NCBI RefSeq assembly: GCF_003790525.1
Contig: NZ_CP033636.1
Source of the DNA: Escherichia coli
GTDB taxonomy: Bacteria; Pseudomonadota; Gammaproteobacteria; Enterobacterales; Enterobacteriaceae
DNA: 64,000 nt
Reading direction: 5' to 3' (one strand)
In this document: positions 1 through 64,000 of the stretch, piece by piece
Position numbering within the stretch: position 1 is the stretch's first letter
Layout of the letters: each line of letters begins with the position of its first letter
Made by a program: the position numbers and the translations under genes
Notes under the pieces: model-generated
Told to the model about the DNA's origin: nothing
Database searches by the model: none
The model's input: only the letters and a program-made list of their open reading frames with translations

Positions 1-464
1 GCCGTGTTCCAACCATGAAAGATCCCGTCTCCACAGCGAGTGTTAAAAGCAAGAATTTCATCCCTGACCTGGTAAGCGAGCACTTCTGGCATATCAATAA
101 ATTCAGGTAAGGAAAGAAGAATCCCATGGATAACTTCTCCGGTTAACTTACTCATAACCTCTTCCTCAGACAGGGCAGCGTCCGGGAACAAACACGACGG
201 AAGTGAAAAACAACATAGGTCAAGACCAAGAGCAGCCCTTCCTGCGTCGTAGCCTTCTTCATTAACGACAAAACGAAAGAATTTTTCAGCCTCACCCAGT
301 AATGTTGACGGTCCTTCAGACGGAACTTCAATACCACTGAAGACTTTATCGGTCCAGTTGGTAAATGGACTGGTGAAAACCCAACAAATTAAGGATAACG
401 CCAGCTCTTCCTTAAACATACGTTCAGTGCCGGTTGTTCTGGAAAGTTGCTTTTGAGTACTCAT
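1..464 (-). CDS. hypothetical protein (partial; C-terminus lies beyond window start)
   Basis: Manual minus-strand translation: ATG at 464-462 with in-frame stop immediately upstream (470-468); frame stays open down to position 3 (about 154 codons, MSTQKQLSRTTGTERMFKEELALSL...). Missing from ORF track because truncated by window edge. No recognisable motif. Confidence 0.4.
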   Translation of the reverse strand, partial: MSTQKQLSRTTGTERMFKEELALSLICWVFTSPFTNWTDKVFSGIEVPSEGPSTLLGEAEKFFRFVVNEEGYDAGRAALGLDLCCFSLPSCLFPDAALSEEEVMSKLTGEVIHGILLSLPEFIDMPEVLAYQVRDEILAFNTRCGDGIFHGWNT

Positions 465-537
465 GTTTTACCTGTTGCATGAAATTATTGATGTTATATA
501 AACACAACCGGCATTTTATCTAATAGGTTTGAAAACA

Positions 538-795
538 CTAAAAATCGCAAATGCTGGTACCTTTCTGTTTTAAGAGATTTTCAAGGTAAAGTGAGCCGAG
601 ATCAATTGGCTGGTTCTCTTCAAGACAGGCTCGCACAAGATCTTCAATAGAGACCGAATCAACCCCCCTTCCCTGTAAAATTTCTTTAGCAGATGCCAGC
701 GTTTTATGAACGCTTCGACTTAGTTGTAATCTGACTTGTGTGCGGGTATCAAAAAGACAATCTTCTGTGACACTTTGTGAAACGGTTCTACTCAT
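538..795 (-). CDS. hypothetical protein (85 aa)
   Basis: ORF track; same strand and tight spacing with neighbouring minus-strand ORFs; no motif recognised. Confidence 0.35.
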   Translation of the reverse strand: MSRTVSQSVTEDCLFDTRTQVRLQLSRSVHKTLASAKEILQGRGVDSVSIEDLVRACLEENQPIDLGSLYLENLLKQKGTSICDF

Positions 796-802
796 TGAAA
801 AA

Positions 803-1393
803 TCACTCCATTTCTGGGATCGAATGAAAATTAACAGCTATAGATGTATCAGGTTTCCCATTTTCTACGATACTCAACCACGTACGCGCTGAGATTTGTT
901 GTTCACAGACGAGTATGTAACCTGTTCCCTGTTGATGATGTAGCTCAAGAGCTTTTAGGATAGGCCCTGAATGAGGTCCGAGAGCATCACGCGTGTGAAT
1001 AAGCGTTTGCTCTGGCAATACGTTGCTAAGCATAGACAGCAGAACATTACGCTCATCCTCATTATCCGACAAAACAAGAATTATACGAAAACCCGTTTTT
1101 ATACGAAATCTGATCTCTGAAACTAACTTTCTTAATCTTAATTTATATATGACCAGGCGGAATCGAGTCATCAGTAAAGAAACCACTGTGAAGATAACGA
1201 TTACTGCGCCATATTTTGACCTGTAGAACCACCAGTTAAGGCCTCCAGCAACTATCAGGATTAACATTAAAATTAAACTCCCATAGAAAAAAAGTGCTGG
1301 GTAGCGAGTTGTCTTTCCTTCAATTAGTGCTGAGGCAAATATCAAAATGGATATTCCGTAAATTACCCAGTCAAAAATACTTTCTCCAATCAT
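803..1393 (-). CDS. hypothetical membrane protein (N-terminal hydrophobic helices plus soluble C-terminal domain)
   Basis: ORF track 196 aa; N-terminal ~90 aa strongly hydrophobic (ILIFASALI..., LILMLILIVAGGLNWWF, AVIVIFTVVSLLM) followed by charged linker and soluble domain. Confidence 0.5.
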   Translation of the reverse strand: MIGESIFDWVIYGISILIFASALIEGKTTRYPALFFYGSLILMLILIVAGGLNWWFYRSKYGAVIVIFTVVSLLMTRFRLVIYKLRLRKLVSEIRFRIKTGFRIILVLSDNEDERNVLLSMLSNVLPEQTLIHTRDALGPHSGPILKALELHHQQGTGYILVCEQQISARTWLSIVENGKPDTSIAVNFHSIPEME

Positions 1394-1437
1394 TCTTTAG
1401 TGAACATCCTTAAAAGTGGAAATGTAGGTTTATGGGT

Positions 1438-1743
1438 TTATGCATTTTCCTGATGGCCTTGACAACCAAGGATTTCACAGAAATTGTCACAGTGTGAAGC
1501 TGTAACAAAGCGCTCTCCACGTTCGAATCGCTCAACCAAATCCTTTCTTACTTCACTTCCAGGTTTCTGGAAGATGTACTCAAGCTGGAGATCCTCGGCC
1601 GTAGAAAGTAGTCGTTCTATGCTGAAATCAACATGGTAAAAGCAAAACTGATTATCAACCGGGGGAAAGTTGCTTTTGGTACTGTTCTCGTTTTTGGATT
1701 TTAGTTCATTCATGAGCTCTCCTTGGTTGAGAACAGTATACAA
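1438..1743 (-). CDS. hypothetical protein (101 aa) with Cys/His cluster near C-terminus
   Basis: ORF track; C-terminal HCDNFCEILGCQGH cluster; no further assignment possible. Confidence 0.4.
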   Translation of the reverse strand: MYTVLNQGELMNELKSKNENSTKSNFPPVDNQFCFYHVDFSIERLLSTAEDLQLEYIFQKPGSEVRKDLVERFERGERFVTASHCDNFCEILGCQGHQENA

Positions 1744-1912
1744 ATCTCTTTAGGGATTTTTTTTCGTTAATAGCACTTTTTTGAGTTTAAAGAGTATGTT
1801 CATACCAGAGCATTAGAGGCTACGAAAAGGATAATGGAATTAGAAAGATAGATTTTAAGTGGTGATGTAAGGTGGGATAGGTAGAAGAGGAGTAGACGCT
1901 TGTAAGCGAGGC

Positions 1913-1937
1913 AAAAAAAAGGCACGGAAACCGTGCC
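1913..1937 (-). terminator. putative intrinsic terminator closing the long minus-strand operon
   Basis: GGCACGG-AAA-CCGTGCC hairpin (1921-1937) adjacent to A8 run on plus strand, i.e. hairpin followed by U8 on the minus-strand transcript, 40 nt downstream of the stop of the 1977-2939 gene. Confidence 0.55.
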
Positions 1938-1976
1938 ATAAGAGTATGTGAGAAAAAATCAAAATCAGGGAAAGAA

Positions 1977-2939
1977 TCAAGCAGCTTGTGAAACTGAATC
2001 TCCAACTGCAAGATTTAAATTTCTTAGGTTATCGAAAACTTCAGATACTAAGTCATTACGGTCGTGGATTTTAATCCGCCCACCGGTTAACTCTGAAACA
2101 TAAACGGTATGGCAGAGGTCAGTAACCACTTCGCCGTATTCATCAACGACTTCCAAAGATGCAATCATCGGAATATAAGAAGCCGCAGCATAGCTCTCAT
2201 AAATACTTATTATGGAGTCATTGTTGCGTCGAGAAATTACCCTACCAGAAGGTAAAGCCTCATCTTCCATATAGCAATCAGATAGGTCCTCACAGAAGTC
2301 ATTTTCTTTAAGTGAAATATTAAGGGTCAATTCACTGTTGATAGAGCGTGAATAAGAATATTCACTCAGTTTATAGCAAGCCAAACTAATATCACTAAAA
2401 GTTTCATAAGCTTTATAGAGGCTCGATGTTATAGACTCAGATACAAATGTTATTAGTCCAATAAAATGAGTATCCCAGAACTGTTGCAAAGCAAAACGGG
2501 CAATCATAACCTGACCATCAACCTGCATCAGTCTGTTATATTCATCCCGGTCATAACCTTTCGACTGAGAAACATCATTAGACATGCTAAGAACTTCACT
2601 ACAAACATCATCATATTCAAAACGACTAGTTGCAAAGTGTTTTCCTGAAATTTCAAGGTACTGACCAGAGACTGCGTCAAACACCTCAAGAAAGTAACAG
2701 AGTCGCGATTTTAAAGATTCTCTGTTTAAAGCTTCTATTTCATTCTCAGAGATACTATCGACATATAAATCAACAACATTCTTGAGTTCAATAGCTTTGA
2801 TATTACAGGTAAAAGAAAGCTCGTCACTTTGACAATGGCAAACACTTAATACTATATCCGCCTCATCAAAATCTATGCCAAGATAACTCAGAACTGCTCG
2901 GACATAGTTTTTATCATCAGATGAATGTGTCATATACAC
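1977..2939 (-). CDS. hypothetical protein, member A of tandem ~300-aa paralog family
   Basis: ORF track 320 aa; shares clear sequence blocks with the next gene upstream (VDGQVMIARFALQQFWDTHF vs VDGKVLVAKFALKQFFHSDF; DRNDLVSEVFDNLRN vs DRTLLITEAFDDFRN). Confidence 0.6.
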   Translation of the reverse strand: MYMTHSSDDKNYVRAVLSYLGIDFDEADIVLSVCHCQSDELSFTCNIKAIELKNVVDLYVDSISENEIEALNRESLKSRLCYFLEVFDAVSGQYLEISGKHFATSRFEYDDVCSEVLSMSNDVSQSKGYDRDEYNRLMQVDGQVMIARFALQQFWDTHFIGLITFVSESITSSLYKAYETFSDISLACYKLSEYSYSRSINSELTLNISLKENDFCEDLSDCYMEDEALPSGRVISRRNNDSIISIYESYAAASYIPMIASLEVVDEYGEVVTDLCHTVYVSELTGGRIKIHDRNDLVSEVFDNLRNLNLAVGDSVSQAA

Positions 2940-3104
2940 TACCTCGAATTTGAGAGGAAGTGCCCCAGAAGGGAAGCGACTTCCCCACTGGGTTAGATAA
3001 AAATTTGGTTAAGCTAAAAGAAGATGCCAGCGACAGATTTTACATTGTCATAGACAAGTGTCTTCAGCCAACCAAAGTTACTTTTTTGGACTGAAGCAAA
3101 AGGA

Positions 3105-4043
3105 TCATTGAGACGCGTTACGAAAATCGTCAAAAGCTTCAGTTATTAGTAATGTGCGATCAGTTACTCTGTATCGGTCATTACTTTCGAGAGATACGTA
3201 AGTTGAATGCGAAGAATCACAGACAACACGCCCTCTTTTATTGATCAATCTTACTTCCATCATCACCGGCACATTGATAATTGAAGCAACATCGGTATAG
3301 AGGGATATGAGGGCATCATTGTCACAATATAACGCCCCGTTCCCATCAAATGTATCGTTAAACTTAATATATATATCTGGCATATTTGCCGGATAATCAT
3401 CAGTATTGAAATCAATGCATAACTTTAAGTCATCATTAATACGGCGATTAATCTTATGCTGCCCTACACGTACAAAGCCATGTTCAACAGCTTTGATAAT
3501 CCTTAAAGTTTCATTAAGACAATCTGTAATTCTTTTCTCGACAAATGAGATAAAGTCACCAAAGTCGGAATGAAAAAACTGTTTAAGTGCAAATTTCGCA
3601 ACTAACACTTTCCCATCCACCTTCATTTTATCGAGATAAAGATTTCTTATAGCATCAGTAGAAGAATTAGCTTTAGATAACTCTTCACAGTCATTAATAA
3701 TCATTGAAACAATATCAATAACTTTAACTGGGCTTAAAGTATTACTATATCCGCGAATATCAAACGTAAAAAATCCGAAATTCTTAAATACTCCAAGAAA
3801 ATAAATTATTTTTTGTTTCAAAAGAATAGAATCGGAGTAAGATGCGTTGTGCTTTATTAGCTCAGATATGTAGAGATCCAACATACAATTTAAATTATCG
3901 ATATCTACATCGTAATCAAAGGTTACTTTGTCGAACGAAGTATCAGATAATTGAACGGTTATATCGTCAGCGGAAACATTAAGGCCTAAATTTTGATAAA
4001 GAAAGGCACTAACAAATTCCACGTGGTCAGATTCTTTAAACAT
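3105..4043 (-). CDS. hypothetical protein, member B of tandem ~300-aa paralog family
   Basis: ORF track 312 aa; paralogous to 1977-2939 (see shared blocks). Confidence 0.6.
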   Translation of the reverse strand: MFKESDHVEFVSAFLYQNLGLNVSADDITVQLSDTSFDKVTFDYDVDIDNLNCMLDLYISELIKHNASYSDSILLKQKIIYFLGVFKNFGFFTFDIRGYSNTLSPVKVIDIVSMIINDCEELSKANSSTDAIRNLYLDKMKVDGKVLVAKFALKQFFHSDFGDFISFVEKRITDCLNETLRIIKAVEHGFVRVGQHKINRRINDDLKLCIDFNTDDYPANMPDIYIKFNDTFDGNGALYCDNDALISLYTDVASIINVPVMMEVRLINKRGRVVCDSSHSTYVSLESNDRYRVTDRTLLITEAFDDFRNASQ

Positions 4044-4061
4044 TTACACTACCTCATGACT

Positions 4062-4106
4062 AAAAAGGAAGTGCTTCCCACCGGGAAGCAGGTTCCCGGA
4101 TGGGTT
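4062..4106 (-). terminator. intergenic compound GC hairpin (putative terminator/attenuator)
   Basis: Nested inverted repeats CCCATCCGGGAA...TTCCCGGTGGG and GGAAG..CTTCC with A5 on plus strand = U5 after hairpin on minus transcript; lies between stop of 4110-5030 and start of 3105-4043. Confidence 0.4.
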
Positions 4107-4109
4107 AGA

Positions 4110-5030
4110 TTAATTATAAAAGAGTTCTTCAGAAGGTACATGCATTTCTGGTTTGAACTGTTTTAAGGAGTTGTTTATAGCTTTTCGATATAACCCTGAA
4201 GAGTGTGGCTTAAACATTTGATATTCCGTAACGAGCAGAGGAGACGTAAAGCATCCTAAGTTCACTAGTGAAATACTTGATGTTTCTTCACAAACATCTA
4301 ATTCAGCGTATATCCGCCTCTTCATTACCCTGCCTGCTAAATAGCGACGAACATGATTTATAAACTTGTCCGCATCTGATATAGAATTAACTATATAATC
4401 AGATGTGACTATCTGATTAGATACAGTTTCAGGTATAGCTTCGGCTATTATTTTTACGTTCATTTCATAATCAACACTATGGAAGCAAGCAAGAATTTGT
4501 GGCTTCGCGCTTTCTAAAATCTTTTCAAGAACAGAAAAAATCAGAGAGAACTCGTTTAAAATTCGCTTTTGTATAAGTCCATGTAGATGTTTTATGAAAG
4601 GAGAACCGTGTTCAACAAGGCCTAGTATAAGATCCTTAGAGGCCAAATCTGAGCGGTAATAAACGTATTCTAGATTATCCCGGTTAAATCCTTTGAAAAG
4701 CAAATCAGGCTGCTCTGAGACCAGTCGTAAATGAGTTGAAGCTATAGAAACTTCAAAACGAAAGTTCGCGAGATTTACAGGACCTGCTTTTAATGTAGCC
4801 GCTTCGGAAAAATAAATGAAAAGAGGATGCAAATCATCGTTACCACTGTAAAGATGGTCTGCACCCTTAAGATATTTCACCAAATGAGGTAGAAAAGATA
4901 TTACTGGAATATCAGCCACAAATCGAATATGCCGAAATGGTTTTGAATCCAAATATATATTTTCCACTACAGCGCCAACAAAACCCATTTTAACAAGAAT
5001 AGATTCAACTAACTTTTGTATAGCATTCAT
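4110..5030 (-). CDS. hypothetical protein (~300-aa family, divergent member)
   Basis: ORF track 306 aa; N-terminal motif KLVESILVKMG resembles N-termini of the 5099-6049 and 6105-6983 products. Confidence 0.55.
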   Translation of the reverse strand: MNAIQKLVESILVKMGFVGAVVENIYLDSKPFRHIRFVADIPVISFLPHLVKYLKGADHLYSGNDDLHPLFIYFSEAATLKAGPVNLANFRFEVSIASTHLRLVSEQPDLLFKGFNRDNLEYVYYRSDLASKDLILGLVEHGSPFIKHLHGLIQKRILNEFSLIFSVLEKILESAKPQILACFHSVDYEMNVKIIAEAIPETVSNQIVTSDYIVNSISDADKFINHVRRYLAGRVMKRRIYAELDVCEETSSISLVNLGCFTSPLLVTEYQMFKPHSSGLYRKAINNSLKQFKPEMHVPSEELFYN

Positions 5031-5098
5031 TTCAATACCCTCTTAATAGAGGGATTTCTCCCATAGGGAGAAATCCCTATGGGAGAAAATAATTTTAA

Positions 5099-6049
5099 TT
5101 AATAATTATAGCGAAGCGCATGTTCTTTTTCACTAAGATGGTTTTCATATTCCGACTTACCAGAACTTAAACACTCTTTGAAAAAGACCTTTGAAAAATT
5201 CTTCAAGTCACTTCGGTTATTAATTTCTTTGTCAGACATCAACTTAGCTGAGTGTGAGGTATCAACAGGCCCCAACCACCATTCATATTTAATATAAACA
5301 CAATTGGTTTGTGTATGTCCATTTAGAAATCGTTTTGCATTTCTAAGTATTTTTCTACAACCGTTAAGGTCTGAAAGTAAGATATCTGGAGCAATGAGCT
5401 CTTCCAGAATATGACCAGGTAAGCCTTTCCTAAAAAGCTCAACATCGTAACTACAATACCAGTCACGATAATTAAAAGCTTTAATAAGTCTTTCAGGTGT
5501 ATCCAAAGATATCTTATTCAGGATTTTTAATGCAAAGCATACAGCATCTTTTAACAACTCGTGCACCTCAACATTGATAAATGAGAAAAACGAGCTTAAT
5601 TCTTTCTCTAAGGAATTATACAACTTACCGTAAATATCCTGAGAAAAAAGATACTGCAATCTTTCTTTATTATAAGTGCAATTCGAAATTGAATAGACTT
5701 CTCCTCTTTCGATTTTGCACCCTTCCCTTAAAACTATAGGAAACCTCAAATGGTTAACAAAGAAAGAATGATTCTTTCTTTGCTTCAAAGCATCTAATTG
5801 AAATTTCGTAATTTCCTCCAGATTTGCATCTTCAAAACCTGGAAAGGGAATATCACAGAAACAAGAACTATATGCTTTTGCTGATTCATACATAAACTCC
5901 AGTGAAACATCAGCATCAAAAGACATACCAGAGAACATGCCCTGCCCATTGTCTAAAAATGTAATGTTTTTAACCTGTATTTTTTTATGTTGAACAACCA
6001 AAAAGGCATTAATGATTTTTTCGATAATTTTCATGTGATCCTCTCTCAA
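5099..6049 (-). CDS. hypothetical protein (~300-aa family, divergent member)
   Basis: ORF track 316 aa; N-terminal KIIEKIINAFLV motif; true start may be the internal Met at residue 6. Confidence 0.55.
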   Translation of the reverse strand: MREDHMKIIEKIINAFLVVQHKKIQVKNITFLDNGQGMFSGMSFDADVSLEFMYESAKAYSSCFCDIPFPGFEDANLEEITKFQLDALKQRKNHSFFVNHLRFPIVLREGCKIERGEVYSISNCTYNKERLQYLFSQDIYGKLYNSLEKELSSFFSFINVEVHELLKDAVCFALKILNKISLDTPERLIKAFNYRDWYCSYDVELFRKGLPGHILEELIAPDILLSDLNGCRKILRNAKRFLNGHTQTNCVYIKYEWWLGPVDTSHSAKLMSDKEINNRSDLKNFSKVFFKECLSSGKSEYENHLSEKEHALRYNY

Positions 6050-6050
6050 T

Positions 6051-6094
6051 AAAAAAAGGGATCACTCCCATATGGGGTGTGATCCCCACATGGG
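6051..6094 (-). terminator. intergenic compound GC hairpin (putative terminator/attenuator)
   Basis: GGGATCAC...GTGATCCC and CCCATATGGGG inverted repeats preceded by A7 on plus strand (U7 after hairpin on minus transcript). Confidence 0.4.
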
Positions 6095-6104
6095 TATAAT
6101 TTAA

Positions 6105-6983
6105 TTAAAAATCTGTAAGACCTAAATCTTTATTTCTACCACAAACTGTAGAAGATATAAGACGTTTTACTCGCTTTCGAGCACTTCGGCCTGACGTATC
6201 TTTCAAGTACATCGGTAATGACAATGATGAAATTTGATTACTTCGCTTATGATGGCAGACTATATAGCCCTGCCTCCACCCCGAACGCACAAACTCACGG
6301 ATGCGGTTAATATATGCCGAAGCTTGAGATTTTGTACTTATCGATTCAGAACACTTTAAGTTCTGTTCGATAGAGTAAAGCTCAGCCGCCATGAATTTCA
6401 CCTCATACAGCTCATCGCCATAACTTATAGTTTTCAACAGCTCTTCCTTTTCCCGAATGAAAAATACTTGCTGCATTCCAAGGATCAGGTCATAGGCCTC
6501 TCGAAAGAGGTCGATAAGCTTATTACGAACATAAATCATAAACTCCTCAAAGTGCTGAAGCCAGAAATAAGCCGCATTACTTATTTGTGAATTGTGAGAA
6601 CAAACAAGCCCTTTAGCAAGCTCGACCTCTTCCTCCCGAAAAGTAAAGTTACTTTTCTTAAACCGACTTTGTTCAAAAATGCTTTGATGCATTTCTATCC
6701 ATACAGAAACAAAACCGAGGGATTCAAATTCTTCGTTTAACAAATGTAAACTTTCGAAGATTTTCTGAATTTCGATCCCGATGTCATATGACAGTGGACA
6801 TTCTTTTATAGAATAAACATAACCGGGTAGGAAGTGAGATAAATGCTCAGTTCGCAAATATAAACTGAATTTAAGTTCTGTCAGTGGTTGTTTCAAAGAT
6901 AACTTAGATGATTCGCTTATATTTACTGGTTCAACGCCATTTCTAATCAAAATAGCTTTTACCAGGTCCGTAGCTAACTTCAT
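6105..6983 (-). CDS. hypothetical protein (~300-aa family, divergent member)
   Basis: ORF track 292 aa; N-terminal DLVKAILIRNGV motif shared with neighbours. Confidence 0.55.
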   Translation of the reverse strand: MKLATDLVKAILIRNGVEPVNISESSKLSLKQPLTELKFSLYLRTEHLSHFLPGYVYSIKECPLSYDIGIEIQKIFESLHLLNEEFESLGFVSVWIEMHQSIFEQSRFKKSNFTFREEEVELAKGLVCSHNSQISNAAYFWLQHFEEFMIYVRNKLIDLFREAYDLILGMQQVFFIREKEELLKTISYGDELYEVKFMAAELYSIEQNLKCSESISTKSQASAYINRIREFVRSGWRQGYIVCHHKRSNQISSLSLPMYLKDTSGRSARKRVKRLISSTVCGRNKDLGLTDF

Positions 6984-7061
6984 ACAGCCTCCATTCGTTA
7001 TTGAGGCCTCCCTGATGCAGGTTGGCCATCAGGGAAAATATGTAAATCAATTAGCAATCAA

Positions 7062-7583
7062 TCAGACCGTTGCCATGACATTGTCAATGTATCTGACAAG
7101 GGATGGGCGGTCGTCCTGTAAGGCAAAACGGCGAAGGTCATCAAGATTATACGCAGGAAGATAATCAGCGTAACCTCGAATACGAAGGTCCTCAACCACA
7201 ACTTTTATATACTCAAATCGTCCAAGATTCCCTTTTAATGGGGGTTTTCCTGGACTAGACAGCATATCGTCTGCTTGCTCCCATGTGATTTCTTTAGCTT
7301 CACCACTATGTAGATCAAGATGGACATATATGAATGACTTATAATCTCCACGGCAACGAAGATAATATTTCGGATAGAAATATTTGTCACAACGCAACAA
7401 ACACGTTCCTGAAGGACGAACTACGTACAACAGGTTTCTGTCATTTTCTAATATGCTATGTTTCAAAATCGTTATATCTATCTCATTATCATGCAGCAAA
7501 TAGCATGACGATGGTTCATTGACGATGCGCGATTTTATAACAGCAGCAAATTTATTAAAAACTTCGTTAATTTGAAAATTCAT
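7062..7583 (-). CDS. hypothetical protein (173 aa)
   Basis: ORF track; within the co-directional gene string; no motif recognised. Confidence 0.5.
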   Translation of the reverse strand: MNFQINEVFNKFAAVIKSRIVNEPSSCYLLHDNEIDITILKHSILENDRNLLYVVRPSGTCLLRCDKYFYPKYYLRCRGDYKSFIYVHLDLHSGEAKEITWEQADDMLSSPGKPPLKGNLGRFEYIKVVVEDLRIRGYADYLPAYNLDDLRRFALQDDRPSLVRYIDNVMATV

Positions 7584-7774
7584 TAAAATGCTCTCCGATG
7601 TAAAACGACGAGCATCACCATAACGGTAATACTCCCGTTATGGGTTTTAATAGTTTATGGAATAACCATGTCATACAACCGACCATAGCCAGTAGTACCG
7701 CACATTTATTTAACTGAGCAAGCATCTCAGCCGTGAAAAGACCTTAAAGGCAGGTAATTATCACGAAGGAAAGC

Positions 7775-7822
7775 GGTTATCTTATCAATACAATTTTAAA
7801 ATATAATATTGATAAGATAACC
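7775..7822. promoter_or_regulatory. perfect 16-bp inverted repeat (GGTTATCTTATCAATA / TATTGATAAGATAACC) with 16-nt AT-rich spacer; candidate operator or structured site
   Basis: Read directly from sequence at 7775-7790 and 7807-7822; sits between primase stop (7854) and the next gene start (7583). Confidence 0.35.
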
Positions 7823-7841
7823 CCCCCCGCAAAAAGCGGGG
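7823..7841 (-). terminator. putative intrinsic terminator after primase gene
   Basis: CCCCCGC-AAAAA-GCGGGGG hairpin directly downstream of the 7854-9158 stop codon on the minus strand. Confidence 0.45.
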
Positions 7842-7853
7842 GAGTTATCGTTG

Positions 7854-9158
7854 TTACAGCTGATTAAGACATTCAGGAGCCCAGTGAATCGGGAATCCAT
7901 CCTGCCCTGTTAACTGGAGAACATCGTTCCAGTCGATACCCTTTTTCCCATCAGGAATATCTTGTGCTGGTTCGAAGACTTCAATTGTCAGCTTTGATGC
8001 GGGATATCGTTTAGCCAAAAACTCAACCATGCGGCTTTGAAGTCGCTGAGCAGCTTCAATACCGGCACGAGTGCCTTGTGAGTTAGCAATATCCTTATCC
8101 GCCCAGATATAAAAGTTTATAGATTTTACATCCGGCGGAGGCAGTAAAAAATCAGGAACAGTAACGTTTTCAAGGCACCATGCGGAGCTGGCTGCCCAGC
8201 ATGGTGTTGAAGTCGCTTCTACAACAGAAAGCGCGTTCTCGATCCCTTCAGCCACTCCCAGTGTCCAGGTCGAACTACCTGAATCATAGTGAGGGTCAAA
8301 CAACTGAATTGAGCCACCTGTCATATCGGCAGGAGGCTTCATCATCAGCTTTGGATTTTCTACAGGTGCCTTATCACCATTTTTGTCTACGTATGTTCTA
8401 TGAATAGTCAGAGGCCGACCTCGGGTGTCACGATAGATCGCAATCATTCCCGGATAGATAATCGATTTCTGCTTATCTTTATCCCAATAGTAGATCCGGT
8501 TATTAAAGCCTAAATCCTTTGGTAAGTGACTCAGTAAGCGGGAGATCCCACGATTACGGAGGTACAAAGCAACAGGAGTATTAGGCTTGATTTCACCGGT
8601 ATAGTGATACATCACATCAAGTTTTCGCATTCGCTTTGCCACTTCCTCTCGGTCAAGAGTTTCTGTGGCACGAACTGCTGATTTATAGCGTCGTTCATTT
8701 TCAATGTCGGCGTCAGTTAACGGAGCATGCAGATCCATCCCGAAAAAATCTGAGAGAATCTTTTTGCAAGTCTGCGTTTTACTTAATTCATAATATTTCG
8801 CCAGAACATCAATTCCGTCGCAAAACTCATTTACCGGAAAGTCATTATGGATCGCACATCCGGTATAAAGGTCTTTTTGTCGGAAACGAAACTTCGATTT
8901 CCCTGCGCCAGTAAACGGGCAAGGAACCTGGCTCGGGGCTTTTGCACAAGCGTCTTTGAAAGCAGGTATTCTTTCGAATATATACTTCCAGCCAGACACT
9001 TCAGCAATTCGAGCATGAACGAGTTTAATAAAGTGTTCAGATACTTCCTGTGGATTACGACGAAGAGCCGGGGATGCATAAGTCATGATGATCTCTCTTA
9101 TCTGGCATTGTGAGTTTCTCAATGCCTTCTGCGGTGCAGAAGACAGGGAGAAACCCAC
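7854..9158 (-). CDS. DNA primase (zinc-ribbon CHC2-like motif plus Toprim domain)
   Basis: ORF track 434 aa; CPFTGAGKSKFRF...C...H motif typical of primase zinc-binding domains (P4 alpha / plasmid primase type) and Toprim-like GVAEGIENALSV...DKD segment. Confidence 0.65.
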   Translation of the reverse strand: MGFSLSSAPQKALRNSQCQIREIIMTYASPALRRNPQEVSEHFIKLVHARIAEVSGWKYIFERIPAFKDACAKAPSQVPCPFTGAGKSKFRFRQKDLYTGCAIHNDFPVNEFCDGIDVLAKYYELSKTQTCKKILSDFFGMDLHAPLTDADIENERRYKSAVRATETLDREEVAKRMRKLDVMYHYTGEIKPNTPVALYLRNRGISRLLSHLPKDLGFNNRIYYWDKDKQKSIIYPGMIAIYRDTRGRPLTIHRTYVDKNGDKAPVENPKLMMKPPADMTGGSIQLFDPHYDSGSSTWTLGVAEGIENALSVVEATSTPCWAASSAWCLENVTVPDFLLPPPDVKSINFYIWADKDIANSQGTRAGIEAAQRLQSRMVEFLAKRYPASKLTIEVFEPAQDIPDGKKGIDWNDVLQLTGQDGFPIHWAPECLNQL

Positions 9159-9199
9159 AACGCAGAATTTAAGAAAGAGGGCCCGGGGGCCCTCAACAT

Positions 9200-9421
9200 T
9201 TATGCTTCAGTCGTGAAGCCATTATTCTCAAGACACTGTATGTAGTTATCTACAAGTAACGCAGCCTGCTGGCTATTACCCTCCGCTATAGTGACTTCGC
9301 GGAAGATTCTTTCCTGAGGGCTATCATTGCTTATAACTTCACCAACACGTCCGAAAATACGGACTTTATGCATCGCACCGACTTTTTCATGTTCTACACG
9401 GTAAGTTTTTATCTGAGTCAT
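9200..9421 (-). CDS. hypothetical protein (73 aa)
   Basis: ORF track; flanked by intergenic hairpins in the operon; no motif. Confidence 0.4.
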   Translation of the reverse strand: MTQIKTYRVEHEKVGAMHKVRIFGRVGEVISNDSPQERIFREVTIAEGNSQQAALLVDNYIQCLENNGFTTEA

Positions 9422-9448
9422 ATTTTGCTCCTTATTCCTTCATGGAGC

Positions 9449-9485
9449 AAAAAGACCCACCGGGGCCTTTTGCCCCGATTGGGTA
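9449..9485 (-). terminator. intergenic GC hairpin (putative terminator/attenuator)
   Basis: CCCACCGGGGC...GCCCCGATTGGG imperfect inverted repeat with A5 on plus strand side. Confidence 0.35.
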
Positions 9486-9492
9486 GAGTTTA

Positions 9493-11505
9493 TTAAGAAA
9501 GTATTTGATGAACTAGCTTACTGACTTCAATAGACAATAAAGAAGTATCATCAACTGTTACGAAAGTGTCCGTTTCAAAACCAATTATTTCATCAGTCTT
9601 AATACCAACACCAACGATTTCTATTCCATTACATTTAGCCTTTTCCATAACTTCGCCGATAGTAAATTCCGATTTATTCGGATAACCATCAGTTATAAGA
9701 AAAATTATTTTCCTATCGAATTGGCTGTCAAGTAACAGATCAACAGCTGCCATTAAAGCCGATCCCGTAGGGGTATAATAACCCTTACATCCAAGAGTGA
9801 ATTTCGATAGAGATTCCTCAACGCTTTGATCAAACGTTTTGATAATCTCAAATTCACTTTCCTTGAAGGGAAAGACTATATTGGAGACATGCATTTTTGA
9901 CAAACTTTCAGCGGCCATCGATAAAGCAAGATCTGACTTAATGGCATGAATATATCTTTCATCATTAGCCATTGACGCTGAAATATCACGAACTAATACG
10001 AGGCCAACATGCCCTCTATTTTTAGATTCGCTTTGAGCTCTGAAGACATCACGAACTCCCATTGGTGACAGAATTAATCGATTTCCATCGAAGGTAATTC
10101 CACGCTCATGAGTTTTGTTTCGGCCACGCATTTTAACCTGCTGTAAAACAGACAAGTCGCTACCGATTGAATGACTCAGAGACAAAGCCTCATTGTAAAC
10201 ATTCAAATCGATAAGGAGATCAGGGATATCCCATTCAGAAGCACCGAATTCGGCTTTCACGTCATCGGATACTTTTGATGCAATACCTTCAATCTCTTCA
10301 GCCAAAGCATCGTGATAATCTTCGCTATCCTCATCACTGCCAAGAAAGGCATCCAACAAATCTGCCAGTATCTCCCATTGAGCCGATGAAAAGTTACTTT
10401 CATCTTCAACGTTAGTCGAACTGGCTTCATCTGATTCACTCTCGGAAGGGTTAATCGCATCAGTATCGTCTTCAATAATGTTATCACCTGTGGGATTGCC
10501 ACCGGTGGGTTCATTATTTCCCTCGTTATCTTCAGCAAGTTCTGAAGGCTCAGAACATCCCTCTTGAGCAAGATCAGAGTTATCGGAAGTATCTGCCTGA
10601 CCTTCACTATCGTCCTCAGAATCATCCTCACGACTATCAGTCGACTCAAGCGATTTATCTTCTGATTCGGTATCGGTATCGGTATCGGTCTCGGATTCAT
10701 CATATGCCTCCTGCTCCTCCTGCTCTGTCTGCTGCTGTTGTTCCCTTGCCTCATCCCGCAGTCTCTCTAAAAGAGCCAGGGTCTTACGAGCAAGGGATTC
10801 ACAGCCCTGAGTATTTTCACAACCAAGAGCATCATGAAAAATTTCCTCAACATCAGAAATTACTGGAGAAAGTATCTTTTGGGCATAGTCAAAAAACGGA
10901 TCGAGTGTTTCTTTGTGACCTGCCTGCTGAAGGACTTTTACTCGCAATGAGTTAAGCAGATACCACTCAATAAATAGGACAGGATTTTCCGGACGAGAAG
11001 ATATATCAGGAGTCATCCTTCCGGCTTTAACCATCAGTGCGTAAGTGGCTGCAAGCCGCCGCTTTGCATCCGGATAATCGTTACCAACCTTCTCTTCCAT
11101 CTGTACATCATCGAACAGATTTATAAGCCCGGTAAGACGTTTTGCCCTGCTATAAGCTTTACGTTTCTCAGCGAGGCTCTCAAACTCTGCATTCATTCCG
11201 TCATCGAAGCGTGTAAACCCTTCAGATGACTTGAGAACACTATTAAAGGCGTCACTGTAAACCTCGCTGTCGGTATAGCGACCATGACCAGCTTCATGAC
11301 AGGTAAAACCTTCAATCAGACTGACAAAGTCATCATCGCTATAATCGCCGTTTGGTAAAACACAAACTTTATTTACAGGATCAAAATACGGTCCTTTGGT
11401 ATTGTCGTCTATTACAACTCTTACATCGCCTAAGCCGCTAATGACTTTTGCTATATTCTGTAAACGCTTAATATGGCGCGGTGATGATTTAAGATCTAAT
11501 TTCAT
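9493..11505 (-). CDS. CobT-like protein: N-terminal domain, long acidic low-complexity linker, C-terminal von Willebrand factor A (VWA) domain
   Basis: ORF track 670 aa; C-terminal VGLVLVRDISASM (DxSxS MIDAS motif) followed by VWA-like pattern; central ~120 aa stretch extremely rich in D/E/S/T (ESETDTDTDTESEDKSLESTDSREDDSEDDSEG...), as in aerobic cobaltochelatase CobT-type proteins. Confidence 0.65.
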   Translation of the reverse strand: MKLDLKSSPRHIKRLQNIAKVISGLGDVRVVIDDNTKGPYFDPVNKVCVLPNGDYSDDDFVSLIEGFTCHEAGHGRYTDSEVYSDAFNSVLKSSEGFTRFDDGMNAEFESLAEKRKAYSRAKRLTGLINLFDDVQMEEKVGNDYPDAKRRLAATYALMVKAGRMTPDISSRPENPVLFIEWYLLNSLRVKVLQQAGHKETLDPFFDYAQKILSPVISDVEEIFHDALGCENTQGCESLARKTLALLERLRDEAREQQQQTEQEEQEAYDESETDTDTDTESEDKSLESTDSREDDSEDDSEGQADTSDNSDLAQEGCSEPSELAEDNEGNNEPTGGNPTGDNIIEDDTDAINPSESESDEASSTNVEDESNFSSAQWEILADLLDAFLGSDEDSEDYHDALAEEIEGIASKVSDDVKAEFGASEWDIPDLLIDLNVYNEALSLSHSIGSDLSVLQQVKMRGRNKTHERGITFDGNRLILSPMGVRDVFRAQSESKNRGHVGLVLVRDISASMANDERYIHAIKSDLALSMAAESLSKMHVSNIVFPFKESEFEIIKTFDQSVEESLSKFTLGCKGYYTPTGSALMAAVDLLLDSQFDRKIIFLITDGYPNKSEFTIGEVMEKAKCNGIEIVGVGIKTDEIIGFETDTFVTVDDTSLLSIEVSKLVHQILS

Positions 11506-11520
11506 AGAATACCTCTTTAT

Positions 11521-11567
11521 AAAAAAGGGGTACTCACCCAGATGGTGAAGTACCCATCTGGGGTTTT
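11521..11567 (-). terminator. intergenic compound GC hairpin (putative terminator/attenuator)
   Basis: GGGTACTCACC / GGTGAAGTACCC and CCCAGATGG / CCATCTGGG inverted repeats; A6 on plus strand = U6 after hairpin on minus transcript, just upstream of next RBS. Confidence 0.4.
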
Positions 11568-11582
11568 TAATAAAGCAAACAG

Positions 11583-12710
11583 TTACCAGCCTTTGAGCTC
11601 GATATCAAAACCATTTTCAACATTGTCTTCCTGTTGCGAAACTGATTTCTCAGGTTCAGCTACAGGATCAGTGTTTGAAAACGTGCTGTTATTTATATCG
11701 TTCTCTACGACAGGTTCAACCTGGAACACATTTGTTGAATCTAAAATAGCTTCAATACCTGTGTTCTGTAGCGCGTTCGGTTCTGTTTGTGAGCTTTGAT
11801 TAAATGATCTGGTAATAGATTCCAACCAGTCAGTAACCTTTTGCTCTCCTGAAATAATACGCTTTAACATTGAAGCATCACTCATGAAATAAAACCACTG
11901 CTGTAACACCGCAACGTCGCGAGGTTCAGAAATGGCACCTTTAGGTAAATTATTCATTATGTGTTTTATAGCTTCTGCAAGTACTGCCGCCTCTTTATGT
12001 ATAAACATGAAGCTAATGATCTTATTTTGCATTTGCTTCAGTCGGTCAATAGTACTTGAGCGCAAATTGTTATTTTTGCTAATTTTTTCATAAACCTTCA
12101 TTGCTTCTTCTGCCAGATCTGTTATCAATTGTTCCTGATAGTAGTCCTGGGTTTCATCACCTTCAACGCTAATAGGCGTAAAAGGAATAAAGTGAGCAAT
12201 ATTAAATCTAAAGGATTTTATGAAATCATCTTTAGTTAATTTCAACTGATCAATCAAAGAAGACATTCTTGGGCTTCTATTTTTTTCAGCCTCAATATGC
12301 ATCTCATAATTGTCTACAACGTTTTGAATACCTGCCTGAAACTCTCGTTCAATCTCTTGGGCCCCTTCCAGAAACTCTTCCATACTGGATACTGGTAAAA
12401 TCCACATATTGCTATAGCGGATGCACAAGCGTGAGCAAAGAGTTGATATTCTGCTGGTAATCGTACTTTTGAAGCTAAGGGCTTTTATGTCAATCCAGCG
12501 TACTTCGCTTTTAGATACGCTTTTTTGATCCGTAATATCATCTCCATCATAAGACAAATCGATTTTATCGGTTCGACGCGATCCTTGACAGCCACTTATT
12601 TCAATTTTTGTTATAACTGCACCTTCCAGTAAATCTGGATATGATTTTGCAAAATTCTCAGAGATTTGTTTTGCAGATACTTTGTTAAGCATTGAAGTAT
12701 TTAAAGTCAT
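11583..12710 (-). CDS. hypothetical protein (~375 aa)
   Basis: ORF track gives 11583-12722, but the codon at 12722-12720 is TTG; the ATG at 12710-12708 with GGAG 7 nt upstream is a more plausible start. No motif recognised. Confidence 0.5.
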   Translation of the reverse strand: MTLNTSMLNKVSAKQISENFAKSYPDLLEGAVITKIEISGCQGSRRTDKIDLSYDGDDITDQKSVSKSEVRWIDIKALSFKSTITSRISTLCSRLCIRYSNMWILPVSSMEEFLEGAQEIEREFQAGIQNVVDNYEMHIEAEKNRSPRMSSLIDQLKLTKDDFIKSFRFNIAHFIPFTPISVEGDETQDYYQEQLITDLAEEAMKVYEKISKNNNLRSSTIDRLKQMQNKIISFMFIHKEAAVLAEAIKHIMNNLPKGAISEPRDVAVLQQWFYFMSDASMLKRIISGEQKVTDWLESITRSFNQSSQTEPNALQNTGIEAILDSTNVFQVEPVVENDINNSTFSNTDPVAEPEKSVSQQEDNVENGFDIELKGW

Positions 12711-12720
12711 GGGTTTCTCC

Positions 12721-12770
12721 AAAAAAAAGGGGAAACCCTCCCCAACGGGAAAGATTTCCCGATAGGGTTG
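12721..12770 (-). terminator. intergenic compound GC hairpin (putative intrinsic terminator)
   Basis: GGGGAAACCCTCCCC and CGGGAAAGATTTCCCG hairpins; A8 on plus strand = U8 following hairpin on minus transcript. Confidence 0.45.
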
Positions 12771-13078
12771 ATATTAAAGCTTCTCTGGTGAAATTAAAAG
12801 AATACCGGGAAACTCAGCAACAACATCATCATTGCCCATTGCTCCCTGATACATATAACCTTTTAATTCCATTTGTTTAATCAGACCTTCCATATTTATT
12901 TTACCATCATGATAAAACAATAAAGAATAGTCGTTATTCAGTTGCATAAGTCCAGTAAAATTAGTTCCGTTTTTTGCTATAGCAATGGTAGCAGCACCAT
13001 CCGTACTTAAAAACGCACTAAATTCAAGATGGGATAACTCTGAGATACAAATATCAGAGGTTTCATAACAAATCCCAT

Positions 13079-14137
13079 CTAACTCGACTTTTTTGCTGTG
13101 AAATACTCCAGCGATTTATCCTTGTCTTCGCCAAGAGAAAGATCTATAGCTTGAAGAACAAGATCGACCACATGTAAAGGTAAAGCAGAAGCAAAAGCTA
13201 TTTTGAAAGTGTCAAGAAGACTAAAGGTTTTTAACGTCATCGACGTGCCAACCCAAGCTACTAATTGACGAATATCCATCACACTGTCTTCTGTACCAGA
13301 GTCATTTACTGCAATCGCTACTCTTACGAACTTCTCAATGACCTGAAAAGGCAAAGAGCTATATCGTTTAGTAAGCACATTGGTTAAAGCAACTTTGTCG
13401 GGCTTCTCCATTTCAACTATCAAGAACCGCTTTATAAAAGCTGCATCTTGACGTTGAGAAGAAACGAACCGGCGAGCGCCTCCACTCATGTTTGTGTTTG
13501 CAGTACCAATAAATCGCGTGTAGCCATTAGCAGTTATAACCTCACCACCATTAGCACTGAGTGACCAGGGCTTACGTTCAATGGGCATGTGAAGTTTTGC
13601 TGCCGTATCAGGATCGATTTTGTCCACTTCATCCAGAAGAATGAGGTGACCATTACGAAATCCCGTTACCAAATCGCTGTGTACAAAACCTGTATTACCA
13701 CCATTAAGACTGCGCTCACCTTCAAGCTCATCAACTCGAATATTGCTGTTGATCTGCTTAATTGTCAGCGGCCAATTCATCATGTGGCTAATGTACATTA
13801 CCATTTCAGTCTTGCCAGAACCGGACTCACCTTTAAGACACACACTTAAATCTATATCCGGACTGATAAGCAGTTTAACCACTTGTTCAAGTATTCGGGG
13901 ATTTGGTATGTAGTCTTTGTTCAGCGGAGCTCGATACGAGGTTTTAGTTTTGAAAACAGGCACAGCCATCTTTGGATCCATTTCTGGAATACCAAAAAGG
14001 TCCTTTGCTAGAACTAAAAGATACTCACCTTTATCCACATAATGTTTTAACTTTATAACATCCGGGGAAAGAAGAGCTTCTAATTTTTCATAAGCATCAG
14101 AAGATGTTTCATTTAACTTCATAGCGGCATTAGACAT
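13079..14137 (-). CDS. AAA+ ATPase, MoxR/CobS-like
   Basis: ORF track 352 aa; Walker A GESGSGKTE, Walker B hhhhDE (LILLDEVDK), size and motif spacing as in CobS/MoxR-class ATPases; encoded in the same operon as the CobT-like VWA protein. Confidence 0.7.
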   Translation of the reverse strand: MSNAAMKLNETSSDAYEKLEALLSPDVIKLKHYVDKGEYLLVLAKDLFGIPEMDPKMAVPVFKTKTSYRAPLNKDYIPNPRILEQVVKLLISPDIDLSVCLKGESGSGKTEMVMYISHMMNWPLTIKQINSNIRVDELEGERSLNGGNTGFVHSDLVTGFRNGHLILLDEVDKIDPDTAAKLHMPIERKPWSLSANGGEVITANGYTRFIGTANTNMSGGARRFVSSQRQDAAFIKRFLIVEMEKPDKVALTNVLTKRYSSLPFQVIEKFVRVAIAVNDSGTEDSVMDIRQLVAWVGTSMTLKTFSLLDTFKIAFASALPLHVVDLVLQAIDLSLGEDKDKSLEYFTAKKSS

Positions 14138-14194
14138 TTTTAACTCCGGTAAAATGCAAACACCGCCCTCTGGCAGATGTTTGCCAGTGGCATT

Positions 14195-15172
14195 TTATTT
14201 GAGATTCATTTGGCAAATAGTTGCCATCAGTTTCCTGATTTGAGGCACATTATAACCAAGATGATTTCCCACTATTTCAAAAGCTTCAGACATGATCCAT
14301 TCAAAATGATTTTCGAATATTGGATTGATTTCTAACTTGCCAAAAGCGTTTCGTTTAGTTAACAGATCACATGAAACAAGCTCGTCAAACAACTCTAATG
14401 TGGATTTAAAAGCTTTTATGTAAACATCCATAATTTCCCTGTCAGTCCATTTAACAGCCAGTTTTTTTTCTGACATTAAATAATCCTGATCAAAGAAGAT
14501 GTCCCAGCCCATATCGTCATTGCAATCATGCAAAATGATTTCATCATCATTCCTGCATTCAGCTAATTTCGTGTTTTCACTAATCGAACGATGCGAATGA
14601 TAATAGAGCCATGATTTTAATTCCGCTCTAAATTCACATGCATCAAGTCCATGACATAAACAAGTGTATTCAAATGATTTTGACATATACCACCGTGTTT
14701 CAGCTTCTAAAAGTGGATTCACTGTGATATTACCATTGTCATCTTTGAAGAATAACTTTCTCCTCAACACTAGTTCTTTAATGATTTCCAAAGACTCTTC
14801 CATAGCGGATAGAAAAACAACATACACATCCTCAGGGGTCCATTCTATTACCAGACCACCCAAATCTGGGTTATATTCTTCAACCGTATATAGATAATCT
14901 GTTTCTGCTGCAAAATTAATTGTATGCAAAATCTGATTTTTAAGTAATTTGGATTTTTCATAAAGGTGATTTTCACGCCTTTCAGAATCATAATTTATCT
15001 CAGAAATGTTACTTTCTTCTGATTTAAAGTTTAATCCGGACGTGTAAGCATCATTTAAATGCTCTTTGGGTGAATCAACTATTTGCGTTATTTCATCTTC
15101 ATCTATATCGAGTATAGAAAAAAAACTAAGTTGATTACTACTTATTGCAGTAGCCCTAAATTTTTGTTTCAT
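14195..15172 (-). CDS. hypothetical protein (325 aa)
   Basis: ORF track; no motif recognised. Confidence 0.5.
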   Translation of the reverse strand: MKQKFRATAISSNQLSFFSILDIDEDEITQIVDSPKEHLNDAYTSGLNFKSEESNISEINYDSERRENHLYEKSKLLKNQILHTINFAAETDYLYTVEEYNPDLGGLVIEWTPEDVYVVFLSAMEESLEIIKELVLRRKLFFKDDNGNITVNPLLEAETRWYMSKSFEYTCLCHGLDACEFRAELKSWLYYHSHRSISENTKLAECRNDDEIILHDCNDDMGWDIFFDQDYLMSEKKLAVKWTDREIMDVYIKAFKSTLELFDELVSCDLLTKRNAFGKLEINPIFENHFEWIMSEAFEIVGNHLGYNVPQIRKLMATICQMNLK

Positions 15173-15180
15173 GGGGACTC

Positions 15181-15225
15181 CAAAAGGAGAAATCCCATGA
15201 AGGGATTTCTCCCCTTTAGGGTGGG
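15181..15225 (-). terminator. intergenic compound GC hairpin (putative terminator/attenuator)
   Basis: GGAGAAATCCC-ATGAA-GGGATTTCTCC perfect inverted repeat between 14195-15172 and 15233-15610. Confidence 0.4.
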
Positions 15226-15232
15226 TTTAATG

Positions 15233-15610
15233 TCAGATCTGATTAAAGCTACTTTGTCCAAAACCTTTTAGAGGTTTAGGTATGTGAGCCAACTTACTTG
15301 TTGCTACCACTCTCATGTAGTCAAGAGGATGTTCTCTCCCTTCAATCATAATAGTATCGACAACAATATAACCGGAGACCATCAACTCATCACCCTGATT
15401 TATACCAGTGAAACAGGTTGAATACATTTCAGGCGACACCTTGATTTGAACTGAAAATTCTCTCTCAGTGATTTCACCATCAACTTCTGTCTTCATCCTA
15501 TTTTTGAGCTTTATTAACAAACCTATACTCTGGTCAGTCATTTTTTTCTCCACAGCACTGATAACTATCCCGGACACTTTTACTTCATTGATATATTCAA
15601 GATATGACAT
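15233..15610 (-). CDS. hypothetical protein (125 aa)
   Basis: ORF track; beta-rich pattern loosely reminiscent of OB-fold proteins but not assignable. Confidence 0.45.
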   Translation of the reverse strand: MSYLEYINEVKVSGIVISAVEKKMTDQSIGLLIKLKNRMKTEVDGEITEREFSVQIKVSPEMYSTCFTGINQGDELMVSGYIVVDTIMIEGREHPLDYMRVVATSKLAHIPKPLKGFGQSSFNQI

Positions 15611-15667
15611 TTTCCGCTCCTCGATTTGTTCAAAGAGAAGCCCCGTTAGGGTTCCCCCTTAACAGGA

Positions 15668-16540
15668 TTAAATAAATTTATTAGTTACATACATGAACGT
15701 GCAGACTACCAAACAGGCAATTCCGGCAATATGTAACCAATTTCTTGTTGGTTTAGTTGGTGCAATCGCTAAAGAGTTCTCCAACTTCTCTGTTACAAGA
15801 CGTCGATTCTCTGCTTTAGCCGCATCATCTAAATATTGAGTTTCACGCTTAGCGAGAGTCTCAATTTTCGATTTTATTGCATGGTCCCATCCTTTAGTTT
15901 CAAAAACGCTTAACTCACTAAAGGTGTGCGTCATGAGATCTTCTGGGAAACCCAGTTTTTTCATTAACGGACGAATGGTATCATACATTTTTTCTACATT
16001 TTCGTAGTGGGCCTTTACTGCGACATCAAAACGCTTACGTAAAGTTAATTTTTCACGTTTGCAAATGATGTCCGAAACCCAATTTATTAACTGCTCATTT
16101 TTGAGTTCACTGGCTTTTTCAAGTGAGTAATCCAGATTATCCACGTCAAGAAATGAATTTAATCCGTATTTTTCAAACTCCTCAACAAGATATTTATCCA
16201 GTTCAGTTAAGCTTTTAAAAAGTGGTACATCTGGGGAAGCTTTAAGAAGCTTATAAGCTCCTTCGAAATCAATTTTCTTGACCACGAGCTCCACAACATC
16301 CACATGATAATAGCTTGAATAAGCAGAAAGCTTTTCGGCCAACAAAGACACAGGCTTAAGAGACTTAAGTTCAATGATATTTGGGCCGTCCTCATTCAAA
16401 ATAACAATCAGTTCATTATCACGTTCTGTATATTTCATCAGAACTTCTAAGAGCTGTTTGTTTAGCGCCTTATCCATCTCTGGAATAATTTCACTAAAGG
16501 TTTGATGAAGGGCTTTACTGCGAGCTTTATTTTTAGACAT
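15668..16540 (-). CDS. hypothetical protein with C-terminal transmembrane anchor
   Basis: ORF track 290 aa; single hydrophobic helix at extreme C-terminus (WLHIAGIACLVVCTFMYV); first gene of the long minus-strand string. Confidence 0.5.
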   Translation of the reverse strand: MSKNKARSKALHQTFSEIIPEMDKALNKQLLEVLMKYTERDNELIVILNEDGPNIIELKSLKPVSLLAEKLSAYSSYYHVDVVELVVKKIDFEGAYKLLKASPDVPLFKSLTELDKYLVEEFEKYGLNSFLDVDNLDYSLEKASELKNEQLINWVSDIICKREKLTLRKRFDVAVKAHYENVEKMYDTIRPLMKKLGFPEDLMTHTFSELSVFETKGWDHAIKSKIETLAKRETQYLDDAAKAENRRLVTEKLENSLAIAPTKPTRNWLHIAGIACLVVCTFMYVTNKFI

Positions 16541-16934
16541 TTGGGGTCACCTATATATAGTAAGAAGGAAGAAACAATTTTTTGTTTCAACACGAAGGCA
16601 AAGCCTGTCATTCATCTCCCGTAAGCTATGAACCGCCTGATTTATACTATCTGGCATTAGAAGTACGCAACAAAAATAGCTCCAGGAGGAGCTAAATTAG
16701 TTACGGTTTGGTAAATTCAGATTGCCTTTTTCAGGCATGGGAAGTGCACCAGCGACAAAGGTGACATTTTGCCGGTGGTGTCTTACAGCTTGTTTAAGCT
16801 GGCCGCTTTTCACGGCTAAATCAACGCTTAACGCGAAAGTAACTTTAAGCAAAGTTACTCAAATTTGGGAGCTGATATTTAAGCTCATTGTTTTTATACT
16901 ATAGCTTTAAGCATAAGTAAATGCCCATATCGAA

Positions 16935-18719
16935 TTATTCTGTATAAACTGGAGAAATTCGAATATTAGCTGCTTCTTTTATCTTTTCTTCACTGCATTC
17001 TCTTAAAAAGAAAGAAGGGTCACCATACCACATTACAAAAAGTTGCTTTTCTGCACGCGTAAATCCAACATAAAGCAAACGTCTTTCTTCTTCTATTGCC
17101 TCCTCCCCAACTGATCTTTTACTTGGTATCTGATCCGCATTACAACTCATTATTATTACTTTATTCCACTCAAGACCCTTTGAACCATGCAAGGTTGATA
17201 GGACTACTTTCTCTGGGCTGTATTCCTCGTCCTTCTTCCTAGGGCCTAATGACATTGCAGCAGCACGATTGATCATATTCATCCAACCAGTCTTTTCTGC
17301 CCACTGTTTACAAGTGTCTAAAGCAATTTTTGTTAAGGTTGCTGTACCTTTATTACTCCTCATCTTGATTGACGACGATTCCATCCATTTCGTAAGGTTG
17401 GCGAAACGTTTTGCTATCTCAACTTTATCAGTACTTTCCTGGGTAAAGCGCACGAAGTTTGAATGTAATGTTTTTGTTTCGAGAGAACTGTCCTCCGGGA
17501 TGGCAAGGTCGCCAAAAGTAACTTTTCTTCCTCTCATACTCAATGCCACATCATCCAAAACTGATTCCTGTTCTCCAAACAATGCCAATACTCTCTTCAT
17601 TAAGCGAGGATCATTTGATTGTCGGAAAAAGGCCATAAGGCTTAACACATCGCTTGTTTCTTTTTCATCCCAGAATGATTTACCTCCGTAACGAATTACT
17701 GGCTGTTCGATCAAACTTTCTAGCTCATCCAAGTGAGCATTATTGCGGCTTAGAATTGCCCATCCATGTGGATCCTGATTTATAAGGCTTAAAATACCCT
17801 GTATCTGTTCCTCCATATCTACATATGAACGAAAAGTGACCTTTCCTCCTCCCTTTTTTGCCGAGCGTAACTCTTTGGCATAACGGTAAACATTCTTTCC
17901 TATCAGTGCTCCGGCCACCTCTAAAATTTCAGGTTCACACCTAAAGCATGTGTTTAAGTAAAATATGTTAGGTCTGAAGTGTTTTTCAAACTGTTGAAAT
18001 ATTTTGACTCCTCCTGAGGATCTGAAGGAGTAGATGGCCTGATCATCGTCTCCAACTATACTCGTATAGACTCCAGCTCTTGTATGCAATGCTATCCATG
18101 AGAATTGTATAGAGTCAGTATCCTGAACTTCGTCTACTATCAAATGTGTCAAATCTAACGTGCGCATTTTTCCCGAATGCATTTGACCGACAACAAATTT
18201 TGAAAGAGCATTGAGGTCCGCCACATGGTCTTTCTGGCATAACGCCTGATAGGTATTAAATAAATGGATCTGTTGTCTGTTATGCCGAACTGAAATCACA
18301 TCCGTATCCATTTCTCTGCCGATAGCATCAATAACGAATTCAGCTTCAGCAAACTTCATCGTTACACCGGATTCTTTCAAAGCCCGGTGAATGACAGATC
18401 TCTGTGCTGGCCCTATCAACATCTTTCCCGGCCAGCGAATCATGTCCAGTTGCTTCTTAACGAGTCCGTGAAAAGTATCCACCAGCACCCGGTCAAGATC
18501 CTTCTTGCTCAATCGCTTTTGTAACTTTGCTGCAAGTGCGTTTGTTGCAGCGCGAGTAAAGGTCACCATCCCGATTCTTGCATATGGATACTTTTTGAGA
18601 ATCGATATAACCGCTTCTATCATGGTGAATGATTTGCCTGATCCAGGCGCTGCTATCACCATATTGTTTGCGCTAGCATTCTCGATAACAGGTCTTTGCT
18701 CTTCTGTTGGCTTACCCAT
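16935..18719 (-). CDS. UvrD/Rep-family (SF1) DNA helicase
   Basis: ORF track 594 aa; N-terminal Walker A AAPGSGKSFT, VTFTRAA motif, C-terminal GSKGLEW and YVGFTRAEKQLFV motifs characteristic of UvrD-like helicases. Confidence 0.75.
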   Translation of the reverse strand: MGKPTEEQRPVIENASANNMVIAAPGSGKSFTMIEAVISILKKYPYARIGMVTFTRAATNALAAKLQKRLSKKDLDRVLVDTFHGLVKKQLDMIRWPGKMLIGPAQRSVIHRALKESGVTMKFAEAEFVIDAIGREMDTDVISVRHNRQQIHLFNTYQALCQKDHVADLNALSKFVVGQMHSGKMRTLDLTHLIVDEVQDTDSIQFSWIALHTRAGVYTSIVGDDDQAIYSFRSSGGVKIFQQFEKHFRPNIFYLNTCFRCEPEILEVAGALIGKNVYRYAKELRSAKKGGGKVTFRSYVDMEEQIQGILSLINQDPHGWAILSRNNAHLDELESLIEQPVIRYGGKSFWDEKETSDVLSLMAFFRQSNDPRLMKRVLALFGEQESVLDDVALSMRGRKVTFGDLAIPEDSSLETKTLHSNFVRFTQESTDKVEIAKRFANLTKWMESSSIKMRSNKGTATLTKIALDTCKQWAEKTGWMNMINRAAAMSLGPRKKDEEYSPEKVVLSTLHGSKGLEWNKVIIMSCNADQIPSKRSVGEEAIEEERRLLYVGFTRAEKQLFVMWYGDPSFFLRECSEEKIKEAANIRISPVYTE

Positions 18720-18898
18720 TTCAACCTCATTACTTCGTTTTAATAATTATACATTTTTATAAAAGCGCTTTTCTTGTGTACTGCTGGTTCTACTGGAAAT
18801 CACTTTTTTTCCTTTTTTATGCAATCAGGTTGTTTGTGAAACGCGTGACTATGGAATAATGGTTCCATCTCCAAAAGACATTACAAAAAGGGCTTTAA

Positions 18899-19771
18899 AT
18901 GAAACTTTTACGTTTAGTATCTCTGGTCTCTTCTGTCGTCATTGGTTTTTCCCTATCGGGTTGTGCCGGTGACACCGGCACTACGCCAGGCACCGCTCTG
19001 AATGCGTACAGTCACGGCCAGTACTGGCATGCTAAAGCAAATGATTCTGTCGCCAAGAATGCCTATTCGTTTGCTGGTTTCGACGTTAATTTTAAGGAGC
19101 AAGAGGTTACTCCTGGAGGGGATGCCGACAACTTTCTTTCTAAGTATCTCATCAATAGTTCGATGGGCTACGTAACAGGCGGTCTAAAAGGTTTTGGGAT
19201 CATGAGCCTCGGCTCTTTGTACAGTTCTTCTGACGCCGAATACATCCAGGTCAATCAATACCTAGTGTTCGTCCCCAATCCAAAAAAATTGCCTTACAAT
19301 GATGAAAGTTTGGTACGTGAAGGAGCTAAGTATGTTTTTGAGCATACAAAAGCAACTCAGGCCTCATTTGGATACAACCCTGAAAAACAGAAAGCAGCTC
19401 TGGCCACATGTAAAATTGATATGGCAGTCGTCAATAAATGGAGTACCTGTGATCTGCCCTCTAAGCCTGATGCTGATGTTTTCCCTACAGATTCAATGTA
19501 CAGCTTTCAGGCGATTCGCCCCGCAACAGGAACCGAAACTCCTCAGCTAAACCTTCCCGCTGGTGATTACGCTGTAATTCGTTATGTGTTCATCCCATTT
19601 AAAGGAAACGAAACAAGCGCTGATTTTTCGGGTATCATTTTCCGTTCTGATAGCCCAAATACAACAACTCCAGGGGGTGTTGCAGCCTCCATCAACGGAA
19701 AAGATTATTACCTCTTTACCGGTGAATACGGTAAAAAAGGCTTCCCAGAAAAAACATTGAAAGCCAAGTAA
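18899..19771 (+). CDS. putative lipoprotein
   Basis: ORF track 290 aa; signal peptide with lipobox (FSLSGCAG); followed by a bidirectional terminator hairpin. Confidence 0.55.
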   Translation: MKLLRLVSLVSSVVIGFSLSGCAGDTGTTPGTALNAYSHGQYWHAKANDSVAKNAYSFAGFDVNFKEQEVTPGGDADNFLSKYLINSSMGYVTGGLKGFGIMSLGSLYSSSDAEYIQVNQYLVFVPNPKKLPYNDESLVREGAKYVFEHTKATQASFGYNPEKQKAALATCKIDMAVVNKWSTCDLPSKPDADVFPTDSMYSFQAIRPATGTETPQLNLPAGDYAVIRYVFIPFKGNETSADFSGIIFRSDSPNTTTPGGVAASINGKDYYLFTGEYGKKGFPEKTLKAK

Positions 19772-19773
19772 TT

Positions 19774-19799
19774 AAAAAAGGGGCCTAACGGCCCCTTCT
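19774..19799. terminator. bidirectional intrinsic terminator between convergent genes
   Basis: AAAAAAGGGGCC-TAAC-GGCCCCTTCTT hairpin flanked by A-run and T-rich run, between the plus-strand lipoprotein gene and the minus-strand traN-like gene. Confidence 0.6.
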
Positions 19800-22700
19800 T
19801 CAATATTTCGGCAACTGCTTGCCCGTAACCGGATCCAGCGTAGTTGAACCTACCTCACATATGGCCGGTCGAGGTAAATAGCTACAATCTACATTTTCCT
19901 CTTTTATAGCCTGAGCATTTTCTTGTCTGGCCTTTATCATATTTTCTTCACCGCCCATTGCTTCCTTGGTACGTTCTGATGGAAGTTGATAGTTCTCATT
20001 CTGGAATGGTAAGTTTTCCACAATTGATTCTTCGGAGAATTTTGAATATTGATCAGGAACTTCTCCTACCTGAACTGCATCATTAATCCACTCCGTCAGA
20101 TCAATTTTATCGAAATCCAGTTGCTGTATTTGCTTTATTGATAGCCCCACGCAATTAGAGGCGACAGGGTCTATTCCTAATTGCGGATAAGCTTGTTGCA
20201 TAATAACGCGTGACAACATGGAATTATAACAGCACATGTCTGTTGCTTTTTTAACGCATTTCTTTGTGAAACCAACATTCAGATATTTGACGCATCGTTC
20301 CGTATCTAATGTAAAACAGGATTTTTGATTCTTATGAATAGAAGCTTCCATCTCTTTCTGGTCGCATGCTACCAACATTTCTAAAAGCATTTTAGTGACC
20401 TGATAGGCTGTATAAATCCAACCGATCACGTTTAATGCAAGCATAAAGTTTTGAACCGCAGCCGAGAAGACAACCTCTCCTCCGGTAGTAGCAACGTTCT
20501 TAAAGACAAAGTCTCGAACTGTATCTGGTAGCAATTCGTAGGCTTTCTTCATTGCCATCTGCTTAAGCTGACCTATACCGAAGCTGGACATTGTTTCCTG
20601 TGCCAACTGGCCAGCACCTCCTGCCCCTCCAGAAGTTGCGGAAGACCCAACTGCCCTGCTTAGATTACCAGCGACGTTTTCATATACGCTCGTTAAGGAG
20701 CTCGTGACATTGTTCCACATTTGCCCTACTGTTTTACCAGCTGATGCAGTCCACTCACCGACCGCATTGGACATAGAAGCCCATGTACCTGTATCACCGC
20801 CGGTCCATTTTATTAGCTGAGCATTAACTCTGGTCCAGTTAGTGTTTCTGATCATAGATCCGGCAAGCATGATACCTTCAAGTGCTCCTGCGGTTCCCTG
20901 CGGTGCTTCGCAGCAGTCCGTCTTTGCCAGGCCATTTACAAAGCCTACTGAACGACCACACCATTCAGGTTTTCCTTCAAAGACAGAACAGGAATTGGCA
21001 TCGTTAGGGTCTTCGCATTTGGCTTCGCCCTGCATGTACTGAACCATGTTTGAATAAGCCGCAACTTTTCCAAAATCGTTGTTCTCTTCCTTTGGCCCAG
21101 TTTCGCATGTTCCTCCAGAACATGGGATCATGCCAACACAGGCATTTGTAGAAGATTCAACCTCACGAACTACATCCTTACCTCTGTCACAGGTGTATTT
21201 CTGTTCATACATGTAGCAGCTGTTAGTGCCCTCATCGAACCAACCCTCTGCACATGTTTGTTTATCGAGTACACATGCTGCATCATTTTTATAAGAACTA
21301 CATGCATCAGGCATACTCTTAATTTCTTCGTAGTTGTAACAGAGGTCCTTTCCATTAGCGTCTTTCATAATTTTCCCACTGGCGTCATAAGAGCAAATCT
21401 TGTCTTTAGCCAATGGATCACAAAAATAGCCTTCAAGGTTAGTCTTCCAGGTAAGAAAGCCTTTATCGCCTTCATACAGCGGCTTTGCCATAGAAAGCAC
21501 GCTTTCCGGAAGCCGCTTCGTGCCAACATCCATATCTTTAAACCGATCGAAACGGCAGAATGTATTTGGTGTTTGTACAGCATCGTAACAACCAGCTGGT
21601 TCCTGGACGTGCTTATCTTCGAGCTTCATATTTTCAAACGTCAGCTCAACCTCAAAGTACCCTTCACCTCCCCCACCAACCCAGACTCTGGATGCCATTG
21701 TCACTTCACGATCAGGTTCTTCATAAACTGATTTTCTGACCTTTTCAGTTACATCGTATACTTTGTCGAGTTTCCACGATTTTTTTAACTCCCAAGATCC
21801 CTTTGGAGCCGGATAGTCACTTTCTCGATATGCACCATCTATGTGAGCAAAAATCTGCGTGCCATCAAGTGTTACCCGCATGTGGTCATCCCACTCCGCG
21901 TTAACAATCTTTGCTGAGGCCAATTTTGCATCCGGATGGAATTTTAATGTCAGTTCGTTATCAAATACCCCGTCACTCCAGTAGTTGTCATCACGGCGAC
22001 CAAACCATATACGCACACAATTATCGCCGCACATCGACATGTCTCCGTTTCCGCCTGAAATGTATACAGGAACAGAGAAGTCACGAGTTATCGTGCAGCT
22101 GCTGAAGTTATCTTGCTTAGGCGAGTTACAGTAGAACTCTTTGTAATCAGGATAGTGTGTGGTTACTGTTTTTTTGGAGGTCTCAACATTACAGTTCTGA
22201 AGCCAGTTTCCAGTACCAGCAACAGCATTGGTTATCTCATTTCTCCCCGCAGTAAACATGGGATCGTTAGGCTTTACAGACGATGCCGGGTTGTCCTTGT
22301 TAGCATTTACGAGGGTGCGGTAGGCAACGCCATCATAACTTTGAGCATCAAATAACTGGCTTTTCCGATTCTTTATATCGTTAACAAAGCCATCCTCATC
22401 CCCATAACGATCTGCGGCGTTGAACTTTATATCGCTGTGCTTTTGCTCTGAGCTGAAAATCTCTCCCGTATTTGTTTTGGTTCCAGGAGTAGTATTGGGA
22501 TTACTGCTTATACCAATGTTGCCATTAGCATCACGAGAGAGCAGCTTTGCCCCTTCCTTGGTGTAGTTTGAATTGATTGTCCCTCCAGACATACTCGGCA
22601 GTTGTACGGCGCTACCAATAGACTTTCCATCGGATGCGGCATTTTTCATGACACTTTCATTAGAGTTCCCTGCCCCATACTTCCCGAGATTAAGATTAGC

Positions 22701-22988
22701 GGATTCGGCTTTACCCACGTATTTCTCGGTGATCTTCCCACTGACATTCTCGCCTGAATCCGCGTTCTTGTATTTCTCCACAATGTCCTGAGCACTGGTG
22801 GTTGCATTGCGATTTGCGTTAGGATTTGCAAGGTTAAAATTATTTTCGAGCTGGTCAAATATAGCGTCAGCAGCGTAAACACGTGGTGTCATTACCATGT
22901 TTATGAGTGTGACATAAAAAGCCCAACTCATAGTATTGGCAACCATTGATGCAATAATCGCTGAGGTGATTGTTTTTCTAAGTTTCAC
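19800..22988 (-). CDS. traN: TraN-like mating-pair stabilisation protein (large, secreted, cysteine-rich)
   Basis: ORF track 1062 aa; signal peptide; dense conserved-looking cysteine pattern in the C-terminal half including CC pairs; position immediately downstream of traU as in F-type systems. Confidence 0.65.
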   Translation of the reverse strand: MKLRKTITSAIIASMVANTMSWAFYVTLINMVMTPRVYAADAIFDQLENNFNLANPNANRNATTSAQDIVEKYKNADSGENVSGKITEKYVGKAESANLNLGKYGAGNSNESVMKNAASDGKSIGSAVQLPSMSGGTINSNYTKEGAKLLSRDANGNIGISSNPNTTPGTKTNTGEIFSSEQKHSDIKFNAADRYGDEDGFVNDIKNRKSQLFDAQSYDGVAYRTLVNANKDNPASSVKPNDPMFTAGRNEITNAVAGTGNWLQNCNVETSKKTVTTHYPDYKEFYCNSPKQDNFSSCTITRDFSVPVYISGGNGDMSMCGDNCVRIWFGRRDDNYWSDGVFDNELTLKFHPDAKLASAKIVNAEWDDHMRVTLDGTQIFAHIDGAYRESDYPAPKGSWELKKSWKLDKVYDVTEKVRKSVYEEPDREVTMASRVWVGGGGEGYFEVELTFENMKLEDKHVQEPAGCYDAVQTPNTFCRFDRFKDMDVGTKRLPESVLSMAKPLYEGDKGFLTWKTNLEGYFCDPLAKDKICSYDASGKIMKDANGKDLCYNYEEIKSMPDACSSYKNDAACVLDKQTCAEGWFDEGTNSCYMYEQKYTCDRGKDVVREVESSTNACVGMIPCSGGTCETGPKEENNDFGKVAAYSNMVQYMQGEAKCEDPNDANSCSVFEGKPEWCGRSVGFVNGLAKTDCCEAPQGTAGALEGIMLAGSMIRNTNWTRVNAQLIKWTGGDTGTWASMSNAVGEWTASAGKTVGQMWNNVTSSLTSVYENVAGNLSRAVGSSATSGGAGGAGQLAQETMSSFGIGQLKQMAMKKAYELLPDTVRDFVFKNVATTGGEVVFSAAVQNFMLALNVIGWIYTAYQVTKMLLEMLVACDQKEMEASIHKNQKSCFTLDTERCVKYLNVGFTKKCVKKATDMCCYNSMLSRVIMQQAYPQLGIDPVASNCVGLSIKQIQQLDFDKIDLTEWINDAVQVGEVPDQYSKFSEESIVENLPFQNENYQLPSERTKEAMGGEENMIKARQENAQAIKEENVDCSYLPRPAICEVGSTTLDPVTGKQLPKY

Positions 22989-23006
22989 TTATTTTCTCCT
23001 TAGAAA

Positions 23007-24068
23007 TCAAACGCCTGGAACGTAGCGAACACAACAGTCATTGTAACGCCACAACATATAGACATAATTATCGTTGCCTATTTTTTTGCGCCCACCTTTA
23101 AGGGTTGACCAGTCGTGTACCGAATCACCAAGACGATGACAGCAATCCGGTCCCTTCGCCTCAGGAGTAGGGAAAAGCATTGAAAGCCGATACTGGGAAC
23201 GTGGTGTAAAGTATTCCCACGTTTTCTCACACATTGCGTCTGCTCCCATCGTTCGCATCAGCATGCCTTGGCGATGTAGTTTTGTCAGAAGACGCTGGGT
23301 AATCAGTGAACTCGTCCTTACAGCGTCATCATTTGCGTAAATGTGGCCGGTTAATGGGTAAAGGTTGCCATCGCATCCGGCACAAAAGTATGCAGCGAGA
23401 TTATCCTTTCCTGCTGTTACTGCTACACAGTCAGCAGCGCACACCATTGAGGCAATTGGGTTTGCAAAAACTACTGCCTCGGGATTCAGGACGAGTGTAA
23501 GCAGATCACTTTCCCACATAGGGTCCACTTCGCTTATATAGGTCAGGCTGGCATCTATATAGGGTTCAGCAGTGCACTCGCCAATAATCAGTAATTTGAG
23601 CATTGTCATGATTGGGAACTCCCAAAGATGAACATCGTAAAATCCGGCTTCAGTTGCTGTCATTGGCTGATTAGTGTTGCTTTTACCAATATCAAACTGC
23701 GATTTTTGAAGCATCGTGCCTTCAAGAAAGGGGCTGCACCAGGGGCTCTTTACAACTTCTACAATCTTCACCGGCTGAAAGAAGCTCAATTGCCAACCTA
23801 TTTCCGGTACGCCGTTCTGATCTGTGCAGTAGCAACCCGGACGTGAAGGTGCAGCGCCTTCTGGAGCAGCCCCTATGCCCATTATCCTCATGGGAAAAAT
23901 GCAGCTCCAACAGATATTCTTAATCAAGCCCTGCCACACTCCAGCTGACTGACACATAGCCCCAGGGACTCCAGCATCTGCTGCCATAGCCATACCAGGT
24001 ATAGAAAGCGAAAGCATAACTGCTACAATGAACTCTAAAAGTAACTTTTTGAATTTTTTCACCATCAT
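23007..24068 (-). CDS. traU: TraU conjugal transfer protein
   Basis: ORF track gives 23007-24167; product contains ICWSCIFP, LNPEAVVFANPIA and KLHRQGM blocks that I recall as conserved in F-plasmid TraU. A signal peptide begins at the internal Met-Met (MMVKKFKKLLLEF...), so the start is more likely 24068 than 24167. Confidence 0.8.
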   Translation of the reverse strand: MMVKKFKKLLLEFIVAVMLSLSIPGMAMAADAGVPGAMCQSAGVWQGLIKNICWSCIFPMRIMGIGAAPEGAAPSRPGCYCTDQNGVPEIGWQLSFFQPVKIVEVVKSPWCSPFLEGTMLQKSQFDIGKSNTNQPMTATEAGFYDVHLWEFPIMTMLKLLIIGECTAEPYIDASLTYISEVDPMWESDLLTLVLNPEAVVFANPIASMVCAADCVAVTAGKDNLAAYFCAGCDGNLYPLTGHIYANDDAVRTSSLITQRLLTKLHRQGMLMRTMGADAMCEKTWEYFTPRSQYRLSMLFPTPEAKGPDCCHRLGDSVHDWSTLKGGRKKIGNDNYVYMLWRYNDCCVRYVPGV

Positions 24069-24206
24069 GCTCACTTGGATGTAATAAATGTTGCAACACT
24101 TTCGATATAGTCGACGGCTTTGGTAAAATAACTTCTCATCTGGTCCGGATAATTTAGCGTCAGCCATGTTGCAAAGAGAGCGCCTATAATAAATCCGAGT
24201 TTCATA

Positions 24207-25730
24207 TTATTTTTCCTCTGAAAGATTTGGGGCTCCGATTCCACGGACTTCTGCCTCGCTAAACAGGGTGATCCGGAATTTATCTTGGTCAGTAGTTATA
24301 AGCGCAGGTGTATTTTTAATCTGAAAGCGTGAGATAATCTGTTCGTTTACTTTAAACACCTTACCGTTAAATTTTTCACGTAAATCATTTAGGTGATCCC
24401 ATCCATTATCTTTTTGGATACGGGTAAACATTGGCATTACTTTTCCACTACCCAGACGTTGTCGATACTGCTGCTCAGCCCATACCAGCTGGCCCGGATT
24501 GAGTGGATCGAAAATTATCATCGTCAGGTTTTGAGGAAATCTCGAAAGTGGATTAATCAACTCCCCGGCGGAAGCTATTACACGGCCCTGCTTATCTTTT
24601 ACGTCCTGAGTGACCCTCACTGTAGGGTCAATTAAAAATTCTTTGTGTTCCTGGGCAGGAGGGAGATCGACCATCCATTGATTTTTCCAGGTGTCCGCAA
24701 CGGCCCTTTTTTTTGCACCTTCCCAGTCATATTTTTGTGCGCGTTCTTCCAGTTCTTTAATGATGCTCTTTTCTTCAACGGGATAAATCGTACCAGCAAC
24801 AGGAAAAATGTCCTGATCGGGTTTTTTAGCAAGTTCTCGCTGAAAAAACTCAACGTTGAAGGACCCTACCATTTTTGCAAAACGAGCTTGCTCCCGAGAA
24901 ATAATTGTCGGTACTTGAGTTACTTGATACTGACTGAAGCTATCAGGATCAATTGTAATCAAAGGAGATTCAAATTTTCCTTTGACAATCATTTGGTTTA
25001 TTGCTGCCTGTGTCTCTGGTAGCCGAGTAGTTCCTTTCTTTAGACCATTGAAAACTACACGAGCTTTATGCTCTGAGGCCGTACGTAAAAGGTCTTCCAG
25101 TACATAATCCGGTAAGCTAAATGAAGCAAAGATCGTTATACCATTTTCAGTTGATAGTGCTTCTTCACGTGTGCTATCCATTTTTCTTTCGAAGTCAGCA
25201 GCTGTGATGCCCGAGGAACCAAACAATTTTTCGATATTTTTAGATTGTCCTCGCATGACTTCCGGCTTATTTTCCACAGCTTTCAGAGCCGCTTCATTAA
25301 GGCTGGCGTTTTCCTGAATTTCATCACGTCTTCTAATTATATCGTTGACAGCATCAGAGTTATTACTTTGGGCCCTTATAGCCTGGGTATGGTCTATAAC
25401 TGCTTGAACACTATCCGCATTCATACCGGGCACGTAACCACGGTTTGTTTGCCTGCTCAGGTCCTGGTTTTTTTTGAGTGCTTCAGATTGCGCAATGTAC
25501 TTCTGCACATCTGGTGAATTTAGCGTAGCATCAAGGCTAAGAGCCCCATCTGGCTGCTGTGCACCTTTAGCCTGAGCGCCAAGCCCTTTTGCTTGCTGAG
25601 CGATTAGGTCAGCATCATGTTGATACTCAGTGCTTGCATTTGTATTACTTAAAACTGCACATAACGCAAGTCCAGGAAGTATTGGTAAATATTTTTTATT
25701 TACATTAAAAGATCGCATATGTTTTCCCAA
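24207..25730 (-). CDS. traW: TrbC/TraW-like pilus assembly protein (fused two-domain form)
   Basis: ORF track 507 aa; signal peptide; size consistent with a TrbC-TraW fusion seen in non-F MPF-F systems; position between peptidase and traU. Confidence 0.55.
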   Translation of the reverse strand: MGKHMRSFNVNKKYLPILPGLALCAVLSNTNASTEYQHDADLIAQQAKGLGAQAKGAQQPDGALSLDATLNSPDVQKYIAQSEALKKNQDLSRQTNRGYVPGMNADSVQAVIDHTQAIRAQSNNSDAVNDIIRRRDEIQENASLNEAALKAVENKPEVMRGQSKNIEKLFGSSGITAADFERKMDSTREEALSTENGITIFASFSLPDYVLEDLLRTASEHKARVVFNGLKKGTTRLPETQAAINQMIVKGKFESPLITIDPDSFSQYQVTQVPTIISREQARFAKMVGSFNVEFFQRELAKKPDQDIFPVAGTIYPVEEKSIIKELEERAQKYDWEGAKKRAVADTWKNQWMVDLPPAQEHKEFLIDPTVRVTQDVKDKQGRVIASAGELINPLSRFPQNLTMIIFDPLNPGQLVWAEQQYRQRLGSGKVMPMFTRIQKDNGWDHLNDLREKFNGKVFKVNEQIISRFQIKNTPALITTDQDKFRITLFSEAEVRGIGAPNLSEEK

Positions 25731-26217
25731 TTACTGAATTCAGCTTTACTGTTCCCCAAAAACGGGAATCCCATGAGTGATCGGTTTGCCCAATTAGGAA
25801 AACTTCGCCTTCAGGAATTATCAATTCTTTTTCAATCAAAATGGACGGAATACTGTATTTCTTTGAAATACGACGTGCATTAGCTTCAAAAAATTTGTCC
25901 CCGTTATAAACCCCATCCATTGTTACTTTGAGTTTGTCACCGCCCACACCGGCAACAATTTTTATGACTCGTTCATTTTCTGGGATAAAACGAACCGATT
26001 TCGGCATGTTGAAAGCTATGAGTTCACCAGTTTTAATAGTTTTATCCGAATGATCAATCATATAAAAATCAGCAGGCAGGCACCCATTCAATAAACCGTA
26101 TCCAAATGTATAACGGGTGAAAAAGACACACATAACGAGAATCAGCAATAAAATATTAATGGGGACATACCAATCCAGTATAAGCAGCCCTCTCTTTTTA
26201 GGTATGTAGTCGCTCAT
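25705..26217 (-). CDS. TraF-type conjugative signal peptidase (S26 family-like)
   Basis: ORF track 170 aa; N-terminal TM helix; VIKIVAGVGGD and DHSWDSRFWG segments resemble conserved boxes D and E of signal peptidase I family. Confidence 0.6.
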   Translation of the reverse strand: MSDYIPKKRGLLILDWYVPINILLLILVMCVFFTRYTFGYGLLNGCLPADFYMIDHSDKTIKTGELIAFNMPKSVRFIPENERVIKIVAGVGGDKLKVTMDGVYNGDKFFEANARRISKKYSIPSILIEKELIIPEGEVFLIGQTDHSWDSRFWGTVKLNSVIGKTYAIF

Positions 26218-26449
26218 ATTTTTCTCACTAGCACTGAAGAATATTTTTACTAAGTAGATACACCTCTATCCAAGTAACTATTATCCATGTTTTTCAACGC
26301 TCGGAAGTCTGCAAACTAACCTAATATTAACCTATAAGGATGTTAATTTCTCAGCATGTAGACGCAGCCTTGTTAGCGGCCATGAAAGATACCTTTGTAG
26401 CAAAGTTACTTTCCGGTATTAATTTTTCAAAGGTCCAATTGTTGGGCAT

Positions 26450-26482
26450 AAAAAAGCCGGGACAAAATGTCCCGGCTTTATA
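26450..26482 (-). terminator. intrinsic terminator after giant exoprotein gene
   Basis: AGCCGGGACA-AAA-TGTCCCGGCT hairpin flanked by A5 and T-rich run, 15 nt downstream of the 26495 stop. Confidence 0.6.
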
Positions 26483-26494
26483 TTTAAAAATTTA

Positions 26495-29400
26495 TTACTC
26501 ACTGCTTGGTATTGATACAGTGTTTTCAGACTTACTTGCCTCTTCAGCCGGTCCGAAAACTGTCACGTGCTGCGTTGCAAAGTCTCCACTATCATCATAA
26601 GCAATTACTTTTATGTCCTGCTTACCACGGTTAAGGTTTTTAGAAAGTGTAGCCGTACTACCGAAAACGTTCCTTAATTCGCCGTTGATGAACCATTCAT
26701 ATCTAACCATTTTTCCATCAGTATCATCACATTTATTGGTAAAGCTCCAGCTTAGGTTGGTTTCCGTGTAGCTCAATGTACAATTAGGCACTGCGTTTTT
26801 AACGACATCAAACTCAACAGATGCTGAACCTCTCTGTCCAAGTTTACTAACAACATCAATTGTGATCTCGTATTTCTTTTCTTTTAAACCCGAAATCAGT
26901 TGAGCCCAATAATTTTTGCCGCTGGGTATTACCTCACCGTTCACCTTGTATGTGACCGTATCTATCGAGTCCGCCGAATGAGATAGCTTGATGTTTGACC
27001 TTAAGGTTACATCGAGTGGAGCTCTCATATATTTGTTAGAGAACTTGGGTGTCATCTCAACGTTCATTGGCGTTTGTTCATCGACAACAAAGGTATTTTC
27101 GATACGCTGTTCATTGTTGCGGTTATCTTTGAAAACAACCATCAATGTATATTTGCCAGGATTTTCAATTGTAAATTCTTTGGTGTCACCTTCATCTTTA
27201 GTGATTACCAGATTCTCTTTGTCGTAAATCCATTCTCGGGAATAAGTAACACCAGGATAGTCTCCATCCTTAATACCGCTCAACGCAACGCGTAGGGTGG
27301 TCGGTGCCATGTCGTATTTAAGTTTGGAGCTTATTTTCATTTCGGGGAATTTATAAACCCACGATTTGACAGAAACTCTACGGGTAGAAACCGTATTCAC
27401 CTTATTGTCCGCTAACCATGCACTGTATTCAAAAGCAGCATATCCCTGTTTATCCAACATTTGCTCAGTAAGGGTAACAGACAGTGTAGAGCCTTTAAAT
27501 GTCTGGCCATCCGGTGTTTTCCATTCTTCAACTACGTTATTACCATTCTGGTACTTACTGTTAGGGTTCGTGAACTTACCTTCCAAAGTAACTTTTTGAC
27601 CAACCTCTACCTTAGAAACCCCCGTTACCGAGACAGAAAGGCGCTTGGGTTTTGCGGCTGCCAACCGAGCAGACGTTTCCTTCCATGAAGACTCCTCTGC
27701 CAGTTCATCGGAATCAAGGTAACGCATCCGGGCATAAATCGTAGACGGTAGGGTATCAGCTGAAGCCACAGTGTAAGTTGTATCTCCCTGCACCCAGTTG
27801 ACTTTATCCTCTGACCAGAGAACCTCAGCGGTGCCTGCTGGTATAGGCTCATCGTTATCAAGCAGGGTTACAGGTACATCTGAGCCCTGAAGAATGTCTG
27901 TCACATCTATACTGAGCTTAGGCTGCTTGTAGGTAACTACCGTTAAGGCATCTGTGTAGGAAACCTTAGATGTGAATTTATTGGTCATTTTTGCCCTATA
28001 AAGCCACTTTCCTACTTCTGTCTTTTTGATACTTACACTTCTCTTTCCGGTCATGTCGGAAAGCATATTCCAGGTTTGACCATTATCAGAGGACTGCTGC
28101 CATTCGGTGGGGGCAAGTGCGTCAGAGTTAGCAGTACTGGCAGATTTGAAGCTTACCAGAGTACTAAGTGGGATCCTTCCGATAATAAGGCTTTTCGACA
28201 GGTTACCCTCCAGTTCCTCACCTTTATAGATTCGAATGCCTACAGCACTGGTCTCACGTTTCATTTCAAAATCAGAGAATGGCGATCTGACCTTAGCCAC
28301 ACCAACCAGACGCATATTACCCAGATCCATATTTTCAATTTTAATCTTGGTTTCGACAATGCCCGCATCATTGACCGGCAATGCTTCAGTCAGCGCAGTT
28401 CTTTCGTATGTAGTTTTATAACGGCCTGTTTCTGGATCTTTGCCGTATACACTTTTTTGCGAGTATATCGTGACGTCCCATTCTCCCATTGTTTTACGGT
28501 CAAATGCACTTTTACGTGTGGAGTTGTTATAACGCCCCACTGTTACCTTTAAGGGCACTTCAAGAGATGTGGCTGTTTTTCTGTCATCCACTTCCATCGA
28601 TGCTCGAATATTGAAATCAGGCACCGTATATACGTTGAGTGTGTCTGTAGTTCTTAATTCTGGATCCTTTGAGTATTCTACAGCTATGTCAAAGACGTTC
28701 TTTGTCCACAATGGTGCAGCAGCAACCTTAACCCTTTGTACAAAGGTCGTTGCATCGTTGTTTGAGGAACGATTTTTAAATGACGTTTTGACAGCCTCAG
28801 AGCCGTTTTGAGAGACGATCATCGTAACGTCAGCTGGTACCACCTTCGCTAATATTCGAGCGGCCTCCCCCCCGGTCGTATAAGCCAGAGCAGTGTTCGG
28901 ATTGATGCCAGCTATGACTTTATTCTTTTTGTAAGAGATGATCGGGTTGTATGGTAATTGTGTGGTCAGAGTACGGCGATTCCTTGCGGATACCGCTTTA
29001 GAGCCCTTCCCGTTAATCATATAGACTTGATAGTCGAGCAGATTCTCACCTGTTTTATTAAAGAATCCAGTTAGACCCGGGGTACGTCCTTTAAAATAGA
29101 ACTCCAACCCATCAGGGACATTGTTCCACTGAGGGTAGCATGCTGTAACATCTGATTTTTCCCCATACCAGGCGAGGTAAGCATTCGCATTTTCCTCTGT
29201 GGTAAACAGAGTGCATTTATCACCAGCTGTTTGACTAAGCAGGTCCGTATACTGACGTACACGCGAGTAAAGAGTTACGTTTTTTTCCAGATTCTTGAGA
29301 GTGAATCCAGTAGGTTGATAAGTGAAAACGGTACTGAAATTAACGTTTTTTCCATAAAGGTTTTCAGCCACCACAGTAATCTCGTGATCCGAATTAACTG

Positions 29401-38550: not shown

Positions 38551-39800
38551 GCGTTAACTCCTTGCTTAGCTGAAAAACTTTTTATTTCATTTATAAATTG
38601 TTGATATACCTGTAATACAGATTCTTCTGCGACATCAAGTTGCTTTGCGGAACAAAGTTCCTCTGATTTTTTGATATCAAGCACTGTACGCCCTTTGGAA
38701 GCAGCTGCCTTAAATGCTTCAGAATTTTTTATGTTAGCGGACATCAAAAGGTCCTGAACAGTTCTGATTAATTTATCCAAAACTATTCTTTCATATGGAC
38801 TTTTGTCATCAACATTGACAGCAAGAACTTTGAACCATTTTAAATTATCGCCCTTACTTGGTGATTGTTTAAACCTTTCACTTATTGTAAGCATGAAGTC
38901 TGTAGTAGAGGCGTAATCATATTCACGTGGTGACACTGCGACAAGAATCCCATCGGCCGCTTCGTCAGCAGCCCAGATCAAAGGTGAATCTTCAGGTGGA
39001 GTGTCTATAATAATCAAATCATAGTTCTGCTTCAGTACCGGTAAGATAACTTCCTTGAAACGTAGTAACAAAGACGTTCGTTCTTCTCTAGAACATTGCC
39101 AGTATTTATCTTTAAAACGAGCATCTGTCGGAAATGCCGTTATCACGTCCAAGTTTGGCAGATGCGTTGAAAAAGGCATATTAGTGATGATTTCTTCTTC
39201 AGAGAATCCTGAATCTAAATATTTTTTATACTCAGAATTTTCTTCATAAATTCCAAGGATTGCATCAATTGCTGTAAGGAAGACATCATCTTCTGAGACA
39301 CTTTGAATCATGCTGCTTCCAATCGAACCTTGTGGGTCCCATTCGATCATTAATACACGTGCATTCAGTTGTAGATCTAAAGCAGCTGCTACTGCTAAAG
39401 CTACAGATGTAGTGCTTTTCCCTGTACCGCCTTTATGATTCTGAGTAACAATAGCTCTGCTAAAGTAATGATCGCGGTACTTGGGATAACCCAGGGCATC
39501 CATTATTTTTTGAACATCCCAGCGGGTGTAAAGATGATTTTTGTTTTGATAAATAGGTGCACCAACAACTTCTTTTTCTTCTAAGTCCGAAAGTATTTTA
39601 TTGAACGTTACTCGTGACTTCCCAAAAAAATCAGAGAGATTTTTTTTATTTAAACAGTGGTTGTAGATCAGTCTATCAACACCATCAACACTATCATCAG
39701 AAACAGATACTCTTGATGAAGCCATCAGAGATTCCTTAAGAGAAATCTGCTCGCTTTTCATGCGCTGACCAACGAGGGCGATCTTTTCAAGTAAATTCAT
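38547..39800 (-). CDS. parA: ParA/SopA-family partition ATPase (type Ia, long N-terminal extension)
   Basis: ORF track 417 aa; deviant Walker A KGGTGKSTT, ~110-aa N-terminal extension typical of SopA/P1 ParA-type proteins. Confidence 0.85.
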   Translation of the reverse strand: MNLLEKIALVGQRMKSEQISLKESLMASSRVSVSDDSVDGVDRLIYNHCLNKKNLSDFFGKSRVTFNKILSDLEEKEVVGAPIYQNKNHLYTRWDVQKIMDALGYPKYRDHYFSRAIVTQNHKGGTGKSTTSVALAVAAALDLQLNARVLMIEWDPQGSIGSSMIQSVSEDDVFLTAIDAILGIYEENSEYKKYLDSGFSEEEIITNMPFSTHLPNLDVITAFPTDARFKDKYWQCSREERTSLLLRFKEVILPVLKQNYDLIIIDTPPEDSPLIWAADEAADGILVAVSPREYDYASTTDFMLTISERFKQSPSKGDNLKWFKVLAVNVDDKSPYERIVLDKLIRTVQDLLMSANIKNSEAFKAAASKGRTVLDIKKSEELCSAKQLDVAEESVLQVYQQFINEIKSFSAKQGVNA

Positions 39801-39830
39801 GGTTATGACCTTTTTGCACTGAAAACCGAC

Positions 39831-39868
39831 TTTTACGCATATATGTAAACTTTACGCATAATGCGTCC
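39831..39868. promoter_or_regulatory. candidate parA operator (TTTACGCATA direct repeats plus ACGCATAATGCGT palindrome)
   Basis: Read from sequence 30-70 nt upstream of parA start; type Ia ParA proteins autoregulate through operators at this position. Confidence 0.3.
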
Positions 39869-40199
39869 ATTTCATTGTTATACGTACAATTCTATCCTTT
39901 GTTTCAATCCTAAGCTAATGTTTGTTTACTTTTTTATGATTTTTTGTGAGCTTAACTTGCAGATGAGAGCTCAGACTCTCTAGTCCATACCTAATGCTCA
40001 TTCTTTTTAAACCACGATTCTTGTCGACTTCTCTACGCTTTGACGTTATGAGCTCCATTAATGAATCTTCACGCCTACCCTATTTCTTGCTTAGACCCTA
40101 AAATCTATCTCACCGGTGTGCTGATTTACGTTTCCTAACTGTGAATCGTTGTCGTCAGTCCAGTCTAAAGATATGAGGTGTTAATCTCTTGAGTAGGCC

Positions 40200-43100
40200 C
40201 ACTACGAATTATGGGAGCAGAGTTAGCAACCTAGCCCAGAACTGAAACCCAACTTCAGGAGGCAACCCCAGTGTGGCGATTAAGGGGGTTAAATCTGCCA
40301 GCGGCTGACAGTGTCCTAGCTGCTGCTCAGTCACACCACGCCCTGATTAAATCTCCTGCCCGGTATTGTAAGGACCGAAAAAAGCCCGTGCATTTGTGTC
40401 GGCAGACCGGCATGAAGGAATATGACGTTAATCTGTATCAGCAGGCACTTTTCGCATGATGGGAGCAAGTGATAGCAACCCCGCCCAGAACGGAAGGCCA
40501 GCATCAGGACAAAACCCAAGTTTGGCGATTAAGGGGGTTAAATTTGCAAGCGGATGACAGTGCCCCAGCTGCTGCTCAGTCACACCACGCCCTGAGTAAA
40601 TCTCTCGCCAGGTCTTGTTATGACCGAAAATAGCCCAAGCACTGGTGTCGGCAGACCGGCATACAGGAATATGACGTTAATCTGTATCAGCAGATACATT
40701 TCGCATTATGGGAGCAAGAGATAGCAACCCAGCCCAGAACTGAAGGCCAGCATGAGGACAGAACACCAGTTTGGCGATTAAGGGAGTTAAATATGCAAGC
40801 TGCTGATAGTGCCCCAGCTCCTGCTCAGTAACACCACGCCCTGATAAAATCTCCTGCCCGGTAATGTAATGACCGAAAAAAGGCCGTGCACTGGTGTCGG
40901 CAGACCGGCACGCAGGAAAATGACGTTAATCTGTATTAACAGACACATTTCGCATTAGGGGAGCAAGTGATAGCCACCCAGCCCAGAACTGAAGGCCAGC
41001 ATCAGGACAGTACCCCAGTTTGGCGATTAAGGGGGTTAAATCCGCCAGTGGCTGTAAGTGCCCGAGCGGTGTATAAGAAATATTTCCCGAAGGACAATCT
41101 TTCGCTCGTACGATGAATAAAGTGTTCAACCCGGGAGCGGGGATCACTTAACCTGCTTAGCCTAAATCTTACGTCATTCTCTAAACGGAGTTTAAGCTTA
41201 ATGGTCCTTAGAAAGTTAAAAGGACTACCCATAATGACGTCTTGAGATGGCGAATAAAGGGTTTTAATCTGCCAGCGGCTGACAGTGCCCCAGCTTCTGC
41301 TCAGTCACACCACGCCTGATTAAATCTCCCGCCAGGTCTTATTATGACCGAAAATAGTCCCCGTGCACTAGAGTCGTAAGACCGGCATACAGGAATGAAG
41401 CTTAAATCTTTATCAGGTTGCAAGGTTCGCATCATGGGAGCAAGGGCCTTGAACTGTAGGTTAACATCAGAAAATCCCAGATTGGCGATTAAGGGGGTTA
41501 AATCTGACAGCGACTGAAAGTGCCTTCAGATGCTGCTCAGGTATATTACAACCTGAAAAAATCAAGCGTCTGTTCATGCGAATATCGAAAAAAGCTATGC
41601 ACCAGTTTCGGCAGACCGGCATGGAGTAATGAGACGTTAATCTGTATCAGCTGGCGCATTTCGTATCATGGGAGCAAGTGTTAGCAACCCTGCCCAGGAC
41701 GGAAGGACACTATCAGGACTGATCCCAGTTTGGAGATTAAGGGGGTTAAATCTGCCAGTGGCTGACAGAGCCTTCTGATGCTGCTCAGACATACTATGCA
41801 ACGATAAAATCACCCGTCCGTCCTTGTGATTATCGGAAAAAGCCATGCACCGGAGTCGGCAGATCGGTATGCAGTAATGTGACTTTAATCTGTATCAGCA
41901 GGCGCAATGGGAGCAAGTGTTAGCAACCGAGCCCAGGACGGAAGGACACTATCAGGACTGAACCCCAGTGTGGCGATTAAGGGGGTTAAATCTGCAAGCG
42001 GATAACAGTGCCCCAGCTGCTGCTCAGTCACACCACGCCCTGATTAAATCTCTCGCCAGGTCTTGTTAGGACCGAAAATAGCCCGAGCACTGGTGTCGGC
42101 AGACCGGCATACAGGAATACGACGTTAATTTGTATCAGCAGGTACATTTCGCATTATGGGAGCAAGTGATAGCAACCCAGCTCAGAACTGAAGGCCTGCA
42201 TGAGGACAGAACACCAGTTTGGCGATTAAGGGGGTTAAATCTGACAGCGGCTGACAGTGCCTTCAGATGCTGCTCAGGCATACTACTCTCCCTGATATAA
42301 TCTCCCATATGTTCTTGAGATCGTCGGAAATCGCCCATGCACCGGTGTCGGCAGACCGGTATGCAGTAATGTGATTTTAATCTGTATCAGCAGGCACATT
42401 TCGTATCATGGGAGTAAGTGTTAGCAAACCGAACCCCGCCCAGCACGGAAGGTCAATATCAGACCAGAATCCCAGTTTGGCGATTAAGGGGGTTAAATCT
42501 GCAAGCTGCTGACAGTGCCCCAGCTTCTGCTCAGTCACACCACGCCCTGATAAAATCTCCTGCCCGGTAATGTGATGACCGAAAAAAGCCCGTGCACTGG
42601 TGTTGGCAGACCGGCACGCAGGAATATGACGTTAATCTGTATCAGCAGTTACATTTCGCATTATGGGAGGAAGTGATAGCCACCCAGCCCAGAACTGAAG
42701 GCCAGCATCAGGACAGTACCCCAGTTTGGCGATTAAGGGGGTTAAATCCGGCAGCGGCAGTAAGTGCCCGTGCTGTGTTAAAGGAATATTTCCCTAAGGA
42801 CAATCTTCCGATCGGCCTTTTGTATAAAGTGGTCACCCCGGGAGCGGGGATCACTTTACCTGCTTAGCCTAAATCTTACGTCAATCACTATCCGGAATTT
42901 TAGCTTAATGGTCCTGAGCAAGTTAAAAGGGGTACCCCTAATGACGTCCCCAGATGGCGATAAAGGAGTTAATTCCGCCTTCGGCTTACAGTGCCGCAGC
43001 TGCTGCTAAGGAACACCACGCCCTGATTAAATCTCCCGCCTGGCCTTGTGATGACCAAAAATTGTCCGTGCACTGGCGTCGTAAGACCGGCATACAGGAA

Positions 43101-43210
43101 TGAGGCGTTAATCTTTATTAGGTGGAAGGATTCGCATCATGGGAGCAAGGGCCCTAGAACTGTAGGCTAACATTAGAAAATCACAGATTGGCGATAAAGG
43201 GGGTTAAATA
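40200..43210. repeat. tandem array of about 13 direct repeats of ~245-260 bp with higher-order organisation (two blocks of A-type units each ending in a diverged B and C unit)
   Basis: Unit starts marked by TGGCGATTAAGGGGGTTAAATCTGC at 40264, 40523, 40772, 41021, then B-type 41021-41260 and C-type 41262-41480, A-type units resume 41483-42720, B-type again 42722-42950 and C-type 42953-43205; shared blocks GTGTCGGCAGACCGGCAT and ATGACGTTAATCTGTATCAGCAGG in A units. Confidence 0.85.
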
Positions 43211-43575
43211 AGTTAAAAGTCTTCGGTGAGCAAATTGGATAAATTTTCATAAACCAAAGCGTTAATATTAAACTTTTAGAAGAATGATTAAAGGATATTA
43301 AGTTTTGTATGCAATATGACACCAGTGATCTGTTTTCACTAATAATGCCGCGCTCCTTTGATTACCTTTGGTAAACAAAAATGTAATTTACGTGAATTTC
43401 ATCTTATAAAGTCAGTATTGATGTTATAAATTTTGTTTACTTAATGCGTACACAACCTAAATGCGATTTGTAATTATGTCACTGTTTTTAAGCCATATTA
43501 ATTATAAAACCAAAATTTGCAGCACAGTGATGAACTCATTAAGTCATAACCTCATTTGTTTACTTAAGGCATACA

Positions 43576-43608
43576 ATAAAAAACCAGATTCTTATGAGAC
43601 ATCTGGTT
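43576..43608 (-). terminator. intrinsic terminator after traC
   Basis: AACCAGAT...ATCTGGTT hairpin with A6 on plus strand (U-run after hairpin on minus transcript) 30 nt downstream of the traC stop (43637). Confidence 0.55.
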
Positions 43609-43636
43609 TAATTGTTTTTGCTTGAAGATATTTACT

Positions 43637-46318
43637 CTACGCGGCCAAACCCGCTGCTACTTCTTGAGCATAGAGAATTTCTATTGCCTCGCCATAGCTA
43701 CAATTCTCGCGGCTTTGAATTTCCCATAATTTACTCCTGTCAGCACTATCCGTAGTAAAACAAAGCTCCATTTTCCGGTCTACGTATAACCGACAGATCT
43801 CTTGGAAGTTTTCGAACCTGACTAACATCTCTGAAAACACCTTTTTGACTGTACGAATATTTTTCATTCGTTCATATTCTGCATCTGAAGTAGAAAAATA
43901 TTTATTAGCCTTCATTGCTTCAATGCTTTCTTTTTCTTGTTTCATGATTATCTTCCAAGGCGAGTTAGCAGTCAGGGCCCGGCCAACAGAAGAAGTAAAA
44001 TAATCTTCAAACGACTGTGTGATACAGATGCCAGCGCAGTTTGTTTTCCTGAACCTACGCCATGCCGCTTCGAGGAAGGAAGAGAAGAATTGGTTTGATT
44101 GATTTCCGGCACCTGATGAATTATCAGGACGAATGTACTCCCAAGCTTCATCTAGGATGAACAAGCGACGACGCCCATCTTTTTTGATGAACATTGCATG
44201 CTGAGCAGCCTGAATGATAGACATTAAAACAACTGTCTGAAGGTGGGGGGTGCCTTTTAGCTCCTCCAGTTCCAAAACAATAAATCTGCTGTCGAAGTTG
44301 ATTGGAGGCAACGTATCGGTAAACCGGTGCCCATAAATTCCACCTTCGCACCATGCTCCGAGTTGCTCCCCAATATCCTTTATACGTTTGTCTTCATGCT
44401 TCTTGCAACGCAGAGCAAAGCCGGTTATTGAACCGGTCCGACCTGATTTTCTGGATTCCTGGTACTCTTCTGCAATAAGCTGAAGCATCACTGATTGTTG
44501 ATAATCATCGATAAGGCCTTTCTCTGAAGCCATAATTTTTAGCTGATTCAGAACCATTATGGTCTGAGCAACTTTGTCTTTTTCTGCATCGTTTGAAGTT
44601 GATTCACCGGTAAATTCAGGTGCTTCGTTAAATACATCGTCGTTAACAGTGATGTCAGTTAGGAAGGCAAAGGGATTTAGGGTGAAGTCAGGGGTTTTAC
44701 CGAAATCAATAAATTGACTGTTTGTATATTGTTCCGCAATCCCCTGGTAAGAACGCCCCACGTCCACTACAAAAACTTGAGCACCATCAGGATCATCATC
44801 TGGGTATTCGTTTTCTAAAAAATGCTTAAATGTTGAGCGATAATGAACGAGGTTATTAGATCGCGGTCCAGCTCCAAGATAGTTATTGATTAGATATGCT
44901 GTCCAGAATGACTTGCCTGCACCTGACGTTGCACCAATAACCATGTTATAGCTTGCAGAAGTCTTGAAAATATCAAGTCCCATGAGTTGACCTTCACGAG
45001 AAACTAAACTCAGTACTGGTCTATCTGTATTACCTTTCCAGGGCCCAAAGATCGGCGTCATATGAGCCGCTCCGGTGTTGCTCACTACTTCGGATCGGTC
45101 AAGGTCGAAAATTGTCTTTGGGTCATTGCACATTGGCAGACATGACATAAATGACGGGAAAACGATAAAGGAATCATCTGCTACTTTGACCCGGCTTTCG
45201 AGGTAAAAGGATTTGAGATCGTTAGCTGCTGTCTGCACAGAATTGGCATTACTACCCATAACAGTGAAAGTAAGATACCCTCTTAAAAGCTTTGCGCCAT
45301 CCTCAAGCTCGCGAGTTACGGCCATGTAGTCATTATCCATATCCCGCAGGCGAGGGCAGAATGTGACAACTGAAGGTATACTTGCCTGTTTATTAGTGAT
45401 TGCTTTGTAGCGGACGTTTTCTTTTGACAACTTGAGCGGATCGGCAAACTGAACAGTCTGAGTGATCATAAATGGGCTGAAAATTGTCTTACGTCCATGC
45501 ATCCAGTTAACTACTAACTCATACATACAACCGAAATTGACGTATTCAGGAAACTTTACAACGGAAAGTTGTTTGAAGTAACGATGCTCAGATTCGTCGT
45601 CACTTTGTGTGACTGATGAGAAATGATTTTCTGTGACTGTATACTTACGGCCGGGAACGTTAACTTGTTCATTAAGCCTTTTCATAGTGTTAACGTCTAT
45701 AAAACCTTCAGCCCACCGAGAGTTCTTTCCGGGGTTTACGACCTTATCTATACAATAGAGCCAGTTTTCTGCATCGACCTTAAACGGATGCAGTCCAATC
45801 GTAATTAACTTACTTACAAGTTCAGAGTAAAGTGAATCGATACGCGAATGTTCCAGCTCGGTAGGAAGGGCAGACTGTAAAGGAATCGATAGCGAGATCC
45901 ATACCTGAAAATCCCTCAACATAAGGTTATCATGATCAGGTTTTAAAGGCTTATGCATACTTCTGTCGTAGTAGTCCAACTGATAACCATTAAGCAGATC
46001 TGCTTTAAGCTTATCGTTCCCAGTCATACGCCCACCTCGCACAGCTGACCAAGCACTAAGCTGTAAAGTCAAGTCTGGCAATGCAGTCAGAGATATTTGA
46101 CAGACAGTATCTGTAGGAAAATCCATTTTGAACATTTCAGCAAGAACATCTTGCTGATTATCAAAAACTCCAGGTGATGGATTACAGATAAACATAAACC
46201 CTAATCTGTTGCCATCAATCAAAAAATAGTGAGTCCCTGCTAATTGATCGTAAACAGGGATAAACCCACCTAATTGATGGCGATTTAAACCGCTATTGTA
46301 ATTATTGATAGCTTCCAT
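43637..46318 (-). CDS. traC: TraC (VirB4-like) conjugative transfer ATPase
   Basis: ORF track 893 aa; Walker A GATSGAGKS, Walker B-like FILDEAW; size and position after traV typical of F-type TraC. Confidence 0.8.
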   Translation of the reverse strand: MEAINNYNSGLNRHQLGGFIPVYDQLAGTHYFLIDGNRLGFMFICNPSPGVFDNQQDVLAEMFKMDFPTDTVCQISLTALPDLTLQLSAWSAVRGGRMTGNDKLKADLLNGYQLDYYDRSMHKPLKPDHDNLMLRDFQVWISLSIPLQSALPTELEHSRIDSLYSELVSKLITIGLHPFKVDAENWLYCIDKVVNPGKNSRWAEGFIDVNTMKRLNEQVNVPGRKYTVTENHFSSVTQSDDESEHRYFKQLSVVKFPEYVNFGCMYELVVNWMHGRKTIFSPFMITQTVQFADPLKLSKENVRYKAITNKQASIPSVVTFCPRLRDMDNDYMAVTRELEDGAKLLRGYLTFTVMGSNANSVQTAANDLKSFYLESRVKVADDSFIVFPSFMSCLPMCNDPKTIFDLDRSEVVSNTGAAHMTPIFGPWKGNTDRPVLSLVSREGQLMGLDIFKTSASYNMVIGATSGAGKSFWTAYLINNYLGAGPRSNNLVHYRSTFKHFLENEYPDDDPDGAQVFVVDVGRSYQGIAEQYTNSQFIDFGKTPDFTLNPFAFLTDITVNDDVFNEAPEFTGESTSNDAEKDKVAQTIMVLNQLKIMASEKGLIDDYQQSVMLQLIAEEYQESRKSGRTGSITGFALRCKKHEDKRIKDIGEQLGAWCEGGIYGHRFTDTLPPINFDSRFIVLELEELKGTPHLQTVVLMSIIQAAQHAMFIKKDGRRRLFILDEAWEYIRPDNSSGAGNQSNQFFSSFLEAAWRRFRKTNCAGICITQSFEDYFTSSVGRALTANSPWKIIMKQEKESIEAMKANKYFSTSDAEYERMKNIRTVKKVFSEMLVRFENFQEICRLYVDRKMELCFTTDSADRSKLWEIQSRENCSYGEAIEILYAQEVAAGLAA

Positions 46319-46326
46319 ATTTGACC

Positions 46327-47277
46327 TTACAGTTGTCTAACAATGCCGTTCGAAGAGACAGCTTTAGTTGCTTTTTGTTGCTGCTGCATATTTTCCCGGG
46401 CCGCATCCTGTACTTCTAAAGGAACTATGCGAGCTGGGTTTGAGGTCGAATTCTTGCCAGCAATCCATGTTTGCGGTTTTACGTTGACATAAACGTAGCC
46501 GGGAAGATTAAGCGCATCGTTATCATCGGTATAAGGTGCAAAAGTAATTCTCATTACTTTCCCCTGTTGCAGAACAGCAAGTGGTTCAGGAGCCACTACA
46601 GCTTGTTTATAACCTTGCGAACGGTATTGCTGGATCTGCCCAGTGTTGAGAGTAGGGTTAACGGGCTGGCCATTGTAAAGAGAGTACATATCCTTGCCAG
46701 GGCTGATATCAGAATTAGGTGCAACGTAGCGTGGTGCATTTCCAGCAGAAACCGGATAGCTTGTTTGTTTAACGACTTCCGCAGCCGGATGAACGAAAGG
46801 GTTACCAGCTGAAGAGGCAGTGCTATAACTGCTAGTCATCCTTACGTTTGAATTAACCGGTACACCAGAAATAGGCCGTGGTCCAATGGATGAAGTAGGG
46901 GCACCCATTTTTAAAGTTTTATCGTACATGACAGGTAACTGACCAACTGGCTTAATTTCGGTTTTTGAATAAGCCACAGGCTGATTTTTAAGGGTTGTAG
47001 ACTGTGGATATTTGACTTCCCCTGGAGGGCTAATTTCAGTTGGATAACGGCTGTCATTGACAGCCGATTTCTCCTTTCCCGATTCCGACTCTTCCCCCGC
47101 AAGTGCAGACAGATCATCTCGATTATTAGTTAACTCCATAACTTCGCGAGGACCTTTACAGATAACGCCCTTTTCAATGCCTGGACATTCGGATTCGGAA
47201 CTCCCGATGGAGCACCCCGTAAGATATGAGGATGTACCTACAACCAGAGCACTGAGTACCAATCTTTTGATGTTCAT
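46327..47277 (-). CDS. traV: TraV-like outer-membrane lipoprotein
   Basis: ORF track 316 aa; lipobox SYLTGCS; position between traB-region genes and traC. Confidence 0.5.
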   Translation of the reverse strand: MNIKRLVLSALVVGTSSYLTGCSIGSSESECPGIEKGVICKGPREVMELTNNRDDLSALAGEESESGKEKSAVNDSRYPTEISPPGEVKYPQSTTLKNQPVAYSKTEIKPVGQLPVMYDKTLKMGAPTSSIGPRPISGVPVNSNVRMTSSYSTASSAGNPFVHPAAEVVKQTSYPVSAGNAPRYVAPNSDISPGKDMYSLYNGQPVNPTLNTGQIQQYRSQGYKQAVVAPEPLAVLQQGKVMRITFAPYTDDNDALNLPGYVYVNVKPQTWIAGKNSTSNPARIVPLEVQDAARENMQQQQKATKAVSSNGIVRQL

Positions 47278-47286
47278 AAACTAGCC

Positions 47287-48171
47287 TTAATTTGTCTCAA
47301 ATGGATTTTTTAAGAGAGGTTCAACGCTTTGGTTCAACCAGTAGTCGAAATCTTTTGGAATGCCATTACCAGCCAAACCATCCTGTCTGACAACTGAAGG
47401 TACACCCTGCAATTTATAAATTCCTGCGAGCATCAATGACGCTACCAAAGGTTCCGCCGGACATTCTTCTGCTTCTTTTTGAGAGAGCAATCTTTTTTCA
47501 ATGTCGGATTTGCTTCCCATTAGCCAACGAAGAATATCGAGGTTGTTTATTTTTCCTTTTTCTTTACTACACCAGAGCCTTCTAAGCTCTTCTTTTGGCT
47601 CACCGGGTGAGGGAACTAAAACAATATCTATCCGATACTTGTCCCGATCTGCATAAAATTTCTTAACAAGTTCCATGCAACCGTCACAATCAAGTGTTAA
47701 GAAAATGGCTGCTTGTCTCTTAAGCTTTGAATTTCCCAGATGAATGGACGCTACAGTTTCCAGAGGGAAGGGGGCCTCATCAAGACTAATAAAATAGGAA
47801 TTTCTGATTTCTTCTACAGTCAGAACAGGTTTACGTTTAATTACATCAACAAGGCTTCCCCCAGTAAGGGAGTATCGGCCATCGGTCGTTACTGCCATTA
47901 GCTGCGAACGCTCGTCCTGAAAGAGGTATAGCCCACCAGAAGGAATGTATATGGCATCCTTAGGTTTATATCCTTTCATTTTTGATAACGCACCCGAGAT
48001 CTGACTGGGTGAAACGCCGCCTTCCTTTGCCTTTGCCATTAACGCAGCAGCATCACTATTAGTTAGGACCTGCTCTGAAGCATAAGTGACCGTATTCGCC
48101 ATAATGGCGAAAGCCGCCATTAAAGGGAAAAGTAACTTTTTCACTATTGGGTGCCCTCTACTTCTTTGCAT
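47287..48171 (-). CDS. periplasmic thioredoxin-like protein (DsbC/TrbB-like)
   Basis: ORF track gives 47287-48270; a signal peptide begins at the internal Met (MQRSRGHPIVKKLLFPLMAAFAIMA), so start set to 48171; CxxC motif DCDGCM. Confidence 0.5.
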   Translation of the reverse strand: MQRSRGHPIVKKLLFPLMAAFAIMANTVTYASEQVLTNSDAAALMAKAKEGGVSPSQISGALSKMKGYKPKDAIYIPSGGLYLFQDERSQLMAVTTDGRYSLTGGSLVDVIKRKPVLTVEEIRNSYFISLDEAPFPLETVASIHLGNSKLKRQAAIFLTLDCDGCMELVKKFYADRDKYRIDIVLVPSPGEPKEELRRLWCSKEKGKINNLDILRWLMGSKSDIEKRLLSQKEAEECPAEPLVASLMLAGIYKLQGVPSVVRQDGLAGNGIPKDFDYWLNQSVEPLLKNPFETN

Positions 48172-48640
48172 TATAAGAACTTGATTGTACCGCTTCAGAG
48201 CTATCTTCAAGTTCCATATAAGTGACGATTTCAACACTATCCGGTACAGTAACGGCAAGCGTTGCATCAATAATTAAATAGCCACGGTCACGGTAGATCT
48301 TCATTAATGTTCTGAAATATTCTTCGAATTGAGTTCTATCATTGTCAGCAGTACGGCCTCCGTGATGCTTGAAAAATTCCTTACGTAATTCAGGCATGTC
48401 AAGCACTGCAATCTTGTACGAAGGCTGTGATTGTTTATTGAAGTAATCGTAAACATTCATAAAGCCTTTATAACCATAAATAATGACCAAAACGGCAAAG
48501 GCGAAGAAAAATAAATACTTCAATATTTTTTCAATATCAATTTCGAAGGTAATTTTTTTTGTTGTCCTTTCTCGCACCATTTTTTTAGTGATTTCAGGTC
48601 CAGCTGATTCAGTCGATTCTTTTTTTTCTAAACTATCCAT
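48158..48640 (-). CDS. hypothetical membrane protein (single TM helix)
   Basis: ORF track 160 aa; one hydrophobic helix (YLFFFAFAVLVIIYGY). Confidence 0.45.
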   Translation of the reverse strand: MDSLEKKESTESAGPEITKKMVRERTTKKITFEIDIEKILKYLFFFAFAVLVIIYGYKGFMNVYDYFNKQSQPSYKIAVLDMPELRKEFFKHHGGRTADNDRTQFEEYFRTLMKIYRDRGYLIIDATLAVTVPDSVEIVTYMELEDSSEAVQSSSYNAKK

Positions 48641-48647
48641 TTAAACC

Positions 48648-50015
48648 TCAGCGACTGGTCAGATTCGTTGGAATTGTAGTTCCGGTCTGAACGACAAATG
48701 TAATAGCTCGGCCAGGGCTAATTTCTACGATTGGCCACTGTTGTTCTGCAATTGCGGTGTAGTAATCGACGAGTCGATTAAGGCCACCTTGAGCTGCACC
48801 AGCCCCGGCTAATGCCCCAAGTGCACCAAAATTAGGGGACTGATACTGAGCCTGTGAATTAGGGTCGATGTTAAGTGAAGATACCTTACTGGGGCTTAAG
48901 CTACCGGCAAGTGAAGAAAGTCCACCGGCAAATGCAGCTCCTGCAATTGCGTTACCATTTCGGCTGATAAGCGTGCCTCGGATCCCATTTTTTCCGTCAT
49001 TTTCACTTACAGCATATGCTTCCAGTTTTACGTCAAAAGCTTTCCCTTTTGAATTAACACAAGAGATAGAAGTGGCACGTATGTAAGCACGCTGTGACGC
49101 CAAATCACCAACAGCTGAACCCAGAAGGTTACAGTCACGCAAATCCATGGTGAAATTATTGGGCATGATGACATCTTTTTTAATACGCATTGTTACTGGC
49201 ATTGGTTCTGATTTGGAAGAAAGGCTTGTAGGCGCTTCAAGCCCGGTAATCAGAACACCAGTGATAATAGATGTTGCCGGAAGAAACATTTCATCTTTTC
49301 GGGCAGCATGCCGCGCTTTGCTATCAACTGGCGCAGTACCATCACCTCGTACAGTCCGAGTAGGCGCTTTATCTCCTGCAATGACCTCTCTGCCTTCCTT
49401 GATTCTGTTTTCAGACACGGGCATAACCTGAATGACACCATCGGTACCATTAGTCTTAATGGAACTTTGTGTGATTGTTCTCATCGGGCTATTACGCGTA
49501 GGTGTGATAGACGCGTAATTAGGGTTTACGCCATTAATCGGCGCATTAGCATTAAGCTGATAAGGAGCTGCCGGTGCCTGCTCATTAATCGTTTTACGCG
49601 AACTACCAGCATCCAAGTTACGATTGCCGTTTCGATTAGTCTGCATATCATTAATTTGCTGAGACAGTTGCTGAAGTTGAGAAGTTAAACTTGCAACTTG
49701 GGCTTTAGTTTCCTGTTGGGCTTTTTCTGCTTTTTCGCGGTCCTCTTTCGCCGCATTTTGATCAAGTCGGTTTTGCTTAACCATTTCCTTATATACTTTC
49801 TGGCTTTCTTCATTACTCAATTTGTTCATTTGCGAATCATCTAACAACAAATTGGTCTGCATGTCTTTTTTCTGTGTTTTCTTTTCTTTCTTAACTGGTG
49901 TGGAAAAAATAGACTGGCTAATAATATAAACAATCACTACCAGCAGAGCGCCAATAACAGAAAGTCTGACGGTCTTATTTTCCCAGGCCTTTTTAATGTC
50001 CATGATTAGCTCCAC
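48648..50015 (-). CDS. traB: TraB (VirB10-like) conjugal transfer protein
   Basis: ORF track 455 aa; N-terminal TM helix, coiled-coil/Q-rich linker, C-terminal beta-rich domain with Gly/Ala-rich tail as in F-type TraB. Confidence 0.65.
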   Translation of the reverse strand: MELIMDIKKAWENKTVRLSVIGALLVVIVYIISQSIFSTPVKKEKKTQKKDMQTNLLLDDSQMNKLSNEESQKVYKEMVKQNRLDQNAAKEDREKAEKAQQETKAQVASLTSQLQQLSQQINDMQTNRNGNRNLDAGSSRKTINEQAPAAPYQLNANAPINGVNPNYASITPTRNSPMRTITQSSIKTNGTDGVIQVMPVSENRIKEGREVIAGDKAPTRTVRGDGTAPVDSKARHAARKDEMFLPATSIITGVLITGLEAPTSLSSKSEPMPVTMRIKKDVIMPNNFTMDLRDCNLLGSAVGDLASQRAYIRATSISCVNSKGKAFDVKLEAYAVSENDGKNGIRGTLISRNGNAIAGAAFAGGLSSLAGSLSPSKVSSLNIDPNSQAQYQSPNFGALGALAGAGAAQGGLNRLVDYYTAIAEQQWPIVEISPGRAITFVVQTGTTIPTNLTSR

Positions 50016-50454
50016 TTGTAGGTTTCTGGAATCGTTTAATTTTTAGATTTCGTTCGCTGTCAGACATCTGAGGAACGATATAGGGATCACCTGCTCTGGC
50101 CCAGTTTTCACGAACAGATGGATGATTCATTTCAGCTTTATCTATCTGGCTCGTTCTAGATATTTCATGTTTGTAATTAGGTTCCAAAACGTTACTTTTG
50201 TGATAGTCAAAAGCATTCTCCTCATTAATATTGTCCTCTCCTACAAATTTATCAATAAGAGTTGGATCGTTCATTATTACTGTCTGAACGGGAAAAGCGT
50301 TACTGCCATCTTCGATACTAATGGGTGCGTCCGGAACGATTAATACACTCCTTTTTGGTATATATTCTGACCTGTAGTAAAAGCTGGTTAAAGCAAATAC
50401 GACAAAACCAATCACGGTGGCCCCAAGCAGAGCAGGCAAAGTAACTTTTCCCAT
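49993..50454 (-). CDS. hypothetical membrane protein
   Basis: ORF track 153 aa; N-terminal TM helix; located between traK and traB. Confidence 0.45.
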   Translation of the reverse strand: MGKVTLPALLGATVIGFVVFALTSFYYRSEYIPKRSVLIVPDAPISIEDGSNAFPVQTVIMNDPTLIDKFVGEDNINEENAFDYHKSNVLEPNYKHEISRTSQIDKAEMNHPSVRENWARAGDPYIVPQMSDSERNLKIKRFQKPTSGANHGH

Positions 50455-50455
50455 A

Positions 50456-51730
50456 TTATTTTCTGATTAGACTTGGTCTGGTTGTAACCCGGGCCTCGCG
50501 TTCCTTGAACAATTTATCCCGGACTATGTAAAGCTCTGTTTCTTCTCCCGGTTGCAGGTATGCTTTATCAAATAAAGCACTTGCAATAACGCCTTCTGCC
50601 ATACACTGCTGATCAGCAACGATTTGACCGTATGGTTTATCGTTTTTCACAAGAATTACATCAATAAGTTCACGTGAGCCAACCAGTCTCTGACCGAGCT
50701 TTGCATACATATTAAAGTTACATGGGGACTGCTCTGACGCAGGAATACGAGAAAGTCGGTCCTGTTGTAAACTGAATCCTGAAGGGACCTCACCAAGAGC
50801 CACAGGAGTCAATAAATCAATGATTCTTTGTTTATGATCGTCTTGTTTTGGATCCGATGGAGCCAGTTCTTCTGACTGGGAGCGGGCCAACATTTCCTCA
50901 TAGTTTTGCTTATCCAATGAGGTTTCACGTTTGGCTTGCATAGATGGGCTTAAAGATGTAGTAACTGAAATCATCGCACCGGGAACATCAAGCGGTACCA
51001 GGGTCAGGTTATAGGTCGATTCAGGTACCTGATCTTCCGACAACATAATCCCGATTGGTTTATCGGTATTAGTTGAAATAAAGACATCGCCACCATTAAC
51101 AAATATGCTTGCCTCTTCAGCAGGGGTAGAAGTGCTGACAGAAGCATTCTTGAAGCTGGTCGATATTCTGTTTTGAAGTCCTCGTGAAACTGGCAGTACC
51201 ACATTCCCACCAGGCGGCACATTTACACGCTGAACTTCTTTATATCGGTTACGAGCTTCGACATAAAGTTCATCGGCTTTTGACGTGGCGGTCGCATTGG
51301 TTGCATTCTGCTGGGAAGAGGTACCTGTTGGTCTCCCATAGCTATCAATTGCACCAGAGCGGGTCTGTGCGTCAAATCCGGGGAGACTAGGATTATTTGA
51401 TAATGCTCCAGTAATAGCGCTTACCGCAGGCGAAGCATTGCTGGCTGGGGAAAGTTGCACGGTAGGGAGATCAGTTGTAGGTTTTTGTCCCTGCGCATTA
51501 CCGGCTTCACTAAGGTTTGTTTGTGCACCTGACTGTTCAGAACCAGCTTGACCCGGAATAATGGCTTTTGCAGCTCCATTCTGAAATCCGTCAGCACCAA
51601 CTGGCATTACAACCGGGTTATTAATTGTTGCTGGCAATTGGTATTCTTCAGCGATTACGCAGTTCGAAGTCGTGAGCATGATCAATGCGGTAATTGCGTT
51701 GAACCCTAAGCCCTTTTTTTTAATCATCAC
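50456..51730 (-). CDS. traK: TraK-like (VirB9-like) secreted conjugal transfer protein
   Basis: ORF track 424 aa; signal peptide; assignment by synteny (between traE and traB). Confidence 0.55.
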   Translation of the reverse strand: MMIKKKGLGFNAITALIMLTTSNCVIAEEYQLPATINNPVVMPVGADGFQNGAAKAIIPGQAGSEQSGAQTNLSEAGNAQGQKPTTDLPTVQLSPASNASPAVSAITGALSNNPSLPGFDAQTRSGAIDSYGRPTGTSSQQNATNATATSKADELYVEARNRYKEVQRVNVPPGGNVVLPVSRGLQNRISTSFKNASVSTSTPAEEASIFVNGGDVFISTNTDKPIGIMLSEDQVPESTYNLTLVPLDVPGAMISVTTSLSPSMQAKRETSLDKQNYEEMLARSQSEELAPSDPKQDDHKQRIIDLLTPVALGEVPSGFSLQQDRLSRIPASEQSPCNFNMYAKLGQRLVGSRELIDVILVKNDKPYGQIVADQQCMAEGVIASALFDKAYLQPGEETELYIVRDKLFKEREARVTTRPSLIRK

Positions 51731-52515
51731 TTGTTACCTGTAGACGGTGGCGGATTATCCAGCGTTGCCAGTTGCTCTTTGCCGTTTATCGTAATTTTTT
51801 TAATATTCGGTGTTCCGGAATATTGATTTACATATGCAATTCTTGGGCGACCATTTTTCATCCCGAGAACCCATTCATAAGTCCATTTCGATGATTCAGT
51901 TTTGTCCGGAACATTTACAAGTCGAGTCGTTTTGGTACCCCAGACATAGACCATGTCATTTTTTGGATCAAAGTAAATATCATTAGGCTTAAAGGTCTGC
52001 TCAACACCACGAGCCTGCATGATATTTATCTGCTCCTGTAAAGACTCACTCGTTTTAGCCTGTAGTTCAGGTGAAAGGGCATCGAGGACATAGGCCGTCA
52101 CAAAGGAAATATTAGTTGGATTAATATTCCCTAAAAGGGTACTAAAAAAGAGAGCCCATTGTGTTTTATAAGATTCCGATGCTTTGTTACCAACAACCGT
52201 GATCTCTTCATTCATGTTTGGAGGGGTAACAATCGTCACTGGGTCAGTGAAAAAAAGAATCTTTGCAACCAATAACCCAATGACGGCTATTGAAACAGTA
52301 TTAATGCGGATAAGTTTTGTATCACGATTAATCAGGGCGCTGTATGTAATTCCAGCACCTGACGCTTCAGCTTGTGGGCTAAATCGTTTTTTAATGTCCA
52401 AAAAACGTCCCTTAGCACTTTCATCTTTCTTTACGTATGACTGTTCAAGATCACCGTTTTCATCCTTTTTAGATTTTTTGAAAAAAGGGATGTTAATGCC
52501 ACTTAGCATTTTCAT
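51727..52515 (-). CDS. traE: TraE-like inner-membrane conjugal transfer protein
   Basis: ORF track 262 aa; single N-proximal TM helix then periplasmic domain; synteny after traL. Confidence 0.55.
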   Translation of the reverse strand: MKMLSGINIPFFKKSKKDENGDLEQSYVKKDESAKGRFLDIKKRFSPQAEASGAGITYSALINRDTKLIRINTVSIAVIGLLVAKILFFTDPVTIVTPPNMNEEITVVGNKASESYKTQWALFFSTLLGNINPTNISFVTAYVLDALSPELQAKTSESLQEQINIMQARGVEQTFKPNDIYFDPKNDMVYVWGTKTTRLVNVPDKTESSKWTYEWVLGMKNGRPRIAYVNQYSGTPNIKKITINGKEQLATLDNPPPSTGNK

Positions 52516-52526
52516 TCATAGCTCCA

Positions 52527-52877
52527 TCAAGAATACAAATCTCTGATAAATGGATCGTTGAAATAACGGCTACTAAAAACTGCTTTACCTGGCAAAAAAC
52601 CGAGCCACCAGAGTCTGTGTTTTAGCAATCCTCTTATTCCTGACTCAGCTGCTTTGTTATACGCAATCCAATATACAACCGCTACTACAACAGAAAACCC
52701 GAAGCATTCGAAGATATTCCCAAATGCAACCAGAATGAATGCAAGCCCTATTTTTTTTGCATCCCAAAACAAAATCAGTAGAGGCATGTTGATCCTGAAA
52801 GGGAATCTATAGGTATGCTGAGGAACGTCGTTCTGCTTACTCATTAAAAATCCAGAGAGGGGGATGAACCCCCTCAT
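52527..52877 (-). CDS. traL: TraL-like (VirB3-like) conjugal transfer protein
   Basis: ORF track 116 aa; YRFP motif near N-terminus as recalled for F TraL (KYRFPK), followed by hydrophobic helix. Confidence 0.6.
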   Translation of the reverse strand: MRGFIPLSGFLMSKQNDVPQHTYRFPFRINMPLLILFWDAKKIGLAFILVAFGNIFECFGFSVVVAVVYWIAYNKAAESGIRGLLKHRLWWLGFLPGKAVFSSRYFNDPFIRDLYS

Positions 52878-52894
52878 GCATGATTAACAATAAA

Positions 52895-53275
52895 TTACAG
52901 CGGTACGCCAGCATCCATAAAGGTGCTGATAATTTTCTCGCCGTTGGCCATTACCAGCATCATGAATAATGAAACCAGTGCCAGGCCCGGGTTAGGCTTA
53001 AGGACAGAGAAATATACGCTTGAGATCAACATCGCGGCTGCCAGAATTTTGCCCGGAGCTCCAGTCATACTTTCACTCATGTATGACCAAATATCTCCCA
53101 GTGCCCCATCATCTGAACCCGCATATGCCAGACCGCAAAAAAGCACGGTCAGCAGAACAAACAAAATCACTTTTGCGCTTTTTGTTTTAAAAAGTGCAGC
53201 CGTGTTAGATTTCTTTTCACTAAGGCCAATATTTAAAGAAAGTTCCATAATTACTCCGTGTAGATTTGAGTTCAC
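52895..53275 (-). CDS. putative conjugative pilin precursor
   Basis: ORF track 126 aa; leader followed by two hydrophobic helices, probable cleavage after AYA; first gene of the traL-E-K-B-V-C string. Confidence 0.5.
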   Translation of the reverse strand: MNSNLHGVIMELSLNIGLSEKKSNTAALFKTKSAKVILFVLLTVLFCGLAYAGSDDGALGDIWSYMSESMTGAPGKILAAAMLISSVYFSVLKPNPGLALVSLFMMLVMANGEKIISTFMDAGVPL

Positions 53276-53740
53276 GTAAACGCGAATGAATAATACTTTT
53301 TTATTCCGATCCTTCCGTTCGCATAAACCCCCTTTTTTTAACGTTTAGCGATTGGTGAATTTTTAAGCAAAGGGGCCTAAAGCATAATCTTTGAAAAGTA
53401 CCAGTGAACGCTTAGTAAAAGTTTGAAAGAGGGGAGGGGGTAAGATTACGTTAAGCTCAATCCTGAAGCTGATGAGACTCCTCAAGCATAAAAGTCACTT
53501 TTGATGGTTTGAAAAGCTCTAACTAGATATCGGGCAGGTAACTAAGCTTCATATCTAATCTTTTTTGTTCCCTTAATATCTATCTCTTGATTCTGAGAAG
53601 GCCGCATATCACTGTGCTCCCTGGTTCGGCAACTATCAGTTGGAGAAACTACATACAATCCTCGGCCGGTGCGTCATTCATCTAAATGCCTTTTACACCT
53701 CTGGGCGTGAGTGGGACTTTGTCTTGTCCATATGAACATC

Positions 53741-54258
53741 ATTCATTCGAATGCTTTTGGCCAATGCTATTTAAGCAAATGCTTTCTGGCTGAGTCCTTT
53801 TGCGAATGAGTCTTTGATATAACTGCATGAATTTTGGGTTGTTTGGTGTACTAACAAAACAAAGGCATTTCTTTGAATGCCATTGGAGTTGTGATGCTTC
53901 TGATATTTTTTTGATCTCATATCAAACACATAGTCCTTCTGATGCCCAATGTCATAGATGTCTTGGACCATTCTCGCTCTTAACAAAGCTGTACTGTGTG
54001 TCATTCGACCTAATGCCATTCACCAAAATGCCTTTTTATACCACTGCATAGCTATGCTCGGGATACAGTGGCAAACAAAAGCATTTCAATGAATGATTTT
54101 TTGGGATACCGACATCAAAAGCATTTGTATGAATGTAAGAGGCGTAATCCACAAAAGGCATTCACGTGAATAGAGTGCGCACGAAACCATCTTGCTCCAC
54201 GGCATTTAATGAATGGGCTAGCATGTACGCTTGAGCCAGAAAGGCATACAGATGAATA
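53741..54258. repeat. iteron-like direct repeats (about 10 copies of a ~19-bp AAAGGCATT-N3-5-TGAATG-like motif), candidate oriV
   Basis: Copies read at about 53741, 53776, 53861, 54011, 54028, 54078, 54118, 54155, 54199, 54240; several are internally palindromic (GGCATTC...GAATGCC, ATTCACGTGAAT). Confidence 0.5.
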
Positions 54259-54396
54259 GTCAGGAGTTCGTTTGAAAAGTTACTTTTTTGCACATTAAGC
54301 CGAGATGTAAGACCAGTAGTAAAAGAAGCACTAAGCATAGCACTGATAAATAACTTATTTTTCAGCATGTTATAACCAGTGCATACCTGGTAGCTT

Positions 54397-55272
54397 TCAA
54401 CCTTGTTTGGCGAGGGCCAGCTTAGGGCTTCTTTTGAAGATCTGAAATTGTATGTCGCGACCTTTCTTAACTTCTTGATAATCGAGATATCCGATAGATT
54501 CAAGTTCCCGCATTGCTTTACGAATTATCTGGTTTTGCGTACGAATAGGGGTTGTAAGAAGCAACCTTTCCCTCAACCGTTTCATATTAACGAACAACGT
54601 ACCAGCTGGCATTGCTTCAAAATAAATATAGAGAGATTGCGCAGCTTCTTTTTTAGCCAAAATGTATAGAACCTGAAGGCTTAACAATGTCTTATGGTCG
54701 TAACGATACAGTTCCCACATAGAAGGATCCCCAACCAACTCAACAGTATCGCTTTTTGGATCAATCATAGCCTTCTGCACCAGATGCGTTACTGTGAACC
54801 GACCACTCCGAGAGTCTGAGAAGGCAAGCACTACCGATGCAAGGTTCATTAATGACTCTTTAAAGCGCGCACGAGTTCGTTTGTTGATGTTTGTTGAACT
54901 GATACCACACATCTTCGCAAACTCGTTAAAAGTCAGGGTAATCTTCTCGGAAGTAAAACCATATTTACTGAAAGCCATGATGATCCCGAGCCAGCACTTA
55001 AAGTCGGTAGACATAGATAGTTTGACACCAGTTATCTTGATGTCGTCATAACCCTCCGATCTTGCAATTTCCATACACGAAAGCTCATCAGAGGCATCAA
55101 CTTCAAAGTTTCGGTCGCGGTTTTCTTTTGTGCCGACAGGGGTAAATACACTCAATCTCAACAGGGCCACGGGCTGAACCGACTTGGACGAGTTAGGCGT
55201 CAGTTGATAAGTCTTACCTGATTCATTACTGGTTACGTCAAAAGGATGGATTAACTCGTTGTTTTTAATCAT
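54397..55272 (-). CDS. putative replication initiator (Rep) protein
   Basis: ORF track 291 aa; flanked on both sides by iteron-like repeats; C-terminal region resembles winged-helix of iteron-binding Rep proteins. Confidence 0.5.
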   Translation of the reverse strand: MIKNNELIHPFDVTSNESGKTYQLTPNSSKSVQPVALLRLSVFTPVGTKENRDRNFEVDASDELSCMEIARSEGYDDIKITGVKLSMSTDFKCWLGIIMAFSKYGFTSEKITLTFNEFAKMCGISSTNINKRTRARFKESLMNLASVVLAFSDSRSGRFTVTHLVQKAMIDPKSDTVELVGDPSMWELYRYDHKTLLSLQVLYILAKKEAAQSLYIYFEAMPAGTLFVNMKRLRERLLLTTPIRTQNQIIRKAMRELESIGYLDYQEVKKGRDIQFQIFKRSPKLALAKQG

Positions 55273-55330
55273 TAACTTAACTCGTCGGTGATAAGATTTT
55301 CATTTGGCAAACTGTTTATAACATATTCTT

Positions 55331-55430
55331 GCAAATGCTTTTTACGCATTAACCTAAATGCCATAAGCATTCCAGTAAATGCCTTCCTTATTCATTCAAA
55401 TGCTTTTCGCATGCATCCGAATGCCGGATC
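55331..55430. repeat. second set of iteron-like repeats (AAATGCYTT...CATTC, 4-5 copies) upstream of the Rep gene
   Basis: Read from sequence: CAAATGCTTTTTACGCATT, TAAATGCCATAAGCATTC, TAAATGCCTTCCTTATTCATTC, CAAATGCTTTTCGCATGC, GAATGCC. Confidence 0.45.
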
Positions 55431-55748
55431 CTTTCATAAAGTCACTATAATCAATGAGTTAAAGATGCCGTGATCTTTACTTGAACTCTATTGATCTTTA
55501 GTGATCTAAAGAATTGATCTATCCTGTTGAAAACAATGATAAGTCCATATAAAACAAGGAATAGCGCTCCTTTAACAATATCTACAGATCGCAAACGGAA
55601 ATGAACGAGGGTCTACTATCATTGTTTTATTCAAGACAGTTTTTATTTTAATTTTATTAAGCAAATTTTTTGAGTTTACCTTTTAGATGTATCAGCCCTA
55701 TTTGGCAAATTTGAGGTTCATGTATCATGTAGTAAACAGGAGGAAGAT

Positions 55749-56804
55749 ATGAACAACAGCAAACATACAGTCATTGAAGTGGATACTAATCTAGTTGAAA
55801 TTGAAAAGGGATTTAATCCCCGAGAGGCGGTAATCGGAGATTTGTGTTACGAACAAGAACCTGTCAAGTCGATGATTGTGTCAATCAAACAAGCCTTTAA
55901 GGAAGGAAGGCAGGTTGATATGATCAAGGTCGTAAAAAGAAAAGGTAAATATTTAGTTCGTCAAGGTCATACTCGTTTTCATGGCTTAAAATTAGCAATT
56001 TCTGAAGGTGCTAATATTCCAAAATTATCTGTTATCCTAATCGATTATAAAAACGAAATTGAAGAATACCTTGAGAACCTCGATGGTAACAGAAGCAATG
56101 GGCTAAATCCGGTTGGGCAAGCTCATGCATTAGCTCATGCTGTTAGTCTCGGGTATTCGGTTGAAGAACTAGCAATGCGATATCAACGATCAACTACCGC
56201 AATTCGTAATATGCTAAAAATCCTTGATATGCCATTAGAGCTTCAACGTTTGATTAGCCTAAATCTAATCAAAAAAACGCTCGCCATTGAAATAATGTTA
56301 AAATATTCCAACGATCACAAAATGGTTTTAAAACATATAGAAGGTTTCTTACCTGGCGTTAAGAATATTGAGACTACAACGAGCAAAATTGTAGGCATAC
56401 CTGAACACAATGCAGCTGGAGCAGGACCAGACACCTTAAATAAAGGCGGACCAGAAAAGAAAAATTCGGCAGTCACTCGTAAGACTTTGGGTATTAAGCG
56501 CCTCTCGCATAAGAAAACAGAACGGCTAAAATCTGAATTTCTTGAGCTTGTGGAAAGTACACATACGGAATCTATAACGAATACTCAAACAGAACTAAAA
56601 TTTGGTAGAGATAGTGCACACTTGTTCAAAAATGTTAATAGTAATAATGTAATATTTTCCAATGATGGTGTTCAAATAATCTTGAATGATGAAAAGCTAA
56701 ATATTTTATTGTCTTTACTTAACGACGAAAATACAGCAATCATTGTTTCTAAACCAAAATTAGAAGAGCTTCTGGAAATTCGAGATCTCCTTAAGGAATA
56801 TTAA
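55749..56804 (+). CDS. ParB/Srx-fold N-terminal domain protein (ParB-like nuclease domain), paralog 1
   Basis: ORF track 351 aa; GFNPRE and VRQGHTRF motifs of the ParB N-terminal domain. Confidence 0.6.
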   Translation: MNNSKHTVIEVDTNLVEIEKGFNPREAVIGDLCYEQEPVKSMIVSIKQAFKEGRQVDMIKVVKRKGKYLVRQGHTRFHGLKLAISEGANIPKLSVILIDYKNEIEEYLENLDGNRSNGLNPVGQAHALAHAVSLGYSVEELAMRYQRSTTAIRNMLKILDMPLELQRLISLNLIKKTLAIEIMLKYSNDHKMVLKHIEGFLPGVKNIETTTSKIVGIPEHNAAGAGPDTLNKGGPEKKNSAVTRKTLGIKRLSHKKTERLKSEFLELVESTHTESITNTQTELKFGRDSAHLFKNVNSNNVIFSNDGVQIILNDEKLNILLSLLNDENTAIIVSKPKLEELLEIRDLLKEY

Positions 56805-56821
56805 AAACGAGGATTAGTTGA

Positions 56822-57022
56822 GTGATTAAACCTATAAAGCTGACTCTTATCGATAATTATAGTGATTTGCTTCTAACTCATGAAGTCCTTAAACGCAACA
56901 TGGAAGAGTTAGAACACGGTAAACGTTTTGATCAATTTCCTGAAGGGCATGACCACTATGAAAAAACTGTGAAAGAAGCTGTAGCAATCGTAGAGGCACG
57001 TTTGGAGGTGTTTCGAAAATGA
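56822..57022 (+). CDS. hypothetical small protein (66 aa)
   Basis: ORF track (GTG start); GAGGA upstream; stop overlaps start of next gene (ATGA). Confidence 0.4.
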   Translation: MIKPIKLTLIDNYSDLLLTHEVLKRNMEELEHGKRFDQFPEGHDHYEKTVKEAVAIVEARLEVFRK

Positions 57023-57735
57023 AATCTCTTTTCTTTACTCTTGATGGTCATATGGTACCAGCCTCAGTGAATGTATCACTTAACGGAGATGGAAATTATT
57101 ATGCACCTATCGAAAGAGAATGTAACGAATGTGCGGGCACAGGCCACAAAGGGGCTGATTTATGTGAAAAGTGTCATGGGGTACAAACAGTTGGACCCAT
57201 TATTGAAAAATTAGTGGCACTAGAGCCAATTACCTTTCTCGATAACATTCCGGAACTGCGTGTTAACCCAACACTCGAAGCATGGAAATCCAGAAACCAC
57301 GTCCTTATTGAGAAAGCAAAAAAGGCTAACACTAAGTTTTCTAATAGTATATTGGCGCAATTAGACAATAACCGTTTCTTGACAGAACGCCAGCTGGATT
57401 GTTTCTTTACAACTTTTGATGTGATGTTGTCTGAAACTCCGGAAAATGAACAAGAAATTTTAAAACATAGCTACAATATCGGCCAGGTCATAAGCATTGA
57501 ACTAACATTTACTGAAGTCAGGGCCGCGTACGCAAAAAGTAAAGGGAGTTATTTTTTTACATTTACTGGTAAAGTTAGAAATGACGGGATCGCTTTAACG
57601 GCCGATAAACAGGATCACATTTTATTGGGTGAACGTTATCATTTGACTGGAAAAGTCAGAAAATTCTATGAATTTGATTCGAAAAATTATGCTGCAATAA
57701 CAGTTTTTAAGTTAAATAAACTCCAAGACAGTTAA
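57019..57735 (+). CDS. hypothetical protein with DnaJ-type CxxCxGxG zinc-finger motif
   Basis: ORF track 238 aa; CNECAGTGHKGADLCEKCHG. Confidence 0.5.
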   Translation: MKSLFFTLDGHMVPASVNVSLNGDGNYYAPIERECNECAGTGHKGADLCEKCHGVQTVGPIIEKLVALEPITFLDNIPELRVNPTLEAWKSRNHVLIEKAKKANTKFSNSILAQLDNNRFLTERQLDCFFTTFDVMLSETPENEQEILKHSYNIGQVISIELTFTEVRAAYAKSKGSYFFTFTGKVRNDGIALTADKQDHILLGERYHLTGKVRKFYEFDSKNYAAITVFKLNKLQDS

Positions 57736-57966
57736 ATGTTTTTGCTGCTTAAATATAGAGCCAAGACTTTAACTGTCGTTAGGACTCACTCACGTAATAT
57801 TGTTGCTTACGCAATGGGTTTTATCCCTCATAAAGATCTGCGAGTATAAATCTTTTACATTTAAATTCCCCTCTATCAGAACCTTTTCTATTGTAAAAAA
57901 ATGATAATCTTATTAATTATAATTTTAATTTTTTGTATACCAATACCATACAGTTAAGGCTAAAAG

Positions 57967-58824
57967 GTGATGATGGAGATGGACTTTAAAATGCACAATG
58001 ATCTGGGTCTCGGTTTCATTTGTAAAAATGCAAGAACATCGTCAAAGCCAACGTTAAGAAAAGTTACTTTTCCGGTAAGCGCATATGAAACGTCTAAGCT
58101 TTCTTTAACCGGTTTTCAATGCCCCACAGCCTGCCGTTTTCCTTTTTTTGTGCTATGCATGATAATCCATAACCATCTTTCGTCTGCATGCCCTATCACC
58201 CAAAATGAATGTTCAAATCATATCTCGCAATTTTCTATCGACATTAAAGTACAAGATTGGCTTAGCCGTTCAAGAGTAGCGTTTATTGATTTCCATAATC
58301 TTAGAAATACAGATAAAACCACTTTAATAACAGTGAACCATCTTGAAGCTTTACTTACTGTTATGTCGACTACTCTTGTCGCTTATGTTCCATATTCAAA
58401 AAAGAGACTAAACTTTAGCTTTCTAAACTCATTCACTTTGTCTAAAACTTCTCAAAGTTACACATTAACTTTCCCGGTAGTTCTCAGTCCGCTTTTAGAT
58501 GCTCTTGGCGACTTCATTCAGGAATGCATAACCGAAAAATTGTTAAAACGACGAAATTCGAATTTCATGGTTTACGAGTATCTTAAACGTTCAGGCCAGA
58601 GCTCTCATAAAGTGGAGGACATTAATAACGACTTACAGCTTAAAAGTCTAAATATAAGACTTATGAGCGTCCTTACTGGCCTTTCTCAGCAAGGACTCAT
58701 TTCATTTATTTGCGAAGGAAAGAGGGGCGACCGGAGAATAGAAGAGCTTCAGTTTATACCTTATGTTCAACGAACTTACCCTGAGGTATTAACTTTTGAG
58801 GAATGGATTAGCCTAGTTGATTAG
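57967..58824 (+). CDS. hypothetical protein
   Basis: ORF track 285 aa; no motif. Confidence 0.35.
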   Translation: MMMEMDFKMHNDLGLGFICKNARTSSKPTLRKVTFPVSAYETSKLSLTGFQCPTACRFPFFVLCMIIHNHLSSACPITQNECSNHISQFSIDIKVQDWLSRSRVAFIDFHNLRNTDKTTLITVNHLEALLTVMSTTLVAYVPYSKKRLNFSFLNSFTLSKTSQSYTLTFPVVLSPLLDALGDFIQECITEKLLKRRNSNFMVYEYLKRSGQSSHKVEDINNDLQLKSLNIRLMSVLTGLSQQGLISFICEGKRGDRRIEELQFIPYVQRTYPEVLTFEEWISLVD

Positions 58825-58832
58825 AATTTACT

Positions 58833-64000: not shown

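What the first reader, a model, noticed from the sequence alone, without database searches (positions are those of the whole stretch)
53741..55430. Replicon embedded next to the pilin operon: Rep-like gene flanked by iteron-like repeats on both sides
About ten copies of a 19-bp AAAGGCATT…TGAATG-like element lie downstream of a 291-aa Rep-like gene and four or five related copies lie upstream. Iterons flanking a rep gene on both sides is an arrangement I recall for the IncHI1 RepHI1A replicon. The small ORFs called inside the iteron field are probably not genes.
Basis: partly seen in the sequence, partly recalled or inferred. Interest (0 to 1): 0.45.

Follow-up and report, generated by a model that had tools for sequence, protein, structure and literature searches.

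The report
Known IncHI2 plasmid replicon RepHI1A(R478)
This stretch is the already described RepHI1A-type replication unit of IncHI2 resistance plasmids such as R478: an initiator gene with its binding repeats on both sides, laid out like the phage P1 plasmid origin, so it is real but ordinary.

Summary
A 20-bp repeat (CATTCAnnnnAATGCyTTTt) occurs 10-11 times downstream of the 291-aa gene at 54397-55272 (-). It occurs five more times in tandem upstream, at 21-23 bp spacing. No comparable match exists elsewhere in the 64 kb.

The gene product passes Pfam's Rep3_N and Rep3_C thresholds and is 44.6% identical to P1 RepA. The locus is 98-99% identical to plasmid R478, where this rep is gene 1. More than 1,100 IncHI2 plasmids carry it. 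It is the syntenic orthologue (86% aa) of the R27 RepHI1A initiator, beside the trhA pilin operon. It is therefore RepHI1A(R478), reported as autoreplicative by Page et al. 2001.

What this check adds is anatomy. Together with the five upstream repeats they mirror P1 oriR. They are conserved with R27 at 81-83%, against 24-45% for other non-coding DNA.

The likely mechanism is that the upstream block is the origin and rep operator, and the downstream field is an incA-like copy-control and incompatibility locus. The small ORFs in the field are not genes.

Novelty: already known. Interest is low.

The parts
54397..55272 (-). rep gene (291 aa), the RepHI1A(R478)-type iteron-binding initiator
   Evidence: The ORF is listed. 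Pfam Rep3_N matches residues 98-215 and Rep3_C matches 231-275, both above their gathering scores. It is 100% identical to WP_000594612.1 'RepB family plasmid replication initiator' in IncHI2 plasmids. It is 86.3% identical to the R27 rep and 44.6% identical to P1 RepA. pN/pS against R27 is 0.11.
55324..55429 (-). Five tandem origin-proximal iterons (55324-55343, 55347-55366, 55368-55387, 55389-55408, 55410-55429). In the rep orientation they read nnAAGGCATTTnnnTGAATG. This is the probable RepA-binding core of the origin and the rep operator, equivalent to P1 incC.
   Evidence: The 23/21/21/21 bp spacing is read from the coordinates. The block is 83% identical to R27 while the flanks are 42-45% identical. 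In P1, five incC iterons at 21-22 bp spacing sit at the same place and contain the repA promoter PrepA. A relative with 62% Rep identity has five iterons at 21-bp spacing at the same place.
55315..55323 (-). Candidate extended -10 element (TGTTATAAA on the - strand) for the rep promoter, directly downstream of the last iteron
   Evidence: This was read from the sequence. It is only a candidate: the consensus scan found no sigma-70 site on the - strand here, and the element is not conserved in R27.
55449..55461 (+). Exact match to the IHF consensus WATCAANNNNTTR, lying in the spacer between the iterons and the GATC heptamers
   Evidence: Found. R27 has one mismatch at the aligned position. Function was not tested.
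55470..55520 (-). Four AGATCA[AC] heptamers carrying Dam (GATC) sites, at 55470-55476, 55491-55497, 55501-55507 and 55514-55520. This is the probable unwinding and methylation-sensing part of the origin.
   Evidence: This is the densest GATC cluster in the window: 4 sites in 50 bp, against a window average of 3.4 per kb. It is conserved in R27 (81% identity for 55468-55541). The 62%-identity relative has three AGATCA[GAC] heptamers. P1 oriR has five AGATCCN Dam sites at the same relative position.
55525..55542 (-). Two adjacent DnaA-box-like 9-mers on the - strand: TTATCATTG (5/9 match to TTATCCACA) and TTTTCAACA (7/9 to the strict consensus, 8/9 to the relaxed one)
   Evidence: Found and by reading the sequence. 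At the homologous position R27 has TTATCCACG plus TTTTCCACA. The 62%-identity relative has TTATCCACA. P1 has TTATCCACATTATCCACT, annotated as a DnaA binding site.
53675..54258 (.). Downstream iteron field of 10-11 copies in both orientations. Copies in the + sense start at 53675, 53740, 53768, 54002 and 54017. Copies in the - sense start at 53860, 54076, 54116, 54153, 54196 and 54239. This is the probable incA-like copy-control and incompatibility locus.
   Evidence: The corresponding R27 field has 17 copies of the same sequence in a different arrangement. P1 incA has 9 iterons right after repA. An ISVsa5 insertion at about 53991-54000 is tolerated in pCFSA300-1.

Best explanation
This is the RepHI1A-type replicon of an IncHI2 plasmid. 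It is called RepHI1A(R478) by Page et al. 2001 and also appears as 'repHIA' in later literature. It is one of two replicons of this plasmid family and is an iteron-controlled theta replicon with the same layout as the P1 plasmid-prophage replicon.

Shown here:
- The gene encodes a Rep_3 initiator that is homologous to P1 RepA and orthologous to the R27 RepHI1A initiator.
- Its cognate 20-bp repeats lie on both sides of the gene.
- The upstream block (five phased repeats, four Dam-site heptamers, DnaA-box-like 9-mers; 55324-55542) is the only strongly conserved non-coding DNA of the locus.

Inferred from the P1 homology and the established P1/F/RK2 iteron model:
- Rep monomers bind the five phased upstream iterons.
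- With host DnaA and possibly IHF, they open the adjacent A+T-rich GATC-heptamer region, where the host replisome is loaded.
- Dam methylation state of the heptamers gates re-initiation.
- Rep bound to the same iterons represses its own promoter.
- The 10-11 downstream iterons titrate Rep and pair with origin iterons ('handcuffing'). This sets a low copy number and causes incompatibility with any plasmid carrying the same iterons, including IncHI1 plasmids.
For: Identity. The interval 53500-55700 matches 1118 plasmid records at 95% identity or more, and 953 of them at 99% or more. The listed records are large (148-390 kb) plasmids of Escherichia and Salmonella, and those examined are typed IncHI2A/MOBH. 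R478 itself is 98-99% identical across the whole non-coding anatomy, with rep as its first gene. The R27 rep is 86% identical and lies in identical synteny.

Literature. IncHI2 plasmids are stated to carry RepHI1A and RepHI2 (PMC4855149). Page et al. 2001, 'two autoreplicative regions of R478: RepHI2A and RepHI1A(R478)', is cited in PMC4980987 and PMC8490738. PMC8490738 says the other R478 replicon has twelve 80-81-bp iterons, so the short-iteron replicon here is RepHI1A(R478).

Rep family.

Iterons. R27 iterons fit the same matrix, with 4(+1) copies upstream and 17 downstream.

P1-type layout. The annotated P1 record gives this order: DnaA boxes, five Dam sites, a 40-bp gap, five incC iterons containing PrepA, a 57-bp gap, repA, then nine incA iterons. 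The window gives: DnaA-like 9-mers, four Dam heptamers, a gap of about 40 bp, five iterons, a 51-bp gap, rep, then 10-11 iterons. A relative with 62% Rep identity and a different iteron sequence keeps the same order.

Phylogenetic footprint against R27. The iteron block is 83% identical and the GATC/DnaA block 81%. The rep CDS is 73% identical at nucleotide level, and other non-coding segments are 24-45%. Rep is under purifying selection, with pN/pS = 0.11.
Against: - No replication, binding or incompatibility test can be run here, and the two primary papers (Page 2001; Newnham & Taylor 1994) were not readable. Their content is known only from titles and citing papers.
- The DnaA-box-like 9-mers are poor in IncHI2 (5/9 and 7/9), unlike those of R27 and P1.
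- No consensus sigma-70 promoter was found for rep.
- Assigning 'origin' to the upstream block and 'control' to the downstream field rests on analogy with P1 and on conservation, not on deletion data seen here.
- The replicon is dispensable in at least one natural plasmid: IS1B interrupts rep in pSI115-1. This is expected for a two-replicon plasmid, but it shows the replicon is not essential.
Confidence: 0.9

Rival explanations
1. The replicon is real, but the origin lies in, or also in, the downstream iteron field between rep and trhA, and the five upstream iterons serve only as the rep operator.
For: The downstream field has more copies and higher-scoring ones. It also contains DnaA-box-like sites, TAATCCACA at 54145 and TTTTGCACA at 54286. 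The upstream DnaA boxes are degenerate in IncHI2.
Against: The downstream field is poorly conserved in arrangement between IncHI2 and R27 (43% column identity; different copy number and period). It tolerates an IS insertion. It has no GATC cluster. The upstream block matches annotated P1 oriR element for element and is conserved in a relative with 62% Rep identity.
Confidence: 0.08
2. In IncHI2 plasmids this is a decaying or silent replicon. It is kept only as an incompatibility or Rep-titration determinant, and replication is carried by the other replicon (RepHI2, with long iterons).
For: The DnaA boxes are degenerate relative to R27. At least one natural plasmid carries rep disrupted by IS1B. 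No clear promoter was found.
Against: In the protein (tblastn) search the best rep match is at least 99% identical in 1107 records, and 4988 of the 5000 records counted have one place covering at least 80% of the protein. Strong purifying selection acts on the protein and the origin block is conserved at 81-83%. The title of Page et al. 2001 calls RepHI1A(R478) an autoreplicative region (PMC4980987 reference list). The RepHI1A protein was detected by proteomics in IncHI1 plasmids (PMC5390554).
Confidence: 0.05
3. The downstream repeats are not replication elements. They would instead be operators for the adjacent trhA pilin operon, or a centromere for the neighbouring ParB-like protein.
For: The field lies directly upstream of trhA, between 53675 and the trhA start at about 53248. 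A ParB-like gene flanks the locus at 55749-56804.
Against: The downstream repeats have the same sequence as the five phased repeats next to rep. The arrangement is the one annotated as RepA-binding incA in P1. The repeat sequence changes together with Rep in the 62%-identity relative, which has no trhA operon or ParB-like gene nearby.
Confidence: 0.03

Closest known systems
RepHI1A(R478) replicon of IncHI2 plasmid R478 (Page, Whelan & Colleran 2001; R478 sequence by Gilmour et al. 2004, NC_005211/BX664015)
   Same: It is essentially the same DNA. Non-coding identity is 98-99% and all iteron positions are shared. The rep gene is R478 gene 1, and the neighbours are the same.
   Different: There are only a few point differences, for example one base in the iteron at 55347 and one base beside the DnaA-like 9-mers. 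The R478 initiator carries a different protein accession from the window's (WP_000594611.1 against WP_000594612.1). Naming differs between papers: Page's 'RepHI2A' is the other, long-iteron replicon, while later papers list 'repHI2A+repHI2C' for IncHI2 (PMC6339943). I could not verify which label maps to this gene.
RepHI1A replicon of IncHI1 plasmid R27 (Newnham & Taylor 1994; NC_002305 about 38.3-40.6 kb)
   Same: It is an orthologue: Rep is 86% identical, the synteny inside Tra2 next to trhA is the same, and the iteron sequence is the same on both sides. The five upstream iterons and the GATC heptamers are conserved at 81-83%.
   Different: R27 has good tandem DnaA boxes (TTATCCACG, TTTTCCACA) where IncHI2 has degenerate ones. 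The R27 downstream field has 17 copies, 14 of them tandem with a 43-44 bp period, against 10-11 irregularly spaced copies of mixed orientation here. Synonymous sites are saturated.
P1 plasmid-prophage R replicon (oriR - repA - incA)
   Same: The initiator is homologous (44.6% identity over 92% of the protein, E = 1e-66). The order and spacing of elements are the same: DnaA boxes, Dam-site heptamers, a gap of about 40 bp, five iterons at about 21 bp spacing, a gap of about 51-57 bp, rep, then a downstream iteron cluster.
   Different: The iteron sequence is unrelated (P1 GATGTGTGCTGGAGGGAAA against GGCATTTnnnTGAATG). There are four heptamers of AGATCA[AC] rather than five of AGATCCN. The DnaA boxes are degenerate. 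No parAB operon follows the downstream field; the trhA transfer operon follows instead. It is not a member of the P1 incompatibility group.
RepFIB-type replicons of Klebsiella and E. coli F-type plasmids
   Same: They belong to the same Rep subfamily, with 42-46% identity over 97% of the protein.
   Different: They have different iterons and different plasmid backbones. They were not examined further.

Membership tests
RepHI1A replicon of IncHI plasmids (R27 / R478) | Initiator orthologous to the R27/R478 RepHI1A protein | tested here: met
   Rep is 86.3% identical over 291/291 aa to the R27 rep. The gene matches R478 gene 1.
RepHI1A replicon of IncHI plasmids (R27 / R478) | Location inside the Tra2 transfer region, next to trhA-trhL-trhE-trhK | tested here: met
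   Neighbouring genes hit TraA-family (weak), TraL and TraE models. The gene order is the same in R478, R27 and pEGY1-MCR-1.
RepHI1A replicon of IncHI plasmids (R27 / R478) | Short (about 19-20 bp) iterons of the CATTCAnnnnAATGC type on both sides of rep | tested here: met
   Shown. R27 copies fit the same matrix.
RepHI1A replicon of IncHI plasmids (R27 / R478) | The cloned fragment replicates autonomously | not testable with these tools
   Only the title of Page et al. 2001 ('two autoreplicative regions ... RepHI1A(R478)') was seen, in reference lists. The paper itself is not held.
RepHI1A replicon of IncHI plasmids (R27 / R478) | Iteron-mediated incompatibility with IncHI1 plasmids | not testable with these tools
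   The shared iteron sequence with R27 predicts it. There is no experiment here.
Rep_3 iteron-binding initiators (Pfam PF01051 + PF21205) | WH1 and WH2 domain matches above Pfam gathering scores | tested here: met
   Rep3_N scores 30.3 bits against a cut-off of 22.4. Rep3_C scores 21.9 against 21.1, which is marginal.
Rep_3 iteron-binding initiators (Pfam PF01051 + PF21205) | Detectable sequence relative with a solved structure (RepE, pi, pPS10 RepA) | tested here: not met
   phmmer against PDB sequences gave no match at E <= 1. This is not a defining feature, only a check, and the fold was not modelled.
P1-type replicon layout (oriR-repA-incA) | Initiator homologous to P1 RepA | tested here: met
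   44.6% identity, 92% coverage, E = 1e-66.
P1-type replicon layout (oriR-repA-incA) | Five same-orientation iterons at about 21 bp spacing immediately upstream of rep | tested here: met
   Copies start at 55324/55347/55368/55389/55410. P1 incC copies 10-14 are listed.
P1-type replicon layout (oriR-repA-incA) | Cluster of GATC-containing heptamers next to the iterons | tested here: met
   Four AGATCA[AC] heptamers lie in 51 bp, the densest GATC cluster in the window. P1 has five Dam sites.
P1-type replicon layout (oriR-repA-incA) | Tandem DnaA boxes at the outer edge of the origin | tested here: inconclusive
   The window has TTATCATTG plus TTTTCAACA, matching 5/9 and 7/9. R27 and the 62%-identity relative have good boxes at this place.
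P1-type replicon layout (oriR-repA-incA) | Second iteron cluster downstream of rep (incA) | tested here: met
   There are 10-11 copies in 53675-54258. P1 has nine.
P1-type replicon layout (oriR-repA-incA) | rep promoter embedded in the origin iterons (autorepression) | tested here: inconclusive
   The scan found no consensus promoter. There is only a candidate extended -10 at 55315-55323, next to the last iteron.
P1-type replicon layout (oriR-repA-incA) | Dependence on Dam methylation and DnaA | not testable with these tools
   This needs dam and dnaA host tests.

The most novel reading that the evidence does not exclude
In the IncHI2 lineage, the RepHI1A-type origin may have lost functional DnaA boxes that are intact in R27, P1 and a relative with 62% Rep identity. 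It may therefore initiate in a DnaA-box-independent way. Alternatively it may work mainly as a back-up, copy-control or incompatibility module for the long-iteron RepHI2 replicon. A plasmid-borne Dam-family methylase gene lies about 3.3 kb away and could service the origin's GATC heptamers in hosts that lack Dam. I could not check whether Page et al. 2001 already discuss this.
Probability: 0.1. Interest if true: 0.3.

Novelty: already known. Interest (0 to 1): 0.1.

Why it matters
IncHI2 plasmids are major carriers of mcr-1, mcr-9, ESBL and heavy-metal resistance genes, and this replicon is part of their conserved backbone. For a genome scan, the value is a correct annotation: the window is an IncHI2 (R478-like) plasmid backbone, and this interval is one of its two replicons. 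The element-by-element map given here covers the origin iterons, Dam heptamers, degenerate DnaA boxes and the incA-like field. It may help in designing mini-replicons, incompatibility-based curing tools or typing targets. It does not open a new biological question.

Tried and rejected
1. The primary papers were not held (Page 2001, PMID 11390690; Newnham & Taylor 1994, PMID 8196547; Sherburne 2000, PMC105367). Published details of minimal-replicon mapping could therefore not be compared with this analysis.
2. NCBIfam has no model that hits the Rep protein. PDB sequence search gave no hit. I judged structure prediction and large homologue searches unnecessary, because Pfam thresholds and 44.6% identity to P1 RepA already settle the family.
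3. The consensus promoter/terminator scan found no rep promoter. It found one 'terminator-like' hairpin at 53864-53881, which is just the palindromic core of an iteron.
4. I looked for the second IncHI2 replicon in the window. tblastn with Rep finds only the gene itself, so the second replicon lies outside the window.
5. I tested the small ORFs (82, 74, 113, 61, 44 and 41 aa) as possible genes. They have no Pfam family. Their only similarity to R27 is translated iterons, and the 61-aa ORF is 54% iteron sequence. They are rejected as genes.
6. I considered whether the downstream repeats are trhA operators or a ParB centromere. This is rejected because their sequence is identical to the origin iterons and because of the P1 incA precedent.
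7. dS between the IncHI2 and R27 rep genes could not be computed because synonymous sites are saturated (pS = 0.88). Only pN/pS is reported.

Full report
**Observation.** The region was read directly, and ORFs and repeats were listed. A 291-aa ORF lies at 54397-55272 on the minus strand. A 20-bp element, CATTCAnnnnAATGCyTTTt on one strand, recurs on both sides of it.

A position-weight matrix built from ten copies found 16 hits of at least 12 bits on both strands of the 64 kb window. All 16 lie between 53675 and 55408, and the best score elsewhere is 11.8 bits. Four copies that were not used to build the matrix (53768, 54002, 54153, 54239) score 13-22 bits. The core ATTCNNNNNAATGC occurs exactly 12 times in the window, 11 of them in this locus. 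With one mismatch allowed there are 44 matches against 25.5 +/- 5.2 in shuffles.

Downstream of the gene, at lower coordinates, there are ten gap-free copies plus one variant with a one-base shorter spacer (54196-54215), in mixed orientation. Upstream there are five copies in one orientation starting at 55324, 55347, 55368, 55389 and 55410, about two helical turns apart. Its start coordinate misses the outermost copy at 53675.

**What the gene is.** The product passes the Pfam gathering scores for both domains of iteron-binding initiators: Rep3_N 30.3 bits against 22.4, and Rep3_C 21.9 against 21.1. NCBIfam has no model for it, and no solved structure is detectable by sequence. It is 44.6% identical over 92% of its length to RepA of phage P1 (E = 1e-66). 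It is 42-46% identical to RepFIB-type initiators.

**Where it comes from.** The interval 53500-55700 matches 1118 plasmid records at 95% identity or more, 953 of them at 99% or more. The listed records are large plasmids (148-390 kb) of Escherichia and Salmonella, and those examined are typed IncHI2A/MOBH. In the IncHI2 prototype R478 (NC_005211) this rep is gene 1, followed by the 354-nt trhA gene, then trhL, trhE and trhK. The R478 sequence is 98-99% identical to the window across all non-coding parts, with every iteron position shared.

In the IncHI1 prototype R27 the orthologue (86.3% aa identity) lies at 39480-40355. It sits in the same place, between the trhA operon and a block made of a ParB-like gene, a 66-aa ORF, a Zn-finger gene and a Dam gene.

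The literature states that IncHI2 plasmids carry RepHI1A and RepHI2 replicons (PMC4855149). Page et al. 2001 characterised 'two autoreplicative regions of R478: RepHI2A and RepHI1A(R478)' (reference lists in PMC4980987 and PMC5347186). The other R478 replicon has twelve 80-81-bp iterons (PMC8490738), so the short-iteron locus here is RepHI1A(R478). The primary papers could not be opened.

In the rep orientation, the elements upstream of the ATG at 55272 run in this order:
- A 51-bp leader.
- The five iterons (55324-55429).
- A spacer of about 40 bp containing an exact IHF consensus (55449-55461).
- Four AGATCA[AC] heptamers, each with a GATC site (55470-55520). This is the densest GATC cluster in the window, 4 sites in 50 bp against an average of 3.4 per kb.
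- Two adjacent DnaA-box-like 9-mers, TTATCATTG and TTTTCAACA (55525-55542).

The annotated P1 record shows the same order and nearly the same distances: DnaA boxes, five Dam sites in AGATCCN heptamers, 40 bp, five incC iterons at 21-22 bp spacing that contain the repA promoter, 57 bp, repA, then nine incA iterons.

R27 keeps the five iterons and four heptamers and has good DnaA boxes (TTATCCACG, TTTTCCACA) where IncHI2 has degenerate ones. A plasmid whose Rep is only 62% identical (pCFSAN024441_02) has TTATCCACA, three AGATCA[GAC] heptamers and five iterons at 21-bp spacing. Its iterons have a different sequence (GCGGTTAnnTTCATAAT). It also has downstream copies in both orientations. The layout is therefore conserved while the iteron sequence changes with the protein.

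**Conservation.** Against R27, the iteron block is 83% identical and the GATC/DnaA-like block 81%. This is higher than the rep coding sequence at nucleotide level (73%). The leader, the spacer, the distal upstream DNA and the downstream field score 24-45%. Rep is under purifying selection, with pN/pS = 0.11 and saturated synonymous sites.

The downstream field keeps the iteron sequence but not the arrangement. R27 has 17 copies, 14 of them tandem with a 43-44 bp period. IncHI2 has 10-11 irregularly spaced copies.

**Mechanism.** The steps below are inferred from the P1 homology and the established iteron model, not shown here.
- The upstream block 55324-55542 is the origin. Rep binds the phased iterons and, with host factors, opens the A+T-rich heptamer region, whose Dam methylation state gates re-initiation.
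- The same iterons act as the rep operator.
- The downstream field acts like P1 incA. It titrates Rep and pairs with the origin to hold copy number low, and it determines incompatibility. Because R27 iterons fit the same matrix, cross-incompatibility with IncHI1 is predicted.

Two weak points remain. No consensus rep promoter was found; there is only a candidate extended -10, TGTTATAAA, at 55315-55323. The DnaA boxes are degenerate.

**Natural variants.** In pSI115-1 an IS1B element interrupts rep at about 54591-54599, removing the WH2 domain. In pCFSA300-1 an ISVsa5 element sits in the downstream field at about 53991-54000. Both plasmids carry other replicons. The replicon is therefore dispensable when back-ups exist, as reported for R27, where either RepHI1 replicon can sustain replication (PMC4853401, citing Gabant 1993).

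**Small ORFs.** The ORFs of 41-113 aa inside the repeat fields have no Pfam family. Their only similarity to R27 is translated iteron sequence.

**Verdict.** The element is an already described replicon, RepHI1A(R478), with a P1-type layout. Novelty is 'already known' and interest is low.

Noticed in passing
window 55525-55542, compared with R27 NC_002305 at about 40.6 kb: The two tandem DnaA boxes at the outer edge of the origin are good in R27 (TTATCCACG, TTTTCCACA), in P1 and in a relative with 62% Rep identity. They are degenerate in IncHI2 (TTATCATTG, TTTTCAACA), and R478 has the same degenerate sequence.
   Followed up: partly
window 58833-59606 (-): A plasmid-borne Dam-family adenine methyltransferase gene lies about 3.3 kb from an origin built around GATC heptamers. 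It is conserved at the same place in R27 and R478.
   Followed up: no
window 55749-56804 (+): A 351-aa ParB-like protein is transcribed divergently from the origin. It hits Pfam HTH_ParB, and its TIGR00180 score is below the cut-off. No adjacent ParA gene is present. It is conserved in R27 and R478 but annotated as hypothetical.
   Followed up: no
window 57019-57735 (+): A 238-aa protein has a weak DnaJ-type CXXCXGXG zinc-finger match and is annotated 'zinc finger-like domain-containing'. It belongs to the conserved block next to the replicon in R27 and R478.
   Followed up: no
L010 (NZ_CP050763.1 pSI115-1) and L011 (NZ_CP033382.2 pCFSA300-1); insertion points map to window ~54591-54599 and ~53991-54000: There are natural IS insertions: IS1B inside rep and ISVsa5 inside the downstream iteron field. 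pEGY1-MCR-1 also has IS421 between trhL and trhA.
   Followed up: yes
R27 NC_002305 38336-39007: The R27 downstream field is a regular array of 14 iterons with a 43-44 bp period, plus 3 inverted copies near rep. This is quite unlike the irregular IncHI2 field, so the control locus turns over quickly while the origin block stays fixed. R27 also has an annotated 'hypothetical protein' inside this array, which is probably spurious.
   Followed up: partly
window 54321-54336 / 54420-54435: A 16-nt inverted repeat, 94% complementary, has arms 83 nt apart that bracket the rep stop codon (I15). No function was assigned.
   Followed up: no
nomenclature, not a coordinate: Replicon names clash between papers. 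Page 2001 uses 'RepHI2A' for the long-iteron IncHI2-specific replicon, while later comparative papers list 'repHI2A + repHI2C' for IncHI2 (PMC6339943, PMC9448873). In the PLSDB records, MOB-suite types R27 only as IncFIA.
   Followed up: partly
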